DNA of 64,000 nucleotides, from NCBI GenBank assembly GCA_030668875.1, contig DAOVER010000004.1, forward strand, positions 15,626-79,625. The letters are read 5' to 3'. Position numbers and translations under genes: made by a program. The notes beneath the pieces are model-generated. The model was not told the origin of the DNA. It ran no database searches and saw only the letters and a program-made list of their open reading frames with translations. Each line of letters opens with the position of its first letter. Position 1 is the first letter of the stretch. This document shows, piece after piece, positions 1 to 64,000 of this stretch. This DNA is from Candidatus Heimdallarchaeota archaeon. Lineage in GTDB: Archaea > Asgardarchaeota > Heimdallarchaeia > Heimdallarchaeales > Heimdallarchaeaceae.

Positions 1-542
1 ACATCTTGTGCTATACCGGTTGTTTCGTAACTTCCTTCTAGTGTTGGATTTGTTACATCTGTCACATTCAAAATTGTTAGTCCTGTATCGGCATCTGTAA
101 CGTATGCATAACCATCTTTTACGTATACTTCATTACCTCCTCCTGTGAGATTGTAATATCCTGCCAATGTTGGACTTGATGCTATAGTAACATTCACAAT
201 CAATAATCCGGTAATTGAGTCTGTTACATAGGCGTACCCATCTTCAACATGTACTCCTTTGCTGTCTCCTGCAGTAGTATATGTCCCTGTCAGACTAGGG
301 GAAGTTGGGTTGGATGCGTTAAAAACAAGCATTCCTGCATTCACATCAGCTACATAAATCATACCGTTTTTATAAAAAACATCATTTGCTCCGCCCGCAA
401 TACTGTAGTGAGACGAGGCAATTATTGGTTCTGGTTCTATAGTTGTTGAATCAAATGAAATATGATATAACGGTACAAAGGCTGCCGTAAATAATAGGAT
501 AGCTCCGACAACTTTAAGTGAAATAGCTACACTTTTATCCAT
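1..542 (-). CDS. Secreted LVIVD-repeat (beta-propeller) protein, N-terminal part; gene continues beyond the window start
   Basis: Hand translation of the minus strand from the ATG at 542: MDKSVAISLKVVGAILLFTAAFVPLYH (signal anchor), then repeated DGYAYVTD-GLxIxNVT units typical of LVIVD repeats. Not in the ORF track because it is truncated at the window edge. Confidence 0.7.
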   Translation of the reverse strand, partial: MDKSVAISLKVVGAILLFTAAFVPLYHISFDSTTIEPEPIIASSHYSIAGGANDVFYKNGMIYVADVNAGMLVFNASNPTSPSLTGTYTTAGDSKGVHVEDGYAYVTDSITGLLIVNVTIASSPTLAGYYNLTGGGNEVYVKDGYAYVTDADTGLTILNVTDVTNPTLEGSYETTGIAQD

Positions 543-890
543 AATGAATCACTCGAGTGTGTATGAACAGATTACCTATTCGTTGTTTAACTCTCACTGA
601 AGTTTTTATAAATGTTGTCGCAATTTAGATGAATCAATACAACCATTAGAATAAATTTTGTAGAAGAATGAAAATAAATATCTTTAGACAATGCTATTTT
701 AAGTCTTGAGTCAATGAGACAGAAAAGTTCAATGTTTTTATTTAAACAAAAGATAATTTATTGCAAAAAAATTATTTTTTGATTCATCATCAAAAATGAG
801 CAGATTTTAACGAACTATCTGAAGTAGATTGCTAACAAAAAACATTTAAAGAAAGTAAGACTGAAAAGAACGAGCTAAAACATTACCAAA

Positions 891-965
891 GGGGTGGTGA
901 TCTAGCTCGGTTATGATATCTCCTTGACGTGGAGAAAGTCGGCGGTTCGAATCCGCCCCACCCCA
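891..965 (+). tRNA. tRNA-Val (anticodon GAC); genomically encoded CCA at 966-968
   Basis: Cloverleaf: acceptor GGGGTGG/CCACCCC; U8, A14, GG18-19; anticodon stem TCTCC/GGAGA with loop TTGACGT (U33, GAC); T-arm GGCGG-TTCGAAT-CCGCC; discriminator A, then CCA. Confidence 0.85.
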
Positions 966-1215
966 CCACCATTTCTATGTTTTTCTTTACTCAAATAATT
1001 CCTTTACACTAAGATATCTTTGTCCTGTATCAGCTAATGCCGTCACAATGACTTTGTTTATATTTTCTTTCCTTTTGGCTATTTATTCTACAGTTTTACA
1101 CGTTACGCCAGAAGATATTGATTTTGGCAAAACAGACCTCTTGATTTTATCTGCTAAATTTCAGCATACTAAAGGGTTTAATATTTGAGCATATTATAAA
1201 TGTAAACAAGTAATA

Positions 1216-1222
1216 GGTGAGG
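1216..1222 (+). promoter_or_regulatory. Shine-Dalgarno site (GGTGAGG) 3 nt upstream of the ATG at 1225
   Basis: Complementary to the archaeal/bacterial 16S rRNA 3' end; similar GGAGG/GGTGA motifs precede many starts in the window. Confidence 0.5.
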
Positions 1223-1224
1223 AA

Positions 1225-2178
1225 ATGGATTTCGTAAAGGAGGCTAAAAAAGCTGAAAAAAGGATTCGCAGCTATATTAGGAAAACTCCGTTAGAATATT
1301 CTCCGTTCTTAAGTAAAGAAGGCAAGAACAAAACCTACCTAAAGTTAGAAAATTTACAGCTCACTGGTTCATTTAAAATCCGTGGAGCTATAAATAAAAT
1401 ATTATCTCTCACGTTAGAAGATAGAGAAAAAGGGGTTATAACTTCGTCTTCTGGGAACCATGGTGCAGCTTTTGCTTATATTGCAGAAAAACTTGCTATT
1501 GATGGGACAATCTATCTACCTAAAAATGCTTCAAAAGCTAAAATTGCTTCACTTAAGAGCTATGGGGTCAATCTAGAATTTTATGGCTATGATTGTGTTC
1601 AAACTGAAACTCATGCGAGAAATCTCTCTCTAGAACAGGGAGTGGTTTTTGTTTCACCTTATAATGATTCTGAAATTATTGCTGGTCAAGCTACAATTGG
1701 AATAGAACTTCTTGAGCAATTGGCGGATACAGATGTTGTTCTTGTACCTGTTGGTGGAGGAGGTTTGATATCCGGAATTGCTGGTTATTTAAAATCCGTT
1801 AACAAGAATATTGAAGTGATTGGATGCCAACCCATTAATTCAGCTATTATGAATGAATCTATAAAACAAGGGAAAATTGTTACTATTGAATCATTAGACA
1901 CAATATCAGATGGAACAGCTGGAGGAATTGAAGAGAACTCCATCACATTTAATTTTTGTAAGAAGTATGTAGATGATTTCATCCTTGTTTCAGAATTAGA
2001 AATAAAAGAATCAATCAGGTTGGTGCTACAGCACCACCATATGTTAATAGAGGGAGCAGCCGCATTGACTGTTTCTTCCTACCTCAAAAACAAGAGTAAA
2101 TTTAAAGGAAAAAACGTGGTTTTAGTTATTAGTGGTGCGAAAATTAGCTTAGAGAAACTGAAGGAAATACTATGTTAA
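1225..2178 (+). CDS. PLP-dependent threonine/serine dehydratase (IlvA/TdcB family)
   Basis: SFKIRGA lysine motif; GNHG and glycine-rich GGGGL motifs of the fold-type II PLP enzyme family; 317 aa. Confidence 0.7.
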   Translation: MDFVKEAKKAEKRIRSYIRKTPLEYSPFLSKEGKNKTYLKLENLQLTGSFKIRGAINKILSLTLEDREKGVITSSSGNHGAAFAYIAEKLAIDGTIYLPKNASKAKIASLKSYGVNLEFYGYDCVQTETHARNLSLEQGVVFVSPYNDSEIIAGQATIGIELLEQLADTDVVLVPVGGGGLISGIAGYLKSVNKNIEVIGCQPINSAIMNESIKQGKIVTIESLDTISDGTAGGIEENSITFNFCKKYVDDFILVSELEIKESIRLVLQHHHMLIEGAAALTVSSYLKNKSKFKGKNVVLVISGAKISLEKLKEILC

Positions 2179-2187
2179 TCTAAAGTT

Positions 2188-2709
2188 TTAGTATTCATGG
2201 ATTTTAGTTAACTTTAGTTCTTCTTTATTCTGTACCATCTCTATCTCAATTACCTTAGTTTTCTTTTCCTTAAGTAAGAGTTCTGATATCATGTAATAGT
2301 CAGAAGGAACAATTTGATCTTTCATTGAGTTAATGTCCTTTAAAGTAAACCATTTCAACTCTCCTTCGTCTGTTGGAGATAACTTTCCTTCTTCTGTACT
2401 CACTTGACACACAATGATTATAAAATGCCGAACATTGCTTTCTTTGTCTACTTCTATCAATCTTTCATTTAATGTTCCTTTAATTCCTTCCCACTTAACT
2501 TCTAATCCTGTCTCTTCAAATATTTCTCGTAAGATGGCTTCTTTTAGTTCTTCATTCTTTTCTAATTTACCACCAACTAAAGCCCACTTCTTCTGATAGT
2601 CTCCTTTGCTGCGATTAATCAACAACCATTTTTCTCCCCATCTGATTCCTGCTACAACAATATTTAGGATATTGTTTTTCATCTTGATAAGGAGAGAAAA
2701 TAACATCAA
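2188..2709 (-). CDS. NUDIX hydrolase
   Basis: Nudix box GGKLEKNEELKEAILREIFEETGL (GX5EX7REUXEEXGU). The true start may be the internal Met (MKNNILNIV) at about 2682. Confidence 0.7.
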   Translation of the reverse strand: MMLFSLLIKMKNNILNIVVAGIRWGEKWLLINRSKGDYQKKWALVGGKLEKNEELKEAILREIFEETGLEVKWEGIKGTLNERLIEVDKESNVRHFIIIVCQVSTEEGKLSPTDEGELKWFTLKDINSMKDQIVPSDYYMISELLLKEKKTKVIEIEMVQNKEELKLTKIHEY

Positions 2710-2775
2710 AAACTTTTTCCTTCAGATTCATAAAACATTTAAAGATTCATATTCCAAATTCTTTAGCGAAGCCCA

Positions 2776-3369
2776 ATGACTAACTTCATCCAACGAACAT
2801 CTCAGACTATTCGCAGAAAGCTTGGCTATCCTGAAACATCGCTATTGGTTATGGGAAACAATCTTCCCGCGACACGTAACCGTGTTTTGCTTATGCGCTC
2901 TAATACTTCTTTAAATGAATTTATCATTGACAGCTGTTTGAATGAGCTTCCATATACTGAAAAACTAAAGTTCAAACCTAAACAATTTATCCCTTTCGAA
3001 GGTATTCTCTATCTTATAGATGCAACGAAAGAAGAAATGATTAAACATGAACGCAACTATTTCTGGGAAAAAATTATTTGGGATGAGGAAGTAGAAGATC
3101 TTCCTATAGCTGTCTGCGCTTACAACACTGATTTACAAGGAGCTTTGACTAGAGGAGAATTAATAGAAAACATGTCTCTCATACGCTTAACAGATCGTAT
3201 ATGGAACCTTTTTGAGGTTCCAGATGTGGATTCATTAATTGAATCTCTAAAATGGATGAAAAAGGTAATCCATATGGGTTACATAAAACCTTGGGTAGAA
3301 AAAGAAAAATTGTTAGAAAAAATACAACCTATTAAGGTTCAATTTCCTTCAGAAGAAGAAAATAATTAA
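2776..3369 (+). CDS. Ras-superfamily-like protein with degenerate G motifs (possible pseudo-GTPase); first gene of the cluster
   Basis: Layout resembles small GTPases: LLVMGNNLPATRN in the G1 position (no GKS/T), LYLIDATKEE in the G3 position (DTAGQE-like), VCAYNTDL in the G4 (NKxD) position. Lies 19 nt upstream of the next gene, which has its own SD. Confidence 0.35.
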   Translation: MTNFIQRTSQTIRRKLGYPETSLLVMGNNLPATRNRVLLMRSNTSLNEFIIDSCLNELPYTEKLKFKPKQFIPFEGILYLIDATKEEMIKHERNYFWEKIIWDEEVEDLPIAVCAYNTDLQGALTRGELIENMSLIRLTDRIWNLFEVPDVDSLIESLKWMKKVIHMGYIKPWVEKEKLLEKIQPIKVQFPSEEENN

Positions 3370-3388
3370 TAAATAAGAGGAATATACA

Positions 3389-4936
3389 ATGACAATTTCA
3401 ATTGAAAATATAATGAAGGATGGTTATTCTGGTTATTCCGTTCGTTCTATATTAATGAATCCAGAATTCCGTGATAGAGTTTCTAAAGACGTTACTGTTC
3501 GTGGTAATGAAGTTGGAAAAAAACTTGTTATGGATAAATTAGCTGTTGGTGGTAAAGTCCTAATTACAGGTCCAACAGGTGAAGCCAAAACTCTTTTTGC
3601 AAGAGTATTGCTTGACCACATTGTTAGAGAAATTAACAATTACAAATACCATATCGGCGGTTGTCCATTCTTAGAAGATGCCGGATACATTGTAGATATC
3701 ATCAATAACTTTCCATCAAATCCTTTTGCTGGAATTAGAGTTATGCAATCTCTATGTCCGTATTGTAGACAAAAAATCGAAGGTGTTTTATCTGATGGAA
3801 ACAGTTCTGTACAACTAGACAATACAAATAGCATACTTGAAATTTCTCCAAAAGAAGTAGTAAGTAGGTTAGGAAAACTCGATGCTACAAAAACACTAGT
3901 CAGAAGATCACAACTTGATCCAAGAAACGATCCTGAAAGTCTCTATATGCTACTTGCAGGTGTCGAAAACTTAGAAGAACTGTTTGGCAAAGAAACTCAA
4001 ACTACTTATGCCGCCACCTCACACAAGGTAGGTGTTCTTTCCCACGGTATATTAGTTGTGAATGAAATTCAGAGGCTCCCATTAACACTATTAGAATCAT
4101 TGATGGGTTTTCTTGAAGAACCAATGGGTATTAAATACAACATCCAAGGAGAACCAGTTTACATAGATGGTGCCGTAATCTTTACATCTAATGCACCACT
4201 GACAGTCTTTGGAGAAGAAAGTCAACCTATTATCAATCGTATTCCTGAAGTACTATGGCCCGCACGTTCTGTTGAAAGCAGAGAACAAATTATACGTGAT
4301 ATGTTTGAAGAACAGATTGTTCTATCACGAAAGAAAATCACAGCAAATCCTTCTATTATACAATTGCATGAATTGGAAAAAGGTTCTACAGATTTTGTTA
4401 GCAGACTTGCAGTAGATTTTCTTGCATATCTTGGAAATAATTCCTTACCTGCTAACCTAAAATCAAAGGGCATTCGTTCAGAAAGTCGTATGGCACGTAC
4501 CGATTTCTATTCTGGTCTTGATGAAATCCATGATCCACAAAGAAATCCTCACATAGATTTACGTACTATGAACAATATCATTGGTGAGACAGTGCTTTTA
4601 CAAGCTAGAGAAACAGCTACGGATGCCAATGTTATAACTCTGGAAAAGCTACGAAGTACAATGAATGCTTACGATATACCTGTTTCGATGCTCAATGATG
4701 CTCTTCAACAGATAAAGATTCTTTTGAGAACATCAATAAAAGAATCAGAAGTTTCTATAAGTGTTCAAGATATCTCTGAAGATATTTCAAAGATGAAAGC
4801 ACTAAGTGATAATGAACTAGCAGATCTGATTGTAAAGTTTGAAGGTTTAGATAAGTACAAAGACAAAATCCGAACAACAATAATTGAGAGTCTTAGACCA
4901 TCTTACGAGCAATTGTTAAGAGTAGATTACATCTAG
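3389..4936 (+). CDS. MoxR/ChlI-type AAA+ ATPase with a Cys-rich insertion and a C-terminal extension
   Basis: Walker A GPTGEAKT (MoxR-style GxPGxAKT); Walker B-like ILVVNEIQRL (Asn in place of Asp); sensor region VIFTSNAP; insertion HIGGCPF...CPYCRQ suggests a zinc-binding element. Confidence 0.6.
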   Translation: MTISIENIMKDGYSGYSVRSILMNPEFRDRVSKDVTVRGNEVGKKLVMDKLAVGGKVLITGPTGEAKTLFARVLLDHIVREINNYKYHIGGCPFLEDAGYIVDIINNFPSNPFAGIRVMQSLCPYCRQKIEGVLSDGNSSVQLDNTNSILEISPKEVVSRLGKLDATKTLVRRSQLDPRNDPESLYMLLAGVENLEELFGKETQTTYAATSHKVGVLSHGILVVNEIQRLPLTLLESLMGFLEEPMGIKYNIQGEPVYIDGAVIFTSNAPLTVFGEESQPIINRIPEVLWPARSVESREQIIRDMFEEQIVLSRKKITANPSIIQLHELEKGSTDFVSRLAVDFLAYLGNNSLPANLKSKGIRSESRMARTDFYSGLDEIHDPQRNPHIDLRTMNNIIGETVLLQARETATDANVITLEKLRSTMNAYDIPVSMLNDALQQIKILLRTSIKESEVSISVQDISEDISKMKALSDNELADLIVKFEGLDKYKDKIRTTIIESLRPSYEQLLRVDYI

Positions 4937-4949
4937 ACCGGCATAATTA

Positions 4950-6356
4950 GTGCCCAATGGAGATAATAGCATGCCCCATAGAATAAATTTCATAACAGCA
5001 GAAGAATTCACTGACCCTATTCAAGCATATGGAGACGTTGAATTCATCTTAGATTTTGAAGATGCTGCTCAAGTACTTAGGTTATGGCGTAATCCACATT
5101 TAGGAAGAAGTTCTCGTGAAGGAGCAGTTCTTTCTCTTGCTGCAAAAAATGCTGTGGCAATGGAGAATATTGTTCAAAAGATAATGACAACTTATTTGAC
5201 TGCTAACGAAGAAGAACGTTTACTAAACGAACTCAAAATCCTGCGGTTTATGGGTGATAGGATTCTCCCTGATGTATTGGAAAGAGTAAATCGCAATGAG
5301 CTTCAAACTCTGGAAGAAATTCTTAAGTACATACAAGATCTTCTTCGTAATCTTAAATACGAAGGATCAGTTGATTTAGACCAGCTGGCAGAAAAGCTCA
5401 ATCAACTGCAAGAGATAATTGATATTGAAATAACAGATGCTTTTGGTAGAAAGAAACGTATATCTAGAGAAAGTGTTATGGATTTACTTGGAAAAATCCT
5501 CGGGCGTTTTCTTTTAAAACAAATATCCGTGGCACCAATCGACGAAGTGCAGAAGAGACCTAGGGGCACTATCAGACTTAAAGAGACTTATAAGAGTGCA
5601 ATTTTGAGTTCTCAAAATATACCGCCAACTTCTGTTAAACAAGAAGACATAATTCGGGTGAAAAAAGATAGACGATCACTTGTGTATCTAATTGTGGACA
5701 TGAGTCAATCTATGAAAAAAGCTGTTTTTGAAGGTAAAATGTCAAGGCTAGATGGGGCACTCTTAACTAGTTTAAGTTTATACTATTACTTCAAAATAAT
5801 GAATCGTCGAAAAAGGAAAAGATTTGACATGTTTAAACTTGCCGTAGTTCCAGTTAGAAAGAACCCAACTGTCGTTGATGATGATAGTAAAATGGAAAAC
5901 TACCTTCTAACAGCTGACGCAAAGGGTAAGACTTACATGGTTCAAGCTATTCAGACCGCCATTGAACACGCAAAAAAGCAACGTGTGGATAAGGATATTG
6001 ATGTGTACTTCACAATAGTTACAGACGGTATGCCCAATGTTCCAACTTTTCCATATGATTATCGAAAAAATGAGGAGTTGCAGAAATACTTCTCTGAAAT
6101 TCAAACCAAAACGAAACCAGAAACAATAGATTGTTTGATTCAACTCAATGGGATTTTCAAACATCTTAAAAATGATAGAACAAGAAACTGGAACATCTCC
6201 TATTTCCTTATGGGGACTGAATCTCTACGTAATAAGGAGTTGTTCATTCACACAAAACAGATGTTGAAAGGTATAACACGACCCATTCTTATCGATCCTG
6301 CTCAGATAAAGAAACTGGGAGAACAAATTTTAAGGGAGAGTATGATGCATGCTTAA
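4950..6356 (+). CDS. von Willebrand factor A (VWA) domain protein with a MIDAS motif; MoxR partner
   Basis: LVYLIVDMSQSM (DxSxS MIDAS), downstream TDG motif (IVTDGMPN); helical N-terminal region; starts 14 nt after the AAA+ gene. Confidence 0.6.
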   Translation: MPNGDNSMPHRINFITAEEFTDPIQAYGDVEFILDFEDAAQVLRLWRNPHLGRSSREGAVLSLAAKNAVAMENIVQKIMTTYLTANEEERLLNELKILRFMGDRILPDVLERVNRNELQTLEEILKYIQDLLRNLKYEGSVDLDQLAEKLNQLQEIIDIEITDAFGRKKRISRESVMDLLGKILGRFLLKQISVAPIDEVQKRPRGTIRLKETYKSAILSSQNIPPTSVKQEDIIRVKKDRRSLVYLIVDMSQSMKKAVFEGKMSRLDGALLTSLSLYYYFKIMNRRKRKRFDMFKLAVVPVRKNPTVVDDDSKMENYLLTADAKGKTYMVQAIQTAIEHAKKQRVDKDIDVYFTIVTDGMPNVPTFPYDYRKNEELQKYFSEIQTKTKPETIDCLIQLNGIFKHLKNDRTRNWNISYFLMGTESLRNKELFIHTKQMLKGITRPILIDPAQIKKLGEQILRESMMHA

Positions 6357-7929
6357 AACCAAAACTGAATTTGATGAGATAGTCCGAGTTTATAATTTAG
6401 CAAGAGAAGATTTCAAAGCTCTTGTAGGCGAAACTCCTGAAAACTATCGTGTGTTGCTTTTTGTTGACCCAGATCTACACGTTTCGGTAAATAGAGTTGT
6501 AGAAATAACTGGCACTCCACAAGCTATTTTGACAGCTGAACAAATAACTCATCTGAAGTCTGCTCGTATAAACGATTTCTTGCCAGTTGGAAAAGAGACA
6601 GTCTATAATTCTCTCCCTACTTTGATTTATCTATCAGCCCCTTCATATGAACTTAACAAGGAACAGGAATTTACTCTTAGAGTAATGTTCATTCATGCTT
6701 TTGCTCATGCTTACATGAATGAAAAAACTGAGTCAAACTCAGCACGAACACTCTCCAGACTTTATCAGATAGACACTGTTTTGAAGGAACTAATGACAAA
6801 TAATGTTTTTCAGCTAAACAAAGAATCATCCGATGGGCATTCTTGGGCATGGCAATATTTCCAAGATTTAATTGGTGTAATTCGATTGTTCACCGAAGCT
6901 GGTGTAGAAGATTTTTACATTCCTCCTGAAATTGCTCGAAAATACACTCTATTCAATAATTTTTCAATTGAAGCTATTAACTATTTGTCAGAAAGAGCAA
7001 AAGTATCAAGGAAAAAACATCTTCACGAACTAATTGACGAAGGTTTTGCACATTATGTTCAAGCTAAAGGTATTGAATATCTTATAAAATCAGGAGATTA
7101 TGAGTTCAAGAAAAGTGATGAGGATAAAGAACCAAAATTACCTAATGAGTTGAAAGCATTTTTAGCTCCTCCCATTGGTGAATTTAGTTTAGCTGTAATG
7201 AGAAGGCTTGAAACAAAAGTTGAAAATGAAAAAGAGCTATTCAGCAAACTTTTCAGTTATAAATCAGATATTGATTTGTTGGAAGAATTTACTTGGGATG
7301 AAGTAAAGGATTTGCTTGCTGTAAATAAGAATCTGCATTCAGAAGGTGTTGTTGAGAAATGGCACTCTACACGAAGTAGGTGGACAGATATCTGGTCTGT
7401 TTATGCATATGGTTGGAAAATTGTTGAAGAATATACTAGAAAAGTATACAGAAAGAAGTTTTCAACTTTTGGTCAACTACAGGATGAAAAACCAAGAATA
7501 GAATCCAAAGGCTATGTTAAGGTTGATCAAAGAAAAGTGTATGTTTTTGAAGTTAATGACTATGGAATAGGAATAGATCAACTCATTATACTTCATAATC
7601 ACATGGCGCTGTATAGGGATGATTTTAAGACAATTCTTCCTGCATTTGCTGATGTAATTGTATTCAAGAAAATCGGTGGAATTCACGTTTCAACACTATT
7701 TGCTGTGCATAAAACAAAACACCAACCTCTATCTCCATATAATTTGCCGGTTGTAACCAGAGCTGTTCAAGTTACTAAACGAAAAGATGCTTACAAATTT
7801 GATTTAGATGAAGAATCTGAAGATAAGATCGATGTGAGCAATGTTGATTATACCTATTTACGCAAATTGACCCAACCTCAAAGAGGAGCAATTGCGTATT
7901 TAATAAAAGAAGGATTGTTTGAATTATGA
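6349..7929 (+). CDS. Hypothetical 526-aa protein, third gene of the MoxR-VWA cluster
   Basis: Overlaps the VWA gene by 8 nt (translational coupling). No recognizable domain. Contains FIHAFAHAY, an HxxxH motif that is not a canonical HExxH. Confidence 0.4.
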   Translation: MLKTKTEFDEIVRVYNLAREDFKALVGETPENYRVLLFVDPDLHVSVNRVVEITGTPQAILTAEQITHLKSARINDFLPVGKETVYNSLPTLIYLSAPSYELNKEQEFTLRVMFIHAFAHAYMNEKTESNSARTLSRLYQIDTVLKELMTNNVFQLNKESSDGHSWAWQYFQDLIGVIRLFTEAGVEDFYIPPEIARKYTLFNNFSIEAINYLSERAKVSRKKHLHELIDEGFAHYVQAKGIEYLIKSGDYEFKKSDEDKEPKLPNELKAFLAPPIGEFSLAVMRRLETKVENEKELFSKLFSYKSDIDLLEEFTWDEVKDLLAVNKNLHSEGVVEKWHSTRSRWTDIWSVYAYGWKIVEEYTRKVYRKKFSTFGQLQDEKPRIESKGYVKVDQRKVYVFEVNDYGIGIDQLIILHNHMALYRDDFKTILPAFADVIVFKKIGGIHVSTLFAVHKTKHQPLSPYNLPVVTRAVQVTKRKDAYKFDLDEESEDKIDVSNVDYTYLRKLTQPQRGAIAYLIKEGLFEL

Positions 7930-8699
7930 GTATTGCGAATTTTCTTAATGGATTAGGTATGGGTAGAAAATTACATAGTGAGAACCCACTTGACCGAGCT
8001 CACTTTGCTTTGTTTCAACAGATCAAGGGAAAGGCAAAAACAGTGAGAAAACTGCTTCCACTCCTAGAAGATTCGGAATGGAATGTGAGAAACTCAGCTT
8101 CTTCTTCTATACTATTTCTTGTTTCAAAATACCCAGAATCAAAGAAAGAGGTTCTATCTCACTTACATAGTTTTGTTGAAAAAAGTTCCTTATCTGTCAA
8201 ACTATCAATATTAGAAGTATTGGGGAAACTAAAACATTATGATTCTAAACCCTATCTCATTAAAATGCTTGAAGAAAGTGGTTATGATCTGCAATATGCA
8301 ACTATAAGAGCAATTGGATACTTAGATGATGTAGATGTTTTATATCCGCTCAAAAATGTTGTATATGCCCGTGATTACATTACAAAACGAGCAGCTATTC
8401 TATCAGTAATTAGAATTACATCTTCTGTTAAAGAAGAAGAGATTATCAAGAAACTAACTCCACATATTCATCTGATAATTGAATCCTATCTAGAATTGAA
8501 CAAATTAGATGAAGTTGTAACCAAAATATTAGATTATGGTGATCCTGAATCATTCCCAGATATGAAAGGGTATACTGAATCCGAAATAGTAAAACTAGAA
8601 TCTCTTATTGAGACAAAAGATTATAGTGTAGAAATGTATCAAAATTTCGCTAAGTTAATTTATCCTACATACTTCCCTATAGCAGAAAATGTAAAGTAA
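7926..8699 (+). CDS. HEAT-repeat (PBS-lyase-like) protein, fourth gene of the cluster
   Basis: Repeated ~30-aa helical units (EWNVRNSA..., SVKLSILEVLGKL, LQYATIRAIGYL, ITKRAAILSVIRI). 4-nt ATGA overlap with the upstream gene. Confidence 0.5.
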   Translation: MSIANFLNGLGMGRKLHSENPLDRAHFALFQQIKGKAKTVRKLLPLLEDSEWNVRNSASSSILFLVSKYPESKKEVLSHLHSFVEKSSLSVKLSILEVLGKLKHYDSKPYLIKMLEESGYDLQYATIRAIGYLDDVDVLYPLKNVVYARDYITKRAAILSVIRITSSVKEEEIIKKLTPHIHLIIESYLELNKLDEVVTKILDYGDPESFPDMKGYTESEIVKLESLIETKDYSVEMYQNFAKLIYPTYFPIAENVK

Positions 8700-8707
8700 A
8701 GGTTGAA

Positions 8708-8968
8708 TTAAGCTTCAAACTTATTGATACAATATTCAACGAACTCTTTTTTTACTCCTTTTGTTACTTCTTCATTCTTCCACTTTTCACGTATAAACTC
8801 TCTCACCTCTTCAGGGCAAAGATGATAACAAGTTGTAACAAGAGCGTATCCCATCATTCTGTTGCGAATCGTTTGAGAATCTAAGAGATTTAACGCTCTT
8901 CCAAGATGAGGATAGTTTTTTTGTAATTCTATTGAATTTCTTTTCTTTTCTTCTCCTATGGTGATCAT
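8708..8968 (-). CDS. Hypothetical small protein (86 aa)
   Basis: ORF only; no recognizable motif. Confidence 0.3.
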   Translation of the reverse strand: MITIGEEKKRNSIELQKNYPHLGRALNLLDSQTIRNRMMGYALVTTCYHLCPEEVREFIREKWKNEEVTKGVKKEFVEYCINKFEA

Positions 8969-9053
8969 GTTCTCCCGTTAATGTAGAGGGTTTTTGCTAT
9001 AAAAACAACAAATAACTTAGATGAAGTGAGACTATTTCTTGCGAAGTTTCAAA

Positions 9054-9257
9054 TCATCTTACGCTTCTTATTTTATCCTTAACTTCATATATGGCACAGA
9101 TTCTGCTCATCCCCTTATCCTCGTGGGAAAGTTTATACCAAGCAAGAATTTTACCTTCTGGTGCTTCAATCTCTTTAAAAACTGACTTGAGATAGTTTAG
9201 AACACCTTCTGTTTCGAGTTCTTCTTCAGGAACATCGAAATAGTTGAAGAATTTCAT
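9054..9257 (-). CDS. Hypothetical small protein (67 aa)
   Basis: ORF only. Confidence 0.3.
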   Translation of the reverse strand: MKFFNYFDVPEEELETEGVLNYLKSVFKEIEAPEGKILAWYKLSHEDKGMSRICAIYEVKDKIRSVR

Positions 9258-9430
9258 AGAATCCGATTCCGTTTTATGCTTCTTAAAAACAAGTATTACA
9301 AGAATGATACACTCTATCTTTTTTTAGCAATTTCCCATCCAGCAAAAACAAACGTATCTAGGTTTATTAAGTGAAAACTGTCTATCAGATAAGCATACTT
9401 TTTAACTTTAAGAAGATAGGAGAAATAACA

Positions 9431-11407
9431 ATGCCATTAGATATCGAGACACCTCTAAAACCAAGAGGAGACCAACCAAAAGCTATTCAAAAGCTAGTTG
9501 GAGGGATAAAGAAAGGCAATCGATATCAGACTCTTTTGGGGGTTACTGGTTCAGGCAAAACCTATACTATGGCAGCTGTAATTGATAAAATTAAGAAACC
9601 TACTTTGATTATTGGCCCTAACAAAACTCTAGTGGCTCAGCTTTTTGGTGAGTTTAAAACTCTCTTTCCTTCTGCAAGCGTCAATTATTATGTTTCCTTT
9701 TATGACTATTATCAACCTGAAGCATATCTTCCTTCAAAGGATATGTATATTAAGAAGGATGTAGATATAAATGAGGAAATTGAGCGTTTACGACATACTG
9801 CTTTAGAAGCTCTTGCAACTCGCGATGATGTTATCGTATGTGCATCTGTTTCATGTATCTATGGAACAGGCCCTCCTGAATTGTACCGTTCCAATCAGAT
9901 AAAATTGAATGTTGGTGATGCTTTTGATCGACAAAAATTAATGCTTGAACTTGTCAAGAATCAGTATCAACGAAACGATGTTGCACTCACTCGTAAATGT
10001 TTTAGAGTTCGTGGAGATTCTATTGACATCTTCCCATTATATGGTGATTATGTTTATCGCATCGAATTCTTTGGAGATGAAATTGAGCGTTTGACTGCCC
10101 GTCACCCGGTATCCGCAGAGAAGATGAAAGAATATGGGCATTTGTCAATCTTTCCTGGGACACAATACCTTGCCAATGACGCCTACTTTGAGAGAGCTCT
10201 GGAAGATATATCTGTAGAACTTGATATGCGATTAGCTGAATTGGAAAAAGAAAACAAAGTAATAGAAAGGCACCGACTGAAACAACGAGCACTTTATGAT
10301 TTAGAATTATTAAGAGAAACAGGATCCTGCCCAGGTATTGAAAATTACTCAAGACACTTTGATAGAAGGAAACCTGGAGAACAACCTTACACCCTTCTTG
10401 ATCACTTTCCAGAAGACTTCCTGTTAATCGTTGATGAATCACATTTAACGATACCACAAATACGAGGAATGTATGGTGGTGATCATTCTAGAAAGAAGAA
10501 TCTGATCGAATACGGTTTTAGACTTCCATCAGCACACGATAACAGACCTTTCAAATTTAATGAGTTCCGTAACTACATGAATACAGTCATCTTTGCTAGT
10601 GCTACTCCTGCTCCCTTTGAATTCCAAGTATCAAATCAGGTTATTGAACAAATTATACGTCCTACTGGTTTGGTTGATCCCAAAATAGATTTAAGATCAA
10701 CAAACGGACAAATTACCGATCTTCTAAGTGAGATTAATCAGAGAACGAGTAAGGGTGAAAGAGTTCTTGTAACAACTTTGACGAAAAAAAGCGCTGAAAT
10801 GCTTTCGGATTACCTTCTTGACATGAAAGTAAAATCTGTTTATCTTCATCATGAAGTGGTTACTTTAGAAAGGATTTCCATCCTCCGTGATTTAAGATTA
10901 GGTAAGTATGATGTTGTAGTTGGTATTAATCTTTTAAGAGAAGGTTTGGATTTACCTGAAGTTGCTCTTGTTGCTATTCTTGATGCAGATAAAGAAGGTT
11001 TTCTACGATCTAGGAGTTCATTAATACAACTAATGGGGCGTGCTAGTAGAAATGTACACGGTAGTGTTATTCTTTACGCAGATAATTTGACTAATTCAAT
11101 GAAAACAGCTATTGCAGAAAATAATCGTAGAAGAAGATTACAACAAGATTACAATAAACAACATGGTATTAAGCCAACAACAATCAGAAAAGAAGTTAAA
11201 TCCATTGTAGAACACCTTATGCAAATTACACCCAAAGAAGAGGAAAAAATTGAAGTACCCAAGGGTCTTACGAAGGAAGATCTTCTTTATGTTATTGAAG
11301 ATTTATCTAGCCAAATGGCTGAAGCAGCAGGAATATTAGATTTTGAAAAAGCTGCTCTTTATCGCGATAAAATTCAAGAACTTGAGAAAATGGTGGAAAG
11401 CAGATGA
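9431..11407 (+). CDS. uvrB: Excinuclease ABC subunit B (UvrB)
   Basis: GDQPKAI, the GVTGSGKT P-loop, helicase motifs and a C-terminal UvrB/UvrC interaction helix. Start placed at the Met with SD (MPLDIETPLKPRGDQP); the ORF track extends it to 9371. Confidence 0.9.
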   Translation: MPLDIETPLKPRGDQPKAIQKLVGGIKKGNRYQTLLGVTGSGKTYTMAAVIDKIKKPTLIIGPNKTLVAQLFGEFKTLFPSASVNYYVSFYDYYQPEAYLPSKDMYIKKDVDINEEIERLRHTALEALATRDDVIVCASVSCIYGTGPPELYRSNQIKLNVGDAFDRQKLMLELVKNQYQRNDVALTRKCFRVRGDSIDIFPLYGDYVYRIEFFGDEIERLTARHPVSAEKMKEYGHLSIFPGTQYLANDAYFERALEDISVELDMRLAELEKENKVIERHRLKQRALYDLELLRETGSCPGIENYSRHFDRRKPGEQPYTLLDHFPEDFLLIVDESHLTIPQIRGMYGGDHSRKKNLIEYGFRLPSAHDNRPFKFNEFRNYMNTVIFASATPAPFEFQVSNQVIEQIIRPTGLVDPKIDLRSTNGQITDLLSEINQRTSKGERVLVTTLTKKSAEMLSDYLLDMKVKSVYLHHEVVTLERISILRDLRLGKYDVVVGINLLREGLDLPEVALVAILDADKEGFLRSRSSLIQLMGRASRNVHGSVILYADNLTNSMKTAIAENNRRRRLQQDYNKQHGIKPTTIRKEVKSIVEHLMQITPKEEEKIEVPKGLTKEDLLYVIEDLSSQMAEAAGILDFEKAALYRDKIQELEKMVESR

Positions 11408-13221
11408 GCCTTTTATCAGATTTAGAATCTTTACCTTTAGAACCCGGAGTTTATCTAATTAAGGATAAAGATGAAAAAATTGTATATGTCGGTAAAGCTA
11501 AAAACATTCGAAACCGAGTAAAACAACATTTTCAAACTACTCATGACCCAAAAGAGGATAAACTACAGGAGTTAGCTAGTAGAGTAGATTGGGTGATTAC
11601 AAGAAATGAATCAGAGGCTCTAATTTTAGAAAAGAAATTAGTGAAACAGCTTTCACCTAGATTAAACAGCCAACTGAAAGATGACAAATCACATCTTCTA
11701 ATTCGTATATCGATGGAAGATGAATACCCTCAGTTTTATATTGCTAGAGAAACTGATTCTAGAATTCCTAAAAGTGTATACTTTGGTCCCTTTACCAATG
11801 ATACGATGCTTAGACAAACAGCAAAACTTGTTCTGAAACTATTTCCAATATGTGATTGTGGGAAGTGTAAAGAACAAACTAGAAAAAGTAAAGCTCCTCT
11901 ACGTTGCATGAGAGAACGATTGGGCAGGTGCTTAGCTCCATGTTTAAATGACGTTTCTCCTGAAGAATATGGAAAAACAGTCAAAAACGTTATCGCTTTT
12001 CTAAAGGGCGACGTTGCTGATTTACTTGATAATCTTGGAAGGGAAATGTGGACAGCTTCTGAAGGATCAAATTTCGAAAAAGCTGCAAACCTGCGTGACC
12101 TTATTCAAGCTGTTTATACAATTTTGAACATACAAAAAGATCTACACTCAAAGAAAAGGAATGTTGACTTATTGGCTTATAGAGAAGAGGATAGTATCCT
12201 TTCTTTATGTAAGATAGAAATTCGAGAATACAGAATTCACAACATTAAAGCTTTCATTTATGACGAGAAAGAAGAGATGTTAAATCTGGGTGAAGTGTTA
12301 ACCTACATCTATGGTTTAGAGAAACCGAGATATAAGATTCAAGCTAGTAATGACTTCATTTCTAGGTTCAAGAATAATATTGGTTTCCAAATTTTAAGTA
12401 TTAGAGGAGATACAGCTAAACAACTAAACGATGTTACAGAGAAGAATGCATCTAAAGAATTACAAAAGTATATGCGAGAATTAAAACACCATGAGGACGC
12501 GGAAACCGTTCTAGAGGAAGTGAAAACCATTCTTTGTTTAGATAAAATGCCGGAGATAATACATGGTTTTGATATATCGACATTGAAAGGGCAACATTCA
12601 GTAGGTTCTTGTGTAGTTTTTGCTAATGGGAAACCAAGGAAAGACCTATACAGACGTTTTCGTATTAGAAAAGAATATTCAGATCCCAATGATTATGAAA
12701 TGATGAAGGAAGTAATTTCCCGTAGATACAAATCCGACACTCTCAAAAAGGATCCTTTACCGAATCTGCTGATAATTGATGGTGGGAAGGGACAACTGAA
12801 TATTGCTGTAAAAGTTTTAAAGACCTTGCAATTGAACGTTCCAGCAATAAGCATCGCTAAGAAAAACGAGGAAATATTTGTAGAAAATCAAAGCGAACCA
12901 ATCAAACTTGAACAAAAGTCAGCTGTTCTAAGGTTAATTCAATATGTCAGAGATGAGTCTCACAGGTTTGCAATAAATTACCACAAGAAGCTAAGAGAAA
13001 AGTCTGTAAAGCGGACAATATTCGATGATATCAAGGGAATCGGTAAGAGTAAAGTCCAGGCTCTATTCCACGAATACAAAAACATACAAGAAATTGCTAA
13101 TTCTGATATATCTGAAATGAAAAAAGTTTTAGCTGTTAATGAAAAAATAGCTACGCAAGTTATAGATTTAGCTAAAAAAAATTTGAATAAGAACTACATT
13201 CGAGAAAATTCGAATAAATAA
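11404..13221 (+). CDS. uvrC: Excinuclease ABC subunit C (UvrC)
   Basis: N-terminal GIY-YIG (GVYLIKDKDEKIVYVGKAKNIRNRV), UvrBC-binding region, C-terminal RNase H-like/HhH region; 4-nt overlap with uvrB. Confidence 0.9.
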   Translation: MSLLSDLESLPLEPGVYLIKDKDEKIVYVGKAKNIRNRVKQHFQTTHDPKEDKLQELASRVDWVITRNESEALILEKKLVKQLSPRLNSQLKDDKSHLLIRISMEDEYPQFYIARETDSRIPKSVYFGPFTNDTMLRQTAKLVLKLFPICDCGKCKEQTRKSKAPLRCMRERLGRCLAPCLNDVSPEEYGKTVKNVIAFLKGDVADLLDNLGREMWTASEGSNFEKAANLRDLIQAVYTILNIQKDLHSKKRNVDLLAYREEDSILSLCKIEIREYRIHNIKAFIYDEKEEMLNLGEVLTYIYGLEKPRYKIQASNDFISRFKNNIGFQILSIRGDTAKQLNDVTEKNASKELQKYMRELKHHEDAETVLEEVKTILCLDKMPEIIHGFDISTLKGQHSVGSCVVFANGKPRKDLYRRFRIRKEYSDPNDYEMMKEVISRRYKSDTLKKDPLPNLLIIDGGKGQLNIAVKVLKTLQLNVPAISIAKKNEEIFVENQSEPIKLEQKSAVLRLIQYVRDESHRFAINYHKKLREKSVKRTIFDDIKGIGKSKVQALFHEYKNIQEIANSDISEMKKVLAVNEKIATQVIDLAKKNLNKNYIRENSNK

Positions 13222-13266
13222 CTATAAAAGACACTAAGTTAATAGATTTATTTAGTGAATAAATAG

Positions 13267-14139
13267 ATGAAAAAAAGATTATTTGTCAATTTAGGAGTTC
13301 TTTTACTTGTTACATCATTGGCTTTTGTTACACCAACAAAAGCAGCAACCAATTGGGGGGTTGAAACAGATGTAATAAATAAATATGAATTGATAACTCT
13401 CAAGTTGGGAGGTTTAAATTATGCAGATTACTTCGGTGAAAACTTGACTTTGAGAGTAGCTTTTGACAGTTTTGATGATACTGGATATACTTATACTACA
13501 TACAATTCTACAGGAGGCACTTCAGTTAATGAGACAAGGTTTATTGAAATGCCAGTGGGAGAAGAAAATGTAACTTTACCTGAAGGATTACCTATTGCTT
13601 TACCATTATCCATAGGATCAATACCCGATTATCTCCTTTATTTTGGTCAGTTCATAAATACGTCAAATTCGTTCTACCTACTTGAAGAATTATTGCTCAA
13701 TATCACTGAATATGCAAATGTAACATATACTGCAGCACATTCTTTGTTAGATGAAACGTATCTAAAATTATATTTTGACTTGTTTGCCCCAGAAGTTAAT
13801 GCGTCAATTCTTTCTGAACTGATGGGAGAAGGTGATACAGGGTTACCAATTGCTTTGCCTGCTAATATAACAGATTTCAACCTTAATACAACTATCAAAT
13901 TTAACTCGACAAGTGGTTTACTCTATGATATGACCTTCATAATACGTTCCCAGTCTCATATTGGTGATTACAAAGAAGCTTTTGATGTAGATATCAAGTA
14001 TGCGCTTTATGTTCCTCCTCCTCCCGAACCTACTGAACCTCCTGAAACTGAGCCTACTGAGTCTCCATATCCGTGGTTTTTACCAACGATTACAGTTTTT
14101 GTGATAGCAAGTGTGCTGATAGTTAGAAGAAGGAAATAG
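13267..14139 (+). CDS. Secreted N-glycoprotein with a C-terminal tripartite sorting signal (PGF/PEF-CTERM-like)
   Basis: Signal peptide MKKRLFVNLGVLLLVTSLAFVTPTKA; many N-x-S/T sequons; C-terminus is a Pro/Thr/Glu-rich linker, then PWF, a TM helix and RRRK. Confidence 0.6.
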   Translation: MKKRLFVNLGVLLLVTSLAFVTPTKAATNWGVETDVINKYELITLKLGGLNYADYFGENLTLRVAFDSFDDTGYTYTTYNSTGGTSVNETRFIEMPVGEENVTLPEGLPIALPLSIGSIPDYLLYFGQFINTSNSFYLLEELLLNITEYANVTYTAAHSLLDETYLKLYFDLFAPEVNASILSELMGEGDTGLPIALPANITDFNLNTTIKFNSTSGLLYDMTFIIRSQSHIGDYKEAFDVDIKYALYVPPPPEPTEPPETEPTESPYPWFLPTITVFVIASVLIVRRRK

Positions 14140-14210
14140 TTCTCCTTATTTCTTCACTTTATTGTGCACAACTTTTTTTTAATTCTAAATTAATCTTTTC
14201 TTGAAATATA

Positions 14211-15326
14211 TTGAATCTTAAACAGGAAGAATATTTGATTCTTAAACACATCCTCAAAGAACCTATCATTCCTTATAGCAAATTGGCTGAAAAAATTAAA
14301 ATCTCTCCTCCAACAGTGAAGAAGAGAATTGAAAAACTAATTGAGGAACAAGTAATCAAAAGCTTCCACGCTGAGTATCATCCTGAGTCACTAGGTTTAG
14401 AAAGTCACATATTTCTCTTGCGTGTAGATTCAATTGATAAATATAGAATCGTAGAAAGAATTGTTGATTATCACCCATATCTAGTAGTTAGACAGCGATG
14501 CTATGGTGGTATAACAGGAATATTTCTAAAAGTACATATCCCTATAGGTTCAATAAATAAATTTCTTGAATTTCTCAATTACATTAAAGATAACAACCTT
14601 ATTGCTGAGGTTGTACATTCAACAACAATAGGAACGGGTATTAAAACTCATAGTGATCTTACATATTGGGAACCCACCACTGGTAAATGGTTCTTCAATT
14701 GGGATATCTGGAAGAAAAATATTGACAGCGTTGATTATATTCCTCAGTTTGACTATTTTCAAAGAATAGCTAGAGAAAAACCTAAGAACGTTCTAAGCCA
14801 CCTGAAATATCTTGATTTTCTTTTACTGCAGGAGCTTGTTCGTGATCCTACACAGAAATATGCAGATTTATCAAAACAGCTAGGAACACCGCAATACACA
14901 ATTTCTCGTCGAAAGAAATTTTTGAACAAATATGTTATCCGAAATTATCTTGTAGACGTTGATAGATCGTTCTTTGGGCTCGAAGATGAGTTAGTTTTCA
15001 AAGTTATATGTAGTCAACGTGCGATGACAAAGGTCATTTATCTGATTAAGAATCTTCCCCTTCCTTTTGTATCGGATTTTCGTCATACTGAAAAGGGCTT
15101 TCTCTGGAAAATGCTTCTTCCTCCTAAGGACAAATTGGAACTAATTAACCTTCTTTGGTCACTATTTCCTGATCTACAAATAATGATGCTTGATCCTCAA
15201 ACAACTGTTACAAAACCATTTAATCCCAATAATTATTCATTTATTGAACAATCTTGGAAGGATTCAGTTGAATATATGATTGAACAATCATTAGATAAAG
15301 CTCGTGGTGAATTAATACTTGCATGA
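14211..15326 (+). CDS. Tandem Lrp/AsnC-type transcriptional regulator (two HTH-containing repeats)
   Basis: Two AsnC-type HTH segments (YLILKHILKEPIIPYSKLAEKIKISPPTVKKRIEKL and LDFLLLQELVRDPTQKYADLSKQLGTPQYTISRRKKFL). The track start is TTG, so the true start is uncertain. Confidence 0.55.
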   Translation: MNLKQEEYLILKHILKEPIIPYSKLAEKIKISPPTVKKRIEKLIEEQVIKSFHAEYHPESLGLESHIFLLRVDSIDKYRIVERIVDYHPYLVVRQRCYGGITGIFLKVHIPIGSINKFLEFLNYIKDNNLIAEVVHSTTIGTGIKTHSDLTYWEPTTGKWFFNWDIWKKNIDSVDYIPQFDYFQRIAREKPKNVLSHLKYLDFLLLQELVRDPTQKYADLSKQLGTPQYTISRRKKFLNKYVIRNYLVDVDRSFFGLEDELVFKVICSQRAMTKVIYLIKNLPLPFVSDFRHTEKGFLWKMLLPPKDKLELINLLWSLFPDLQIMMLDPQTTVTKPFNPNNYSFIEQSWKDSVEYMIEQSLDKARGELILA

Positions 15327-15370
15327 GTTTGCTCGTTTAGAAAAGAAGTTTAGTGCCATCTGTTTGGCAT

Positions 15371-18300
15371 TTAGACTATTGCTCGAAGCTCATGAACTAT
15401 GTCATGCTTCATCTGTTTTCTGATTGGACTAATTATTCCTAATACAGCTGCAATTATCAAAGTAACAATCATAATAAGTAGAGAGACTACGTCAATGTGT
15501 AATGTCATAACCACAACTTCTTGAGATATGAGTAAAGGCTTCAGGAAACTCATTCCCATTAACGTTGTAATAATACCTAAGGGTATACCAACTATTATTG
15601 TAGCTAAAATGAATATTGATATCTCGTAGATAAGCTGCTTTCTTATATTACTCTGTCTTCCACCTAATGCCATCAAAACTGCATATTCCCTTCTTCTTTG
15701 TTCTAATATGAACTCGGTTGAGATTACAACATACACAATTGCTATGATGTTAACGAAAATTGCTCCAATCAACAATACTACAGTAATTGGTGGAATATAT
15801 CCTGTTATGAAATAGCCAATATAGTCGGGGTTAATTTTCTCTGGATTTACGTTAAACAGAGGATTAAGAACCCTTATTTGTTCAGCAATAACTTCAACAT
15901 CTGCACCATCACTCACATCTGCAAGGAAAAGCGTGCCATTCTCCACACCTAATCCAGTAATAAGTTCCTTGTTTACAAGTACCCACTCGTTCGTGATTCT
16001 GTTCATTTTAGGATCATGTCCGTGTGCAATCCCTAAACCTGGTGCTGATTCAATAACAGCAGATACATTGAATCGCATGTAGAATGGCCCTCCTCTAAAA
16101 TCTGTTACAAACATAGTTTTTCCTACAGAGAAACCAAGTCTTTCGGCTATATATTTACTCAGAATAATCCCTGTTTGATTCGCTCCTAAATCTGTTAAAG
16201 CGTTATCAGCATTAGTTTCTGGGAAACTCTCATCTATCCATCTACCTATATCCAAATAATCTGGTGCATTTATGCCGAAAACCTCGACATTTTGATAGCC
16301 GATTGAGGCTACAATTGAATAGAACCCTAATGTTTTTTCAATTCCAGGGATGCTGCTAATCTTCTCTTCGTATTCTGAAATATTGACTGGAAGGATGCTT
16401 TGGATTCTTATATCCGCTCCTTTTCTATAAACATCTTCTGCTTCGAGATTGTGGATAGTTGTTGATCTTATCATGATAGAAGAACTCAACAAACATACCA
16501 TTAACACTAAAAAGAAAGTCAGATCAGCTAGGCTTTTTCTTGTCCTTTTGATATTTCGAAATATAAAAAAACTTTTTCCTCTAAATGTTCGATTATAAAT
16601 TTTTTCGATGCTTTTTAGTATATAATTTACTCCTAAAGATGCAAAGTAACATGCATAGAAAGCAACCATTCTAATGAAAAAATCGAAGAAAGCTAATACA
16701 AATAACCCTTGTCTTGTCCTTTTGATATCTTGAAGTGCGACGTAACTTTTTCTTGTCTTTTCGATATCTAGAAATGTAATGTAACTTTTTCTTGTCCCTT
16801 TGATATTTCGAAATGTGACGTAACTTTTTCTTCTAAATATTCGTTTAAAGATACCTTCGATGCTTTTTAGTATATAATTTACTCCTAAAGATGCAAAGTA
16901 ACATCCAAAGAAAACAACTCCAATAAAAACATAGAGTGTCTTGGAACTGGCTGATATTAGATTGAAGCCGAATGTGTAACTTTCTCCTGCTAAGGATACA
17001 TAGTCTAAATATAAAAATATAAAACCAGCAATAGTTAAAGCAAATGCAGCTAGTTTCATACTTAAACCAACAATCTGTTGTCCCTTTCTAGTTATCAAAA
17101 ATGATTCTTGAATGTCTTTTCTAACATAAGAAATTACATTGATTAGTGTAACCCCTAGGTATACCCCCAATACTAGAACCGAAAAGATTTCTATCTCATA
17201 CGGAGAAATCTCCAAGTACTGGAAATATCTCAGAAAGAGTGTTGTGCTAAAGAATCCATCGTGTCCAAATGATGGAACAAGAGCAGCTATTAATATCCCA
17301 AAACCTATGCTTAAAACAAGAGAAACGCTACTTATAAGAATGAATTCACCGAAGAAGAGACCAACAATCTGTCCGCTTGATGCACCTCTCGATCTTAGAA
17401 ACGCAATCTCTTCTCTTCTTCTCTTAATTGTAATTTGTGTAGATAAAACTGTTAGAAATATTGCTGATGCAATGGTAGGTAAGAATAATGAAGTAGCACT
17501 AAAAGACCTTCGGTACTCATCTGCCATCGTTTGGATCTCTTGAGAAATAATGTAACAAAATGAATGGAAAAACCTGATCTCTATTCTCTCTTTTAGAGCA
17601 AGGAGATTATCTGGCATCTGAGTGATGCCGCCCTCCCTTAATAACTGTGCATTGGTTTTTATTAGTAATCTAGGTAGTATTCCGTTACTATCCATTACGA
17701 ATAAATCTACTCCAGTCATATCTTCAGCTGGAAATAGTATTGAGTCAAGTATAATCCCACCTGCTCCCTCAGATCCTCCTCCAACTAGTCTTTCAACTAT
17801 TGAATTATGTCCTACGTAATTATATATTCCTGAAATCGTATAATTTTCATAACTAGTTTCCTCAATATCAAAATATTGCATTGTATGTTCTCCCTCATCT
17901 GTGTTTGGGATTCTACGGGTGATAGCTACATTGAGAACATATCCTGGAGAAATTGTTTCGTTATACACTTTTTCTAACTGTTTTGCTTGGGTATAACTAA
18001 CAAGTATCTCGCCAGAATTTAGTGTCGCATTTCCTTCAATTTCCAGATTGAGTTTTATTCTATCAATTGAACGAGATGAAACAACAAATGCTGATGAGAG
18101 TGATAATGGATTAGTCATATTATCTTGATTTTCCTCAGGATACCATCTATATGGCGGATCATCATCTTCAGGATCATAAACTTTATCTTCATAATTAAAC
18201 AGAGCTACGGTAGGAAATATCCAATCTGCTTGCTTAACCAATGGGTCATAGAAGACAAATTCGTAAACTTCATCCATACGGTTTATCAAAAATGTTGAAA

Positions 18301-18550
18301 TAAACATTTCATAATCTAAAGTTTCAATATAATCATCTGCTATGATTTTCTGTGATGTGTTTGTCCATATTGATGAAGTAAAGAGGATAGACATTGAAAA
18401 AACTAAACCAATAATAATAATGATGGTGCTTCTTTTTTTGTTCTTAATATTTTTCCAAATTAAGCGAAGATTAAATAGAAAACCATAAAACACTCTTGAA
18501 TAGAACGAACCTCCAGCATCTGAGCTTACAAAATCATCTTTTTCGTTCAT
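15371..18550 (-). CDS. ABC transporter permease with two FtsX domains (MacB/YtrF-like), large extracytoplasmic domains and an internal duplication
   Basis: Two FtsX-type TM bundles (LRSRGASSGQIVG...; LMALGGRQSNIRKQ...) and an N-terminal TM anchor; 1059 aa; contains the repeat region 16537-16915. Confidence 0.75.
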   Translation of the reverse strand: MNEKDDFVSSDAGGSFYSRVFYGFLFNLRLIWKNIKNKKRSTIIIIIGLVFSMSILFTSSIWTNTSQKIIADDYIETLDYEMFISTFLINRMDEVYEFVFYDPLVKQADWIFPTVALFNYEDKVYDPEDDDPPYRWYPEENQDNMTNPLSLSSAFVVSSRSIDRIKLNLEIEGNATLNSGEILVSYTQAKQLEKVYNETISPGYVLNVAITRRIPNTDEGEHTMQYFDIEETSYENYTISGIYNYVGHNSIVERLVGGGSEGAGGIILDSILFPAEDMTGVDLFVMDSNGILPRLLIKTNAQLLREGGITQMPDNLLALKERIEIRFFHSFCYIISQEIQTMADEYRRSFSATSLFLPTIASAIFLTVLSTQITIKRRREEIAFLRSRGASSGQIVGLFFGEFILISSVSLVLSIGFGILIAALVPSFGHDGFFSTTLFLRYFQYLEISPYEIEIFSVLVLGVYLGVTLINVISYVRKDIQESFLITRKGQQIVGLSMKLAAFALTIAGFIFLYLDYVSLAGESYTFGFNLISASSKTLYVFIGVVFFGCYFASLGVNYILKSIEGIFKRIFRRKSYVTFRNIKGTRKSYITFLDIEKTRKSYVALQDIKRTRQGLFVLAFFDFFIRMVAFYACYFASLGVNYILKSIEKIYNRTFRGKSFFIFRNIKRTRKSLADLTFFLVLMVCLLSSSIMIRSTTIHNLEAEDVYRKGADIRIQSILPVNISEYEEKISSIPGIEKTLGFYSIVASIGYQNVEVFGINAPDYLDIGRWIDESFPETNADNALTDLGANQTGIILSKYIAERLGFSVGKTMFVTDFRGGPFYMRFNVSAVIESAPGLGIAHGHDPKMNRITNEWVLVNKELITGLGVENGTLFLADVSDGADVEVIAEQIRVLNPLFNVNPEKINPDYIGYFITGYIPPITVVLLIGAIFVNIIAIVYVVISTEFILEQRRREYAVLMALGGRQSNIRKQLIYEISIFILATIIVGIPLGIITTLMGMSFLKPLLISQEVVVMTLHIDVVSLLIMIVTLIIAAVLGIISPIRKQMKHDIVHELRAIV
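16537..16915. repeat. Intragenic ~130-nt direct duplication flanking three 42-nt tandem repeats
   Basis: Copies at ~16537-16665 and ~16787-16915, with a 49-nt perfect core TTCGATGCTTTTTAGTATATAATTTACTCCTAAAGATGCAAAGTAACAT in each. In between are 42-nt units (..TGTCCTTTTGATAT.TGAA.TG..CGTAACTTTTTCT) encoding RKSYVTFRNIKGT/RKSYITFLDIEKT/RKSYVALQDIKRT. Confidence 0.8.
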
Positions 18551-19299
18551 ATTTTATCGCCTTTGAATTTATACTTGAAGTTCTTCTCATCAAATTCTAT
18601 ATTATCAAAACTTGATTGACCATTTTCGACAACTAAACCATTTTGTATAAGAAAAATGCGTTTTGCTAGTTTAGTTACATAAGGGTCATGTGTAGTGTAA
18701 ATAAACGTCATTTGACGTTGTTGAGCAATACCTAGTAGTAAATTTATAATTTCGTCACCAGCTTTACTATCCAAAGTTCCTGTAGGTTCATCGGCGATTA
18801 GAATCGATGGATAGTTTGCTATTGCTCTTGCTATGCATACTCTTTGTTTTTCCCCTGAACTCAATTCTTCTGGGTGGTTTATCGCTTTTTTACGCAAACC
18901 TACTTGCGTTAGTAGTTCCAATGCTCTTTCTTGTGCTTCATCCTCCGTTTTTTCTGCTAATATCATTGGCACCATAATATTTTCTAGTGCTGTTAGATGT
19001 TCTAGTAAATAGAACTCTTGAAAAATGATACCCATTTCTTGCAATCGAAAATCATACAGCTGATTTAGTGTCCACTCACCAATATTTGATCCACCGTACA
19101 AAACCCTTCCTGAAGTAGGTTCGTCTAGTCCTGCTATTATATTTAATGTGGTTGTTTTCCCTGATCCTGATATCCCTAATAGACAAATTACATCTCCCCT
19201 ATTAATGTTAAAGCTTGTTCCCTGTAGAACTGTTAACTCCTCAGCTTTCGAAACAAATGTTTTTGTTAAATTTTCTACCGATATGATTTTTTTGCTCAT
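18547..19299 (-). CDS. ABC transporter ATP-binding protein (MacB/LolD-type)
   Basis: Walker A GISGSGKTT, signature LSSGEKQRV, Walker B ILIADEPTGTLD; 4-nt overlap with the permease gene. Confidence 0.9.
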   Translation of the reverse strand: MSKKIISVENLTKTFVSKAEELTVLQGTSFNINRGDVICLLGISGSGKTTTLNIIAGLDEPTSGRVLYGGSNIGEWTLNQLYDFRLQEMGIIFQEFYLLEHLTALENIMVPMILAEKTEDEAQERALELLTQVGLRKKAINHPEELSSGEKQRVCIARAIANYPSILIADEPTGTLDSKAGDEIINLLLGIAQQRQMTFIYTTHDPYVTKLAKRIFLIQNGLVVENGQSSFDNIEFDEKNFKYKFKGDKI

Positions 19300-19344
19300 A
19301 AGCTTATCGTTCTTTCCGTTTAGATACTTAAATCATTTTGGTTT

Positions 19345-19500
19345 TTAGGAAAGTGCTGTAATTATATAATATCCAATTACAATGAGTAGGAAAAACAACA
19401 TTACCAACCCTACCTTTCCCCAATCACGGGAACCCTCATCATCTTCATATTCTTCTTCTTCTAAAACTTCCTCTTCTGTTTCGACTGTTTCCTCTGACAT
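19345..19500 (-). CDS. Small acidic membrane protein (51 aa)
   Basis: MSEETVETEEEVLEEEEYEDDEGSRDW followed by a TM helix; GGAGAAAG SD upstream of the Met at 19500. The ORF track's longer version (to 19596) is probably an over-extension. Confidence 0.4.
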   Translation of the reverse strand: MSEETVETEEEVLEEEEYEDDEGSRDWGKVGLVMLFFLLIVIGYYIITALS

Positions 19501-19600
19501 TGTAATTCTTTCTCCAGTATAGGATAATAAATCTTGTTTAATTTGTCTAAAAACAAGCTTATATTTTTTTCTAATTCCCAAAAAGCTAAACAACACGTGC

Positions 19601-20080
19601 TTATTCCATATTGTTGAGATGTGTAGAAATTACTGATTTTGAAATATATATCTGTGAACCTGCGACTAAGGAAAGTAAAGTGGCATGACTTGGTATCATC
19701 TGAAATCTCTGAATTTCGTTAAATCCCTCTAAACGAATTTCTATAGAAGCTTGATAAGCTGTAGAATATGGAACGATGGAATCAATGATCACTCGTTCTA
19801 CAACACACAATTCTGGAATCAGTTCAGCAGCAGTCAATCTTGAATCCGCACTTTCAACACCATCTAGTTTCTTTGCGATTTCTATAGCTATAGAAACTGG
19901 TATATTTGTCATAAGAAAATTCTCTCCATTTTCCAATTCAAAATTAAGAAGCGGTATTTCTGCATAATGTTTACCTGTTGATTCTTCTTCTGATGAAAAG
20001 ATATCTGGGCTTGCTGTTAACACATCAACGCGAATTACCTTTAGTAGTTCATCATCACTTGAGGAGAGATTATCTTCCAT
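19601..20080 (-). CDS. Bifunctional-nuclease (DUF151) family protein, divergent
   Basis: IPVSIAIEIAKKLDG...SRLTAAELIPEL and YQASIEIRLEG...MIPSHATLLSLVAG...IYISKSVI align to the DUF151 pattern (EA-I, RPLTHDL, DARPSDAIALA, PIYV) with substitutions. Confidence 0.4.
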   Translation of the reverse strand: MEDNLSSSDDELLKVIRVDVLTASPDIFSSEEESTGKHYAEIPLLNFELENGENFLMTNIPVSIAIEIAKKLDGVESADSRLTAAELIPELCVVERVIIDSIVPYSTAYQASIEIRLEGFNEIQRFQMIPSHATLLSLVAGSQIYISKSVISTHLNNME

Positions 20081-20241
20081 ACATTAACGGTTCTTTTTAC
20101 CTTCAAAAACATTAACATAGTCTCCATGGTCACACTAGACGAGAAAGGATACTTAAGGAAAACAATTTAACGCCAGCTTCTAGACTGTATTCAAAGATAT
20201 GATGAGATATTGTTTGTGATCATCTTTGAGCAGTTGATAAA

Positions 20242-20898
20242 ATGAATAAAAGAAAAATATCACCTAAACAACAGGAGACAGATAGGATTCAATCAATTTT
20301 AAAAATGTCTGTTACTGCAGCTCTTGCTAGTTTGGGTATCATTTTGTCTGCAATTGTTATCTTCTTTCCCAACATCGAGTTTATCTCTGTTTCAATTTTT
20401 CTTATAGCTTTACTATTTGGAATTGAGTATGGTTTTCTAGCAGCAATATCTATAGCTGTAGTTTACGAGTTTTTAGTGATTCCAATTTATGGTTCTGGAG
20501 GATTCCTTATACTCTTCAAACTTCTCTGTTATATTGCCCTCGCCATAGTGGCTGGTTTGGGAAAGAAATTATTCGTAAAACTTTCTTTTTGGGAATTAGG
20601 TGTTTTTGGAGCAACTTTTGCTTTATTCTATGATGTGATTACAACTCTTTTCGGTCAGATTATTGTTCTTCAACAAAGTGTGACTCCAACTTATCTGATT
20701 AGTCTTCTTATTTGGGGTATACCTTTCACTCTATCTCATATGATTGGCAATTTTATTCTGTTTAGTTTGACTAAAACTCTAATTAACTGGGTAGTTGCTG
20801 CTTTTCGATTTAGAGGGATAAAACTTTTGATGCTTCCACAGTTATCAGATTCAAGTGAGAATGTTAAAACAAATAATGTCAAAGGAGACGTTGTATGA
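20242..20898 (+). CDS. Polytopic membrane protein, ECF-transporter S-component-like
   Basis: About six TM helices, 218 aa; translationally coupled to the downstream DUF4430 gene. Confidence 0.4.
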   Translation: MNKRKISPKQQETDRIQSILKMSVTAALASLGIILSAIVIFFPNIEFISVSIFLIALLFGIEYGFLAAISIAVVYEFLVIPIYGSGGFLILFKLLCYIALAIVAGLGKKLFVKLSFWELGVFGATFALFYDVITTLFGQIIVLQQSVTPTYLISLLIWGIPFTLSHMIGNFILFSLTKTLINWVVAAFRFRGIKLLMLPQLSDSSENVKTNNVKGDVV

Positions 20899-21314
20899 AA
20901 AAGTCTAAAACGTTTTTTTTGGTTATTGGTGTTCTTCTTTTAGCTATAATATCTTCTGCATTAACGTATTATATTATTTACACTTCAAACCCCTCGTCTA
21001 ACGGTGATATATCTGTGACAGTTATCATAAACTATGGCACTTTGATTGAAGATAATCAAGAAGAACATAACCTGACGTTGACAGAAGGCATAACGGCATT
21101 ATACGCTTTTTCACAAGTGGCTAATCTTGAGTTAGTCAACTACGCATTTGGAGTGTATGTTGTTGGAGTCAATGGTTATATGGAACAATTTCCTGACTAT
21201 TGGTCCTTCTATTATTACGATTCCAGCTCTGAGTTGTGGGTATATTCTGAAGTAGGCGTGGACAATTATTACCTTGAAGATGGAAATAAGATTAAACTTG
21301 AGTACACGGGATAA
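20895..21314 (+). CDS. Secreted DUF4430 (transcobalamin-like) domain protein
   Basis: Signal peptide; GITALYAFSQVANLELVNYAFGVYVVGVNGYMEQFPDYWSFYYYDSSSELWVYSEVGVDNYYLEDGNKIKLEY matches the DUF4430 consensus. Confidence 0.6.
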   Translation: MKKSKTFFLVIGVLLLAIISSALTYYIIYTSNPSSNGDISVTVIINYGTLIEDNQEEHNLTLTEGITALYAFSQVANLELVNYAFGVYVVGVNGYMEQFPDYWSFYYYDSSSELWVYSEVGVDNYYLEDGNKIKLEYTG

Positions 21315-21337
21315 ATCAAAAAACAATAAAAATTAAG

Positions 21338-22258
21338 GTGATTGGTCAAATGAGTTTGAATGAAAAAACATCATTTCGTTTTCTTCTAATGACATATCAA
21401 ACCAACCGTTCTCTTCTTCTAGTGCTGTTTCCATTTCTGATAATTAGCAATATAGTGGGGTGGATTTACAAATATTATGAGATTATAACCATTGACCTAT
21501 CGTTTTTTGTAGGAGGAGAGGGGGGCGTTTCATTCCAGATCATAGATGGAATAATTTTCGTTTCAGTGGCTGTAATAGGTAGTGTACTCATCGTGTTAAC
21601 GCTAAAATACAATTTAGAACGATTTTTGACAATACTTTTTTCAATAGGATTATTTCTTTCTCCTATCAGCATTCTGTGGCTTCATGGGTATTTGATTGAC
21701 TTTTATTTACAAAATGGTCAATATTGGTTTGAAATATCATTTACTTTGGTTGGATTAATAACGGGGATTCTTACTTTATTGGTATTTGTGTTTAACAAGG
21801 GAAATAAATATTCTCGAAATTTCTTGGTTGTTTTTCTGGGCATTGTTCTGGGTTCTGTGTTTGGATTATTACTATCCTTGGCTACATTTCTGACATTGAT
21901 TACACTAATTTCCATATTTGACATTTACTCAGTTTTCAAAGGACCAATAAATAAGATGTTTCAGAAAGCAAATGTGCCCTATAGACCGATTCGCAATCCT
22001 CTTGTGAAAAAGGAAACCGCTATAGGCATTGGTGATTTTATCTTCTACTCTTCACTTGTTACATTTGCTGCAACAAATTTTGGATTAACAATAGGTTTTG
22101 TTTCTATAGCTGGTTTATTACTTGGAGTAGTTTTTACTGAGCGACTTTTGATGAGGTTTGGAAAATTTCCGGGATTACCTTTGCCAATTTTTCTATCTCT
22201 CGCATTCTTAGGTTTTGGATGGTTGATATCAAATTATATTTCATCTTTTATCACTTGA
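21338..22258 (+). CDS. Presenilin/signal-peptide-peptidase homolog (A22 intramembrane aspartyl protease)
   Basis: Multi-TM protein with FDIYSVF (YD motif), IGIGDFIFYS (GxGD motif) and a PGLPLP PAL-like motif, in the expected order. Confidence 0.6.
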   Translation: MIGQMSLNEKTSFRFLLMTYQTNRSLLLVLFPFLIISNIVGWIYKYYEIITIDLSFFVGGEGGVSFQIIDGIIFVSVAVIGSVLIVLTLKYNLERFLTILFSIGLFLSPISILWLHGYLIDFYLQNGQYWFEISFTLVGLITGILTLLVFVFNKGNKYSRNFLVVFLGIVLGSVFGLLLSLATFLTLITLISIFDIYSVFKGPINKMFQKANVPYRPIRNPLVKKETAIGIGDFIFYSSLVTFAATNFGLTIGFVSIAGLLLGVVFTERLLMRFGKFPGLPLPIFLSLAFLGFGWLISNYISSFIT

Positions 22259-22343
22259 TGTTATTTGAAGTTAAATAATTTGTAGTAACAAAAATCAAAA
22301 GGTTTAAAATGAGTACTGAAGGAAATTAGCTCGGTCGAAAAAC

Positions 22344-22757
22344 ATGTCTTCACGCAAGTTTAGATACAGAGGATTTACTATAGAAGAATTGAAACAGAAA
22401 AGTATGGATGAGATACTAGAATTATTACCCGCAAGAAGAAGAAGGAATCTATCTCGTCAAGAATTCTGGACACCAAGAAGAAAGAAGCTATTAGAAGACA
22501 TTAGAAGAGCTATGGAAGTTCAAGAAAAAGACGACAAAATTGTTGTAAGAACACATGTAAGAGACATGACTGTCTTACCAGAGATGGTTGGAGCAACAGT
22601 TGCGATTTACAATGGGAAGGAATACATAGAAATTCTAATTCAACCACAAATGATAGGACACGTATTTGGAGAGTTTAGTCCGACCACAAAAAAAGTAAAT
22701 CATGGCTCACCTGGAATAGGGGCAACAAGATCATCATTATATGTTCCACTTAAATAA
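22344..22757 (+). CDS. rps19p: 30S ribosomal protein uS19 (S19p/S15e)
   Basis: KFRYRGFTIEEL...LPARRRR...VRTHVRDMTVLPEMVG...GHVFGEF...GSPGIGATRSS matches the uS19 family end to end. Confidence 0.9.
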   Translation: MSSRKFRYRGFTIEELKQKSMDEILELLPARRRRNLSRQEFWTPRRKKLLEDIRRAMEVQEKDDKIVVRTHVRDMTVLPEMVGATVAIYNGKEYIEILIQPQMIGHVFGEFSPTTKKVNHGSPGIGATRSSLYVPLK

Positions 22758-22809
22758 CTTCTTTCTTTTCAACTGAAATTTTATAATATACCTTGTTTGT
22801 TTCTATCTT

Positions 22810-23196
22810 ATGAGTACTCCTCCTGAAGAAAATCATTTTTTAAAACCAGAAGAAACTAAAGCTTTTCAGAGACTAGAAAAAAATTTCACTATTGATTTAC
22901 TTTGGATTTGGGTATTAAGGCTGCTGAGGGATGGACCAAAGTATGCTTATGAACTGCGTCAAACAATAGAAACTAAATTCGGTTTTAGTCCTGCAACAGT
23001 AACAAACTATACTATTCTTTACTTACTTGAACGAGAAGGTGTTGTAGAAAAAGTTGAGAAGAGAAATTCTTATGAACGGATTGATCGTAAATATTATGCT
23101 ATAACTGATTTAGGCGAAAAATTAATGGATAATGCGGAAATTTACTTGCGTACAACTGTCGATAAACTCTTTCCAAAAAGTGCTTCCAAGAAGTAA
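22810..23196 (+). CDS. PadR-family transcriptional regulator
   Basis: Winged-helix signature LLWIWVLRLLRDGPKYAYELRQTIETKFGFSPATVTNYTILYLLEREGVV. Confidence 0.75.
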   Translation: MSTPPEENHFLKPEETKAFQRLEKNFTIDLLWIWVLRLLRDGPKYAYELRQTIETKFGFSPATVTNYTILYLLEREGVVEKVEKRNSYERIDRKYYAITDLGEKLMDNAEIYLRTTVDKLFPKSASKK

Positions 23197-23282
23197 TTCT
23201 ATACTTGCTCATTTTTCAACATATTTAAAAGTTGATACAAAAAACAGTTCATAGGTTATTATTATGAAGGTGTTGATTTAAC

Positions 23283-23555
23283 ATGCCTAAGAAAAGAAAA
23301 TCAGGGGGAAGGTCTGGAGGTAAAAGAGGACGTGCCTCCACTAAGACTTGTGCTGGTTGTGGTGCTAAAATCCCGACTGATAAGGCAAAGAAATATACTG
23401 TTTATAGCAGTGCAGTTGACTTTAGGTTAGGTAGAGAACTTCGACAAGAAGGTACTTATATCCCTCGTCAGCAAAAAATTGTTTACTATTGTGTTTCTTG
23501 TGCTGTTCACAAGGGACGAACAAATATCAGAGCAAAAAAAGAGAGACGTGGTTAA
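23283..23555 (+). CDS. rps26e: 30S ribosomal protein eS26
   Basis: Lys/Arg-rich N-terminus, the CxxC...CxxC zinc ribbon (CAGCGAK...CVSCAVHK) and the YIPR motif. Confidence 0.85.
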   Translation: MPKKRKSGGRSGGKRGRASTKTCAGCGAKIPTDKAKKYTVYSSAVDFRLGRELRQEGTYIPRQQKIVYYCVSCAVHKGRTNIRAKKERRG

Positions 23556-23599
23556 TCTATATCCACCTCTTCATTCTTTTCAACTTCAGAGGTATAAAA

Positions 23600-24181
23600 A
23601 TGAATTTTTTTTTCTTAATATCTTCCTCAACGATTAGGACATCAATTCCCAAAAAGATTAAATCTGTGGTAGGTGGGCAAGAAAGAGTTGATGTTTTTTC
23701 AAGAATTTTACTCAACCTTTGTCGTTGGAAAAATAGGTATAATGCTAAATTTGTAGTCGTTTTTTACTTATCACATCCTGAGGAGAATTTTACTTTCACA
23801 ATCCCTTTAAATCTTATATCACCTCCTATAGAGAATGAGTTAGAAGCTACTGAATTTATGGTAAACTTGCTAAACTCTCCAGATAAACTAGGGATTAATA
23901 TAGAGAAACAATATTTTTTCTCTTTACTAAGCAGCTTAGCTTCAGATTGTGATTTCTTCTATCTTACTTCTTCTGGTAAAGATATCTCAAAATTAGATGA
24001 GGATTCTATGAAATCAAACAATTTGTGCTTCATTTTAGGTAGCCAAATGGATTTAACTGATACTCAAGAAGAAAATCTAAACAAGTTTGATCCCACATTA
24101 ATTAGTGTAGGAGATAAGGAATACCTAGCATCTCATGTTGTATCTATCATTAATCACTATCTATTCACTAAATTCCAGTAA
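23600..24181 (+). CDS. trmY: tRNA (pseudouridine54-N1)-methyltransferase TrmY-like SPOUT protein
   Basis: Region-by-region similarity to archaeal TrmY/DUF358 (RVDVFSRILLNLCRW, VVVFYLSHP; C-terminal LISVGDKEYLASHVVSIINHYL knot region). Start at 23600 with a GAGGT SD, so the ORF-track extension overlapping eS26 is rejected. Confidence 0.55.
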   Translation: MNFFFLISSSTIRTSIPKKIKSVVGGQERVDVFSRILLNLCRWKNRYNAKFVVVFYLSHPEENFTFTIPLNLISPPIENELEATEFMVNLLNSPDKLGINIEKQYFFSLLSSLASDCDFFYLTSSGKDISKLDEDSMKSNNLCFILGSQMDLTDTQEENLNKFDPTLISVGDKEYLASHVVSIINHYLFTKFQ

Positions 24182-24230
24182 ACATGAAGATTACTAAAAC
24201 TTTAATTCTTTCAGAGGAGTGATTAATATA

Positions 24231-24482
24231 ATGACTAACAATGATAAGAAACCTAAGAAAAAACTCGATAGTTCAGTCATTTCTAAGAAGATGTTAGCTG
24301 TTGCTTTTACAGCGCCTTTTGTCCTTAGCATAAGTTTTATTGCAATTGCATACTTTGCAACACTAAATGCAACTGATATAATACAAACAATCTCTCTCGT
24401 TGTAGCAACATTTCTAGGCCTTGGACTTTCAATAGGAATTATCTTTTTTATGCAGAAAAGAATCAATAAAAAAATTAATTGA
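24231..24482 (+). CDS. Small two-TM membrane protein (83 aa), uncertain
   Basis: GGAGG SD 12 nt upstream of the ATG; two hydrophobic helices. A competing antisense ORF (24194-24502, minus strand) lacks an SD. Confidence 0.3.
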   Translation: MTNNDKKPKKKLDSSVISKKMLAVAFTAPFVLSISFIAIAYFATLNATDIIQTISLVVATFLGLGLSIGIIFFMQKRINKKIN

Positions 24483-24618
24483 ATCGGAAGAAGAAACAAC
24501 ATAATCCTTCCTGCTTTACAACTTAAATTTTTCCTCTTTCTAGATTCTTTCTGTTAAATCATAAATTTTTTAAAACTGGATTGTATAGCTCGAAATAGAA
24601 ATCTACGAAGGGATTTTA

Positions 24619-25944
24619 ATGAAATTCAAAAAGAGACAAATTTTGATAATGGGAGCCGCTGGTAGAGACTTTCATAACTTCAATACATATTATCGTGATA
24701 ATGAAAATTATGAAGTAGTAGCGTTCACCGCGACTCAAATTCCTGATATAGTAGACAGGAAGTATCCTAAAGAGTTATCGGGACCACTATACCCGGAAGG
24801 AATAAGAATTTTTGATGAATCTGAATTGCCAAGACTCATCAAAGAATTGGAAGTTGATGAAGTAGTTTTTTCCTATTCAGATGTACCTCATGAATTTGTT
24901 ATGCACAAAGCCTCTCTAGTTAATGCTTTAGGCCCAGCTTTTTCATTACTAGGAACAAAGGGGACCATGGTTAAAAGCACAAAACCACTAATTAGTGTAT
25001 GTGCAGTAAGAACAGGAAGCGGGAAATCACAAACTTCCAGAAAAATATTACAGCTAATAACCGAGGCTGGTAAGAAGATAGTCGCTATCAGACATCCTAT
25101 GCCTTATGGAGATCTAGCAAAACAAGCCGTACAACGATTTGCTGACTATTCTGATTTGGATAAACATGAAACAACAATAGAAGAGAGAGAAGAGTATGAA
25201 CCTTATATCGATAAGGGTTTAGTAATTTACTCAGGTGTTGATTATGAAGCCATTCTTAGAGAAGCAGAGAAAGAAGCAGATATTATTCTATGGGATGGTG
25301 GAAATAACGATTTTCCATTCTATGAATCTGATTTGCAAATTGTAGTTGCTGATCCTCACAGAGTAGGACACGAACTTACTTACCATCCTGGTGAAACCAA
25401 TCTCAATCTAGCTGATGTAATTGTCGTCAATAAAATCACTACAACTGATTACGAAAACGTTCTTGATTTAGAAGAAAATATTCGTAAAGCTAATCCAAAT
25501 GCTGTTATTATAGAGGCTGCCTCCCCAATCTTTGTTGACAAACCAGATATGGTTAAAGGCAAAAGAGTGTTAGTGATTGAAGATGGACCTACTTTAACTC
25601 ATGGAGAAATGCAATATGGTGCTGGGGTTGTCGCTGCGCTTAGATATGGTGCTAAGGAATTAGTTGATCCCAGACCTTACTTGGTCGGTAGCATGAAAGA
25701 AACCTTTGAAAAATATCCAGATATCGGTACTTTACTCCCTGCTATGGGATATTTTGATCAACAACTGAAGGACATGGAAGAAACAATCAATAATACTGAA
25801 TGTGACGTTGTAGTTTCAGCCACCCCAATCGACATTACAAGATTGATTAAAGTTGACAAACCTATGGTTAGAGTGAAATACGAACTAGAGGAAATCGGTT
25901 TTCCAAAACTACAGGACATTCTAGAAGAGAAAGGTTTTCTCTAA
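24619..25944 (+). CDS. P-loop protein, cyclic 2,3-diphosphoglycerate synthetase-like/DUF1611-like
   Basis: Rossmann-like N-terminus (ILIMGAAGRD), then a P-loop VCAVRTGSGKSQT; 441 aa. The family assignment is tentative. Confidence 0.3.
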   Translation: MKFKKRQILIMGAAGRDFHNFNTYYRDNENYEVVAFTATQIPDIVDRKYPKELSGPLYPEGIRIFDESELPRLIKELEVDEVVFSYSDVPHEFVMHKASLVNALGPAFSLLGTKGTMVKSTKPLISVCAVRTGSGKSQTSRKILQLITEAGKKIVAIRHPMPYGDLAKQAVQRFADYSDLDKHETTIEEREEYEPYIDKGLVIYSGVDYEAILREAEKEADIILWDGGNNDFPFYESDLQIVVADPHRVGHELTYHPGETNLNLADVIVVNKITTTDYENVLDLEENIRKANPNAVIIEAASPIFVDKPDMVKGKRVLVIEDGPTLTHGEMQYGAGVVAALRYGAKELVDPRPYLVGSMKETFEKYPDIGTLLPAMGYFDQQLKDMEETINNTECDVVVSATPIDITRLIKVDKPMVRVKYELEEIGFPKLQDILEEKGFL

Positions 25945-25985
25945 ATTTTTTTTCTTTTATCTTTTCTTTTCTTTTCTTTTCTAAT
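25945..25985 (+). terminator. T-rich tract with a (TTTTC)n microsatellite after the stop codon
   Basis: TTTTTTTTCTTTTATCTTTTCTTTTCTTTTCTTTTC. Archaeal terminators are oligo-T tracts. Confidence 0.4.
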
Positions 25986-26081
25986 CATTTAAAATTTCTC
26001 CAATAGAGCATTGTATGAATTACCCACTTAAGTAACCTACTTATTCACTATCAAAACAAGTTTTTAATATTTCTTCCTCTG

Positions 26082-26903
26082 TTGAATCTGGTAGAGATGA
26101 AAGATTCAAGTTTTACTGAGGATAATATTATAGTGGAAGGTTCCGATTTATTCATAGTTTTGGATAAAAGAAAAAGATGGCTCACAAAAGCGATTTCTGG
26201 AAAACAGTTCCATTGCCACAAAGGTTTTTTTGACTATGATGAAATAATTGGAAAACCGTATGGTTCGCGTGTTACTACAAACAAATCAGCAACTCTTTCA
26301 ATTTACAAACCCTTACCTAGCGATTACTTAGCAAAACTCACCCATAGCTCGCAAATTATCTATCCTAAAGATGCGGGGATGATATTGATGAATACTGGAA
26401 TTGTTCCTGGTTCTAAGGTTATTGAGACAGGCACAGGTAGTGGAGCTTTAACATCAATTTTAGCCAATTATGTTAGAACTGATGGACATATTTTCACATA
26501 TGAGATAAGAGAAGAAGCATTTAACACTGCATCCAAAAACATTCAGCGACTAGGACTTGAATCCTATGTGACACTAAAGAATCAGGATGCTTCATTGGGG
26601 TTCGATGAAACTGATGTTGATGCAGTTGTGCTAGATTTGGGTGATCCTTGTGAAGTCATTCCTCATGCTTATACCTCTCTTAAGTACAGTGGGATTATTG
26701 CAGTTTTTCTCCCAACATATAATCAAGTGGAGAAAGTTTATACAAAATTGCGAGAATTTCATTTCGGAGAAATAACTGCTCTAGAACTCATTAAAAGAGA
26801 AATGCAATTGAAAGTCAATGCTATAAGACCAAATACAAGGATGATAGGTCATACAGGATTTTTGATTTTTGCAAGAAAATTATATTACGAGGAAGAAGAA
26901 TGA
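26082..26903 (+). CDS. trmI: tRNA (adenine57/58-N1)-methyltransferase TrmI (Gcd14 family)
   Basis: N-terminal Gcd14 beta domain (GKQFHCHKGFFDYDEIIGKPYGSRV); SAM-binding VIETGTGSGALT; ILDLGDP motif. Confidence 0.8.
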   Translation: MNLVEMKDSSFTEDNIIVEGSDLFIVLDKRKRWLTKAISGKQFHCHKGFFDYDEIIGKPYGSRVTTNKSATLSIYKPLPSDYLAKLTHSSQIIYPKDAGMILMNTGIVPGSKVIETGTGSGALTSILANYVRTDGHIFTYEIREEAFNTASKNIQRLGLESYVTLKNQDASLGFDETDVDAVVLDLGDPCEVIPHAYTSLKYSGIIAVFLPTYNQVEKVYTKLREFHFGEITALELIKREMQLKVNAIRPNTRMIGHTGFLIFARKLYYEEEE

Positions 26904-27370
26904 CAATTATTTTCCGATGTAGTAATTGTGAGACAATTAATGACATTCCAAACAATCATCAGTATAAACTATGTAAGAAGTGTGGTAAAATAGTTACTTT
27001 CGAACCAGGTGAGTCTATTATTCTAGGTGATTCAGAGGCTGAGAGTGATATTTTTTTACAAAGTGGAAAGTTATCTACTTCAGAAGCGGAAAAATTCTTT
27101 AATGTTGCTGATACCCATGTCCAACAGATTTCAGCACTAATCATGGACCTTGAGAAGAAGTCAGGGACTTTACTTGACATTCAATCAAAATCTTTACCAG
27201 ATACCATTCTATCTATTTTACGACAAAGTGAAACAAATTCTCTGGATGAACTAATTCGAAAATGTAAAATGTTTGACATTTCTTTATTTAAAATAGAACA
27301 GATACTGATTCAACTAAAAAAAGAAGGTTTTGTATATCAACCAAAAAGTTGGTTGATATTATTAGCTTAA
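26900..27370 (+). CDS. Zinc-ribbon protein (N-terminal C4 ribbon plus C-terminal helical domain)
   Basis: CSNCETIN...CKKCGK; 4-nt overlap with trmI. Confidence 0.35.
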   Translation: MTIIFRCSNCETINDIPNNHQYKLCKKCGKIVTFEPGESIILGDSEAESDIFLQSGKLSTSEAEKFFNVADTHVQQISALIMDLEKKSGTLLDIQSKSLPDTILSILRQSETNSLDELIRKCKMFDISLFKIEQILIQLKKEGFVYQPKSWLILLA

Positions 27371-27373
27371 ATT

Positions 27374-28021
27374 TTACTTATATTTTCGTTTGGCTAACTT
27401 TTCTTTCAACCAACCATACAAGATTAACCCAATAAGCGCTAATACAATAATTGTAAATGTTATCCCAATCCCTATGATTGTTCCAGAAGAATTACTACCA
27501 AGGTCTACAACTGATATAGTAATGTTTTCTACAACGAGAAAATCCATTGCTGCTGCGCCAAATTCGCTAGTTGACTCATATACATCTTCAGCTTTGAAGT
27601 AAATTGAAAGATTATATTTTGCTTCAATATTTACGACTTCAGCTACTATTGTTCCAGTAAATGTTTCACCGGCTCCAAGTGTTCTATGATTGTTATCAAA
27701 GTATATTGTGTAATTATAATCGAATTTATCATTACCATCTTGGTGCTTGAAATGAGCAGTTAGAGAAATTACATCAAGAGATAAATCACCAAAATTGGCT
27801 AATGTTGCAAAAATGTTTACATTTTCTCCTCTTACAAGATTTTCTTCTGATATTCCTCCACTAATACCTTGAATATATCCGCTTTGTTCAATTGTTGAAC
27901 TATTTTGAATATTATAGTTTATTTCTGCTTTTGTCATGTTTGCAGATGTAACCAAAGTTAACATCACTAATATTGCTAGAAAACTTATTCTCCTAAGTGG
28001 GCTTTTTTGCATTGTGATCAT
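27374..28021 (-). CDS. Secreted, membrane-anchored protein with a C-terminal TM and basic tail
   Basis: N-terminal signal peptide; N-x-S/T sequons; C-terminal ...GIGITFTIIVLALIGLILYGWLKEKLAKRKYK. Confidence 0.45.
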   Translation of the reverse strand: MITMQKSPLRRISFLAILVMLTLVTSANMTKAEINYNIQNSSTIEQSGYIQGISGGISEENLVRGENVNIFATLANFGDLSLDVISLTAHFKHQDGNDKFDYNYTIYFDNNHRTLGAGETFTGTIVAEVVNIEAKYNLSIYFKAEDVYESTSEFGAAAMDFLVVENITISVVDLGSNSSGTIIGIGITFTIIVLALIGLILYGWLKEKLAKRKYK

Positions 28022-28653
28022 CCTTCTTGAGTTAGCATTAAAGATAATTCTCTTTTTATCTTTCCTAATGCTCTATCTATCCTTTTTTCATAAGTATTAT
28101 TAATACTTATTTTTCTATCAGAAGTTTCAGCTATTAGTCCTCCCATACAGTCAATAAATTCGTTGGATAGAGTTATCTTTGACTTAATTTTGTTTTCTTT
28201 CTCAGCTTTATCAGCTATACTCGAGAGAAACTGACTTGTGAAAATTTTCTTATCTTGTTTTCTACAATAGACGATGACTACTGGTTCTTTAAGAGTTAAA
28301 ACAGCTGTCAACAAAAGATTTTCTAAGCTTTTTTTATACTCCTTGGAGTCTGCCATTGTTTTGATTTTTTCTGTAGCTTTAGCAATGAATTCATAAACTA
28401 ATTCATCGCGAAACTTTGTTAATTTCAACCTTAAATCTAATTCTTGTTTAGCTTTTTCTTTTGAAAACTCAGCTTTAGCCTTAGTTTCAGCTACTTTTAC
28501 AATTTCCTCTTTTTTTTGCTGAATTATGGTTTCAGAATCTTTGTTAATCTCATGTATCTCTTTCTGCTGACTAGCCACGATATCTTTGATTAACTTATTC
28601 GTGTTTTCACGAATTTTGTCTATGATTTCTGGGTTGAAATATTCATCACTCAT
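28018..28653 (-). CDS. A/V-type ATP synthase subunit E-like protein
   Basis: N-terminal charged coiled coil; C-terminal globular domain with CMGGLIAETSDRKISINNTYEKRIDRAL, matching the AtpE motif GGVIxxxxDGxIxVDNTFExRL. Confidence 0.5.
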   Translation of the reverse strand: MSDEYFNPEIIDKIRENTNKLIKDIVASQQKEIHEINKDSETIIQQKKEEIVKVAETKAKAEFSKEKAKQELDLRLKLTKFRDELVYEFIAKATEKIKTMADSKEYKKSLENLLLTAVLTLKEPVVIVYCRKQDKKIFTSQFLSSIADKAEKENKIKSKITLSNEFIDCMGGLIAETSDRKISINNTYEKRIDRALGKIKRELSLMLTQEG

Positions 28654-28759
28654 CTTCTAACTCTCCAAATTAAAGAGAATTTGAAAAAGTCTTGATAAGT
28701 TGAATTATAAAAGTATTGGTTTATAATTAAACCCGAATCAATACCTTATCATTCCATCA

Positions 28760-29782
28760 TTAGAATAGCGTTTCGTCCTCTGCATATCTGTAAGATATCA
28801 CGAAAAGAACAAAGAAAATACATGCTGAGAGTGCAACAACCAGTGTTATCATTCCATTCCAATAACTTGCTATGAAGTTTACTGCTATGAATATAGGAAC
28901 CATCAACATCCCCCCTCCTCCTCCGCTGTCTTTTGACATTTTCTTTCTCCACCTGATGAGAACTTCTGTTAGGCTTAGACCTACAGCTATTCCATTTATG
29001 ATAAACATCGCTAAATGAGCTGAATCCCACTTTGTTACAAATATTAAGATAAGTAAAAATCCTCCAAACAGAAGGAATTTAATTACTAGCCCAATCCTGC
29101 TTTCGTCTGTTTTTGTATAAGATACCTGTGATGCTCCTTCTCGAAAGAACAAAAAGAAATTGGTTACTGCCATTGCACATGCTAAACACAAAACCACACC
29201 ATAGAAGTATCCTGAATACAATACCCAAATATCCCAAATAGGACCAATAACGACAGAATAGTCAACATAGAAAGCTATGGCTACCATTAGAGGAATTGCT
29301 GCTAGTAAGAGGCCTGGGATAACAATCAGCATAGCTGGAACATTCTTTTTAACTCCAAATGCATATACTAGTAATTTAACAGCAAAAAACGCTCCAAACA
29401 CAGCTATAATGGGTGATCCGAATGGTAAGACAAAGAAGAACAAACAAAATATGGCATTTACCATATAGAATAACTTTGTGTCGATTCTGACTTTTCCAAG
29501 AGCTCTCCACATTAGTTCATATGAATTCGCAATTCTATCTCTTTTGACTATTGAAGCTAAAGTAAAAGGTAGTGCAAAAATGAGAGGCGAAATAATTTTC
29601 AAGATGACAAAATCCCCACTTCCTGAAGAGAAATATTCACTCTCTGACCAAAATATGAAAGAATCTAAAGACATGTCTTTCATTGGCCCTAGAAACGCCC
29701 ACAAATAGAAGAAGGTCGGAAAAATAAAGATTTGAAGCAAGACAATGAATCTGTTAACCATCATTCCTCTCATATCTACCAT
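28760..29782 (-). CDS. Polytopic membrane protein (340 aa), unknown function
   Basis: Eight or more predicted TM helices; GGGGG linker near the C-terminus. Confidence 0.45.
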   Translation of the reverse strand: MVDMRGMMVNRFIVLLQIFIFPTFFYLWAFLGPMKDMSLDSFIFWSESEYFSSGSGDFVILKIISPLIFALPFTLASIVKRDRIANSYELMWRALGKVRIDTKLFYMVNAIFCLFFFVLPFGSPIIAVFGAFFAVKLLVYAFGVKKNVPAMLIVIPGLLLAAIPLMVAIAFYVDYSVVIGPIWDIWVLYSGYFYGVVLCLACAMAVTNFFLFFREGASQVSYTKTDESRIGLVIKFLLFGGFLLILIFVTKWDSAHLAMFIINGIAVGLSLTEVLIRWRKKMSKDSGGGGGMLMVPIFIAVNFIASYWNGMITLVVALSACIFFVLFVISYRYAEDETLF

Positions 29783-29839
29783 TTATTAACACCTTGGAAA
29801 AAAGTGTAAACGGAAATAAAAAAACATTTCCTTTTAACG

Positions 29840-30007
29840 TCCCCGCTGGGTCACACGCTCGGGTTGATTTTTATCCGCCTTTCAATTGGGCGGAGAGCCC
29901 CCGGGGCATTACTACACCTTAGTTGTGGACCCTTTTCACCGTGATCTTGGGGGTAGGGATCACACTTTTTGACTAGGATCCCTACAAATTTGTGGGCGTC
30001 ACTGAAC
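29840..30007. ncRNA. GC-rich structured intergenic element; candidate ncRNA of unassigned class
   Basis: About 170 nt at roughly 50% GC in a ~32% GC genome, between divergent genes. Stems: TCCGCC/GGCGGA hairpin, GTGATC...GATCAC, GTAGGGA...TCCCTAC, and a possible long-range GGGTCAC/GTGGACCC pairing. No ORF. Confidence 0.4.
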
Positions 30008-30040
30008 TAAACTTTATTAAATCTCGCATATTAATATTCA

Positions 30041-31315
30041 ATGAGGTTTATGACAGAAAATCCTGCTTCTTTGGAAGACATATTGAAAAAATATGCCATC
30101 CAACTTCATGACTTAGAATATATCTTAAACTTCATGCAAAAAGAGAGCATTTCTCCTCAATTAGCAATGCGTAGAATTAAATTATTTGAGAAATTACAAG
30201 AAAAAATGTCTCAAACTCAATCTAATGATAAAGTCAAGGAGCTTACATCAGAACTTGATCACTTGTCAAAACTAGTAGAAGAACTTCAGACTGAAAAAGC
30301 AGAATTAGATAAAGAAATTGAAGATACTAGACTAGAACAGGATCTTTTCAATGCTGAACGAGAAGAGTTAAAACTGCAAATGCATGCTCTGATGGGTTCT
30401 ATTGAAACTATTGAATCTGAAGCTGAAGAAGAAGAGGGAAAACTAGAAGAGGAAAATCAGAGTTTAAAGAAGAAAATTAGCATGATGACTGCAGGATGTC
30501 AAACTGTAAAAGATAGAATTCTTGAACTTGCATCAGAAAATTCCTCACTTCGCACTTTAGCTCAAGGTCTGGAAAAGAGTCTTGATATCATAATGGAAGG
30601 AAATCAAATTCCAAATGAATTAGGCATTTCAGTTCCAAAAGAGATGCTTGCTAAGCCTCCTATCAGAAGAAGTGAACCTAAAGATAAATCAGTTCCAAGC
30701 TCAGCTCACGCCACTGAGACAATATCGCCCGATCAAGTAAAGTTTGTTGCACAGTCTCCTGTCTCTGAATCAATACCTCCATCTCAGTCTGCTGAGTCAT
30801 CTCCAGCAACAGCTGCTCCTGCTTCAAAGACAATTTCTCAATCATCTATAGAAATCAAGGAAAGTTCCAGTTCTGTATTAAGAAAACCTGTTATTAAAGA
30901 AAAGTTATTTGCAGAACCTGAAGAGATTGAAAAATCTGCATCAACACCCACAAAAGAGTCTCAACTTGCTCCTCAACCAGAAACCAAGATAGAATCAAAG
31001 CCAGCACCTAAACCAATTGAGGAAGAAAAACCCAAAAAGATTTTAGTAAGTTCCAAACCTGCACCGGAAGGAAACCAAGTATCGGCAAAAATTGAAAAGA
31101 TATTACGTCTCTTCATCTCATATTCAGAACAAGCAGATACTGATGAAAACTGGAAGGCAAGAATTTCAGCAATCTGTGATATGGATGAAGCTTATATTGA
31201 GCTAGGTGGTTTAGCTATGTCGCAGATATATTCTTATCAAACTCAAACCCTAAAGAAGAGAAAAGAGTTCCAAAGATTACTTAATTTGTGGATTGAAAAC
31301 GGTTTACCTCGATAA
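30041..31315 (+). CDS. Coiled-coil protein with a Ser/Pro/Ala-rich disordered linker and a C-terminal globular domain
   Basis: N-terminal heptad-rich region (~150 aa), low-complexity SPxS/APKP segment, conserved-looking C-terminus. Confidence 0.4.
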   Translation: MRFMTENPASLEDILKKYAIQLHDLEYILNFMQKESISPQLAMRRIKLFEKLQEKMSQTQSNDKVKELTSELDHLSKLVEELQTEKAELDKEIEDTRLEQDLFNAEREELKLQMHALMGSIETIESEAEEEEGKLEEENQSLKKKISMMTAGCQTVKDRILELASENSSLRTLAQGLEKSLDIIMEGNQIPNELGISVPKEMLAKPPIRRSEPKDKSVPSSAHATETISPDQVKFVAQSPVSESIPPSQSAESSPATAAPASKTISQSSIEIKESSSSVLRKPVIKEKLFAEPEEIEKSASTPTKESQLAPQPETKIESKPAPKPIEEEKPKKILVSSKPAPEGNQVSAKIEKILRLFISYSEQADTDENWKARISAICDMDEAYIELGGLAMSQIYSYQTQTLKKRKEFQRLLNLWIENGLPR

Positions 31316-31415
31316 ACTTAAACTCTCTTTTAATCTCGCTGTTTCTATTTTCTAGCTTAATATGTAAGGTTTAGCAAAAATTAAAAAAGGTTAGAAAGAT
31401 TTTGAGTTAGCATAT

Positions 31416-31511
31416 GGGCCAGTAGTCTAGTCCGGATAAGGCACCAGCCTTCGGAAGAAATATTCTGAAGACAGCTGGGGGTCGCAGGTTCAAGTCCTGC
31501 CTGGTCCGCCA
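31416..31511 (+). tRNA. tRNA-Arg (anticodon TCG) with an ~18-nt intron at the canonical 37/38 position; encoded CCA
   Basis: Acceptor GGGCCAG/CTGGTCC, D-stem GTCT/AGGC with A14 and GG18-19, anticodon stem CCAGC/GCTGG, loop CTTCGG^intron^A, T-arm GCAGG-TTCAAGT-CCTGC. Intron AAGAAATATTCTGAAGAC pairs with the exon loop (CTTCGG/CTGAAG). Confidence 0.7.
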
Positions 31512-31521
31512 CCTTCTATGT

Positions 31522-32307
31522 TTGTCAATAAGACAAAACTTTATTAAAAAAATTCAATTAGAAATATTAATGAAAACAAACGTTAAATTTTCTAAATCCA
31601 TCACATTTCAAGTGGTTGCTATTCTTTGCATTTTGAATGTGATTTTAACTTCGGTTGTTACAGGAAACCAAAGTCTAAATCTTAAATCTGGAAATATGGT
31701 TGAATATACCATACTCGATTCAAGTGAAACCACAAATCTCTTTTATGGTGCTTGGCCCCCTGGTGATTACTATGGTAATTGGACTGTCTGTCAAAATGAG
31801 AAGATTGTTTATGAGATAACCAATGATACCGCAGATGAAATGGAAGGGATTATAGTCTTAGGTAACTACACTTTCAACAATATACGTAATATTGATGTGG
31901 CGAGCGCTTTGGCAGTTAGTGTCTATCCTTGGAACGGGGGGTTCTTTGCAAATGCTTCAGATTGGACAGGAATAACAGAAATGATTGAAAATACGAATAC
32001 TTCTATGACCCTAATAGAAGACTATAATCAAACCATCAATGATGATGATTATTCACTTGATATCTATGAATTCAATGTAGAGGACTATTATGGACAATAT
32101 TCTCTGTTTCGTTACGATGTTGAAAGTGGGATATTGTTAAACGCATTCACATCTTTTGGGGCTTACTATCTCAATATTTCCTTGTCCTCAACGAATATTG
32201 ACATACAAGGAATGATAACAAATGCGATATCATATTATTTCTTACCTGCAGTTGTATCCTTCATATTCATTGTGTATTTTCTTCAAAAAAGGTTGCGAAA
32301 AATTTGA
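31522..32307 (+). CDS. Secreted glycoprotein with a C-terminal TM anchor
   Basis: N-terminal hydrophobic segment; many N-x-S/T sequons; C-terminal LPAVVSFIFIVYFLQKRLRKI. Confidence 0.45.
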   Translation: MSIRQNFIKKIQLEILMKTNVKFSKSITFQVVAILCILNVILTSVVTGNQSLNLKSGNMVEYTILDSSETTNLFYGAWPPGDYYGNWTVCQNEKIVYEITNDTADEMEGIIVLGNYTFNNIRNIDVASALAVSVYPWNGGFFANASDWTGITEMIENTNTSMTLIEDYNQTINDDDYSLDIYEFNVEDYYGQYSLFRYDVESGILLNAFTSFGAYYLNISLSSTNIDIQGMITNAISYYFLPAVVSFIFIVYFLQKRLRKI

Positions 32308-32413
32308 TAAATCTAGGCATTTAGATAATTTTTCTTATTGAAAATATGTGAAAGCTGCTGAACTAGCCACAAGAAATATTAAACCTAACCGAATATAAAG
32401 AAATGAGTAACAT

Positions 32414-33229
32414 ATGAGTGAGAGTACACAAAAGTGTCCAAGTTGTTCTGAGACTGTACCATTAGAATATTCTGTCTGTCCTTTTTGTGGGTTTGGTTTA
32501 CTAGAATATGAACTTAAGAAATTTTCATTCAAACCTAAACTTAAGGAAGTGTTTATTCGGATTTATTCCTTTTTCAGAAGACCTATCAAAACAAGTGAGG
32601 AATTTGGTGTTGCTACAGAATCAAAAGGAGCGAACATTTTACTGCTAATCTTTTCGTTATTTTTATCCTTACGGTATTATTTTACTATGGTGGCATCTGG
32701 GTTGGAATTTTCAGGAGTTATTGCAATTGGAAATATTGTTGATCCTGATGTTTTTGGTTTTACAATTAGTATCGGCCTCATTTTCTTTTTAGTAACATTC
32801 CTTCTAATGCCTCTTATCGTTTGGGTTATTTACAAGACATTTTTCTCTCTAGGAACTTGGTTAATGGCAAAATTTGCAGGAATGCTAGGTTCAGACGCAT
32901 CGAAAAAACAATATAGAACTATTATAGGTTATTCAATTACTCCAATTGTGGTTGGGGAATTTCTAGGTATATTCTTTTCATTAATTGCTGGGTTCAGTAC
33001 TAACTCTTCACCATTAGACATGATGCAATATATGGAAGATGTGTACACTTCTGGAATAATGTTAGTGTTCAAGATTTTGATGGTTATACTCTGGATTGTA
33101 ATGATTGTATATTCAACAATTGGACTCAAAGTTGTGGGTAAAATGTCATGGTTTACTGCAGCAATTTCCACTATTTTACCCATCGCCGTTTTTGTTTACT
33201 TCTTCTATTTCCTCAATCTTTTTGGATAA
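32414..33229 (+). CDS. Yip1-domain membrane protein with an N-terminal zinc ribbon
   Basis: CPSCSETVPLEYSVCPFCGF, then a five-TM Yip1/DUF1282-like body. Confidence 0.5.
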   Translation: MSESTQKCPSCSETVPLEYSVCPFCGFGLLEYELKKFSFKPKLKEVFIRIYSFFRRPIKTSEEFGVATESKGANILLLIFSLFLSLRYYFTMVASGLEFSGVIAIGNIVDPDVFGFTISIGLIFFLVTFLLMPLIVWVIYKTFFSLGTWLMAKFAGMLGSDASKKQYRTIIGYSITPIVVGEFLGIFFSLIAGFSTNSSPLDMMQYMEDVYTSGIMLVFKILMVILWIVMIVYSTIGLKVVGKMSWFTAAISTILPIAVFVYFFYFLNLFG

Positions 33230-33325
33230 GGAAATACTTTTTATTCCTTTTGCTTTTCAATAACTGATTTATATACTCTAGAAAAGGTTTTGAATGAAAG
33301 AGAGGAATATTTTTGAGGACGTTCA

Positions 33326-34327
33326 ATGAAAGAAGGAAGAAAACCTTTCTTGAAAGATATAGGTGAAAAGCAATTTCTATCAAAAATCTCCCAGTATGTT
33401 GACACTCCTCTAATAGACTTTAATGACGATGCTTCTGCAATAGAATTACCATCAGGAGAACTCTTAGTAATTAATGTTGATATGTTAGTTCAAGGAACTG
33501 ATGTGTTGCCTGGGATGTCTTCTCTTCAAGTCGGTAAAAAAGCTGTAACCATGTCAGTTAGCGATATTATAGCAAAGGGAGTAAAACCAATAGGGTGTTT
33601 GGCTAGTGTTAGCTTTCCACCAGAGATAGCTATTGATGAAGCAGAGACAATAATTCAAGGCATTAAAGAACAATGTTCATTGTATGGATGTTTGTTTTTG
33701 GGAGGAGATCTTAATGAAAGCAAAGAAACTATTGTGGACATAGTTGCTTTTGGTACTTGTGGTAAAACCAATTTTATTTCACGAAAGGGGGCAGTTTCAG
33801 GAGATATACTGTATTCAACAGGCTTGTTTGGGTTTACTGCTTTAGGTTTTGAAATGATACTCAATGAAAAATTTATTGTCGAATCTCTAAAAAAACAGAT
33901 ACTTGAATCTGTCTATGAACCAATTGCAAAAATAGAATTTCTTGATATTCTGCAAGAATTACCTATCAAAATCTGTATGGATAGTTCCGATGGTCTTTTG
34001 ATTACTCTAAATGATCTTTCCACCTTAAACAATCTCGGAATTAACATAACCACCATTCCTATACAACCTGAAATTAAAGACTTCGCAGAAAAATATGGGA
34101 TTAATCCGCTAGATTTAGTCTTTAAAGGTGGAGAAGAGTTTGATCTAATTTTTGCTGTTTCTCCCGATTTAATAGAGATAGTTGAAAAAAGGGTTGAAGA
34201 TATGGGTCTGGAAATTTATAAATTAGGGTTTTTCGATGAAAATATTAATGGACTCACTCTGACTGACGATGCTTTTAGTCGCTATGAAGTTCCAAAAAAT
34301 GGGTTTGAGCATTTTACAAGTAAGTAG
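33326..34327 (+). CDS. thiL: PurM-like (AIR synthase-related) protein, probably thiamine-monophosphate kinase ThiL
   Basis: DDASAIELP...LVINVDMLVQGTDV...SDIIAKGVKPIG matches the ThiL N-terminal domain; size about 330 aa. Confidence 0.5.
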   Translation: MKEGRKPFLKDIGEKQFLSKISQYVDTPLIDFNDDASAIELPSGELLVINVDMLVQGTDVLPGMSSLQVGKKAVTMSVSDIIAKGVKPIGCLASVSFPPEIAIDEAETIIQGIKEQCSLYGCLFLGGDLNESKETIVDIVAFGTCGKTNFISRKGAVSGDILYSTGLFGFTALGFEMILNEKFIVESLKKQILESVYEPIAKIEFLDILQELPIKICMDSSDGLLITLNDLSTLNNLGINITTIPIQPEIKDFAEKYGINPLDLVFKGGEEFDLIFAVSPDLIEIVEKRVEDMGLEIYKLGFFDENINGLTLTDDAFSRYEVPKNGFEHFTSK

Positions 34328-34373
34328 CGATATACTGACAATAAATGTTTAATAACTCAGATAAATTTATCTT

Positions 34374-35633
34374 TTGATACTCATGCCAAAAATAACAAAG
34401 ATTATCGCAAGAGAAATTTTGGATTCAAGAGGGAATCCAACCGTAGAAGTGGATCTTTTTACAACTGAAGGTTTTGGTAGAGCTCTAGTTCCTTCAGGAG
34501 CTTCAACTGGAGAGCACGAAGTTTTAGAATTACGAGATAAGGATGAACGTTTTCTAGGAAAAGGTGTGAAGAAAGCTGTAAGAAATGTTATGGAACTTAT
34601 TGCACCAAAACTGATGGGTGAAGAAGTTACAAACCAAGAAAACATAGATAAGATAATGCTTGAATTAGATGGAACCGAAAACAAATCCAAACTTGGTGCA
34701 AATGCTATGCTTGGTGTTTCCTTAGCGGCTAGTAAAGCAGCTGCGAATGGTTTGAAGTTACCAGTATATGCATACTTAAACAGTGACGCTACAACAATTC
34801 CGGTTCCAATGTTAAACGTAATAAATGGTGGTAAACATGCTGGAGGTCACCTAAAGATTCAAGAATTTATGCTTATACCTCATGGATTTAAAAAATACAG
34901 TGAAGCATTGCGCGCTGGTTGTGAAGTTTACCAAGTTTTGAAGAAAAATCTAAAGAAGTTTGGCCCTTCTGCAATAAACCTAGGAGATGAAGGAGGATTT
35001 GGAAGCCCTGTAGATACTGCACCTGAAGCACTGCAAATGCTAGTTGATGCAATAAAAGATGCAAAGTATATTCCTGGACAAGAAATCTCAATTGGTTTGG
35101 ATTCAGCAGCTGCTGAATTCTATTCAGATGGTCTATATGAAGTAGATGGCAAAAAACTAACTGGAGATGAATTGGTTGATTATTATATTGACCTAGTTGA
35201 GAAATTTCCAATTATCTCACTTGAAGATCCTTTCGATGAAAATGATTTTGATTCTTTTGCTAAATTACATGAAAAATTACCAGATATTTCAGTAGTAGCC
35301 GACGATTTAACTGTAACCAATCCAAAAAGGATTCAAACAGCAATAGACAAAAAAGCAGCCAATTACCTGTTACTCAAGGTTAATCAAATTGGAACCTTAA
35401 CTGAATCCTTACAAGCTGCAGAACTTGCTCGAAGTGATGGTTGGGGAATCAATATGTCACATAGGTCAGGGGAAACAGAAGATACTTTTATTGCAGACCT
35501 AGCCGTTGCGATGGGTACTGAACGAATAAAAACGGGAGCGCCAGCTCGTGGCGAGCGCACAGCAAAATATAATCAACTTCTAAGAATTGAGGAAGAATTA
35601 GGAGATAGAGCCAAGTATTTAGGTAGTAAATAA
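34374..35633 (+). CDS. eno: Enolase (phosphopyruvate hydratase)
   Basis: IIAREILDSRGNPTVEVDL, the SGETED active-site motif, GAPARGERTAKYNQLLRIEEEL. Likely real start at MPKITK (34383). Confidence 0.95.
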   Translation: MILMPKITKIIAREILDSRGNPTVEVDLFTTEGFGRALVPSGASTGEHEVLELRDKDERFLGKGVKKAVRNVMELIAPKLMGEEVTNQENIDKIMLELDGTENKSKLGANAMLGVSLAASKAAANGLKLPVYAYLNSDATTIPVPMLNVINGGKHAGGHLKIQEFMLIPHGFKKYSEALRAGCEVYQVLKKNLKKFGPSAINLGDEGGFGSPVDTAPEALQMLVDAIKDAKYIPGQEISIGLDSAAAEFYSDGLYEVDGKKLTGDELVDYYIDLVEKFPIISLEDPFDENDFDSFAKLHEKLPDISVVADDLTVTNPKRIQTAIDKKAANYLLLKVNQIGTLTESLQAAELARSDGWGINMSHRSGETEDTFIADLAVAMGTERIKTGAPARGERTAKYNQLLRIEEELGDRAKYLGSK

Positions 35634-35675
35634 CCTTTCTCCATTCTTCACTTTTCTTTTCCTTTCCTATGGTTT

Positions 35676-37238
35676 TTGAATAATCTTTTTGAAGTTAGAT
35701 TCTTTTTTCCATATGATAAAATGAAAACTGCCTATGAACAATTATTAAAAATCTATGAAGAAATTCAGCTTTTGGATTCTGTTAGTGGTGTGCTTTATTG
35801 GGATTTAAATACCTACATGCCCCCTGCAGCAGTTGATTATAGAGCTAAACAATTTCAGTATATCAGTACTAAAACACATCAGCTTTGGGTTGATGAGAAG
35901 ATATCTCATTTGATTGAATCTTGTCAAAAGGATGGATCGTTGGATTTAGTTCAAAAAAGAAATATTGAACTCATTAAACGTTCTTACGATAATAAAACTA
36001 TATTCCCAACAGAACTAGTCGGCAAAATAGCTTCTCAGTCAAATCGCACTTTAGAGATTTGGAAAGGTGCTAAAGAAAAGAAGGATTTTCAAAAAGTTCT
36101 TCCTGATCTCGAAAAATTGTTCCAATTGAATGTAGAAGCTGCAGAATTGTTGGCAAAAGCAAAAGGAATGAATGATCCTTACAATGCTCTAATAGATAGA
36201 AATGATAAAGGCTTTACTGTGGATTTGTTAAGTAGATTGTTCAACGATACTAAATCTTTCTTAATTCCGTTTGTGAAAAAATGCAAGGATTCTGATGTAA
36301 AGATAGACCGTTCTTTTGTATCTAGAACTGTCCCTAGATCTGTACAGGTAAAGATGGTTGAGGAACTCGCTGACTTTCTCAAATATGATTTCGGTTCAAA
36401 TAAAGCAAATGGTAGAATAGATGAAGTAGAACACCCCTTAACAATAGGTTGTGGTAAAGGTGATGTACGAGTAACCGTAAAGTATCATGAAGATCATGTA
36501 TTATCAGCTTTTCTCGCAGGAGCTCATGAGTGTGGTCATGCTATCCATGGTCTCCAAGGAAAGGAAGAATGGTTCAATCAACCAGTTTATCGTGTTTCAT
36601 CACCAAGTTTTGGAGAATCACAGTCACGTATACTAGAAAACATTGTTGCCAGCTCAGAAGAGTTTTGGAATTATTATTATCCAAAGTTTCAGAGAGTAAC
36701 TCAAGGAACATTCGATGATATTGACATGCATACATTTTATTCTGCTTTAAATGCAGTGACTCCCGGCTTTATAAGAATACAAGCTGACGAAGTAACTTAT
36801 ATTTTACACATTATTATTAGATTTGAAATTGAAAGAGATTGGTTCGCTGGAAAAATTTCTACGAAAGAATTACCTCAAGTTTGGAATGAGAAATACAAGA
36901 ATTACTTGGGTGTTGATGTTCCAGATGATTCATTAGGATTAATGCAAGATTTGCATTGGTATTCACAATATTATGCATATTTCCATGGTTATGGCGTAGG
37001 TGACCTGATCTCTGCACAAATTACTAATACGATGAGTAAGAAACTTCCTGGTTGGAGAGATGACTTATTGGAAGGTAATTTTACAAATATCAAACAGTGG
37101 TTAGCTGAAAATGTTCATGAAAAGGGTGGAATGCATGATGGTCTTGAACTAGTTGAACAGATTACTAATGAACCTCTTTCAACTAAATATTTCATTGAAT
37201 ATATAGAGAAAAAATTCTCGAATATATATAGTTTATAA
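35676..37238 (+). CDS. M32 carboxypeptidase (Taq-type)
   Basis: HECGHAIH (HExxH); IRIQADEVTYILHIIIRFEIE; GLMQDLHW. Start possibly at MKTAYEQ (35721). Confidence 0.85.
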   Translation: MNNLFEVRFFFPYDKMKTAYEQLLKIYEEIQLLDSVSGVLYWDLNTYMPPAAVDYRAKQFQYISTKTHQLWVDEKISHLIESCQKDGSLDLVQKRNIELIKRSYDNKTIFPTELVGKIASQSNRTLEIWKGAKEKKDFQKVLPDLEKLFQLNVEAAELLAKAKGMNDPYNALIDRNDKGFTVDLLSRLFNDTKSFLIPFVKKCKDSDVKIDRSFVSRTVPRSVQVKMVEELADFLKYDFGSNKANGRIDEVEHPLTIGCGKGDVRVTVKYHEDHVLSAFLAGAHECGHAIHGLQGKEEWFNQPVYRVSSPSFGESQSRILENIVASSEEFWNYYYPKFQRVTQGTFDDIDMHTFYSALNAVTPGFIRIQADEVTYILHIIIRFEIERDWFAGKISTKELPQVWNEKYKNYLGVDVPDDSLGLMQDLHWYSQYYAYFHGYGVGDLISAQITNTMSKKLPGWRDDLLEGNFTNIKQWLAENVHEKGGMHDGLELVEQITNEPLSTKYFIEYIEKKFSNIYSL

Positions 37239-37240
37239 AG

Positions 37241-37275
37241 AAGAAAAAACTCCCCCTTCCTTTTTTTAATCTTCA
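37241..37275. terminator. T/A-rich tract between convergent genes (AAAAAACTCCCCCTTCCTTTTTTTAATC)
   Basis: Oligo-T on one strand and oligo-A on the other, between the stop codons of convergent genes. Confidence 0.35.
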
Positions 37276-39107
37276 ATTCTTATTGTGGCTTGTTGTTGTC
37301 TCAATGGTCCATCCGCTTTTATGTTAAGGTTAATTACTATTGTTTCACCTGAATTTATTCGTTTTATCACGCATTTGATATTGGACAATTCAACAGATAC
37401 ATCAACAGTTGGAGGAGTATGATCTACAAATTCAGCAGAGAAAATTGGTTGAATGAGAGTAACATTATCTAATGGAACGTCTCCAGTATTTGTTATTGGT
37501 ATCTCAATATTGTAGCTATCGTCTGATTGTTTTGTGAATATTGATGTTACTCTGTAGGATCTTTGCTTAAATTGTACAACTATTGTAGGAACTTTCCCAT
37601 CAGATCTAGCATCTGTTACAAAAGGTCTAGCCGGATGTTCAGCATATGCTTTGATTGTAGCTGGTGCTGAATGACTGCCTTCAATTCTAGGTTTATCAGC
37701 AACACACATAGCTTTAATTTTCACTGTTTGACCTAGATCTAATTTGAGATTTTCAATAATATAATTGTAAACTCTTTCCTTCTCAATACCCTCTGAAATG
37801 CTCTCTAAGTAGTTTTTAACATCTTCATCTTCGACTACTTCTTCAACATAATCATCTTCTTTCTCGATTTCTTCGAACGTTGCAGTTTCTCTGTCTTCGA
37901 TTACTGGTTTGAGCTCTTCTTTAGACTCTTCTACGAAAATAATTTCAATATCTTTACCAGATGATTCTGCTGTTACTCTTTTAACATCAAAGTAACCTGG
38001 TATTGAGTCCTCAATTTCTATTTTACCAATTGTAGCGGATCCAGTGTTTGTGACATCAATTGTTGTTATTATATCTGAAAAAGCATAAGTAGTTACTTCA
38101 ATTGGGTCAAATAGTTTGGACGCTCCAACTTTTACAACGAATATTTGTTCACTCGCTTTTTCATAAGCTATGGTTGAATGTTCAGTTATTTCGAAAAGCG
38201 CTGTATAATCAAACTTCTTAGTGATTTCAGGAAATGTTGAGGATTCAATAGTAATTTGCTCTTTCCAGATTGGTTCATTGAGATTTCCTTCTAATTCAAT
38301 CATAGGTTCTTTGAAATATTTTTCTTCACCATTAACTTCTATTTTAACCTCTTTTAGTAATATCTCAAACTCACTTGCGTTTCTTAATCCCATGCTAAGT
38401 TTCCATTGATTGGGTTCAGCTGTCTCAATAACTTCTACACTTAAATCTACATTATCACAATCGCCATCTAACACAGGTTTCAATGAACTCATTTTGATTT
38501 CTGTTTCACATCTTGCTGTAATGATTCCATTTCTATATGGCTGTACATTTGTTGGATTTATTGTACAAGCAATTGTAACAATTGCGATACCTCCAGCTTC
38601 TAATTCTGGAATTACCCAATTTGCAACTCTTTCACCTTCTACAATAGTTATGTCACCTGGGTATGGTTCTATTGCTCTTATTTCTCTTGTATCCAAAGGT
38701 AAGTGCTTTTCAACTGCCAAGTTCTTGATTTTTGTATCATAATTATTTTTAACAGTAAGCTGAAGAGCTAGAGTTTGATCTACATTAAAAATCAGGTCTT
38801 TATTCAAGGAATCTATTTCGTCTCCTTTGTAATTAGTGTCAAAAATCTCTGTTATTTTGATTGATGGTTCATTCTTTGTTGTATATTCAACAATATGTTC
38901 CTTACCTGCTTCTACGTGAGGGATGTTTGTAATTGGTATTTCATCAACATCTTCACTGAAATCAGCTTCCAGTTCAATCCCCCATAATGTTGTAGATTTG
39001 CTTGGGTTAATAACCTTCAAAACACCTTTTGATTCTGTTGTAATAACCTCATCTTTAGGTCCTACTTTTATTTCCACATGTTCTTCTAAATGTATCGTAG
39101 CTTTCAT
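37266..39107 (-). CDS. Large cytoplasmic beta-rich repeat protein (613 aa), unknown function
   Basis: No signal peptide; several ~100-aa beta-strand-rich segments; acidic linker (EEIEKEDDYVEEVVEDEDV). Confidence 0.45.
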   Translation of the reverse strand: MKATIHLEEHVEIKVGPKDEVITTESKGVLKVINPSKSTTLWGIELEADFSEDVDEIPITNIPHVEAGKEHIVEYTTKNEPSIKITEIFDTNYKGDEIDSLNKDLIFNVDQTLALQLTVKNNYDTKIKNLAVEKHLPLDTREIRAIEPYPGDITIVEGERVANWVIPELEAGGIAIVTIACTINPTNVQPYRNGIITARCETEIKMSSLKPVLDGDCDNVDLSVEVIETAEPNQWKLSMGLRNASEFEILLKEVKIEVNGEEKYFKEPMIELEGNLNEPIWKEQITIESSTFPEITKKFDYTALFEITEHSTIAYEKASEQIFVVKVGASKLFDPIEVTTYAFSDIITTIDVTNTGSATIGKIEIEDSIPGYFDVKRVTAESSGKDIEIIFVEESKEELKPVIEDRETATFEEIEKEDDYVEEVVEDEDVKNYLESISEGIEKERVYNYIIENLKLDLGQTVKIKAMCVADKPRIEGSHSAPATIKAYAEHPARPFVTDARSDGKVPTIVVQFKQRSYRVTSIFTKQSDDSYNIEIPITNTGDVPLDNVTLIQPIFSAEFVDHTPPTVDVSVELSNIKCVIKRINSGETIVINLNIKADGPLRQQQATIRIED

Positions 39108-39155
39108 TATGAAACCCTCTTTGTTTATATATTAAGAATCAGTTTCTAGCAATTA

Positions 39156-39165
39156 ATACTTACTG
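39156..39165. promoter_or_regulatory. Perfect 10-bp palindrome TGTTGCAACA in the divergent promoter region (candidate operator)
   Basis: Between the 613-aa minus-strand gene and the plus-strand ArsR-family regulator gene. Confidence 0.3.
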
Positions 39166-39269
39166 TTGTTGCAACAGCACAAAATCCCTCAAACATTCTC
39201 GTTAAACTCCCTCTTTCGCTAGAATAACTAGCAACCGACAATAATTTAAAGAACCAAGGTAATAAAGAA

Positions 39270-39707
39270 TTGATTATGACTAAAGATGAGAAAGATTCTC
39301 AGATAATAAATCAGATCTATTCTATTTTTAGAGATAGTACGAGAAGAAAAATACTTACTCTACTTAGCAATATGAAACTAACTGCAGACGATTTAACAGA
39401 GGAATTAGCTATATCGCGTCCAGCGGTTGAGAAACATTTGAAACAAATGCTGGATATTGGATTGATTGAGAGAATAGCTGACACTTATCCCACATTGAAA
39501 TATCTTTATACAATCCCTGAACCAAGCGTTGACTTAATGTCAAATATACACGATTCTATTGAAGAGTTTGTTACTTCTATAATAGATGACTATTCAAGAA
39601 GATTAGAAAATGAAGAACAACTTTACCTCTTAGGCATGTCATCTAAGGAAAGATATGAAGCTATTAGAGAAAAATACGACTCCATTTTAAAGAAATTAAG
39701 ATCATAA
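39270..39707 (+). CDS. ArsR-family wHTH transcriptional regulator
   Basis: DSTRRKILTLLSNMKLTADDLTEELAISRPAVEKHLKQMLDIGLIER. Confidence 0.7.
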   Translation: MIMTKDEKDSQIINQIYSIFRDSTRRKILTLLSNMKLTADDLTEELAISRPAVEKHLKQMLDIGLIERIADTYPTLKYLYTIPEPSVDLMSNIHDSIEEFVTSIIDDYSRRLENEEQLYLLGMSSKERYEAIREKYDSILKKLRS

Positions 39708-39729
39708 AAAGCAATAAGTTTGTGATATT

Positions 39730-40221
39730 ATGCACATGAGGTCAAAGAAAACTCTATCTAATAAAGAAAAACGAGATTTACAAACTAAAGTGATAGAATT
39801 ATATGGCAAAAAAGTATTATCCTCCTTTCAAAAATCATTGATACTTCAAAGTATAAAAACTGAAGAAGGAACGTTTATTGTCAAAGACAAAAAGATTTGG
39901 TGGTTCCTTCATGATGGAAAATACATTCCTTCGATACACTTCCTTAGAGAGTTAAATCCTGGTCTACACAAAATAGTGGTCGATGTAGGCGCTATCAGAT
40001 TTATCACAAACGGTGCAGATGTTATGGCTCCAGGTATAGTGTCCTTTGATGATAACATAACAAAAGGGGCCTACGTTATAATACATGAAGAGCGAGCCAA
40101 TGCAATTCTTGGCGTGGGTATCTCTCTTATAGATGCAGAAGAATTTAGTAAAAATAAAAAGGGTAAAGTAGTAAAATTAATCCATCATTTGAAAGATAAA
40201 ATATGGTCTGCTCAGTTCTAA
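39730..40221 (+). CDS. PUA-domain RNA-binding protein (Tma20/MCT-1-like, DUF1947 plus PUA)
   Basis: C-terminal PUA (IRFITNGADVMAPGIV...GAYVIIHEE...ILGVGISL) with an N-terminal MCT-1-like domain. Confidence 0.6.
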   Translation: MHMRSKKTLSNKEKRDLQTKVIELYGKKVLSSFQKSLILQSIKTEEGTFIVKDKKIWWFLHDGKYIPSIHFLRELNPGLHKIVVDVGAIRFITNGADVMAPGIVSFDDNITKGAYVIIHEERANAILGVGISLIDAEEFSKNKKGKVVKLIHHLKDKIWSAQF

Positions 40222-40224
40222 ATC

Positions 40225-42168
40225 TTACCTTAACCTTATAGTTGTACCATTTGTAGGTGCCATACTCTCTCTTTTAGTTGCTTTGTATACCCACGAAGCA
40301 AATTTATTTGCTTTTGATTCTTCACCATGAAAAACTATAACTCTTTCTGGTTTTGGAGTAACTTTGCGAATGTAGTTTTCTAATTCTCTTCTGTCACTAT
40401 GTCCTGTAAATCCTGAAATACTATGAACCGGCATTTCTATATGATACATGACTGTTTTGCGGTTTTCCATAAGTTGGATCTCTGTTATGCCTTTCTGAAC
40501 CTTACTTCCCATGGTTCCTTTTCCTTGGTAACTTACAAACACCATTGCGTTATTTGGATCAGAACATAGTGCTTTGAAGTATTGAACGCTTGGACCTCCA
40601 CTTAACATACCACTTGTAGCTACAATTATTGCAGAATCTCCTTTTACAATTAGTTCTCGTTCTTCATTTGAAGCTACATGTTTCATTTGTTCTGATAGGA
40701 AAGGATTTTGACCTGCATGGAATATCCTTTCTCTAAGACTCTTTGATAAAAATTCAGGGTGGGCAGTTGTTATTGCAGATGCTTCTCGAATCATACCATC
40801 TGTGTAAATTGGAATTGTAGGTATTTCCTTTGTTTTCATTAAATTCTCTAGAACAACAAGAATCTCTTGGGCTCTGCCAACAGCTAGAACTGGAATAAGA
40901 ATCTTTCCATTTTTCTTTATGGTGTCATTAACAATGTTTCTCAACATTTTTTCACACTCTGCTCTTGGAGGAAGAATATCTTGGGGTTTTCCATAAGTAG
41001 ATTCAATGAAGAGCGTTTCCAATCTAGGGAATCTGCAGTTTGCTGGATCTAAAAGGTTTGATCTAGCAAATTTAATGTCTTGTGCAAATGCGATGTTATA
41101 AACACCTTCACCAATGTGAAGATGAGGGATTGTACTTCCTACAATATGTCCTGCATTGTGGAAAGTTAAACGAATGTCAGGTGAGATATCTGTTACTTCT
41201 CCATAGTTTAAAACTATAGTGTGAAGTACTGACTCCCTTATGTCCTTCTGTTCATATGGTATGGTTTTTCCTTCTTTTGCGGCTACATCAAGATAATCTA
41301 TTTGAAGCATTGTCATTAAATCTCTTGTTGGTTTTGTAGCATATACAGCGCCCTTATACCCATATTTGAAAAGATAAGGCACAAAACCAGAATGATCAAG
41401 ATGAGCATGCGATATTACAACAGCATCCAACTGATCAACATCAAATTCAGGAAGGTCAAAGCGAGGAAAAGTATTATTTGGTGAATTGCTCCCAACATTG
41501 ATTCCGCAATCTACTAATACTCTACTTTCACCAGTTTGAATTAGAGAACTACTTCTACCAACTTCTGAGTAACCACCTAAAGCAGTTACTCGAATTGTAT
41601 CATCTCTATAAATAATGGGTCGATGAATACGCTTACCAATATTCTTCATAATTTCCTGTCTTTTCTTTGAATGTTCTTGATAGAGATGTCTAATAGTTTT
41701 TATTACCCTGGATTCAATTGGGGGTGTTCGCATAACATTTGGTCGCCACAAAGTTTTAGCGATAATTGTTCGTAGCATTTCGCCAGATTTTCCAATAATT
41801 ACTCCCGGTTTCAGAGCTTCTATAATTACCTCTCCAACAAGCTCGTCAAAATCTATTGAAGTAATTTCTCCTTCTTTTCCTACCAACTCTGTAATCAAGT
41901 AAGTGGTTTCATCTTTGGGCAATCTTACACTAGGATCAGATCTAATAACAATCCTTTTTCGTAACTTCTTTGCTAATCCCTTAACAATGGTTTCGTCGTC
42001 TACCAGTACTCTTGGATTGCGAGAATAAACTGCGACCTCTGGCCCTTCAAACTCTATTCGTGTAATTTCTGAGTTGCTAGGTAGTTCTACATGTATGTCT
42101 TTGGACGTTTGTTCTAGTACTTCTTTATAACTCAAGATATCCGACCCTTCTAATTGATCTAAATACAA
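40225..42168 (-). CDS. fttA: aCPSF1/FttA: KH-domain beta-CASP metallo-beta-lactamase ribonuclease (archaeal transcription termination factor)
   Basis: Two N-terminal KH domains; the MBL motif ISHAHLDHSG; beta-CASP region; about 640 aa, typical of aCPSF1. Confidence 0.85.
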   Translation of the reverse strand: MYLDQLEGSDILSYKEVLEQTSKDIHVELPSNSEITRIEFEGPEVAVYSRNPRVLVDDETIVKGLAKKLRKRIVIRSDPSVRLPKDETTYLITELVGKEGEITSIDFDELVGEVIIEALKPGVIIGKSGEMLRTIIAKTLWRPNVMRTPPIESRVIKTIRHLYQEHSKKRQEIMKNIGKRIHRPIIYRDDTIRVTALGGYSEVGRSSSLIQTGESRVLVDCGINVGSNSPNNTFPRFDLPEFDVDQLDAVVISHAHLDHSGFVPYLFKYGYKGAVYATKPTRDLMTMLQIDYLDVAAKEGKTIPYEQKDIRESVLHTIVLNYGEVTDISPDIRLTFHNAGHIVGSTIPHLHIGEGVYNIAFAQDIKFARSNLLDPANCRFPRLETLFIESTYGKPQDILPPRAECEKMLRNIVNDTIKKNGKILIPVLAVGRAQEILVVLENLMKTKEIPTIPIYTDGMIREASAITTAHPEFLSKSLRERIFHAGQNPFLSEQMKHVASNEERELIVKGDSAIIVATSGMLSGGPSVQYFKALCSDPNNAMVFVSYQGKGTMGSKVQKGITEIQLMENRKTVMYHIEMPVHSISGFTGHSDRRELENYIRKVTPKPERVIVFHGEESKANKFASWVYKATKRESMAPTNGTTIRLR

Positions 42169-42310
42169 GTGCTTTTTAGAATAGGCTTACCTATTTGTTT
42201 AAACAAAAATATTAAACTAATGTAAATCGCTAAACAGTCTTTAAATACTTTGTGTTTATTGAATTTAGGTGTTAGATTGGTTGTTAGCAAAGAAACTGAC
42301 AAAATTACCT

Positions 42311-42859
42311 TTAGTTCCCCTTCCTCAAATACCAACCTCTATCCTTCGGAGTGTTTTTGCTCCCCTTTATTATTACTGTGTTTGAGGGTGAATTTTGAAG
42401 CTCTTCTGAACTTATAATTGTTTCTCCAACTCCATAATGGATGTTGTTTCTCCCCTCAATTATGATTAAATCTCCCTTCTTAAAAACCTCATCAAACCTA
42501 AGAACATTGTCTGTGAAGATAGATTTTCCATAAAGAAACTGATCAGTTTTTATGTGTATTACCTTCTTTGATTTTAATCTGATTAGCGCGCTCCCCTCAA
42601 TTTCTAAATGAAACTTATCATTCTTTATTGAACCAATGGGTATTCCAGCAAAATACAGATTGTGGGAGATAGTTTTTGCGATTTTTGCAATATTTGGACG
42701 TAAAGCGCAAATCTCTTTGATTTTTCCATCTCTCATCCATAAAAGACGATTTTGCAATGAATCCAATCCCTTCTTCCCAAATTGTTCTTCAATCTCTCTT
42801 CGAACAATTTCCTCTTCCGTTTTGGTTGTTTTTCGGAAGTTCACTGTTTTATTACTCAT
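42311..42859 (-). CDS. PUA-domain protein (NIP7-like; possibly a detached PUA module of the upstream NSUN methyltransferase)
   Basis: C-terminal PUA-like LRFDEVFKKGDLIIIEGRNNIHYGVGETIIS; 4-nt overlap with the NSUN gene stop. Confidence 0.45.
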   Translation of the reverse strand: MSNKTVNFRKTTKTEEEIVRREIEEQFGKKGLDSLQNRLLWMRDGKIKEICALRPNIAKIAKTISHNLYFAGIPIGSIKNDKFHLEIEGSALIRLKSKKVIHIKTDQFLYGKSIFTDNVLRFDEVFKKGDLIIIEGRNNIHYGVGETIISSEELQNSPSNTVIIKGSKNTPKDRGWYLRKGN

Positions 42860-43821
42860 TGTTCTTTCACCATTTTAATTATAAAGAAACCTTCTCCTTT
42901 TGATGTATGTGGATATATTCTCTTGGCCTTTGTTACATCTGGATGAAAATTATATTGTTGAAATTTTTCTAAACCTGCTTTTCCTTGAATTTTTAACTCC
43001 TCTATTTTACAATCAAATTTCTCAAGAACTTGAGTTATTACAAGCTCGTTTTCCTCGGGCTCCAAAGAGCATGTACAATAAACTAGCTCTCCTCCTGGTT
43101 TAAGTACCTGTATGGATTCTGTTAATAACTCAGTCTGATATTTTTGATAATTTAAAATATCAGATAATGTTTTGGATTGTTTCCTTGAATGGTCAGAGAT
43201 AATTATTCCTGATCCTGAACAAGGGGCATCTAATAGAATTTTATCAAACCTTAAATCCAGCTCATTTATTTTTCTGGTGTCATATTGTAATATAATTGTG
43301 TTTTCAACACCCATTCGAGCTAAATTCGATTTCAAACTTCTACATCTATTAGAACTTATTTCGAGGGCAATTATTGTACCCTCATTGTTCATTAATTGGG
43401 CTAGATGAGATGTTTTACCACCAGGAGCTGCAGCAAAGTCTCCTATCAGTTCATCTGTTTTTGGAGCAAGTATTCTGCTTGGGAGCATAGAATTTTTTCC
43501 CTGTAACATATAATATCCTCCTAAGTACTCTGGAGTTGCTCCTATTGGTACAGGAGAACCAATGATTTCTTTTCCCTCAGGTATCCCTACAATATCTTCA
43601 AGTTTAATCCTTTTTCTTTCTAATAGTTTTACTGTGTGCTCAAAACTAGATCTTATTGTGTTCAATCTAATTGTTTTGTTTAACTCAGTTTCGTTAAACT
43701 TGAGTAGGTTTGATGTTTCCTCCTCACCCATCATTTCTACAAACCTTTCAATCATATAAACATCATAATTATATTCTTCGCTTAATTTGTAGGGATTAAT
43801 ATAATTATCTTCCTTATGCAT
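42856..43821 (-). CDS. NOL1/NOP2/Sun-family RNA m5C methyltransferase (RsmB/aTrm4-like)
   Basis: SAM motif DFAAAPGGKT; the DAPCSG catalytic Cys motif; second Cys in CTCS. Confidence 0.85.
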   Translation of the reverse strand: MHKEDNYINPYKLSEEYNYDVYMIERFVEMMGEEETSNLLKFNETELNKTIRLNTIRSSFEHTVKLLERKRIKLEDIVGIPEGKEIIGSPVPIGATPEYLGGYYMLQGKNSMLPSRILAPKTDELIGDFAAAPGGKTSHLAQLMNNEGTIIALEISSNRCRSLKSNLARMGVENTIILQYDTRKINELDLRFDKILLDAPCSGSGIIISDHSRKQSKTLSDILNYQKYQTELLTESIQVLKPGGELVYCTCSLEPEENELVITQVLEKFDCKIEELKIQGKAGLEKFQQYNFHPDVTKAKRIYPHTSKGEGFFIIKMVKEQ

Positions 43822-43903
43822 GATAATACATCTGCTGTTTAAATCTAGACTAAAAGACGTATTTCTTAATCTTAAAAAAGCTATTCTATAATTACCTCAA
43901 GAA

Positions 43904-44344
43904 ATGGTTATAACTCTAGTTGAAAAGGAAGTTGCGAAACTCAATTATTCATTCATACATGTAGGTGTATCGAAAATCTGCAACAATTGTCCGTTGAAGA
44001 AGGTATGTGTTGATGTTCTGAAGGAAAATCATTCATACAAAGTAGTTGAAGTAAGGAAAAAAGAACATACTTGCTTAATTGAGAATCAACCTATGCTAGT
44101 GTGCGTTGTAGAGGAAGCTGATTATACTATCAGTGTAGAAAATCAAAAATATTTGGAAAACATGATTCTCACAAGAAATTCTTTGAACTGTAAAGAAATC
44201 TTATGTGAGAATTACGATTATTGCATGCCACCTCTTTTTGACAGAACCAGTAAGATAAAAGTCCAAAACATTTTGAGAAAACTGAATTGTCCTCTAGATT
44301 TTGACCTAATTTTAATAGATGCAAGGAAAGTAGATAAAGAATAG
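43904..44344 (+). CDS. UPF0179-family Cys-rich protein
   Basis: ITLVEKEVAK..., the CNNCPLKKVC cluster, HSYKVVEVRKKEHTC..., size ~145 aa. Confidence 0.5.
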   Translation: MVITLVEKEVAKLNYSFIHVGVSKICNNCPLKKVCVDVLKENHSYKVVEVRKKEHTCLIENQPMLVCVVEEADYTISVENQKYLENMILTRNSLNCKEILCENYDYCMPPLFDRTSKIKVQNILRKLNCPLDFDLILIDARKVDKE

Positions 44345-44347
44345 TGA

Positions 44348-45043
44348 CTATTTCTTTTCTATTTCATAGTGTTCAATAAAAGTTACTTTATCATATTTTT
44401 TAGTTATTTCTCCCAAATCTCTTGTTACCCCATTTCGGGTAAACTGAATATATTCCATGAACCGAGTATCTTTTGGAAGTTCTATAACTATTACCTTGTC
44501 TTGTATCACAATCTTTGTCTCAGAAAAATCTATGCCAGGTAATCGTTTTTCAAGGAGACAGATGCACTGTTCCTTAATATCCATAACTTTTTTGATTATT
44601 TCTATGTCATATATTAAATCAAATCCGGCTAAATCATGATTAAAGTCAACTTTTACTCTGCTACTTGATACTTTGAGAATTCTACCTCTTTGACCACCAA
44701 TTTCTACTTTTGCGTCTTCTTTTGGTTTTATTTGATGTTTCTGAAATTCTCTCCTTTGAATTAATCGGATTTTTGAACGATCTCTTAAGCCAAATCCTCT
44801 TTTAGCATCAATGTTGATTGTCTTAGAGTCACCTTCTTTTAAACCAATAAGTCCTTCTTCTAATCCAACAGGCAATTTATGGTTTCCAACAATAAGAGTA
44901 AATGGTTGGTATATAAATTTCTCATCAAAGATATCATGTTCTTTTGCAATTTTTTCAAAAGTTGTATCGAAGACCTTTTCGTCCTCAGCAGTTTTGCATG
45001 TATAGTTTAATTTTACCATGTCACCAATCTTTATATTTGACAT
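44348..45043 (-). CDS. Long-type FKBP peptidyl-prolyl cis-trans isomerase (archaeal FKBP26/SlyD-like)
   Basis: FKBP core (GDMVKLNY...FTLIVGNHKLPVGLEEGLIGLKEGD) with an IF insertion and a C-terminal domain. Confidence 0.8.
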   Translation of the reverse strand: MSNIKIGDMVKLNYTCKTAEDEKVFDTTFEKIAKEHDIFDEKFIYQPFTLIVGNHKLPVGLEEGLIGLKEGDSKTINIDAKRGFGLRDRSKIRLIQRREFQKHQIKPKEDAKVEIGGQRGRILKVSSSRVKVDFNHDLAGFDLIYDIEIIKKVMDIKEQCICLLEKRLPGIDFSETKIVIQDKVIVIELPKDTRFMEYIQFTRNGVTRDLGEITKKYDKVTFIEHYEIEKK

Positions 45044-45093
45044 AATTTCACCGGATTTTTGTTGTCAACTAAATCTTTATGCGTTTGTCCTAT

Positions 45094-45786
45094 TTAAAAT
45101 TCTGGTTTTGGAGTAATTCCTTTTTTTAATCGGATAAGTAGTTTTTCAAAGTCAGATAGATATATGATTTCTTCTAATCCTTTAGAAAATGTACTTAGAA
45201 TTTTGCACTTCCTTTTAGCAAGTTTCTTACTGTATTTAAAGTGCATTAGTGATGGTAGAATGAGTAATTTTTCATGAAAATGTATGTTAGTTTTTCCCAT
45301 ATCAACATTTCTTTCTGCAGAATAGCTAATGACCCTGTATAATCCAATTATTCCAAGAGCATCTAAAGCATCTGCATCCTTAAGGATCTTTCCCTCTTTG
45401 AATTTTGGTAATATTTTCGTGCTAAATCTATGAGATTTAATAGCATCACAAACTTCTGGAATCATATCGTATTTCTCTTGCTTTTCTAGGTATTCTTTTG
45501 CTAATTCAGCACTAATATCCGCATGATTCCTTCCTGTTTTTTCTTCTTCTGCTCTACCTACATCATGAAAAAGAGCTGCCGTTAATAGGATATCAATTGA
45601 TGCTCCAAGGCGTTTAGCAATATCCATACACGTATTAGCTACTCTTATTGTATGTTCAAGTGAATGAGATTGACTCTGGTTATTTCCTGTAAATATATCA
45701 TCCACATAGTGATATGTTTTGGTTATAAACTTCTGAAACTCCTGATCTGAATCGAAGAAGTTAAGTTTTATTTTAGCTTTTTGCAT
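45094..45786 (-). CDS. HD-domain phosphohydrolase
   Basis: H...HD motif (LTAALFHDVGR) and downstream metal-binding His/Asp residues. Confidence 0.75.
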   Translation of the reverse strand: MQKAKIKLNFFDSDQEFQKFITKTYHYVDDIFTGNNQSQSHSLEHTIRVANTCMDIAKRLGASIDILLTAALFHDVGRAEEEKTGRNHADISAELAKEYLEKQEKYDMIPEVCDAIKSHRFSTKILPKFKEGKILKDADALDALGIIGLYRVISYSAERNVDMGKTNIHFHEKLLILPSLMHFKYSKKLAKRKCKILSTFSKGLEEIIYLSDFEKLLIRLKKGITPKPEF

Positions 45787-45788
45787 TT

Positions 45789-46448
45789 TTATTTCATCTC
45801 ATGAATATTGTAAATTTTTCCTTGAACTGCACAATTTTCGTCTATTTCGATAACAGCGAAATTTCCTTGTGTAACTGGTCCTGGGTTGATTATACAACAA
45901 TCTCCTAAAAAAGAAATCGTTGGTGATTCATGTATGTGACCAGATACAGAGAGAAATATGTTTGGGTGTGTCTCTATAGCCTTTCTTATTTCCCTTGATC
46001 CAACATGTCTGTTTAATGAAGCCAAATCTGCACCTGTTCCATAAGGAGGAACATGAGTTAACAAACACACATTCTCTGCATTTTTTTCTAGTTTCCTTAG
46101 TATTTTTTTGTTAATTTTAGGTTGTGCTGAACCAAAGCCTACAAATGTAATTCCTTCCAAACGTTGAGGGTTAGATTCAACGTGGAAAAATGATGTTTGA
46201 AGTTTCTCCAAGTCATAAATCGGATCACAGTTCCCAAATACAAAGTAAATCTGTGAACTATATATAGAAACGAGTTCAAGCAGTGAAGACATATTTTCGA
46301 TAGAACCAAAATTCGTTATATCACCGGCAATTAAGACTGTAAATGGTTTTTTTATGACTTCCTTTGCTTTTGCTAGAATATTCTCCAAGGTTATCTTTTG
46401 ACTATGAATATCAGCTAAAATTAGTGCTCTTAGAACCATACATGTCAC
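45789..46448 (-). CDS. Calcineurin-like metallophosphoesterase (YfcE/MJ0936-type)
   Basis: D-x-H (ADIHS), GDITN, GNCD, the HVPP and SGHIHE motifs. Confidence 0.8.
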   Translation of the reverse strand: MTCMVLRALILADIHSQKITLENILAKAKEVIKKPFTVLIAGDITNFGSIENMSSLLELVSIYSSQIYFVFGNCDPIYDLEKLQTSFFHVESNPQRLEGITFVGFGSAQPKINKKILRKLEKNAENVCLLTHVPPYGTGADLASLNRHVGSREIRKAIETHPNIFLSVSGHIHESPTISFLGDCCIINPGPVTQGNFAVIEIDENCAVQGKIYNIHEMK

Positions 46449-47096
46449 CTAATTATAGGAAAGCTCAAGAAACGTGAAAATCCCAGAATACTGGAAATCA
46501 TCAACTAGAGAGTTATATCTCCATAATTCAAATACAATCTTCAGATCATCATTTGTTCCTAAAATTGTAGCTAGTGTATTATTCATAAACAGCGTAGTAT
46601 TCACAGGTCCCCAGATATACTCTCCAGTTTGCACTCCTTTTTCCTCTTTCTCACTTTTCGTCGCAGGTGATAAGATCTTCTCATATGTTTCATTTGAATA
46701 TAACAGCTTAGAATTTGAAAGAGAAAGAGGTTTTTCAAGGCTGATATTTTGAGATATCTTTGCGACTTTTATCTGGAGTTGATAGTAAGTGATTTTATTT
46801 TCAAAATTTTTTACCATAAAAAATATTGTGATGTTATCTGATAGTGATATTTGGTTTGGGTAATTATTTGCGACATATGTCTCGTTTGTTGCATTGTATG
46901 TCAATAATGATAATTCAGAGAAGCCATTTTGTTTATTTGGGAAGAAAACTATGGAAGTGATTGCAACTATCGCCCCAATTGTGGAAACAACTATGACAAG
47001 CGTTATAATTTTTTTTGGATTTATTTTTGGCAGCCCTTTCTTTGGATTTATTTTATCAAATTTATTGTTCTTTTTTGCCATTTTATTTGTCTCCAA
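46449..47096 (-). CDS. Membrane-anchored extracellular glycoprotein (N-terminal TM)
   Basis: Lys-rich N-terminus, one TM helix, then a sequon-rich domain; ends immediately before the metallophosphoesterase gene. Confidence 0.45.
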   Translation of the reverse strand: METNKMAKKNNKFDKINPKKGLPKINPKKIITLVIVVSTIGAIVAITSIVFFPNKQNGFSELSLLTYNATNETYVANNYPNQISLSDNITIFFMVKNFENKITYYQLQIKVAKISQNISLEKPLSLSNSKLLYSNETYEKILSPATKSEKEEKGVQTGEYIWGPVNTTLFMNNTLATILGTNDDLKIVFELWRYNSLVDDFQYSGIFTFLELSYN

Positions 47097-47604
47097 GTTC
47101 CTTGTCGTAGATTATCTCTAGATTGCCATATTCTTCAATTTGTTTGTTCTTAAACCAAGGGTAGATTTTCTTTACGAAGAGAAAAACAAAACCAAGGGTA
47201 GCAAAAGCAGAAACCACGCCAACTATACTGTATAGTAACCATGATTCTTTTATAGCCAAATTATTTATTTCTACAATTTCCGCCTCTATATTTTCCAGTT
47301 GGGTTAACGCTTGATTCGCTTTCTGTATTGAAAGATCATATTGTGCATATCTGAATAATTGCTTGGCTTCATTAATCAATTGAAGTGAGTTATCCACCTG
47401 CAAAACAATAGTTCTCACCTCTGAGTTAATATTTCCTACTTCTTCCAACATGGATAATACTGTTTTGAGTTTCTCAGAAGCTTGCTGAATAAATTGTTCT
47501 GCTTCCTCCTCAGATTGTGCAAAGGCATCAGAACTAGCAAAGGAAACAGATAGCATCAAGATAACGAAGCAGAATAACAGGTAATTTGCTAATTTATTTC
47601 TCAT
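47083..47604 (-). CDS. Secreted coiled-coil protein with a C-terminal TM anchor
   Basis: Signal peptide, heptad-rich region, C-terminal hydrophobic helix; overlaps both neighbours. Confidence 0.45.
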   Translation of the reverse strand: MRNKLANYLLFCFVILMLSVSFASSDAFAQSEEEAEQFIQQASEKLKTVLSMLEEVGNINSEVRTIVLQVDNSLQLINEAKQLFRYAQYDLSIQKANQALTQLENIEAEIVEINNLAIKESWLLYSIVGVVSAFATLGFVFLFVKKIYPWFKNKQIEEYGNLEIIYDKELGDK

Positions 47605-48280
47605 CTTCCCTCACTCTCTTTTTGAAAATGTTAATTTCTGATAACTTCGCAAGAAACGTCTTTGATTTTACTTTGATTATTTTGGAACCTAGTAAGATTC
47701 GAACAATTACTGATGATAAGTGAATGAAAAGGGAAAAACTACCTATAATGATAACAAACGGAACGGAATCGATTAACCATATTGCATTGAGTATAAGACC
47801 TGAAAATATGATTATGCCTATATTCATACCTACAGCTAATAAAACACGTTCTAATTGATCTATATTCTCGTAAAGTCTAGGAAAAATTAAGTTTGTTATT
47901 GTCCAGCCCGGGATGAATAATCCAAATAAAACACCAAAAATTATTCTTAGAAAAGAGAAAAAAGAATCTGCGGGAATAAGCAAACCTATTGGAACAAACA
48001 TACTAATCAAAATAAGCAGAGTCCAAAATTCTACAACAAAGTACTTATTTCTAAAAAGATATTCATAAACTGATTTAGGTAACTCTCTTGTTATCTTTGG
48101 AGAGCCTAGTTTAATGATATTAGCTTTTTCAAGCTCTTGAATAGCTAAATATATCTCACGTTCCTCTTTGCCAGTAACTGTCATTGTTATTGTCATAAGC
48201 TGTTTAACAGTTTTTGGCTTATCTTCATTCATGATTTTTTGAATGACTTTTTTTATTTCTGATATATCAATGCTATTCAT
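47594..48280 (-). CDS. Membrane protein with an N-terminal winged-helix-like domain
   Basis: Soluble N-terminal ~70 aa (KPKTVKQLMTIT...EEREIYLAIQELEKANIIKL) followed by 4-5 TM helices. Confidence 0.4.
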   Translation of the reverse strand: MNSIDISEIKKVIQKIMNEDKPKTVKQLMTITMTVTGKEEREIYLAIQELEKANIIKLGSPKITRELPKSVYEYLFRNKYFVVEFWTLLILISMFVPIGLLIPADSFFSFLRIIFGVLFGLFIPGWTITNLIFPRLYENIDQLERVLLAVGMNIGIIIFSGLILNAIWLIDSVPFVIIIGSFSLFIHLSSVIVRILLGSKIIKVKSKTFLAKLSEINIFKKRVREDEK

Positions 48281-48353
48281 GCTTTCGATTACTAATTGTG
48301 TGGGTATAAAAAAATGTTTTTGAAAGAAAGTGGGTGGAAATACAATACCTAGT

Positions 48354-50870
48354 CTATTTTAGCTCATCCACTTTAGCCCTTAATTTCTCAACAAGATCAG
48401 TCTTTTCCCAAGTGAAATCGGGCAATTCTCTTCCAAAATGTCCATAGCAAGATGTTTTTTGATAAATTGGTCTCTTTAATTTAAGGTATTCAATAATATT
48501 TCCTGGTCTGAAGTCGAATACACAAAGAATAGCTTCCTTTAGAATTTCTATTGAAACTTTTTCAGTACCAAAACATTCAATATTAACTGCTAAGGGCTTG
48601 GGTTCACCAATTGCATAAGAAACTTGAACTTCACACTTATCAGCTAATTCTGCAGCAACAACATTCTTTGCGACATATCTTGCTGCATAAGAAGCTGATC
48701 GATCTACTTTTGAAGGATCTTTACCAGAATTATGACATATGAACCCGTTTGCCGTGAAAGAGTGCACGCCTGGTACTTCAAAATCATAAACATGATTTTC
48801 ATTTTCGGTTATAGACTTTAGTTCTGAATAGTAATGATTCAGAATATAGTATGATTTTAGATACTCAAAATCTGGATCGTCATCAAATCGATTTTTATAA
48901 CAATCTAAGAATTCTACTAATTTTGTATATGTTAATTCCTTAGTCCCTTTATAACTTTGACTTCGAAGTAAACGACCTATTTTTGCTTTATCCTCTTGAT
49001 GTTCTTTTGGTGATAGCTTATCCCATAATCGTTTCAACCTACTTTTTTGATTGGGAATCCTCCAAAGGTTTCTCTTATTAGAAAAATCAACTGAATTCAA
49101 GACTCTAGATTTTCTTGTTAATCCAAAATTGATTTCTTTTTTAAAGGCTGTTATGCTATTTGTACCTTTAATTCGAAGATGATAGCGAATTCTCTTAGAT
49201 TCCACTATTCTACCATCTATTTCTGATTTAAGTCCTCGCGCACCAACTTCTTGTATAGAACTAATAATTCCAAAATTTAGCAGTAATTGTTGTGTTTCCT
49301 CGATTAACTGCTTTGATGTTGAAGTAAGAGTTATTTCAATTGAATTTAGGTTTCTTCCAGTTTTTCTTATGGTTCCATCGGTGTCAAATAAACCTCTAAT
49401 AAATGAAGCAATTACAGATTTTTGTGCTTTAAAAATACTGTTTGGAACACTTTTTTCCCAAGACCTTGAATAATCTAATCCAAGTGTGTAAAGAAACTCC
49501 CTAAGTTCTACCCCACAATAATGTGCCCAATGACCGAATATTTTCCCTTTATCGCCAAATAGCTGTTCATAGAGATTCTGAACAGAATTTTTCATCTCAT
49601 CTTCCCATACACATATCTGTATACCATTTCTAGATGTACACAAACCATCACCAATAAGCAATCCTAAGAGATATCCATATTCTTCTGTAAGTGTATTGGG
49701 AAATTTAAATTCATTAAATCGTCGAGTTCCTTCTTTATGCTGAAATTCAAAGTTAATTGTAGAATTCTTACCAAATAATCGATTTTTCCTTTGAATAGCA
49801 ATCCAATCATCAGTTTGTAAAGTGTCTAATCTCCTCCAAACATAATTGCCGTTTTTATCAATTATTCTTATATTTTGATTAAAAGAACCTTCCAGCTTGT
49901 AACCTTCTTTTGTTTCTACAATTAATGTTTTCATTTTTCCATTGTCTATCCATCTCTTAATGGGTGACGGTGATATGTCTGTTTTGATTAAGGTTCCTTC
50001 TTCAATACCATCTAGTTCAGATATGGTTGCTATTCCATTTTCATAATTAATCAAGCTGCTACCTGCAACGCAGAATGCTCCTCCACCGTGAGAATCTACT
50101 CCTCCGTAAGTGTCAACGATTATTTTTCTTCCTGTTAATCCTGAATCGCCATGTGGTCCCCCTGTAACAAATCTCCCTGTTCGATTGATGAAGATTTTAG
50201 TTTTTTCATCTACTAAGTAAGTTGGGATAACTGCTTCAATAACTTCTTTTTTCAATCCAGATTCAATTTCTTCATTTGTTGCTTCTTCTGCATGTTGGGC
50301 AGCAATAACAATAGCTTCTATTCGAATTGGCTTATCATTCTCATATTCAACTGCCACTAGTGATTTGCCATCTGGGCGTAGAAAGGGCAAAGTACCATTT
50401 TTTCGAACTTCAGTGAGTTTCATTGTTATTTTATGGGCTAGTACTATAGGTAATGGCATAAATTCTGGAGTTTCTTTTGTTGCATATCCATACATAATAC
50501 CTTGATCTCCTGCCCCTTGTTCCTCAACCATGTCTTTTTTTACACCTTGAGCTATGTCTTCTGATTGAGAGTGCACTGTGTTTATTATAGCACATCCTCT
50601 ATAATCAAAACCAATACTTGAATCATTATACCCGATTTCTTTAATAATATCACGAATGATTTTTTCATATTCAACAGTACACACTTTTGATGTGGTAATT
50701 TCACCACCTACTAAAACAAGACCTGTTGTAACAAAACATTCACATGCTACATGTGCATCAGGATCATCTTTTAAAATAGCATCGAGGATCGCATCAGAAA
50801 TTTGATCACAAATTTTGTCAGGATGCCCCTCTGTTACAGATTCTGAAGAAATAATTTTACGTAATACCAT
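48354..50870 (-). CDS. metK: Bacterial-type S-adenosylmethionine synthetase (MetK) interrupted by a 448-aa intein
   Basis: N-extein ends ...HGGGAF, C-extein starts [18 protein letters not shown]. The extein sum is 390 aa with the MetK motifs [12 protein letters not shown] and [13 protein letters not shown]. Confidence 0.9.
48729..50072 (-). mobile_element. Intein with a LAGLIDADG homing endonuclease, inserted in the MetK GGGAF|SGKDP motif
   Basis: Starts with Cys (CVAGSS), ends with HN and is followed by a +1 Ser; two LAGLIDADG motifs ([22 protein letters not shown]). Boundaries come from residue counting (intein residues 267-714). Confidence 0.85.
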
Positions 50871-50974
50871 CTACATGTCTCTCCAAATTCAAATTCACTG
50901 AAACTACTCTTATACTGCATTATAAAATTATTATGATTAATCTGATTTAGTAAAAATGTGTTGGGAAGGTGACT

Positions 50975-51625
50975 CTATGATTCCACCCTAACTTGTAATT
51001 CTTTCAATAGATTAAGCAACTCTTCTTTTGTTGGGATATCTTCTGGATTATTACTTTTGGCAGCGAAGATTAGTCTAGTCGATACTTTGTCTAGTTCATG
51101 AAGTAAGGTTGCCTTATGCCCTTTTTCCAACAAATTATCTCGAATTTCCAATAAATGATTGGAGATTTTCAATAATTCTTTATTAATGTCAGTGCTTTCT
51201 TCAATATGTTGTTTCAAAATACTAAATGCATCCACACCTGTAGAGATTTTAGGATGGTATGTCTCGTGAAGATGTGTATTTACCTGTAATAGTATATCTT
51301 TCTCAGCTGAAGCTCTTCTACCTTCAGCTCCCTGAATCCTTTTTTCGAGGATAACATTGGACAAGTGTTTGAGTGTTGTTTCAACGATCTCTTGAGACTG
51401 TAATTCAGGAATTAAGTGAATTAGTTGAGTCTTCACCAAAATTCTTCTTTCATTTTTTAATAGATAGGAATATTCCTCCTTTGAGAGTATCCCTGAAACT
51501 ACTAGTTCCTTGACGTTTTTTCTGAAGGATTCTCTATTGCCTCTGCCTTTCCAGAATGAAGGTTCAATATTTTCTCGTAATTTTTCAGTTATTTCTAATA
51601 GAACTGAAGTTTTGGTGGATTCCAT
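50975..51625 (-). CDS. Hypothetical helical protein (216 aa)
   Basis: ORF with a plausible start; no recognizable domain. Confidence 0.35.
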   Translation of the reverse strand: MESTKTSVLLEITEKLRENIEPSFWKGRGNRESFRKNVKELVVSGILSKEEYSYLLKNERRILVKTQLIHLIPELQSQEIVETTLKHLSNVILEKRIQGAEGRRASAEKDILLQVNTHLHETYHPKISTGVDAFSILKQHIEESTDINKELLKISNHLLEIRDNLLEKGHKATLLHELDKVSTRLIFAAKSNNPEDIPTKEELLNLLKELQVRVES

Positions 51626-51773
51626 GATTAATTATCTGTTCTTCATGTTAATAAGAATTTCTTAAAAGGAATAAATGAAAATACAAGTTCAACTTTGTAT
51701 ATATACTATCTTGTAAGAAAGAAACTAAAATAGGGTTAAACCTATTAATTAGGTTGAATTCTGAATATATCAT

Positions 51774-52553
51774 ATGGCGTATGCGAAAAATATTTCAACA
51801 AAGAAAAACAACCTTACTGAAATGAAGAATACAGTAGCAATTCTATTTTGCGGTGGAGAGGGAAAAAGAATGCGCCCTTTAACCTATTATATGCAAAAAG
51901 TCATGATGCCAATTGGAACTGATCAGATTCCAATTTTGGAATACGTTATTAAGCACTTCAAAAAACACAATGTGTTAGATATAATTCTCTTAGTTAATTA
52001 CAAGAAGGAACAAATTCAAGGTTACTTTGGAAATGGTGAACGATGGGGTGTGAACTTAACATACATTACAGATAAACCAGGGCCTGTTGGCACTGGAACT
52101 GCACTTTTGAATGTTAAAAAAGAAATAGGTAATCGGAGGATGATAATTTATTATTCTGATATCATCACCAATATAAATTTTACAGAAATGTTAGAGTTCC
52201 ATCAAAACAACAAAAAATGGGCTACTATATTTGTCTCAGAAGGTTGGAAAATTCGAGTTGGCACAGCAGAAATTGATGATGAGAACAATGTTACCAAATT
52301 CATTGAGAAACCAACTCTTCCCCTCTTAGTAAATACGGGCATTAGCATTATTGAACCTATTGTTTTCGATTTTCTTGATGATTTTAGAGAACAAGAGAGT
52401 ATAGATTTGTCCAAAAATATCTTTCCAAGATTTGTTGAAGCCTCTCAAATGGTGGCATATACTCCCCCTAACATCTATTGGGAAGATATAGGCTCAATTG
52501 AGCGATATGAAAAATTAGATGGAGAGTTCATCACACAAAAAATGAGTGAATAA
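51774..52553 (+). CDS. Sugar-phosphate nucleotidyltransferase (RmlA/GlmU-type NTP-transferase)
   Basis: N-terminal AILFCGGEGKRMRPLT (the G-x-G-x-R-x-xPLT motif); 259 aa. Confidence 0.7.
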   Translation: MAYAKNISTKKNNLTEMKNTVAILFCGGEGKRMRPLTYYMQKVMMPIGTDQIPILEYVIKHFKKHNVLDIILLVNYKKEQIQGYFGNGERWGVNLTYITDKPGPVGTGTALLNVKKEIGNRRMIIYYSDIITNINFTEMLEFHQNNKKWATIFVSEGWKIRVGTAEIDDENNVTKFIEKPTLPLLVNTGISIIEPIVFDFLDDFREQESIDLSKNIFPRFVEASQMVAYTPPNIYWEDIGSIERYEKLDGEFITQKMSE

Positions 52554-52602
52554 ACTCTCATAATAGAAAAATATTATTATTAAGTATTTTCTAATAAAAA
52601 TA

Positions 52603-52992
52603 ATGAAGTACAGGTTGATGGACTTATTGGCTTGCCCTCTTGACAAAGATTGGCCTTTAAAACTAGAGATTATTGAACAAGAGAAGGAAATTGAACCTAT
52701 CTCTCCACCCAATGTAAACTCAAAAACTGGTGTTGTATGCAACTTCTATTGCCATTTCAAGGAGTTCTACCTTATCTCCGTCAATGATGAAGGTATTGAA
52801 GTTGAGAAATCCTTAGACTCTATTAGAAAAAATGTAACCGTTGAGGATTGCAAAGAATGTTTCCAAATTGAAATACAAAAAGGTAGGCTGGTTTGTTCGA
52901 AAGACAATAATCATATTTATGAGATTAAAGAAGGAATTCCAGTTATGCTTACTTCTGAGCAACTTGAAGAAATTTATGGGAAGAAGAAATAA
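52603..52992 (+). CDS. Trm112-family protein with a long central insertion
   Basis: N-terminal LMDLLACPLDK and C-terminal GRLVCSKDNNHIYEIKEGIPVMLTSE match the Trm112/DUF343 halves; about 60 extra residues in between, containing Cys and His. Confidence 0.55.
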   Translation: MKYRLMDLLACPLDKDWPLKLEIIEQEKEIEPISPPNVNSKTGVVCNFYCHFKEFYLISVNDEGIEVEKSLDSIRKNVTVEDCKECFQIEIQKGRLVCSKDNNHIYEIKEGIPVMLTSEQLEEIYGKKK

Positions 52993-53008
52993 ACCCGCTC
53001 TCTTTTGA

Positions 53009-53326
53009 TTATTCTTCCTTTTGTTTTTCTTCTTTTGTTTTCTCCATCTCCACTCCGTTAGGTTTGGATTTGGCATCCAACTTTTTCTTTTTCTTATACA
53101 TGGTCCATATGAAATAGCTTATTTCCATAACTATTCCAGCTACTAATAAAGCATTAATTATGGTTAATTTTGGTAATAAATCCTCATAATAGTGCAAATA
53201 TCTTTGAAGAATCAAGAACATAACATAGGAAATAATAACAACAATTATCATAAAGAGATGAATAGAGGCTGCTCTATCTAAGGAAACAAATGTCTTCCGC
53301 TTGGTTTTCTCAGTTTTCTGATTCAT
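53009..53326 (-). CDS. Small membrane protein with a Lys/Glu-rich C-terminus
   Basis: Two predicted TM helices, charged tail. Confidence 0.35.
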   Translation of the reverse strand: MNQKTEKTKRKTFVSLDRAASIHLFMIIVVIISYVMFLILQRYLHYYEDLLPKLTIINALLVAGIVMEISYFIWTMYKKKKKLDAKSKPNGVEMEKTKEEKQKEE

Positions 53327-53394
53327 TTTTTGCGCCGCAACAAAAATTTATTACTTTTTTTTTACTTTCTCCAGTTCTATAAGCTATTTTTGAG

Positions 53395-53808
53395 TTATAT
53401 ACTTGAAACATACTCTTTCTCAATCAGATTACGAAATTCTTTGATTTTTTCCAGCATCATTTTTGCTTCATTGCTAATAACACTTGGTAACATGTTTGAT
53501 TTCAAAGCTTTTTCATAGCATTTAGCAAAGTAATTTAGTTGAAATACCAGTTGGACTACTCTAGCATATTGAAAAACTTGATCAGGAGCAGTTACTAATG
53601 CAACTTTTAGCGATATTTCGTTTTGTTCTTCAGGTGTCAAATCAATGTTGTACCCTTCTTTATTACAAATATCAAATAAAGTATTTAGAAACAACCTGCT
53701 TTTTCTGAGAACTGAAGCTAGTTCCTTTGCAACATCTGAGAGGCCAGGAACTTCTTTTCTAATAATATTTGCACTCTCAGTAACACTTTCAAGATGCATA
53801 TTCAACAC
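53395..53808 (-). CDS. Hypothetical protein (137 aa)
   Basis: ORF only. Confidence 0.3.
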   Translation of the reverse strand: MLNMHLESVTESANIIRKEVPGLSDVAKELASVLRKSRLFLNTLFDICNKEGYNIDLTPEEQNEISLKVALVTAPDQVFQYARVVQLVFQLNYFAKCYEKALKSNMLPSVISNEAKMMLEKIKEFRNLIEKEYVSSI

Positions 53809-53913
53809 TATTTCTGTTAAGTTCTATCTTGTTTTTATATTCTTTTTGGAATGCAACAGCAAAAAGAGCGAAAGAAGTAAAAAAGAAAGAGAAAGAAATC
53901 TAGAATTAAGGTT

Positions 53914-56022
53914 CTATTCTAGCAATAATCTAAGAGTTACGAGTTGACCATTAATTTCATTCTTAAGTTTTTCAATGGTCTGTTGTCTTTCACGGAATAG
54001 TTTAACATAAGATTCTTTGGTCATGCTTTTCTTAGTTCTATATTCTTGTTGAAGCGCTCTTAGATTTCTTCTTTCTTCGTAGAGTTTTCTTTCAGCAATC
54101 TCGATTTTCTGAACAGATTCTTTGTATCTTCCACCAAGAGCTGATAAACTTATCTTTGTTGTCTTCAAGGACTCTTCTTCGGCTCTTAGGCGTTTTTCTA
54201 GCTTAGCACGTAATTCTTTACCTTCTTTTGCTTTCATTTTCTTACTTGCTATTTTCGCCTTTACCTGTCTGAGACGTTCTCTAATAGATAAAACTTCTTC
54301 ATATTGTTTTACAAATTCTTCAATCTCATCAACAGGAATGAATTCTTCTTCTATCTCGGCTTCAGAAAGTCCTTTTATTCGTTTTGCTGACCAACGAAGT
54401 CCAAGGTATATAGCAAAGATAAGACCCACTGCCATAAATTGCCAGAAGAATGTGATAAACATGTTAAAACCAGTGTAACTATATTCTATAATTAACGATG
54501 AGTTATCGCTTCCCGAAAAATTTGTGAACTGTAATCCTACCACTCTCTTTGTTCCTAGTGCAGTAAAATCGAATAATCTCCCATAATCAATTATCATGTC
54601 CTGATAAGGATCTGTATTCCAATAATCAAGTTCCTTATATACTGCTCCCTTAGGAAGAATTATTTCAAGATTTAGATTATCTATGGACCAATTAACAATT
54701 GAACTTGGAGAAAGTGTGAGTTTGTAGTTTGAACTTCCTTGTTCTTTCTCTAGAACACTCTCCATTGGAACAGTGTATACAATTGTAAATTTCATTTCTT
54801 CTCCATGGAATAGAGGTTCTCTTGGAAAGATAAGCAAAGCTTGATGTCCTTCAAATGTACTATCCCTTAGGTTGTAAGCACCTCTTTCAAAATATCCCTC
54901 TTCATTTATCTGATACTCTTGATTTAAGGATCCAGTGTCATCATACAAATCAATAACAGTAACGTTTTTTGGAAACACTATCGGAAATGAGTTTAGAGCA
55001 TACAGTTTTGGAGAGAGATGATCATAATCTTCAGGTCTTTCACTACCTAAGAAAACGATATTCTGTGTTTCAGTTATTTGTACTAGTCCATAAGGATCAA
55101 TTTCTACAACTCTATGAACTTCTGTTGCTTTAAACAGCAATGTGCTTGACTGTTGTTCTGCATCAGCAGTGCTTACTGAAGATATATGTACATTAAGGAG
55201 AAGATCGTCAGAATATGATTGACTATAATTAAAGGGCAATCTTGTGATGTTTGACCATTTAAGAGTACCACTTACTGCATCATTGATAACAGTTATCCCT
55301 TCAGTATCATTTCCAGGAGATATTCGGAATTCTGCTACATCTAAAAATAGGTCACCACCTTGTTTTTCAACTTTGACTGACCCATTAACAATTGGTATGT
55401 TGTTAATAAGAGGATACAACAATTCTTCATAATGAGTAATCTGTTCTCCTACATAAAGCTCAAATGTATAAGGCATAGAAAATTCAATGTACGAATTGAT
55501 GAAATAAACGTCATTTTGGTGAATTTCTGTTTTATTCACGTTGAAGGGAATGACGAAAGTTGTATAGTTCAATAATTTGTTAAATGTATATATCCGAGTA
55601 GCATTACCTTCTATTAGTGACTTATAAGTGGCATTAGCTACACGAAAACTGGCGTAAGTTATTTTATCAGCATGAATATTAGGCAATGTATAATTAAAAT
55701 ATGTTAAATTTAGATTACCAATCACTTTTAATTCAATACTATCCGAGATTGAAAGTACACCAAAATTCTCTATGTTAATTGATCTATTTACTATAGATGT
55801 TACATTTAATCCATAGTCGATGACACCGATATCATTGTATCCTTCATCACTGTACACCATGCCACTTGGGGTAAGGAGGGGTGTACTATTCACAATATTC
55901 GATAGATCTGTTTGAGGGTTCATTTCTGCGGAACCCTGTGTTGAATTCAGCATAGCTGAAAATGATATGCTAACGATGACAAGTAATGTAAAAGTTAACA
56001 TTATACCTTTGTTTTTGTGCAT
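53914..56022 (-). CDS. Type I membrane glycoprotein with a long cytoplasmic coiled-coil tail
   Basis: Signal peptide; sequon-rich ~520-aa ectodomain; a single TM (FWQFMAVGLIFAIYLGL); ~160-aa K/R/E-rich heptad tail. Confidence 0.5.
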   Translation of the reverse strand: MHKNKGIMLTFTLLVIVSISFSAMLNSTQGSAEMNPQTDLSNIVNSTPLLTPSGMVYSDEGYNDIGVIDYGLNVTSIVNRSINIENFGVLSISDSIELKVIGNLNLTYFNYTLPNIHADKITYASFRVANATYKSLIEGNATRIYTFNKLLNYTTFVIPFNVNKTEIHQNDVYFINSYIEFSMPYTFELYVGEQITHYEELLYPLINNIPIVNGSVKVEKQGGDLFLDVAEFRISPGNDTEGITVINDAVSGTLKWSNITRLPFNYSQSYSDDLLLNVHISSVSTADAEQQSSTLLFKATEVHRVVEIDPYGLVQITETQNIVFLGSERPEDYDHLSPKLYALNSFPIVFPKNVTVIDLYDDTGSLNQEYQINEEGYFERGAYNLRDSTFEGHQALLIFPREPLFHGEEMKFTIVYTVPMESVLEKEQGSSNYKLTLSPSSIVNWSIDNLNLEIILPKGAVYKELDYWNTDPYQDMIIDYGRLFDFTALGTKRVVGLQFTNFSGSDNSSLIIEYSYTGFNMFITFFWQFMAVGLIFAIYLGLRWSAKRIKGLSEAEIEEEFIPVDEIEEFVKQYEEVLSIRERLRQVKAKIASKKMKAKEGKELRAKLEKRLRAEEESLKTTKISLSALGGRYKESVQKIEIAERKLYEERRNLRALQQEYRTKKSMTKESYVKLFRERQQTIEKLKNEINGQLVTLRLLLE

Positions 56023-56228
56023 TTATACTAACCTCGTCTAATACGGTCCTTGTGCAGATGAGACGAAACAATTTTAAATATTTTGGCTTATCAGAGATTT
56101 CATTTCATAAACTTCAAATTTCCATTTTCTAGTAAAATTTTTCCTTCAACGAACAAAATCACTATTTCTGTACATTTTAATCTTCATTCAGTAGGAAAAT
56201 TTTTGTATTTTGTTACATTCAGCTATTT

Positions 56229-57029
56229 GTGTATTCTAAAAAGGTGACAGTTGAAGAAGTTGCAAAGATGATTGATCATACAAATTTGAAATCCTTTGCA
56301 ACAAAAAAAGAGATATCTAAGCTATGTGATGAAGCAATAGATTATTGTTTTGCTGCTGTTTGTGTAAATTCTGCAAACGTTTCACATTGCTCTAAGTTAT
56401 TGAAACAATCTGATGTAGAGGTTGCTGCTGTTGTAGGTTTTCCTCTTGGTGTTTGTACGTCTAAATCTAAATTCTATGAAACTCAAGAAGCAGTTGAGCT
56501 TGGAGCAACAGAAATTGATATGGTCATGAATGTAGGTTTTTTCCGAGATGGAAATTTCTCTGCTGTAGCTGAAGATATTGAAACAGTGGTTAAAGCTGCT
56601 GATGGGGTAGTTGTCAAGGTTATACTTGAAACAGGTTATCTTACAGATGAACAAATAGTTAAAGCTTGCCAGATCTCAAAAGATGCTGAAGCCCATTATG
56701 TCAAAACATCAACCGGTTTTGGTCCAATGGGTGCATTTGTTGATCATGTTTCTCTTATGAGAAATACAATTGGAAAAGACATGGGATTAAAAGCTGCTGG
56801 GGGAATTCGAAATGCTAAGACAGCTGTTCGAATGATAAACGCTGGTGCAGATAGATTAGGGGCAAGTGCAGGTATTGCCATTGTCGACTCTCTCACTAAA
56901 ACCTTGGAAAACGGAGAGTGGTTCAATTCAGATTCTGATAAACCTGAGGAAATTTATTCTTGGGGAGCTGCTGATCCAAGGAAACAACCCAAGGACATAT
57001 ATGAGTATTATATAGCAAAAAACAAGTAA
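56229..57029 (+). CDS. deoC: Deoxyribose-phosphate aldolase (DeoC)
   Basis: IDHTNLK, FAAVCVNS, EIDMVMNVG, the Schiff-base Lys region (VKTSTGF), KAAGGIR. Confidence 0.8.
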   Translation: MYSKKVTVEEVAKMIDHTNLKSFATKKEISKLCDEAIDYCFAAVCVNSANVSHCSKLLKQSDVEVAAVVGFPLGVCTSKSKFYETQEAVELGATEIDMVMNVGFFRDGNFSAVAEDIETVVKAADGVVVKVILETGYLTDEQIVKACQISKDAEAHYVKTSTGFGPMGAFVDHVSLMRNTIGKDMGLKAAGGIRNAKTAVRMINAGADRLGASAGIAIVDSLTKTLENGEWFNSDSDKPEEIYSWGAADPRKQPKDIYEYYIAKNK

Positions 57030-57039
57030 TTAATCGAAC

Positions 57040-59724
57040 TTGACAAAGATTAGGAGTAAATCTAAAATGAAGCGGTTTGATGATAGAAAACTGAAACCAA
57101 AACTTACACCGATGATGCAGCAATGGCAACAGATAAAGAATCAATACCCAGATTATTTGTTATTCTTTAGAGCTGGTGACTTCTACGAATGTTTCAATGA
57201 AGATGCAAAAGTCGCTTCTGAGATTTTGAATATCACTCTAACTGCTCGTAATATTGGAGAAAAGAAATTTCCTCTTGCTGGAGTGCCTTATCATGCAGTT
57301 GATGCATATATAGCTAAAATGGTTCAATCAGGTAATAAAGTAGCTATTGTTGAGCAGCTAGAAGATCCTAAACTTGCTAAAAAAATAGTCAAGAGAGGAG
57401 TAGTGCAGCTCGTAACTAGAGGCACAATCACTTTACCCGAATCTCTTGGGAAAAGTAGAAACAATTATCTCGTCTCAATTAAAAAAGAACAAGGAATTTA
57501 TGGATTAGCTGCACTTGATTTATCTACTGGTGAATTTTTAGTTACTGATTTCGATGAAGAGAATGCTCTTAATTTACTAGAAGTTGAGCTAACAAGATTG
57601 AAACCTTCTGAAATCATTATTGAAAGTGAATTGTGGAAATCTCTTAATATTTACTCGGACGCACAACTATGTACAATTACTTACAGAGATGATTTCTTCT
57701 TTGATACTGAGCAAGGAAAAGAAAACCTTTGTCAACATTTCAATGTATTAAGCTTGGAAGGTTTCGGAATTGGAGATTATAATCCTTCTACTGGTTCAGC
57801 TGGAGCCATCTTGAGTTATATAAAGGAAACACAGATGAGAGAAAATTTCCTTAACATCACTAAAATCAGTCCCATTTTGAGTCATGACTACATGGTCTTG
57901 GATTCAAGTACTATTAGAAATCTTGAACTTATTGAAAACTTACGTGACAGGACCGAGTATGGAACTCTTAGGCAAGTATTAGATAATACGAGAACCTTTG
58001 CTGGTTCTCGATTATTAACTTCTTGGATTCTTCGACCTAGTCTAAACCATTCTACCATTCAAACACGAATCGATTCTACTGAAGAGCTGTTAAATGATAA
58101 TATTTTGCGTGATGAAATTCGAGATGTTTTGGGTAGAATGAATGATCTTGAAAGACTTATCAGCCGTGTATGCTTGGGCAGAAGCAAACCTCGTGATTTA
58201 TTGGCACTTAGACATTCCTTGGAATTAATACCCTCACTAAAAGACCTCCTCTCAAAAACTAAAACCTCTTTACTTCAAGAAATCAGAGAAAACCTTGATC
58301 CCGTTCAAAAGGCAGTTGATACAATTACTAAAGGAATTGAAGATGAGGTTCCCGCAAGTATCAAAGATGGAAATGTGGTAAGAGAAGGATATAATGATGA
58401 GTTAGATGAATTAAGGAAGATACAAAAAAGTGGGAAATCTTTTCTAGCTTCATTAGAAGCTAGAGAGAAAGTTCAAACTGGTATAAAGACCCTCAAAGTA
58501 AGATTTAACAAAGTTTTTGGTTATTATATTGAGATACCAAAATCCGTTTCAGAAAACGTTCCTCCAGAATACGAACGGAAACAAACATTGGTTAATGCTG
58601 AAAGGTTCATAACTCCAGAATTAAAGGAGTATGAGGAAAAAATACTGAATGCAGAAGAAAAGATACTAGTATTAGAAGAACGACTATTTAACGAAATACT
58701 TGAAGAAATCAGTAAACATGCAACAGAAATTCAATTAGACGCATATAATTGTGCAATATTAGATGTGATAACTACCTTTGCACAAAATGCTGTTTACTAT
58801 AATTACATCAAACCAGAAATAATTGATAAGGATATATTGAAAATCAAAGGAGGACGTCATCCAGTAGTTGAGCAATTGCTTGAACGAACAACATTTATCC
58901 CAAACGATACTGTTCTCAAGAAAGATTCCGAGAGAATATTGATAATTACGGGGCCCAACATGGGCGGAAAAAGCACTTTATTAAGACAAGTGGCTTTAAT
59001 TGTCTTAATGGCTCAAATTGGAAGTTTTGTTCCTGCTACTTCTGCAAAAATTGGACTAACTGACAGAATATTTACAAGAATTGGTGCCCATGATATTATT
59101 GTTGAAAATAGATCTACTTTCATGGTGGAAATGTATGAATGTGCAAACATTCTAAATAATGCTACAGAAAGAAGCATAGTTATCCTAGACGAGGTTGGTA
59201 GAGGAACTTCTACATATGATGGTGTAGCCATTGCTTGGTCAATAACCGAATATCTTCACAATAATATTGGTGAAGTTGGACCAAGAACAATGTTTGCAAC
59301 ACATTATCATGAACTCATAGAATTGGAAGAATTGTGGCCCAGAGTAAAAAATTATCATGCTTCAGTTAAGAACGTTAATGGTGAAATTCATTTCTTGTAT
59401 AAAGTTAAAGAGGGTGGTATAAGTGAAAGTTTCGGGATTCATGTTGCTTCTTTAGCTGGATTACCACAGAAAGTTATAAAAGATGCAGATGCGATGCTTT
59501 CGATTTTGCACAGACAAGAGAAAAAAGAAAATGAAAAACTTGGTCACAAAAAAACTGTAAAAAGAAAAACCAAAGAAGAAGATCAAACACTAATTGAAGA
59601 GGGCACACAACTGTTAGACGAAATCTCAGGTATCAATACTGACAGAATCACTCCAATAGAAGCTTTTAATTTATTGAACCAACTAGTAGAGAAAAGTAAG
59701 AAATATCTTGAAAAAGATAAGTAA
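57040..59724 (+). CDS. mutS: DNA mismatch repair protein MutS (bacterial MutS1 type)
   Basis: N-terminal mismatch-binding motif (GDFYECF), Walker A GPNMGGKST, full domain architecture; 894 aa. Confidence 0.9.
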   Translation: MTKIRSKSKMKRFDDRKLKPKLTPMMQQWQQIKNQYPDYLLFFRAGDFYECFNEDAKVASEILNITLTARNIGEKKFPLAGVPYHAVDAYIAKMVQSGNKVAIVEQLEDPKLAKKIVKRGVVQLVTRGTITLPESLGKSRNNYLVSIKKEQGIYGLAALDLSTGEFLVTDFDEENALNLLEVELTRLKPSEIIIESELWKSLNIYSDAQLCTITYRDDFFFDTEQGKENLCQHFNVLSLEGFGIGDYNPSTGSAGAILSYIKETQMRENFLNITKISPILSHDYMVLDSSTIRNLELIENLRDRTEYGTLRQVLDNTRTFAGSRLLTSWILRPSLNHSTIQTRIDSTEELLNDNILRDEIRDVLGRMNDLERLISRVCLGRSKPRDLLALRHSLELIPSLKDLLSKTKTSLLQEIRENLDPVQKAVDTITKGIEDEVPASIKDGNVVREGYNDELDELRKIQKSGKSFLASLEAREKVQTGIKTLKVRFNKVFGYYIEIPKSVSENVPPEYERKQTLVNAERFITPELKEYEEKILNAEEKILVLEERLFNEILEEISKHATEIQLDAYNCAILDVITTFAQNAVYYNYIKPEIIDKDILKIKGGRHPVVEQLLERTTFIPNDTVLKKDSERILIITGPNMGGKSTLLRQVALIVLMAQIGSFVPATSAKIGLTDRIFTRIGAHDIIVENRSTFMVEMYECANILNNATERSIVILDEVGRGTSTYDGVAIAWSITEYLHNNIGEVGPRTMFATHYHELIELEELWPRVKNYHASVKNVNGEIHFLYKVKEGGISESFGIHVASLAGLPQKVIKDADAMLSILHRQEKKENEKLGHKKTVKRKTKEEDQTLIEEGTQLLDEISGINTDRITPIEAFNLLNQLVEKSKKYLEKDK

Positions 59725-59780
59725 TAACACGGACAGAAGTAGTTTTCTTACTAAGAAAAAAGGAATAGAATTTTGGTTGT

Positions 59781-61613
59781 TTGAAGAAAATGATTATTGA
59801 ACTTGATACTCTCACTATAAATAAAATTGCCGCTGGAGAGGTTATAGAGCGACCTGCCTCTGTTGTTAAAGAACTTGTAGAAAATTCCATTGATGCTGGA
59901 AGTACTCAAATTAAAGTTGTCCTTCAGGAAGGGGGGAAGAAACTCATTGAAGTTACAGATAATGGTTCAGGAATGAATCATGATGACGCTTTGTTATCAA
60001 TCAAAAGTCATACAACAAGTAAAATTGCTACAGCTGAAGATTTGTTTTCAATTGCAAGTTTAGGCTTTAGAGGTGAAGCTTTAGCTAGTGTAGTAAGTGT
60101 TGCCCAAGTTGAAATTTTTACCAAAAGGGAAACTGACGAACTAGGAACACATATTCAAGTTGAAGGAGGTAAAATCCTTCTTGATAAAAATATCTCCGTA
60201 GCAAGTGGGACTAAAATTACCGTAAGGAATTTATTTTATAATGTGCCTGTAAGAAGAAGGTTTCTAAAGTCTGAAACAACTGAAATGAATCATATTACAG
60301 AATACCTCACAAAGCTAGCTTTGGCATTCCCAGAAATATCCTTTTCCCTAGATCATAACAATCGTAGTGTGATAACTGCTCCTAAAGGAGACCTTATCTC
60401 TCAAATAAATTCCATATTTGGAAAAAACATTGCAAAAGCATGTATTCCGGTTTCTAAGACAGAAGATGAATACACAGTTACCGGTTTTATAACCAAACCA
60501 GAATTTTCTAGAAAATCTAGGGACTATCTTTATATCTTCGTTTTAAACCGACCTATCGTAAATAAAGTAATCACCGATGCGATTCTTCGTGGATATAGTA
60601 CAGCACTGCCACATAATAGAACCCCCATAGTTTTTCTAAATATCACAGTTCCAAAGAATGAAGTTGATGTTAATGTTCATCCCACGAAAAAAGAAGTTCG
60701 TTTTAGTAAAGAAGCTAAATTGTTTAGCCTAGTTGAACTTGCAGTAAAAGAATCTCTAGAAAAAAGCGGATTAGAGATATTTGAAAGGGTATCAGAACCA
60801 AAACACAAGCCCACAATGCTAGATCAACATTCAGCGCCAAAGGTAGTTTCTAAGACACAACCCACCCAAATACGATCATCACCTTCTCCTCCTTTAGTTC
60901 AAGATAAAGTGGGGTATAAGGTAGTGAAAACAAGAGATAAATCAATTGATCATTTCTTACCTTCTACTCACAGAGGAACTTCATATCAAAAACAAGAGCA
61001 TTCGCCAAAACCACTGATTAAAATCCTTGGAATAATCAAGGATACTTACATTATAGCTGAAACGAATGAAGGTCTTCTATTATGTGATCAACATGCTGCT
61101 CATGAGAAAATTAATTATTCTAAATATGTTGATCAAATTGAAAGAAAAAAAATTAGTGTTCAAAGTTTACTCGCACCAGTTTCAGTTAGTATAAAACCTT
61201 CAGAGTTAGAAGTTATTAATGATCTTAAAACTAAATTGAAAGAATATGGTTTTGAATTAGAAATTTTCGGTAAAAATGAGATTCTAATACGTTCAATTCC
61301 TTCGATAATGGGCGTTGCTATTTCATATGACTTAGCAAAAGATTTGATTGACATATTTAAAGAAAATATAGACCAGATTAACAAACAAACAACGCTTGAA
61401 GATTTAGGTTTTATAAAAGACATAGTTTCTATCTTTGCATGTCGAAGATCCATTAAAGCCGGTGACAAAATCTCAGTTAGTGAAGCTGAATCATTGATTG
61501 AAAATCTCTTAAAATTAGAAGAACCTTATACGTGTCCTCATGGGCGTCCAACAATGGTTATCTTGAATCAGAAGTATATCGAAGAAATATTCCAAAGAGA
61601 TTACAAATCATAA
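59781..61613 (+). CDS. mutL: DNA mismatch repair protein MutL
   Basis: GHKL ATPase N-terminus (IAAGEVIERPASVVKELVENSIDAG, DNGSGM, GFRGEAL); C-terminal dimerization domain. Confidence 0.9.
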   Translation: MKKMIIELDTLTINKIAAGEVIERPASVVKELVENSIDAGSTQIKVVLQEGGKKLIEVTDNGSGMNHDDALLSIKSHTTSKIATAEDLFSIASLGFRGEALASVVSVAQVEIFTKRETDELGTHIQVEGGKILLDKNISVASGTKITVRNLFYNVPVRRRFLKSETTEMNHITEYLTKLALAFPEISFSLDHNNRSVITAPKGDLISQINSIFGKNIAKACIPVSKTEDEYTVTGFITKPEFSRKSRDYLYIFVLNRPIVNKVITDAILRGYSTALPHNRTPIVFLNITVPKNEVDVNVHPTKKEVRFSKEAKLFSLVELAVKESLEKSGLEIFERVSEPKHKPTMLDQHSAPKVVSKTQPTQIRSSPSPPLVQDKVGYKVVKTRDKSIDHFLPSTHRGTSYQKQEHSPKPLIKILGIIKDTYIIAETNEGLLLCDQHAAHEKINYSKYVDQIERKKISVQSLLAPVSVSIKPSELEVINDLKTKLKEYGFELEIFGKNEILIRSIPSIMGVAISYDLAKDLIDIFKENIDQINKQTTLEDLGFIKDIVSIFACRRSIKAGDKISVSEAESLIENLLKLEEPYTCPHGRPTMVILNQKYIEEIFQRDYKS

Positions 61614-61629
61614 GTAAGGTGTTTATCAA

Positions 61630-62385
61630 TTGTTAAATGAGAAAGAGAAAGAAAAGTATAATCGTCAGCTCATTATTCCCGGTTTTGGTTCTGAAGGTCA
61701 ACAAAAACTTAAATCAAGCAAAGTGCTTGTAGTAGGATTAGGTGGTTTAGGTTCAGGTGTTCTTTACTATCTTGCAAGTGCTGGGATTGGTACGATAGGA
61801 ATTGTTGATAAAGACAATGTTGAATTATCAAATCTTAATAGACAAATATTACACAATGAAGAAAATTTGAATCAATCAAAAACAGATTCTGCTAGCGAGA
61901 AAATACAAAAAATGAATAAAGATATTAAAATCATACCTTATAATGAACCACTAACTCAAGAAAACGCAGAAGATATACTGTCTGGTTATGATTTTGTTGT
62001 TGAAGCTAGTGACAATTTTGAAACTAAATTTCTAGTTAATGATTTTTGTATAAAGCTGGGAATACCTTTTGTTATAGGTGGTGTTCTGCAATTTGAAGGA
62101 CAACTAATGACAGTTCTTCCAGGGAAGTCAGCGTGTTATCGCTGCATATTCAAAGAATTACCTGAAAAGGGAAGTTACCCTACAACAGACAAAGAAGGAA
62201 TTGTTGGCACAGTTGCGGGATTATTTGGGGTAATTGAGGCAAACGAAACTATAAAATACATTGTCTTTGAAGACCCAGAAAAACTGCTAACTAACAAAAT
62301 CCTCTACATAGAGCTAAAAAGTAATAATTTTGAAGTTTACGGCATTAAAAGGGACGAAAACTGCGCTATTTGTTCCAAAAAGTGA
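61630..62385 (+). CDS. ThiF/MoeB/HesA-family E1-like adenylyltransferase
   Basis: GLGGLGSG nucleotide-binding loop, NLNRQ motif, C-terminal CxxC...CxxC. Confidence 0.8.
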   Translation: MLNEKEKEKYNRQLIIPGFGSEGQQKLKSSKVLVVGLGGLGSGVLYYLASAGIGTIGIVDKDNVELSNLNRQILHNEENLNQSKTDSASEKIQKMNKDIKIIPYNEPLTQENAEDILSGYDFVVEASDNFETKFLVNDFCIKLGIPFVIGGVLQFEGQLMTVLPGKSACYRCIFKELPEKGSYPTTDKEGIVGTVAGLFGVIEANETIKYIVFEDPEKLLTNKILYIELKSNNFEVYGIKRDENCAICSKK

Positions 62386-62453
62386 CATTGATACATTAGA
62401 ATAATTATTTTGGCTTAAAAAAATGATTTAAAAGATGGAAAAAGTGATGATAT

Positions 62454-63176
62454 TTGAAATCAATGAAAAAGGAAATAATTGAACCTGAAGAACAAGAGGA
62501 TTTATTCAGATATACACCTCTTCAACGTCTTCTTGGTCACCATTTACTAGATAAACAAAGTTTCACGAATATGCCCAAAGCATACATGATTGCAACACCA
62601 ATAATTGTTGTAGCTCTTATTCTCGCATTGAACTTAGTTAATTTCGCTATTTTAGCCAGTAAAATGCAATTAGTTCCCGCAGATGAAAATGCAATAGCTC
62701 TCTTTAAAGAAAGCATCTATTTTGGTGTTCTGATTAGTGTCGTCCCTCAGATTCTATTATGGTCGGTAATCGTTCATGGTTTGATGGTCTTCTTAGAAGG
62801 GAAAGGTAAATTCCTGAAATCTCTCTCCATTTACTCAACAGCTCAAATACCAGTTGTTCTAGGTTTAATCATACTTACAATAGTTGCTAGTACTCAAACC
62901 CGAACTGTCATTTATCCATATGGATTTCCTCTTATGGGATCCTACTTATTCCAACAAACTACAGTAACCTTCAGTTATGACATCTTTCAAATCTTCAACG
63001 TGTTCTCCAGCAATTACACTTTGGCAAGTAATATTATTGTACCTCTAACATACTTGTATGCAATGATAATTGCAGCTGTAGGTTTGAGTTCAGAGCACAA
63101 AGTTCCTTTAATGATTAGCCTTTTTGTAACTGGTCTAGCCTATGTTGCTACACTGATTTTCTACTTCCTTGTATGA
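62454..63176 (+). CDS. Yip1-like polytopic membrane protein
   Basis: Five TM helices with Yip1/DUF1282-like spacing after a soluble N-terminus. Confidence 0.4.
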   Translation: MKSMKKEIIEPEEQEDLFRYTPLQRLLGHHLLDKQSFTNMPKAYMIATPIIVVALILALNLVNFAILASKMQLVPADENAIALFKESIYFGVLISVVPQILLWSVIVHGLMVFLEGKGKFLKSLSIYSTAQIPVVLGLIILTIVASTQTRTVIYPYGFPLMGSYLFQQTTVTFSYDIFQIFNVFSSNYTLASNIIVPLTYLYAMIIAAVGLSSEHKVPLMISLFVTGLAYVATLIFYFLV

Positions 63177-63247
63177 TTTGTTTATTCTTTTCTTTCTTTT
63201 CATTTCTATTAATAATCTTTAAAGCATCATTATGAAATTATAGTACA

Positions 63248-64000
63248 ATGAAGAAAAAACTTGAAGTAGCCTTAGTTGGTTGTGGTGCTGTTGCAGAATA
63301 TTACCACTTGCCTGTTTTGCAAAGAATGCCAGAATATAATGTAAAATATCTTGTGGATTTAAGCAAAGATAGGGCAGAAACAATCAAGAAACGTTTTCGG
63401 ATGAGTTCTAAAACTGAAACGAATTTTGAGAAAATTTTAAACGATGACCAACTAGATGCCGTAATGATTCTTACTCCACCCACACTTCATAAAGATCAAA
63501 TATTCTTAGCAGCAGAGGCAAAAAAAGCAATATTCTGCGAGAAACCATTATCAATGAATGTCAATGAGGCTGTAGAGATTGTTGGTATATGCAAGAAAAA
63601 TGATGTTCCTATTCTCCCAGGTTATCAAATGCGTTTTGATGGAAAGTATTCAAAGATTAAAGAACTCATAGATAAGAAAATGTTTGGAGAACTCATAGGA
63701 GGACAAGGATTGCACTTTGCTAATGCATTTGAATGGCCAAGTGTTTCTAAGTTTCAAATAGATGATAAGAAAGGTGGGGGGGCACTATTTGAGATGATGC
63801 ATTTTGTAGATTTATCAACCTGGTATTTTGGTAAAGCAATATCTATGACTGCGACAATATCTAAAAAGAAGAAGAAATCACCTATAGATGACACTGCAAA
63901 CTTGCACATAACCTTTGAAAATGATGTTTCGGTTTCATTAAGTATAGGTTGGAACACCATAACTGTAAATTCTTTTACTGTTTATGGAACAGAGGGATAT
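63248..64000 (+). CDS. Gfo/Idh/MocA-family NAD(P)-dependent oxidoreductase; C-terminally truncated by the window end
   Basis: Hand translation from the ATG at 63248: MKKKLEVALVGCGAVAEYYHLPVL (Rossmann fold), EKPLSMN and GxQ motifs. Open to the window edge. Confidence 0.7.
   Translation, partial: MKKKLEVALVGCGAVAEYYHLPVLQRMPEYNVKYLVDLSKDRAETIKKRFRMSSKTETNFEKILNDDQLDAVMILTPPTLHKDQIFLAAEAKKAIFCEKPLSMNVNEAVEIVGICKKNDVPILPGYQMRFDGKYSKIKELIDKKMFGELIGGQGLHFANAFEWPSVSKFQIDDKKGGGALFEMMHFVDLSTWYFGKAISMTATISKKKKKSPIDDTANLHITFENDVSVSLSIGWNTITVNSFTVYGTEGY

Follow-up and report, generated by a model that had tools for sequence, protein, structure and literature searches.

A Heimdallarchaeia-specific operon probably encoding a protein-remodelling complex of the MoxR/VWA kind

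The five open reading frames between positions 2776 and 8699, on the plus strand of a 64-kb window (the whole stretch of DNA analysed here), form a genuine, tightly packed operon, and we consider it probable that they encode the subunits of a single housekeeping complex of the MoxR/VWA kind, which would remodel proteins as a chaperone or maturation machine and would be specific to Heimdallarchaeia. The window is derived from an Asgard archaeon of the family Heimdallarchaeaceae. All five proteins currently carry hypothetical or generic names only, and full-text searching of the literature found no paper describing the cluster, in line with the proposal of the first-pass annotation that the cluster as a whole is an undescribed system.

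The layout proposed in that annotation, five co-directional genes in one operon with a NUDIX hydrolase gene diverging upstream, was borne out on the sequence, coordinates and junctions included (Table 1). Genes 1 and 2 are separated by a 19-nt gap and genes 2 and 3 by a 13-nt gap, followed by an 8-nt overlap between genes 3 and 4 and a 4-nt ATGA overlap between genes 4 and 5. The start of gene 3 is probably the ATG at 4971 rather than the GTG at 4950; a GGAG is found 10 nt upstream of this ATG and the gene 3 orthologues are 461 aa in length with the N-terminus MPHRI. With this start, the gap between genes 2 and 3 would be 34 nt. Each gene had been thought to possess its own SD, and SD-like purine runs are indeed found before genes 2, 4 and 5 and before ATG 4971, but not upstream of the ATG of gene 1, where a TATA-like box, TTTAAA, is present instead, ~35 nt upstream and inside the 66-nt spacer. 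Judged from its sequence, this spacer is the probable promoter region. The G+C content is uniform over the region (0.32–0.38), and all five genes are under strong purifying selection, with dN/dS values of 0.02–0.11 in comparison with two related genomes.

Table 1. Features of the operon and of its upstream flank, in window coordinates.
Feature	Coordinates	Strand	Basis or remark
NUDIX gene	2188-2709	minus	divergent neighbour of gene 1
Spacer NUDIX/gene 1	2710..2775	+	66 nt, between divergent genes; read from sequence
Gene 1, Arf/Arl-family pseudo-GTPase, 197 aa	2776..3369	+	Pfam Arf, PDB profile search
Gene 2, divergent MoxR/chelatase-like AAA+ ATPase, 515 aa	3389..4936	+	pre-sensor-1 hairpin / helix-2 insert superclade
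Gene 3, VWA/MIDAS protein, 468 aa	4950..6356	+	invariant MIDAS; true start probably 4971
Gene 4, 526 aa, zincin-like N-terminal part and conserved C-terminal domain	6349..7929	+	
Gene 5, HEAT-repeat protein, 257 aa	7926..8699	+	Pfam HEAT_2

The product of gene 2 displays the elements of an AAA+ core, namely Walker A, Walker B, sensor 1, arginine finger and sensor 2, and K67 of Walker A, E226, N268, R284 and R392 do not change in any of the 31 sequences compared. On the basis of these invariant catalytic residues, the protein is predicted to be competent for ATP hydrolysis. The Walker B motif is atypical in that its Asp position is occupied by Asn225, also invariant in the 31 sequences, and the resulting N-E motif could indicate that hydrolysis is slow or resembles a switch, and that the protein is not a processive motor. 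The closest folds are those of RavA, BchI and MoxR, with RavA as the top structural match, and the fold places the protein within the helix-2-insert/pre-sensor-1 β-hairpin clade. In sequence searches, however, the matches in Pfam were limited to weak ones with Sigma54_activat and AAA_5; the window protein did not match AAA_3 (PF07726), which was also absent among the best 25 of the 54 Pfam families matched by 31 gene 2 members, NCBIfam gave no match, and the PDB profile search returned 0 matches at E < 10. Of the MoxR-vWA core that had been recognised initially, the fold and the VWA partner stand, whereas no MoxR family model was matched, and the term MoxR-type is valid for gene 2 by fold and partner only, not by family membership. 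The protein also contains an insertion (~130 aa) and, at its C-terminus, ~200 aa of helical extension. A RuvBL-like reading, prompted by the position of the insertion between Walker A and Walker B, was rejected on alignment length, the structural alignment with RuvBL covering ~120 residues versus >200 for RavA, BchI and MCM. A zinc ribbon in the insertion (Pfam Zn_ribbon_HMPTM, E = 0.02) was also rejected, there being no conserved metal site; the distant clade has serine in place of each of C91, C123 and C126.

The gene 3 protein begins with a helical domain, in which a WRNP motif is invariant, and ends with its VWA domain, no effector domain being fused to its C-terminus. The MIDAS residues, D250-x-S252-x-S254, T328 and D359, do not vary among 13 sequences whose identity goes down to 24%. 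The window protein scores 19.8 bits with VWA_2, compared with a cutoff of 27, and the same model matches 11 of 13 orthologues at E-values of up to 1, the best being 5e-5. The PDB profile search returned weak generic VWA matches and nothing more, and no AAA+ match was found by Pfam in the N-terminal part. In docking of the NorQD type, a β-hairpin finger extends from the VWA domain into the AAA+ pore, and the stretch of ~50 residues between TDGMPN(363) and W414 could form such a finger.

Two parts can be distinguished in the gene 4 protein, a mainly helical and putatively zincin-like N-terminal part (~residues 30–370) and a strongly conserved C-terminal domain (~380–526) that was matched to no fold. 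The former may resemble a zincin catalytic core with helical surroundings; Foldseek of the gene 4 model against the PDB gave no significant match. The likeness to the gluzincins of families M1, M32 and M4 would reside in the core fold, whereas their HExxH motif and general-base Glu are lost; the motif reads HAFAH in Heimdallarchaeaceae, with Ala in place of Glu, and both His residues are missing in the other clades, the Kariarchaeaceae-type protein included. The residues E125 and E147 do not vary. Pfam searches with all members of the gene 4 alignment gave no match and the PDB profile search returned spurious coiled-coil matches only. A placement of genes 3 and 4 in an established pathway had been raised at the outset as the outcome that would speak against a new system; no strong match of this kind was obtained for either gene with Pfam, NCBIfam, PADLOC, PHROGs or PDB profiles.

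For gene 1, the earlier description as a degenerate GTPase with broken motifs is upheld and can be refined to Arf/Arl-like. Pfam Arf matches residues 74–163 only (E = 4.7e-7, 29.9 bits versus a cutoff of 22.3), and the PDB profile search retrieved Arl3 (1e-9), as well as Arl1, an Asgard Arf and Arf6, over residues 66–170 only. The homology with Arf/Arl small GTPases spans the β4–α5 half, the C-terminal ~100 residues, whereas their defining G1–G4 motifs are lost; GK[ST] is missing and the P-loop position reads G(D/N)xxPATRNR (GEKNDTRD in the P-loop region of the protein from locus L043), DxxG is missing, and the NKxD position reads YN(S/T)(N/D). Because G1–G4 are missing, gene 1 is classed as a pseudo-GTPase; its dN/dS is 0.04–0.06. 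Gene 5 had been called a HEAT-repeat protein and HEAT_2 matches it above the gathering score (39.1 bits versus a cutoff of 27.7, E = 9.2e-10), as it does gene 5 orthologues, including that of L039. It is a probable scaffold and the least conserved subunit, with 25–28% identity in the distant clade.

We detected 108 homologues of the AAA+ protein, 79 of the VWA protein and 28 of the 526-aa protein, all of them from Heimdallarchaeia bar a few records labelled as other Asgard or archaeal, and a search of 1.84 billion representatives with the profile of the 526-aa protein yielded no more than 20 clusters. Conservation of the neighbourhood, the check proposed in the first-pass annotation, was clear for genes 2–5, whose order AAA+, VWA, 526-aa, HEAT is kept in ~30 loci with differing flanks, including clades where the flanks are unrelated and the AAA+ identity is 55–58%; between families this identity is 50–58%. 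Wherever a locus extended far enough, genes 2–5 were collinear. Genes 2 and 3 adjoin in nearly all loci and, where gene 3 homologues have locus tags, these are next to the tags of homologues of the AAA+ protein and of gene 4. The module outlasts rearrangement in deep lineages: in L039 the AAA+ gene is divergent from the VWA gene, gene 4 and the HEAT gene, and in L045 the latter three are together while the AAA+ gene, on the same contig, is ~40 kb distant. In L041, L042 and L044, the AAA+ gene is not next to other cluster genes. Gene 1 is first in the cluster in three clades, namely Heimdallarchaeaceae, L043 and the LC_2 genome (L047), and is displaced from this position in L033. A ParB_N protein of ~245 aa adjoins the cluster in L033, L034, L038, L046 and L047 and is absent from the window; we rejected it as a subunit, and its position is probably relict synteny. 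The genome scan gave one locus per genome, and within Heimdallarchaeaceae the synteny of the cluster is stable. The single locus per genome, the low dN/dS, the level of AAA+ identity between families and the uniform G+C are best read as the signs of a housekeeping system.

In bacterial MoxR/VWA pairs, the VWA domain docks on the AAA+ ring and its MIDAS grips acidic residues of the client (PMC9976466, PMC13036017), and by analogy both features are likely to be common to these pairs and to the operon. In NorQ-NorD, CbbQ-CbbO and RavA-ViaA, as here, an AAA+ protein with helix-2 insert and pre-sensor-1 hairpin is encoded beside a VWA partner, and the N-terminal domain and C-terminal VWA domain with complete MIDAS of NorD and CbbO are mirrored by gene 3. 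From these three pairs we infer that the operon products form a complex with a ring and an adaptor. Gene 2 would assemble into the ATP-hydrolysing AAA+ ring, on which gene 3 would dock through its C-terminal VWA domain, and the MIDAS would bind a surface carboxylate of the client protein while the N-terminal helical domain would provide specificity. ATP hydrolysis would then be passed through the VWA domain in order to remodel the client. The catalytically dead, zincin-like gene 4 protein and the HEAT protein may act as non-enzymatic subunits for client binding or scaffolding, and the Arf-derived gene 1 protein, its nucleotide switching lost, may have a structural or localising role. The operon differs from the three bacterial pairs in that its AAA+ protein has no sequence-level MoxR membership, carries the N-E Walker B and is extended to 515 aa by its insertion and helical extension. 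It also contains three extra conserved subunits (pseudo-GTPase, putative pseudo-zincin and HEAT), has no neighbouring client gene and is found in Heimdallarchaeia only. Three observations speak against the remodelling complex, namely the invariant Asn in Walker B, the separate position of the AAA+ gene in L041, L042 and L044, and the finding of no metalloenzyme or other candidate client among the conserved neighbours.

The clear Arf/Arl ancestry of gene 1 also suggests a different arrangement, which we regard as unlikely, where the Arf-derived and HEAT proteins would be central to a membrane-associated complex of an organising or trafficking type, through membrane recruitment or coating, and the AAA+/VWA pair would only assemble or recycle it. 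In L039 and L045, where gene 1 was not seen in or near the cluster, the gene 5 counterparts (391 aa and 424 aa, respectively) have two N-terminal transmembrane helices each and a small 4-TM protein is encoded within the cluster, and in L043 a Roadblock/LC7 gene is found directly 3' of the HEAT gene. However, every nucleotide-binding motif of gene 1 is lost, which rules out a role as a switch. The HEAT match is generic, with Adaptin_N (E = 0.004) not significant, and no homology was detectable between the small 4-TM proteins of L039 and L045. In the clade of L034, L038 and L031, gene 1 is missing from the cluster and the HEAT protein is not a transmembrane one, and the Roadblock neighbour was seen in one clade only. 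A role like that of NorQ-NorD, CoxD-CoxE or CbbQ-CbbO, as a dedicated metal-cofactor insertion factor or activase for a single metalloenzyme, perhaps respiratory, that is specific to Heimdallarchaeia, would be a narrower version of our main explanation, and we hold it to be rather improbable. Heimdallarchaeia have respiratory enzymes that other Asgard classes are not known to have, and the system is confined to this class; both points count in favour of such a role. The best-studied MoxR/VWA pairs also act in this way (PMC9976466, PMC13036017). A further point in favour is a gene for the RuBisCO large subunit, two genes away from the AAA+ gene in L039; it was seen once and, as a single occurrence, is treated as coincidence.

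A hint in the first-pass annotation that the cluster could belong among conflict systems did not survive. An anti-virus system of the MoxR-vWA ternary type, with VMAP or iSTAND, would share with the operon a core of MoxR-like AAA+ and vWA proteins joined with further proteins, one of them inactive and peptidase-like, and inactive peptidase domains do occur in such ternary systems (Kaur et al. 2020, PMC7159879). Here, however, no VMAP or iSTAND component is present, no effector is fused to the vWA C-terminus and the gene order differs from VMAP-MoxR-vWA. PADLOC matches were marginal and insignificant, no significant match was obtained with PHROGs and no viral relatives emerged from the IMG/VR scan, and on these results a defence or viral origin was rejected. 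The distribution of conflict systems is patchy, paralogous, fast-diversifying and mobile (PMC7159879), the opposite of a single-copy, vertically inherited and strongly conserved locus with stable synteny in Heimdallarchaeaceae, and we consider this explanation very unlikely and close to refuted. The chance that the operon encodes a Mg- or Co-chelatase of the BchI/BchD/BchH or CobNST type is slighter still. The absence of a CobN/ChlH-like partner had been remarked on before, and our searches agree, as neither the operon nor the 64-kb window nor any of the related loci contains a large subunit like BchH or CobN; chelatase identity was rejected on this ground. In addition, the VWA protein lacks the AAA+-like N-terminal half of BchD, and any likeness of gene 4 is to zincins and not to CobN.

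The remodelling complex that we favour can also be set beside larger assemblies. The Bat operon of Bacteroides (MoxR-DUF58-VWA-TPR) and, likewise, yehLMPQ of E. coli are multi-gene MoxR operons, where a MoxR-like ATPase, one or more VWA proteins and α-solenoid or uncharacterised partners are encoded together and the client is not known. The partners differ, since the solenoid here is HEAT and not TPR and is accompanied by zincin-like and Arf-like proteins, and HMM searches with Pfam and NCBIfam detected no homology with the Bat or yehLMPQ partners. In eukaryotes, midasin/Rea1 and VWA8 have the same AAA+ superclade joined with a MIDAS-bearing VWA domain, and the operon is found in the archaeal class nearest to eukaryotes. 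A more far-reaching proposal, which we consider doubtful, is that the operon would represent a class of AAA+/MIDAS machine that has so far gone unrecognised, originated in Heimdallarchaeia and is diagnostic of them, its ATPase being a clade outside the described MoxR subfamilies with an N-E Walker B. Such a machine would be tethered to the membrane by the transmembrane HEAT protein in Hodarchaeales-like lineages or by the Arf-derived pseudo-GTPase in others, would serve a cell-biological process peculiar to the archaea most closely related to eukaryotes, and might relate to the stock that gave rise to eukaryotic AAA+/MIDAS proteins such as midasin and VWA8.

Of the archaea, Heimdallarchaeia are nearest to the eukaryotic stem, and therefore multi-subunit machines conserved in the lineages of this class that were sampled, and detected in no others, are candidates for lineage-defining cell biology. 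The operon joins a strongly conserved yet very divergent AAA+ protein to a MIDAS adaptor and two "dead" members of well-known enzyme families, one of them an Arf-type GTPase and the other a putative zincin peptidase. Should its role turn out to be the routine maturation of a single enzyme, it would be of specialist interest only. The client, once found, would explain the function of the five-protein system, which is conserved across the Heimdallarchaeial lineages sampled, and would extend the MoxR/VWA paradigm beyond bacteria, including the recruitment of pseudo-enzymes as adaptor subunits.

ORF analysis recovered the five co-directional genes exactly where the first-pass annotation had placed them, the successive junctions being gaps of 19 and 13 nt followed by overlaps of 8 and 4 nt, and with the NUDIX gene as divergent upstream neighbour across a 66-nt spacer from gene 1. 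The assignment of an SD sequence to every gene held for genes 2, 4 and 5, each preceded by an SD-like purine run, and for gene 3 when read from the ATG at 4971, but not for gene 1, which has none and instead carries a TTTAAA box ~35 nt before its ATG, inside the spacer. Because GGAG lies 10 nt upstream of the ATG at 4971 and the gene 3 orthologues are 461 aa long with the N-terminus MPHRI, this is more probably the true start. The G+C content of the region is uniform (0.32-0.38) and dN/dS against two related genomes was 0.02-0.11 for all five genes; all five, including the "degenerate" gene 1, are genuine and strongly constrained. The HEAT gene is directly followed by an oppositely oriented ORF of 86 aa, which is conserved there in most Heimdallarchaeaceae loci (42-91% identity) and has no Pfam match.

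Coordinates of the cluster genes and of other features in the window and in related loci (L numbers; positions within that locus)
Feature	Locus	Position	Strand	Size
Gene 1, Arf-like	window	2776-3369	+	197 aa
Gene 2, AAA+	window	3389-4936	+	515 aa
Gene 3, VWA	window	4950-6356 (as first called)	+	468 aa
Gene 4	window	6349-7929	+	526 aa
Gene 5, HEAT repeat	window	7926-8699	+	257 aa
ORF after gene 5	window	8708-8968	-	86 aa
Presenilin-like	window	21338-22258	+	306 aa
tRNA	window	31416-31508	+	93 nt
MetK-type synthetase	window	48354-50870	-	838 aa
Ribophorin I homologue	window	53914-56022	-	702 aa
RNA polymerase A'' subunit with intein	L002/L033	1-4485	-	
KH/beta-CASP nuclease with intein	L042	14585-17335	+	
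ParB_N	L033	6257-6988		
ParB_N	L034	12305-13081	-	
ParB_N	L038	12300-13043	-	
ParB_N	L046	13253-14008	-	
ParB_N	L047	5640-6356		
WD40 beta-propeller	L037	12373-13683	+	
Conserved protein ahead of AAA+	L041	9365-9943		192 aa
Conserved protein ahead of AAA+	L044	5835-6413		192 aa
RuBisCO large subunit	L039	12147-13514	-	
Roadblock/LC7	L043	13507-13908	+	

Scanning a single genome for each GTDB species yielded 34 loci, one per genome and all Heimdallarchaeota-type, and by tblastn and ORF analysis genes 2-3-4-5 are collinear in every locus of sufficient length. Synteny extends in Heimdallarchaeaceae to the PALP, NUDIX and UvrB/UvrC genes on the flanks, whereas a distant clade (L031, L033-L038) keeps the four genes together despite unrelated flanks (RNA polymerase A, FKBP and PAN in L033), at identities of 55-58% for AAA+, 44-49% for VWA, 35-37% for gene 4 and 25-28% for HEAT. 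In a third clade (L043, AAA+ 52% identical) the order is Arf-like, AAA+, VWA, gene 4, HEAT, with different flanks again and a Roadblock/LC7 gene immediately after HEAT. The gene 1 orthologue directly precedes AAA+ in an LC_2 genome (L047) and has moved two genes upstream, on the opposite strand, in L033, while in L034, L038 and L031 the first position is taken by a different, cysteine-rich protein of ~193 aa without significant Pfam match. In a deep lineage (L039; AAA+ 35% identical, VWA 24%, E = 5e-35, gene 4 22%, 1e-17) AAA+ is divergent from the VWA, gene 4 and HEAT genes; in a Hodarchaeales-type genome these three lie together (L045) and AAA+ (L041) is found ~40 kb from them on the contig that they share, and AAA+ is likewise separate in L042 and L044. 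The neighbourhood conservation that the first-pass annotation proposed to check was thus found across clades, and it indicates a four-gene core, genes 2-5, to which gene 1 belongs ancestrally in no fewer than three or four clades, a pattern that subunits of one complex would be expected to show.

Several other genes were seen at these loci. A ParB_N-domain protein of ~245 aa, with copies 35-57% identical and none in the 64-kb window, recurs beside or near the cluster in Kariarchaeaceae/LC_2-type clades at varying position and strand. The WD40 gene of L037 follows HEAT and is itself followed by glycine-cleavage H and P genes. In the Hodarchaeales-type L041 and L044, a protein with weak winged-helix matches (copies 66% identical) replaces gene 1, and RIO1, a KH protein and SRP54 are nearby in both genomes. 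CbbQ-CbbO is a MoxR/VWA RuBisCO activase, and the single occurrence of a RuBisCO large-subunit gene two genes from AAA+ in L039 is probably a coincidence.

A Logan contig with an exact copy of gene 4 also has genes 1-3, likewise identical, and the beginning of gene 5; all other homologues bear Heimdallarchaeia names, the exceptions being a few records, probably mislabelled MAGs, under other Asgard or archaeal labels. Gene 4 gave 28 matches in a word-indexed search; searched exhaustively by profile against 1.84 billion cluster representatives, it gave 20, about 8 of them full-length clusters. Profile searches gave 108 matches for AAA+, in Heimdallarchaeaceae, Kariarchaeaceae, LC_2 and Hodarchaeota/Hodarchaeales-type MAGs, and 79 for VWA, similarly distributed. 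Among the representatives, the named proteins belong to Kariarchaeaceae, Hodarchaeota and one "Promethearchaeota" MAG, and records with any name call the proteins hypothetical or bear the generic JGI/NCBI labels "MoxR-like ATPase", "Mg-chelata..." and "VWA domain-containing protein". No relative was found in IMG/VR.

Gene 2 retains the motifs of an AAA+ ATPase, invariant in 31/31 family members: Walker A GPTGEAKT (K67), Walker B hhhh-N225-E226-IQR, sensor 1 N268 (FTSNAP), R284 (IINR) where MoxR/chelatase proteins have the xxDRF arginine, and a sensor 2-like DLR392T in the lid. The Walker B aspartate is asparagine in all 31, and NEIQR otherwise parallels the MoxR motif DEINR. The AF2 model (pLDDT 76, pTM 0.79) places a beta-hairpin immediately ahead of the sensor 1 strand, and a ~130-residue helical insertion separates Walker A from Walker B; within it the invariant segment DPRxDPESLYMLLAGVENLE (177-196) is modelled with low confidence and may be an interface that orders only upon assembly. 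Pfam matches are weak (Sigma54_activat and AAA_5 in 30/31 members, Mg_chelatase in 16/31), the MoxR model AAA_3 gives no match to gene 2 of the window and is absent among the families listed for the 31 members, and a family-profile search of the PDB returned nothing even at E < 10. Gene 2 is therefore placed in the helix-2-insert/pre-sensor-1-hairpin superclade, as a very divergent family of its own. The label MoxR-type stands for the predicted fold, which is MoxR/chelatase-like, but by sequence gene 2 falls in no described MoxR subfamily. A zinc ribbon was rejected, as the candidate cysteines are serines in the distant clade.

The C-terminal half of gene 3 is a VWA domain, as first proposed, with a complete MIDAS (D250-x-S252-x-S254, T328, D359) that is invariant down to 24% identity. 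Its ~240 N-terminal residues are helical with an invariant WRNP motif, and NorD and CbbO have the same layout, in which a linker joins an N-terminal domain to a C-terminal VWA. In the NorQ-NorD pair, a VWA finger reaches into the pore of the AAA+ hexamer, the MIDAS binds carboxylates on the client surface and the client is remodelled as ATP is hydrolysed, a mechanism that the authors propose as general for MoxR/VWA pairs (PMC9976466, PMC13036017).

Gene 4, earlier described as lacking a recognizable domain, was assigned to no family by any sequence method, including Pfam, NCBIfam and PDB profile searches. Its AF2 model (pLDDT 77, pTM 0.80) has a strand-helix-strand unit followed by long helices 104-126 and 131-160, which fits a zincin core; since Foldseek against the PDB gave no significant match, we hold this predicted fold with moderate confidence. 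In Heimdallarchaeaceae the first of these helices bears H116-A-F-A-H120, an HExxH motif with Ala in place of the catalytic Glu, and the other clades have no histidines at this site, so the family is not a peptidase and putative pseudo-zincin is the description that suits it best. Residues E125 and E147 are invariant. The C-terminal domain (~380-526) is the most conserved part, with motifs QLxxLxNH, LPxxxDV, SPYxLPxxTRAxQV and DYxxLxxLxxPQ, and is poorly modelled.

Gene 5 is the fastest-evolving subunit, and its HEAT-repeat identity was borne out by HEAT_2 (39 bits). In L039 and L045 the corresponding proteins are longer, with two N-terminal transmembrane helices, and each of these clusters encodes a small 4-TM protein, without detectable mutual homology. 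A PDB profile search showed that gene 1, taken for Ras-like, is homologous to Arf/Arl over beta4-alpha5 only (Arl3 at 1e-9, Arl1, Asgard Arf). The broken motifs extend further than noted: the P-loop (G1) is replaced by G(D/N)xxPATRNR, DxxG (G3) is absent and NKxD (G4) is YN(S/T)(N/D). The orthologues in L043, L047 and L033 are degenerate to an equal degree. At a dN/dS of 0.04-0.06, gene 1 is a conserved pseudo-GTPase rather than a decaying gene.

From the observed linkage, motifs, folds and distribution we infer that the five genes most likely encode one housekeeping complex, in which gene 2 would form an ATP-hydrolysing AAA+ ring, gene 3 a MIDAS adaptor, genes 4 and 5 two non-enzymatic binding or scaffold subunits and gene 1 a pseudo-GTPase subunit. 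By analogy with NorQD, CbbQO and RavA-ViaA, a client would be remodelled while one of its acidic residues is bound to the MIDAS metal; no conserved neighbour across the loci examined points to this client. The hint of a conflict system in the first-pass annotation found no support and we regard such a function as very unlikely: PADLOC matches were marginal and insignificant, PHROGs gave nothing significant, no VMAP/iSTAND component or effector domain is present, and the cluster is vertically inherited, single-copy and strongly constrained. The operon, the 64-kb window and the related loci all lack a large subunit, which excludes a chelatase and is in keeping with the CobN/ChlH-like subunit already recorded as missing, and the proposed profile searches gave no strong match placing genes 3 and 4 in a known pathway. 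A membrane-associated role, for which the membrane-anchored forms of HEAT, the descent of gene 1 from Arf and, in a single clade, the neighbouring Roadblock gene leave room, seems improbable to us compared with a housekeeping complex.

Elsewhere in the window, the MetK-type S-adenosylmethionine synthetase (Pfam S-AdoMet_synt N, M and C domains) is split by an intein carrying a LAGLIDADG homing-endonuclease domain, and inteins also occur in two genes of related Heimdallarchaeia. The homologue (E = 9e-15) of Ribophorin I, an oligosaccharyltransferase subunit typical of eukaryotes, and the presenilin-like protein (E = 1e-9) are consistent with the Asgard origin of the window. The tRNA, found by Rfam (50.8 bits) and not called by ARAGORN, is probably an archaeal intron-containing one.

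The housekeeping complex would resemble the MoxR/VWA chaperone pairs in its proposed mode of working and differ from them in its three extra conserved subunits; to our knowledge, no such subunits have been described with these pairs. Full-text literature searches found no description of the cluster, in agreement with its earlier reading as an undescribed system. The operon would encode a strongly conserved, lineage-defining machine in the archaea closest to eukaryotes.

Follow-up and report, generated by a model that had tools for sequence, protein, structure and literature searches.

A probable class-1 intein with a LAGLIDADG homing endonuclease in the metK gene of a Heimdallarchaeaceae archaeon

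One gene in the 64-kb stretch of Heimdallarchaeaceae DNA that we analyzed (the window) encodes a methionine adenosyltransferase, MetK, interrupted by 448 additional residues. What is this insertion, how would a working enzyme be obtained from the interrupted gene, and does the element still move among related genomes? We consider it very likely that the insertion is a true class-1 intein in which a LAGLIDADG homing endonuclease is nested, a mobile element for which we infer splicing and cleavage from sequence. It is a fairly ordinary mobile intein; what sets it apart is a substitution in block B and a host gene for which we found no paper.

The metK gene and its insertion site

At the gene level, the open reading frame gave a full-length match to the NCBIfam metK model TIGR01034 (555 bits, curated cutoff 309.4) and contained the three MetK Pfam domains (PF00438, PF02772, and PF02773; E 1e-40 to 1e-58), and it is thus a MetK-type methionine adenosyltransferase. 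The S-AdoMet_synt N, M, and C domains, the last in two pieces, were found together with LAGLIDADG_3 (1.9e-19) and Intein_splicing. TIGR01443, the NCBIfam model of the intein C-terminal region, also matched. When all six reading frames of the window were searched with a profile, the MetK intein was the only one detected.

Table 1. Coordinates of the metK gene, the parts of its intein, and associated features in the window
Feature	Position	Strand	Remark
metK precursor gene	48354..50870	minus	Single unbroken ORF, 838 aa plus stop, one in-frame intein
metK stop codon	48354-48356	minus	Computed from the sequence
N-extein, aa 1-266, ending DSHGGGAF, Phe at -1	50073..50870	minus	Colinear with E. coli MetK and the empty alleles
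Intein, aa 267-714, 448 aa, CVAGSS... to ...FICHN	48729..50072	minus	HINT splicing domain and nested LAGLIDADG homing endonuclease
C-extein, aa 715-838, 124 aa, beginning SGKDPSKV	48357..48728	minus	+1 Ser nucleophile; E. coli MetK alignment
Block A with nucleophile Cys1	50034..50072	minus	Cys1 in 121/121 relatives
Block B core S-F-N-Q	49875..49886	minus	Gln is intein residue 66; T-x-x-H canonical, His to Gln
LAGLIDADG motif 1, YLLGLLIGD142G	49644..49673	minus	Acidic Asp142; Pfam LAGLIDADG_3; Asp in 121/121
LAGLIDADG motif 2, FIRGLFDTD232G	49374..49403	minus	Acidic Asp232; Asp in 117/121
Blocks F and G	48729..48794	minus	F:4 Asp430, F-block His, penultimate His447, terminal Asn448; TIGR01443
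Second intein site, GAGDQG/IMYGY	50484..50516	minus	Empty here; intein of about 405 aa in six relatives
Low-divergence tract, 3.1 kb, shared with L090	47754..50872		Candidate co-conversion or recombination tract
Empty metK site, L082 allele			CATGGTGGTGGAGCTTTT and TCAGGTAAAGATCCATCA meet at the insertion point

The preliminary description had divided the 838 residues into 266, 448, and 124, and the boundaries computed from the sequence are exactly these (Table 1). Joined, the exteins give a MetK of 266 + 124 = 390 aa and a spliced gene of 1173 nt. In the alignment of the 390 aa with E. coli MetK (7r2w; 481 bits) no gap falls at the junction, and five empty alleles were colinear with the spliced gene, so that both comparisons with intein-free MetK agree with the proposed boundaries. 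The insertion lies, as had been described, inside the conserved HGGGAF/SGKDP motif (slashes mark intein junctions); it is exact and scar-less, the two halves of the motif are intact and rejoin exactly as in intein-free MetK, and removing the intein restores a host protein colinear with its uninterrupted homologues. Intein-free orthologues in syntenic Ca. Heimdallarchaeaceae loci presented 93-97% amino acid identity to the spliced product. Within about 21 kb of syntenic comparison the intein was the only large indel, and blastn across these 21 kb broke solely at window positions 50077/48729.

The bacterial-type metK had also been taken to suggest horizontal acquisition. As a recent event, this is unsupported: the gene stands in conserved synteny across several Heimdallarchaeaceae genomes, its G+C content is host-like (0.35-0.36 vs. 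0.34 across the window), and the MetK-type enzymes of Heimdall, Loki, Hod, Thor, and Hermod form one Asgard clade in a rough neighbor-joining (NJ) tree (our trees are NJ trees built on biased samples). On these observations we reject a recent transfer of metK into this genome. No match to the archaeal-type MAT (PF01941) was obtained for the metK ORF or for any of the 17 ORFs of at least 370 aa in the window. Sister genomes carry an intein-free orthologue at the same locus, which is the apparent sole MetK within the 20 kb seen.

Splicing domain, endonuclease, and block B

For comparisons within the family, we used 121 sequences with the insertion at the identical MetK site (120 cluster representatives and one cluster member, P0121), with inteins of 447-459 aa. 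Class 2 and class 3 inteins do not begin with Cys, Ser, or Thr, and class 3 adds Trp(B)-Cys(F:4)-Thr(G:5). Both classes are ruled out here by Cys1, which occupies the class 1 nucleophile position A:1, by Asp430 at F:4, and by Cys446 at G:5. The C-terminus reads CHN/S, where His447, Asn448, and Ser+1 are all invariant, and Asp430 is kept along with His447 and Asn448 in all 121 relatives. Cys1, the C-terminal His-Asn, the +1 Ser, and two LAGLIDADG motifs had been listed in the preliminary description and are all present, each motif with its acidic residue; what it missed among the canonical residues is the replacement of the block-B His by Gln.

At the structural level, the AF2 model of the intein (pLDDT 92.4) has the HINT fold. 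Foldseek matched it to the NpuDnaB, Ssp DnaB, Mxe GyrA, and Mtu RecA mini-inteins and to the Hedgehog HINT domain, with rmsd of 1.5-4 Å over about 105 columns. The best match was the TliVMA intein (E 2.5e-22), followed by PI-PfuI, PI-PkoII, PI-SceI, and I-DmoI. In both LAGLIDADG motifs the acidic residue is followed by Gly, and Foldseek also matched the model to I-DmoI, I-Tsp061I, and the endonuclease domains of PI-PfuI. The core fold of LAGLIDADG endonucleases is alpha-beta-beta-alpha-beta-beta-alpha, and the order of secondary structures in the model agrees with it.

On these features, the gene would be translated into an 838-aa precursor, presumably inactive since the intein divides the conserved motif. 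Cys1 would carry out the N-S acyl shift, the thioester would be attacked by Ser+1, and cyclization of Asn448 would free the intein, with a normal 390-aa MetK of 43 kDa and a free 448-aa endonuclease of 51 kDa as the predicted outcome. The endonuclease would then cleave metK alleles that lack the intein, at the reconstituted site, and repair from the intein-bearing allele would copy the intein together with flanking DNA, that is, homing.

The block-B His is normally the most conserved catalytic residue of inteins; its T-x-x-H motif is highly conserved without being strictly defining, and natural exceptions exist. The window intein is one that departs from T-x-x-H, with S-F-N-Q at this position, and Gln66 aligns with the block-B His of the Mxe GyrA (TGTANH) and VMA (VTPIH) inteins. 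Among the 121 relatives, 99 have Gln and 22 have His, P0098 being one of the His-type members, and position -1 is Phe or Tyr in every one. Arg69 of the intein is invariant. The Gln form would be active in splicing, judging solely by its conservation.

Many characterized inteins no longer splice when their block-B His is mutated (PMC6333167, PMC7765530), and Phe(-1) rescues the H73A mutant of the Ssp DnaB M86 intein (Friedel et al. 2018; PMC6333167). By analogy, we infer that the bulky Phe(-1), possibly together with hydrogen bonding by Gln, may strain the scissile bond in place of His. We put forward tentatively, as a possibility with the odds against it, that the inteins at this MetK site (site b) are a large natural family dispensing with the block-B His, in which Phe/Tyr(-1) lets the extein share in first-step catalysis. 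If true, the family would be the equivalent in nature of the engineered Phe(-1)/H73A rescue, and this would help explain a lineage locked to one site yet crossing Asgard archaea, DPANN archaea, and CPR bacteria. The natural His/Gln polymorphism in block B, beside an invariant Phe/Tyr(-1), is a ready-made test of extein-assisted activation of the N-junction. At position 428, His-type inteins have Thr and Gln-type inteins have Val; we claim no function for this co-variation, which is confounded with phylogeny because it comprises only about two state changes.

Distribution and mobility

An intein occupies the same MetK site in at least 120 protein clusters, from archaea of the DPANN and Heimdall groups and from contigs that genuinely belong to CPR bacteria, and the GTDB species genomes that we scanned held 42 loci with a MetK-site intein. 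Scores within the family are at least 479 bits vs. at most 280 bits for outside inteins. A single intein lineage is common to Asgard archaea, DPANN archaea, and CPR bacteria, and SAM synthetase, a central metabolic enzyme, joins the intein hosts with two distinct insertion sites. Two-intein MetKs, with an extra intein at GAGDQG/S (site a), are P0003, P0004, P0010, P0024, P0058, P0059, and the CPR locus L014.

Full-text searches of the literature found no description of a MetK intein, and neither Novikova et al. 2016 nor a 2020 review mentions one in its main text. Intein-bearing MetK precursors are annotated as plain 'methionine adenosyltransferase', are truncated, or bear the wrong label of ribonucleotide reductase, and annotation pipelines are without a model for intein-containing MetK. 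One entry, P0063 (a 582-aa 'MAT domain-containing protein'), was considered as a split or truncated MetK; its N-extein is intact and in frame upstream, so the short form is a gene-calling artefact.

Comparisons within the Heimdallarchaeaceae population show an intein that appears to be mobile or very recently mobile. In the Heimdall clade of MetK, 4 clusters bear the intein vs. about 55 that are intein-free, and the former fall at three tree positions. Between the window and P0063, inteins are 73% and exteins 75% identical; between the window and P0002, the values are 69% and 84%. Family-wide, intein and extein identities are related with a Spearman coefficient of 0.27, and some pairs have 60% extein and 89% intein identity. 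When the intein profile was run against 2.9 M IMG/VR contigs, no evidence of a viral vector emerged: the best segment reached about 38% identity and most reached 23-32%, and these are other inteins, because MetK-site inteins reach 46% or more.

A trace of apparent movement comes from the comparison with a second intein-bearing genome, L090: in the shared intein and about 1 kb of flank on either side of it, divergence is roughly a third of that in the background. The shared tract comprises metK with its intein and most of the downstream DUF1616 gene. Divergence between the two loci is 4.0% inside it and 11.9% outside (LRT 180.6, Fisher p 6e-41), and dS is 0.11-0.14 vs. 0.3-0.5 in the background. 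Site patterns within the tract (27:7:8) favor the grouping of the window with L090, and synonymous variants close to the junction are common to both intein-bearing alleles and absent from all five empty alleles. The tract is uneven, with a C-extein dS of 0.26 vs. 0.12-0.14 for N-extein and intein. The metK exteins are also below background against the empty alleles (7.7% vs. 13.3% divergence), so part of the dip reflects constraint on metK. An excess of synonymous differences at the junction itself (7/60 nt against L082 vs. 6.3% overall; 7/60 against L084 vs. 9.8%) was too weak alone as evidence of mobility, the tract analysis being much stronger.

This tract could stem from ordinary homologous recombination rather than from endonuclease-driven homing. 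The intein might then splice without homing any longer, its endonuclease kept for structure or another role, in a group of related Heimdallarchaeaceae that recombine anyway. Such a history would suit the asymmetric ends of the tract (left at the start of metK, right inside the DUF1616 gene) and the site patterns outside it (74:74:95), which indicate a generally recombining population. We nevertheless hold it to be unlikely, at about one chance in several: dN/dS between the window and L090 is 0.105 in the endonuclease region and 0.109 in the intein, the catalytic Asp residues are kept family-wide, empty and occupied sites occur among alleles of 93-97% amino acid identity, the trees of inteins and exteins disagree both inside phyla and across them, in a family that spans archaea and CPR bacteria, and the tract is centered on the intein. 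Co-option as a conditional switch, responding to redox or another signal, for example through Cys1, Cys446, or the Cys(-2) of relatives, would be compatible with mobility and is less probable again. Disulfide-trap conditional splicing is documented in other archaeal inteins, and Cys stands at block G:5 (residue 446) in 103 of the 121 relatives and at extein position -2 (GGGCF/C) in 41. However, the window has Ala at -2, and most close relatives do without the intein, which can therefore have no essential regulatory role in the clade.

The block-B substitution also invites the opposite view, that splicing is prevented, metK is dead or dying, and SAM comes from another enzyme, such as an archaeal-type MAT elsewhere. 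The effect of His mutations in many inteins would fit, and the sequence seen is a 64-kb window of the genome, but we regard this as very improbable. Two independent assemblies each contain the intact ORF; strong purifying selection acts on the exteins (window vs. L090, N-extein dN/dS 0.21 and C-extein dN/dS 0.013); Gln is the majority state of the clusters, in many phyla, with the other catalytic residues invariant; and the lack of an archaeal MAT within the window, like the apparent sole MetK of the intein-free sister loci, speaks against a substitute enzyme. As the sequence is metagenome-derived, an assembly chimera or a mis-called in-frame insertion might be suspected too; we consider the chance negligible. 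The Logan assembly SRR26080962 (locus L081) is independent and 100% identical over 4316 nt, complete gene included, a JGI contig with the same synteny holds a 96%-identical copy, and more than 120 relatives have the same architecture. Because of that identity, no frameshift or assembly artefact is present in metK, and the frameshift or stop that had been named as a possible refutation does not occur.

We thus return to a mobile, or very recently mobile, class-1 intein as the preferred reading: a clean sequence-level case of a selfish element apparently moving in a natural Heimdallarchaeaceae population, with empty and occupied alleles and a co-conversion-like tract. The general understanding of intein function is unchanged by it.

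Comparison with known systems

The TliVMA, PhoVMA (7qss, 7qst), PI-PfuI (1dq3), PI-PkoII (2cw7), and yeast PI-SceI inteins have the same HINT domain with a nested two-motif LAGLIDADG endonuclease. These solved intein endonucleases share with the MetK intein the class 1 chemistry (Cys1, His-Asn, and a +1 nucleophile) and extra DNA-binding elements. The structural matches have Foldseek E 2.5e-22 to 1e-12 and TM of at most 0.69, with sequence identity of only 11-18%. Their hosts are V-ATPase, RNR, and DNA polymerase, whereas the host here is MetK, and the VMA inteins aligned here keep the block-B His where the MetK intein has Gln.

Outside MetK, the nearest inteins interrupt PhoH of Blastocatellia (L043) and a terminase-like protein of Paenibacillus (L048). 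Their domains are laid out as in the MetK intein, to which they are 29% identical along the full length. Both are inserted after Gly-Lys, the PhoH intein in a glycine-rich stretch (VAGTGK/C) and the other at GFGK/C. Unlike the MetK intein, they keep the block-B His (TPEH and TLNH, respectively). Within the same host protein, the site-a intein is also a LAGLIDADG intein with Cys1 and HN/S ends; however, it occupies a different site, has about 405 aa and a canonical block B (TPDH), and shares only 29% identity with the site-b intein.

For the substitution in block B, the Ssp DnaB M86 G(-1)F/H73A intein (6fre; Friedel et al. 2018) combines the absence of the block-B His with Phe(-1), and steric strain substitutes for the His (PMC6333167). 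This engineered mini-intein is bacterial and has no endonuclease, and its likeness to the MetK intein is one of analogy. The Tko CDC21-1 intein and its orthologues are natural and apparently functional and, like the MetK intein, have no block-B His; the bulky residue at -1 is Leu in Tko CDC21-1 and Phe or Tyr in the MetK inteins (PMC6333167, PMC7765530). The Tko CDC21-1 host is MCM, with a different site, and compensation there is ascribed to a Lys that stabilizes the tetrahedral intermediate. In the MetK family the replacement is Gln, and the family retains both forms, His and Gln.

An intein within the MetK reading frame

The core reading of the preliminary description, a LAGLIDADG intein splitting MetK, was upheld. 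Its particulars (an 838-aa ORF with a 448-aa intein and an extein of 266 + 124 = 390 aa) were borne out in full by the boundaries, Pfam, NCBIfam, the alignment to E. coli MetK (7r2w) and an independent Logan assembly, L081. Pfam found three MetK domains, the C-terminal one in two pieces, together with LAGLIDADG_3 and Intein_splicing. NCBIfam matched TIGR01034 (metK) with 555 bits, above the cutoff of 309, as well as TIGR01443, the intein C-terminal model. By mechanism, the sequence reads as class-1, an ordinary intein of the kind that carries a LAGLIDADG endonuclease.

For the exact boundaries, comparison with intein-free MetK gave the same answer: the predicted spliced product of 390 aa aligned end to end with 7r2w (481 bits; human MAT2A, 445 bits), gap-free at the junction, and F266 and S267 correspond to the adjacent residues 263 and 264 of the 7r2w chain. 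This would put the insertion point two residues ahead of the Lys in GKD, a motif that we take to be phosphate-contacting. L081 covered the whole metK gene with 100% identity over 4316 nt. A 65-nt intergenic stretch of the window (51682-51746) is missing from this otherwise identical assembly, which reflects an indel or a difference in how the two were assembled.

Features of the window (↓, splice junction or insertion point), with dN/dS against L090, the closest intein-bearing genome, where synteny is the same
Feature	Position	Strand	Evidence	dN/dS
UvrB-UvrC gene pair, bacterial-type	9371-13221	plus		
tRNA, 93 nt	31416-31508	plus	Rfam 50.8 bits; no ARAGORN call	
Low-divergence tract, 3119 nt	47754-50872		two-breakpoint scan vs L090	
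metK precursor ORF, 838 aa, uninterrupted	48354-50870	minus		
C-extein, 124 aa	48357-48728	minus	HN↓SGKD located	0.013
Intein, 448 aa, CVAGSS... to ...FICHN	48729-50072	minus	GGGAF↓C and HN↓SGKD located	0.109
Endonuclease region				0.105
Block B, S-F-N-Q	49875-49886	minus	alignment	
N-extein, 266 aa	50073-50870	minus	GGGAF↓C located	0.21
Ribophorin I homologue, 702 aa	53914-56022	minus	Pfam Ribophorin I 9e-15	
MutS-MutL gene pair, bacterial-type	57040-61613	plus		

Host locus, empty alleles and mobility

Gene content marks the window as archaeal, and as Asgard in type: it encodes FttA/aCPSF1 carrying a KH_TffA domain, a Ribophorin I homologue and DUF1616 proteins. Ribophorin I, a eukaryote-type oligosaccharyltransferase subunit, is kept in all syntenic Heimdallarchaeaceae loci (L082-L090). 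Further evidence is the 93-nt tRNA, to judge by its length probably an archaeal tRNA with an intron.

The proteins closest to the spliced extein, 390-aa MetKs under the name Ca. Heimdallarchaeaceae (93-97% identity), lack the intein. Five syntenic intein-free loci (L082-L086) share with the window the order MutL, MutS, DeoC, Ribophorin I, ..., 216-aa ORF, MetK, DUF1616, ..., FttA, and the intein is the only large difference. The spliced gene (1173 nt) is exactly colinear with the empty alleles (nucleotide identity 93.7% and 90.2%), and in blastn of ~21 kb of the window against an empty locus the sole break, at 50077/48729, falls at the intein ends. Thus, the insertion is precise and scar-free.

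The earlier suggestion that a bacterial-type metK points to horizontal acquisition found no support as regards a recent event: the gene has host-like G+C (0.35-0.36 vs 0.34 for the window) and conserved synteny, and a rough NJ tree joins the Asgard MetKs in a single clade. A transfer of metK in the distant past is possible. No archaeal-type MAT turned up in the 64-kb window, where 17 ORFs of at least 370 aa were compared with PF01941.

Several observations, the tabulated dN/dS values of the intein and its endonuclease region among them, speak for a functional and mobile element. Within the Heimdall clade, the intein occurs in only 4 of ~59 MetK clusters, at three separate tree positions, and the window MetK nests within empty alleles. 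The window intein is closer to P0063 (73% identity) than to P0002 (69%), whereas the exteins show the opposite order (75% and 84%). Over the whole family, the correlation between intein identity and extein identity is weak (Spearman 0.27), and some pairs are 89% identical in the intein but 60% in the extein.

Of 14 neighbouring genes tested against L090, 12 have a dS of 0.3-0.5; the exceptions are DeoC (0.23) and the DUF1616 gene downstream of metK, much lower at 0.11. In metK itself, dS drops to 0.12 (N-extein) and 0.14 (intein). A two-breakpoint likelihood scan located a low-divergence tract spanning metK (3.98% vs 11.9% outside; LRT 180.6, Fisher p 6e-41). Site patterns within it group the window with L090 (27:7:8), and those outside are unresolved (74:74:95). 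At the junction, both intein-bearing alleles have the synonymous variants CAC..GCA..↓TCT..CCT..AAA, and all five empty alleles have CAT..GCT..↓TCA..CCA..AAG. The tract and the shared variants are what homing with co-conversion of the flanks would leave; the tract may also come from ordinary homologous recombination that took the intein along.

Family, taxonomic range and novelty

On sequence comparison, inteins at this MetK site (HGGGAF↓SGKDP) form a tight family, well separated from others. A library clustered at 50% identity gave full-length matches at the MetK position that include P0063 (771 bits) and P0080 (479 bits), and a more divergent match there, P0244 (249 bits); the best match elsewhere scored 280 bits. 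We built a family set of 121 sequences: 120 clusters (90% level) from the full-length search plus one cluster member, P0121. In 121/121, an intein of 447-459 aa occupies the identical site GGG(A/C/S)(F/Y)↓C...HN↓SGKD, with invariant Cys1, Arg69, Asp142 (LAGLIDADG-1), Asp430 (F:4), Asn442-Gly443, His447, Asn448 and Ser+1; Asp232 (LAGLIDADG-2) is kept in 117.

Among the GTDB species genomes scanned, the intein was present at 42 loci (46-67% identity), mostly DPANN: Micr-, Nano-, Pace-, Woese-, Aenigmat- and Iainarchaeota, and Diapherotrites. Two Patescibacteria/Parcubacteria MAG contigs, L014 and L015, also carry it (49-51% identity). Judged by their contigs, both are genuinely bacterial: the L014 gene adjoins F-type ATP synthase epsilon and beta subunits, and L015 encodes SecD and a sigma-70 region-4 protein. 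Therefore, the intein lineage spans archaea and CPR bacteria. No close relative was found in the IMG/VR viral contigs searched.

Some MetKs (P0003, P0004, P0010, P0024, P0058, P0059, and the 1308-aa ORF at L014:805-4728) hold two inteins. The second, a LAGLIDADG intein of ~405 aa at GAGDQG↓S(M/V)FGY, is unrelated to the first (29% identity), and its block B is the canonical TPDH; in the window, the corresponding site (50484-50516) is unoccupied.

Public intein-bearing MetKs are plainly annotated as methionine adenosyltransferase. Two annotation artefacts are due to the intein: P0054 is misnamed 'Vitamin B12-dependent ribonucleoside-diphosphate reductase', and gene calling cut P0063 (L089:5100-7749) down to a 582-aa fragment, while its N-extein stands intact and in frame upstream. 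To our knowledge, InBase lists no MetK intein. We found no description of one among 7.7 M PMC papers and in bioRxiv, nor any mention in Novikova et al. 2016 and a 2020 review. As far as we could establish, MetK as intein host with this site and with a further site in its relatives, the distribution over Asgard archaea, DPANN archaea and CPR bacteria, and the predominance of Gln at block B are new.

Block B and comparison with known inteins

The usual intein block B is T-x-x-H. Here, Gln66 aligns with the block-B His of NpuDnaB (tgnH), Mxe GyrA (TGTANH) and VMA inteins (VTPIH) in pairwise and profile alignments. Gln is the family's predominant state, in 99 clusters against 22 with His, and the intein tree implies at least two changes between them. 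Residue 428 (block F, within 48750-48794) co-varies most strongly with this state, being Thr in 22/22 His-type and Val in 94/99 Gln-type inteins, a pattern confounded by phylogeny.

The only His-less inteins named in reviews are those of the Tko CDC21-1 group, where a Lys compensates, and one degraded DnaB intein (PMC7765530). Friedel et al. 2018 reported for the Ssp DnaB M86 intein that bulky -1 residues, including Phe, offset the H73A change through scissile-bond strain, and speculated that natural His-less inteins arose where -1 was bulky (PMC6333167). Position -1 is Phe or Tyr in 121/121 because it belongs to the MetK motif; by analogy, we infer that this bulky residue would offset the missing His. 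Cys is found at extein -2 (GGGCF↓C), two residues before Cys1, in 41/121 (Ala in the window), and Cys446 (block G:5) in 103/121; splicing could conceivably be redox-sensitive through a disulfide.

At the structural level, an AlphaFold2 model from a 14-sequence alignment (pLDDT 92.4, pTM 0.92; ~97 pLDDT at residues 61-70) matched in Foldseek against the PDB the TliVMA intein (E 2.5e-22, TM 0.67-0.69), PI-PfuI, PI-PkoII and PI-SceI as a whole. Its endonuclease core matched I-DmoI and I-Tsp061I, and its HINT core Npu and Ssp DnaB, Mxe GyrA, Mtu RecA and Hedgehog. Characterised inteins share only 11-18% sequence identity with it. The nearest non-MetK relatives, both at 29% identity, are a Blastocatellia PhoH intein (L043:2548-4740, after VAGTGK) and one in a Paenibacillus terminase-like protein (L048:2677-5769, after GFGK), each preceded by Gly-Lys. 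Compared with these systems, the block-B Gln is one mechanistically interesting variation on an otherwise known intein type.
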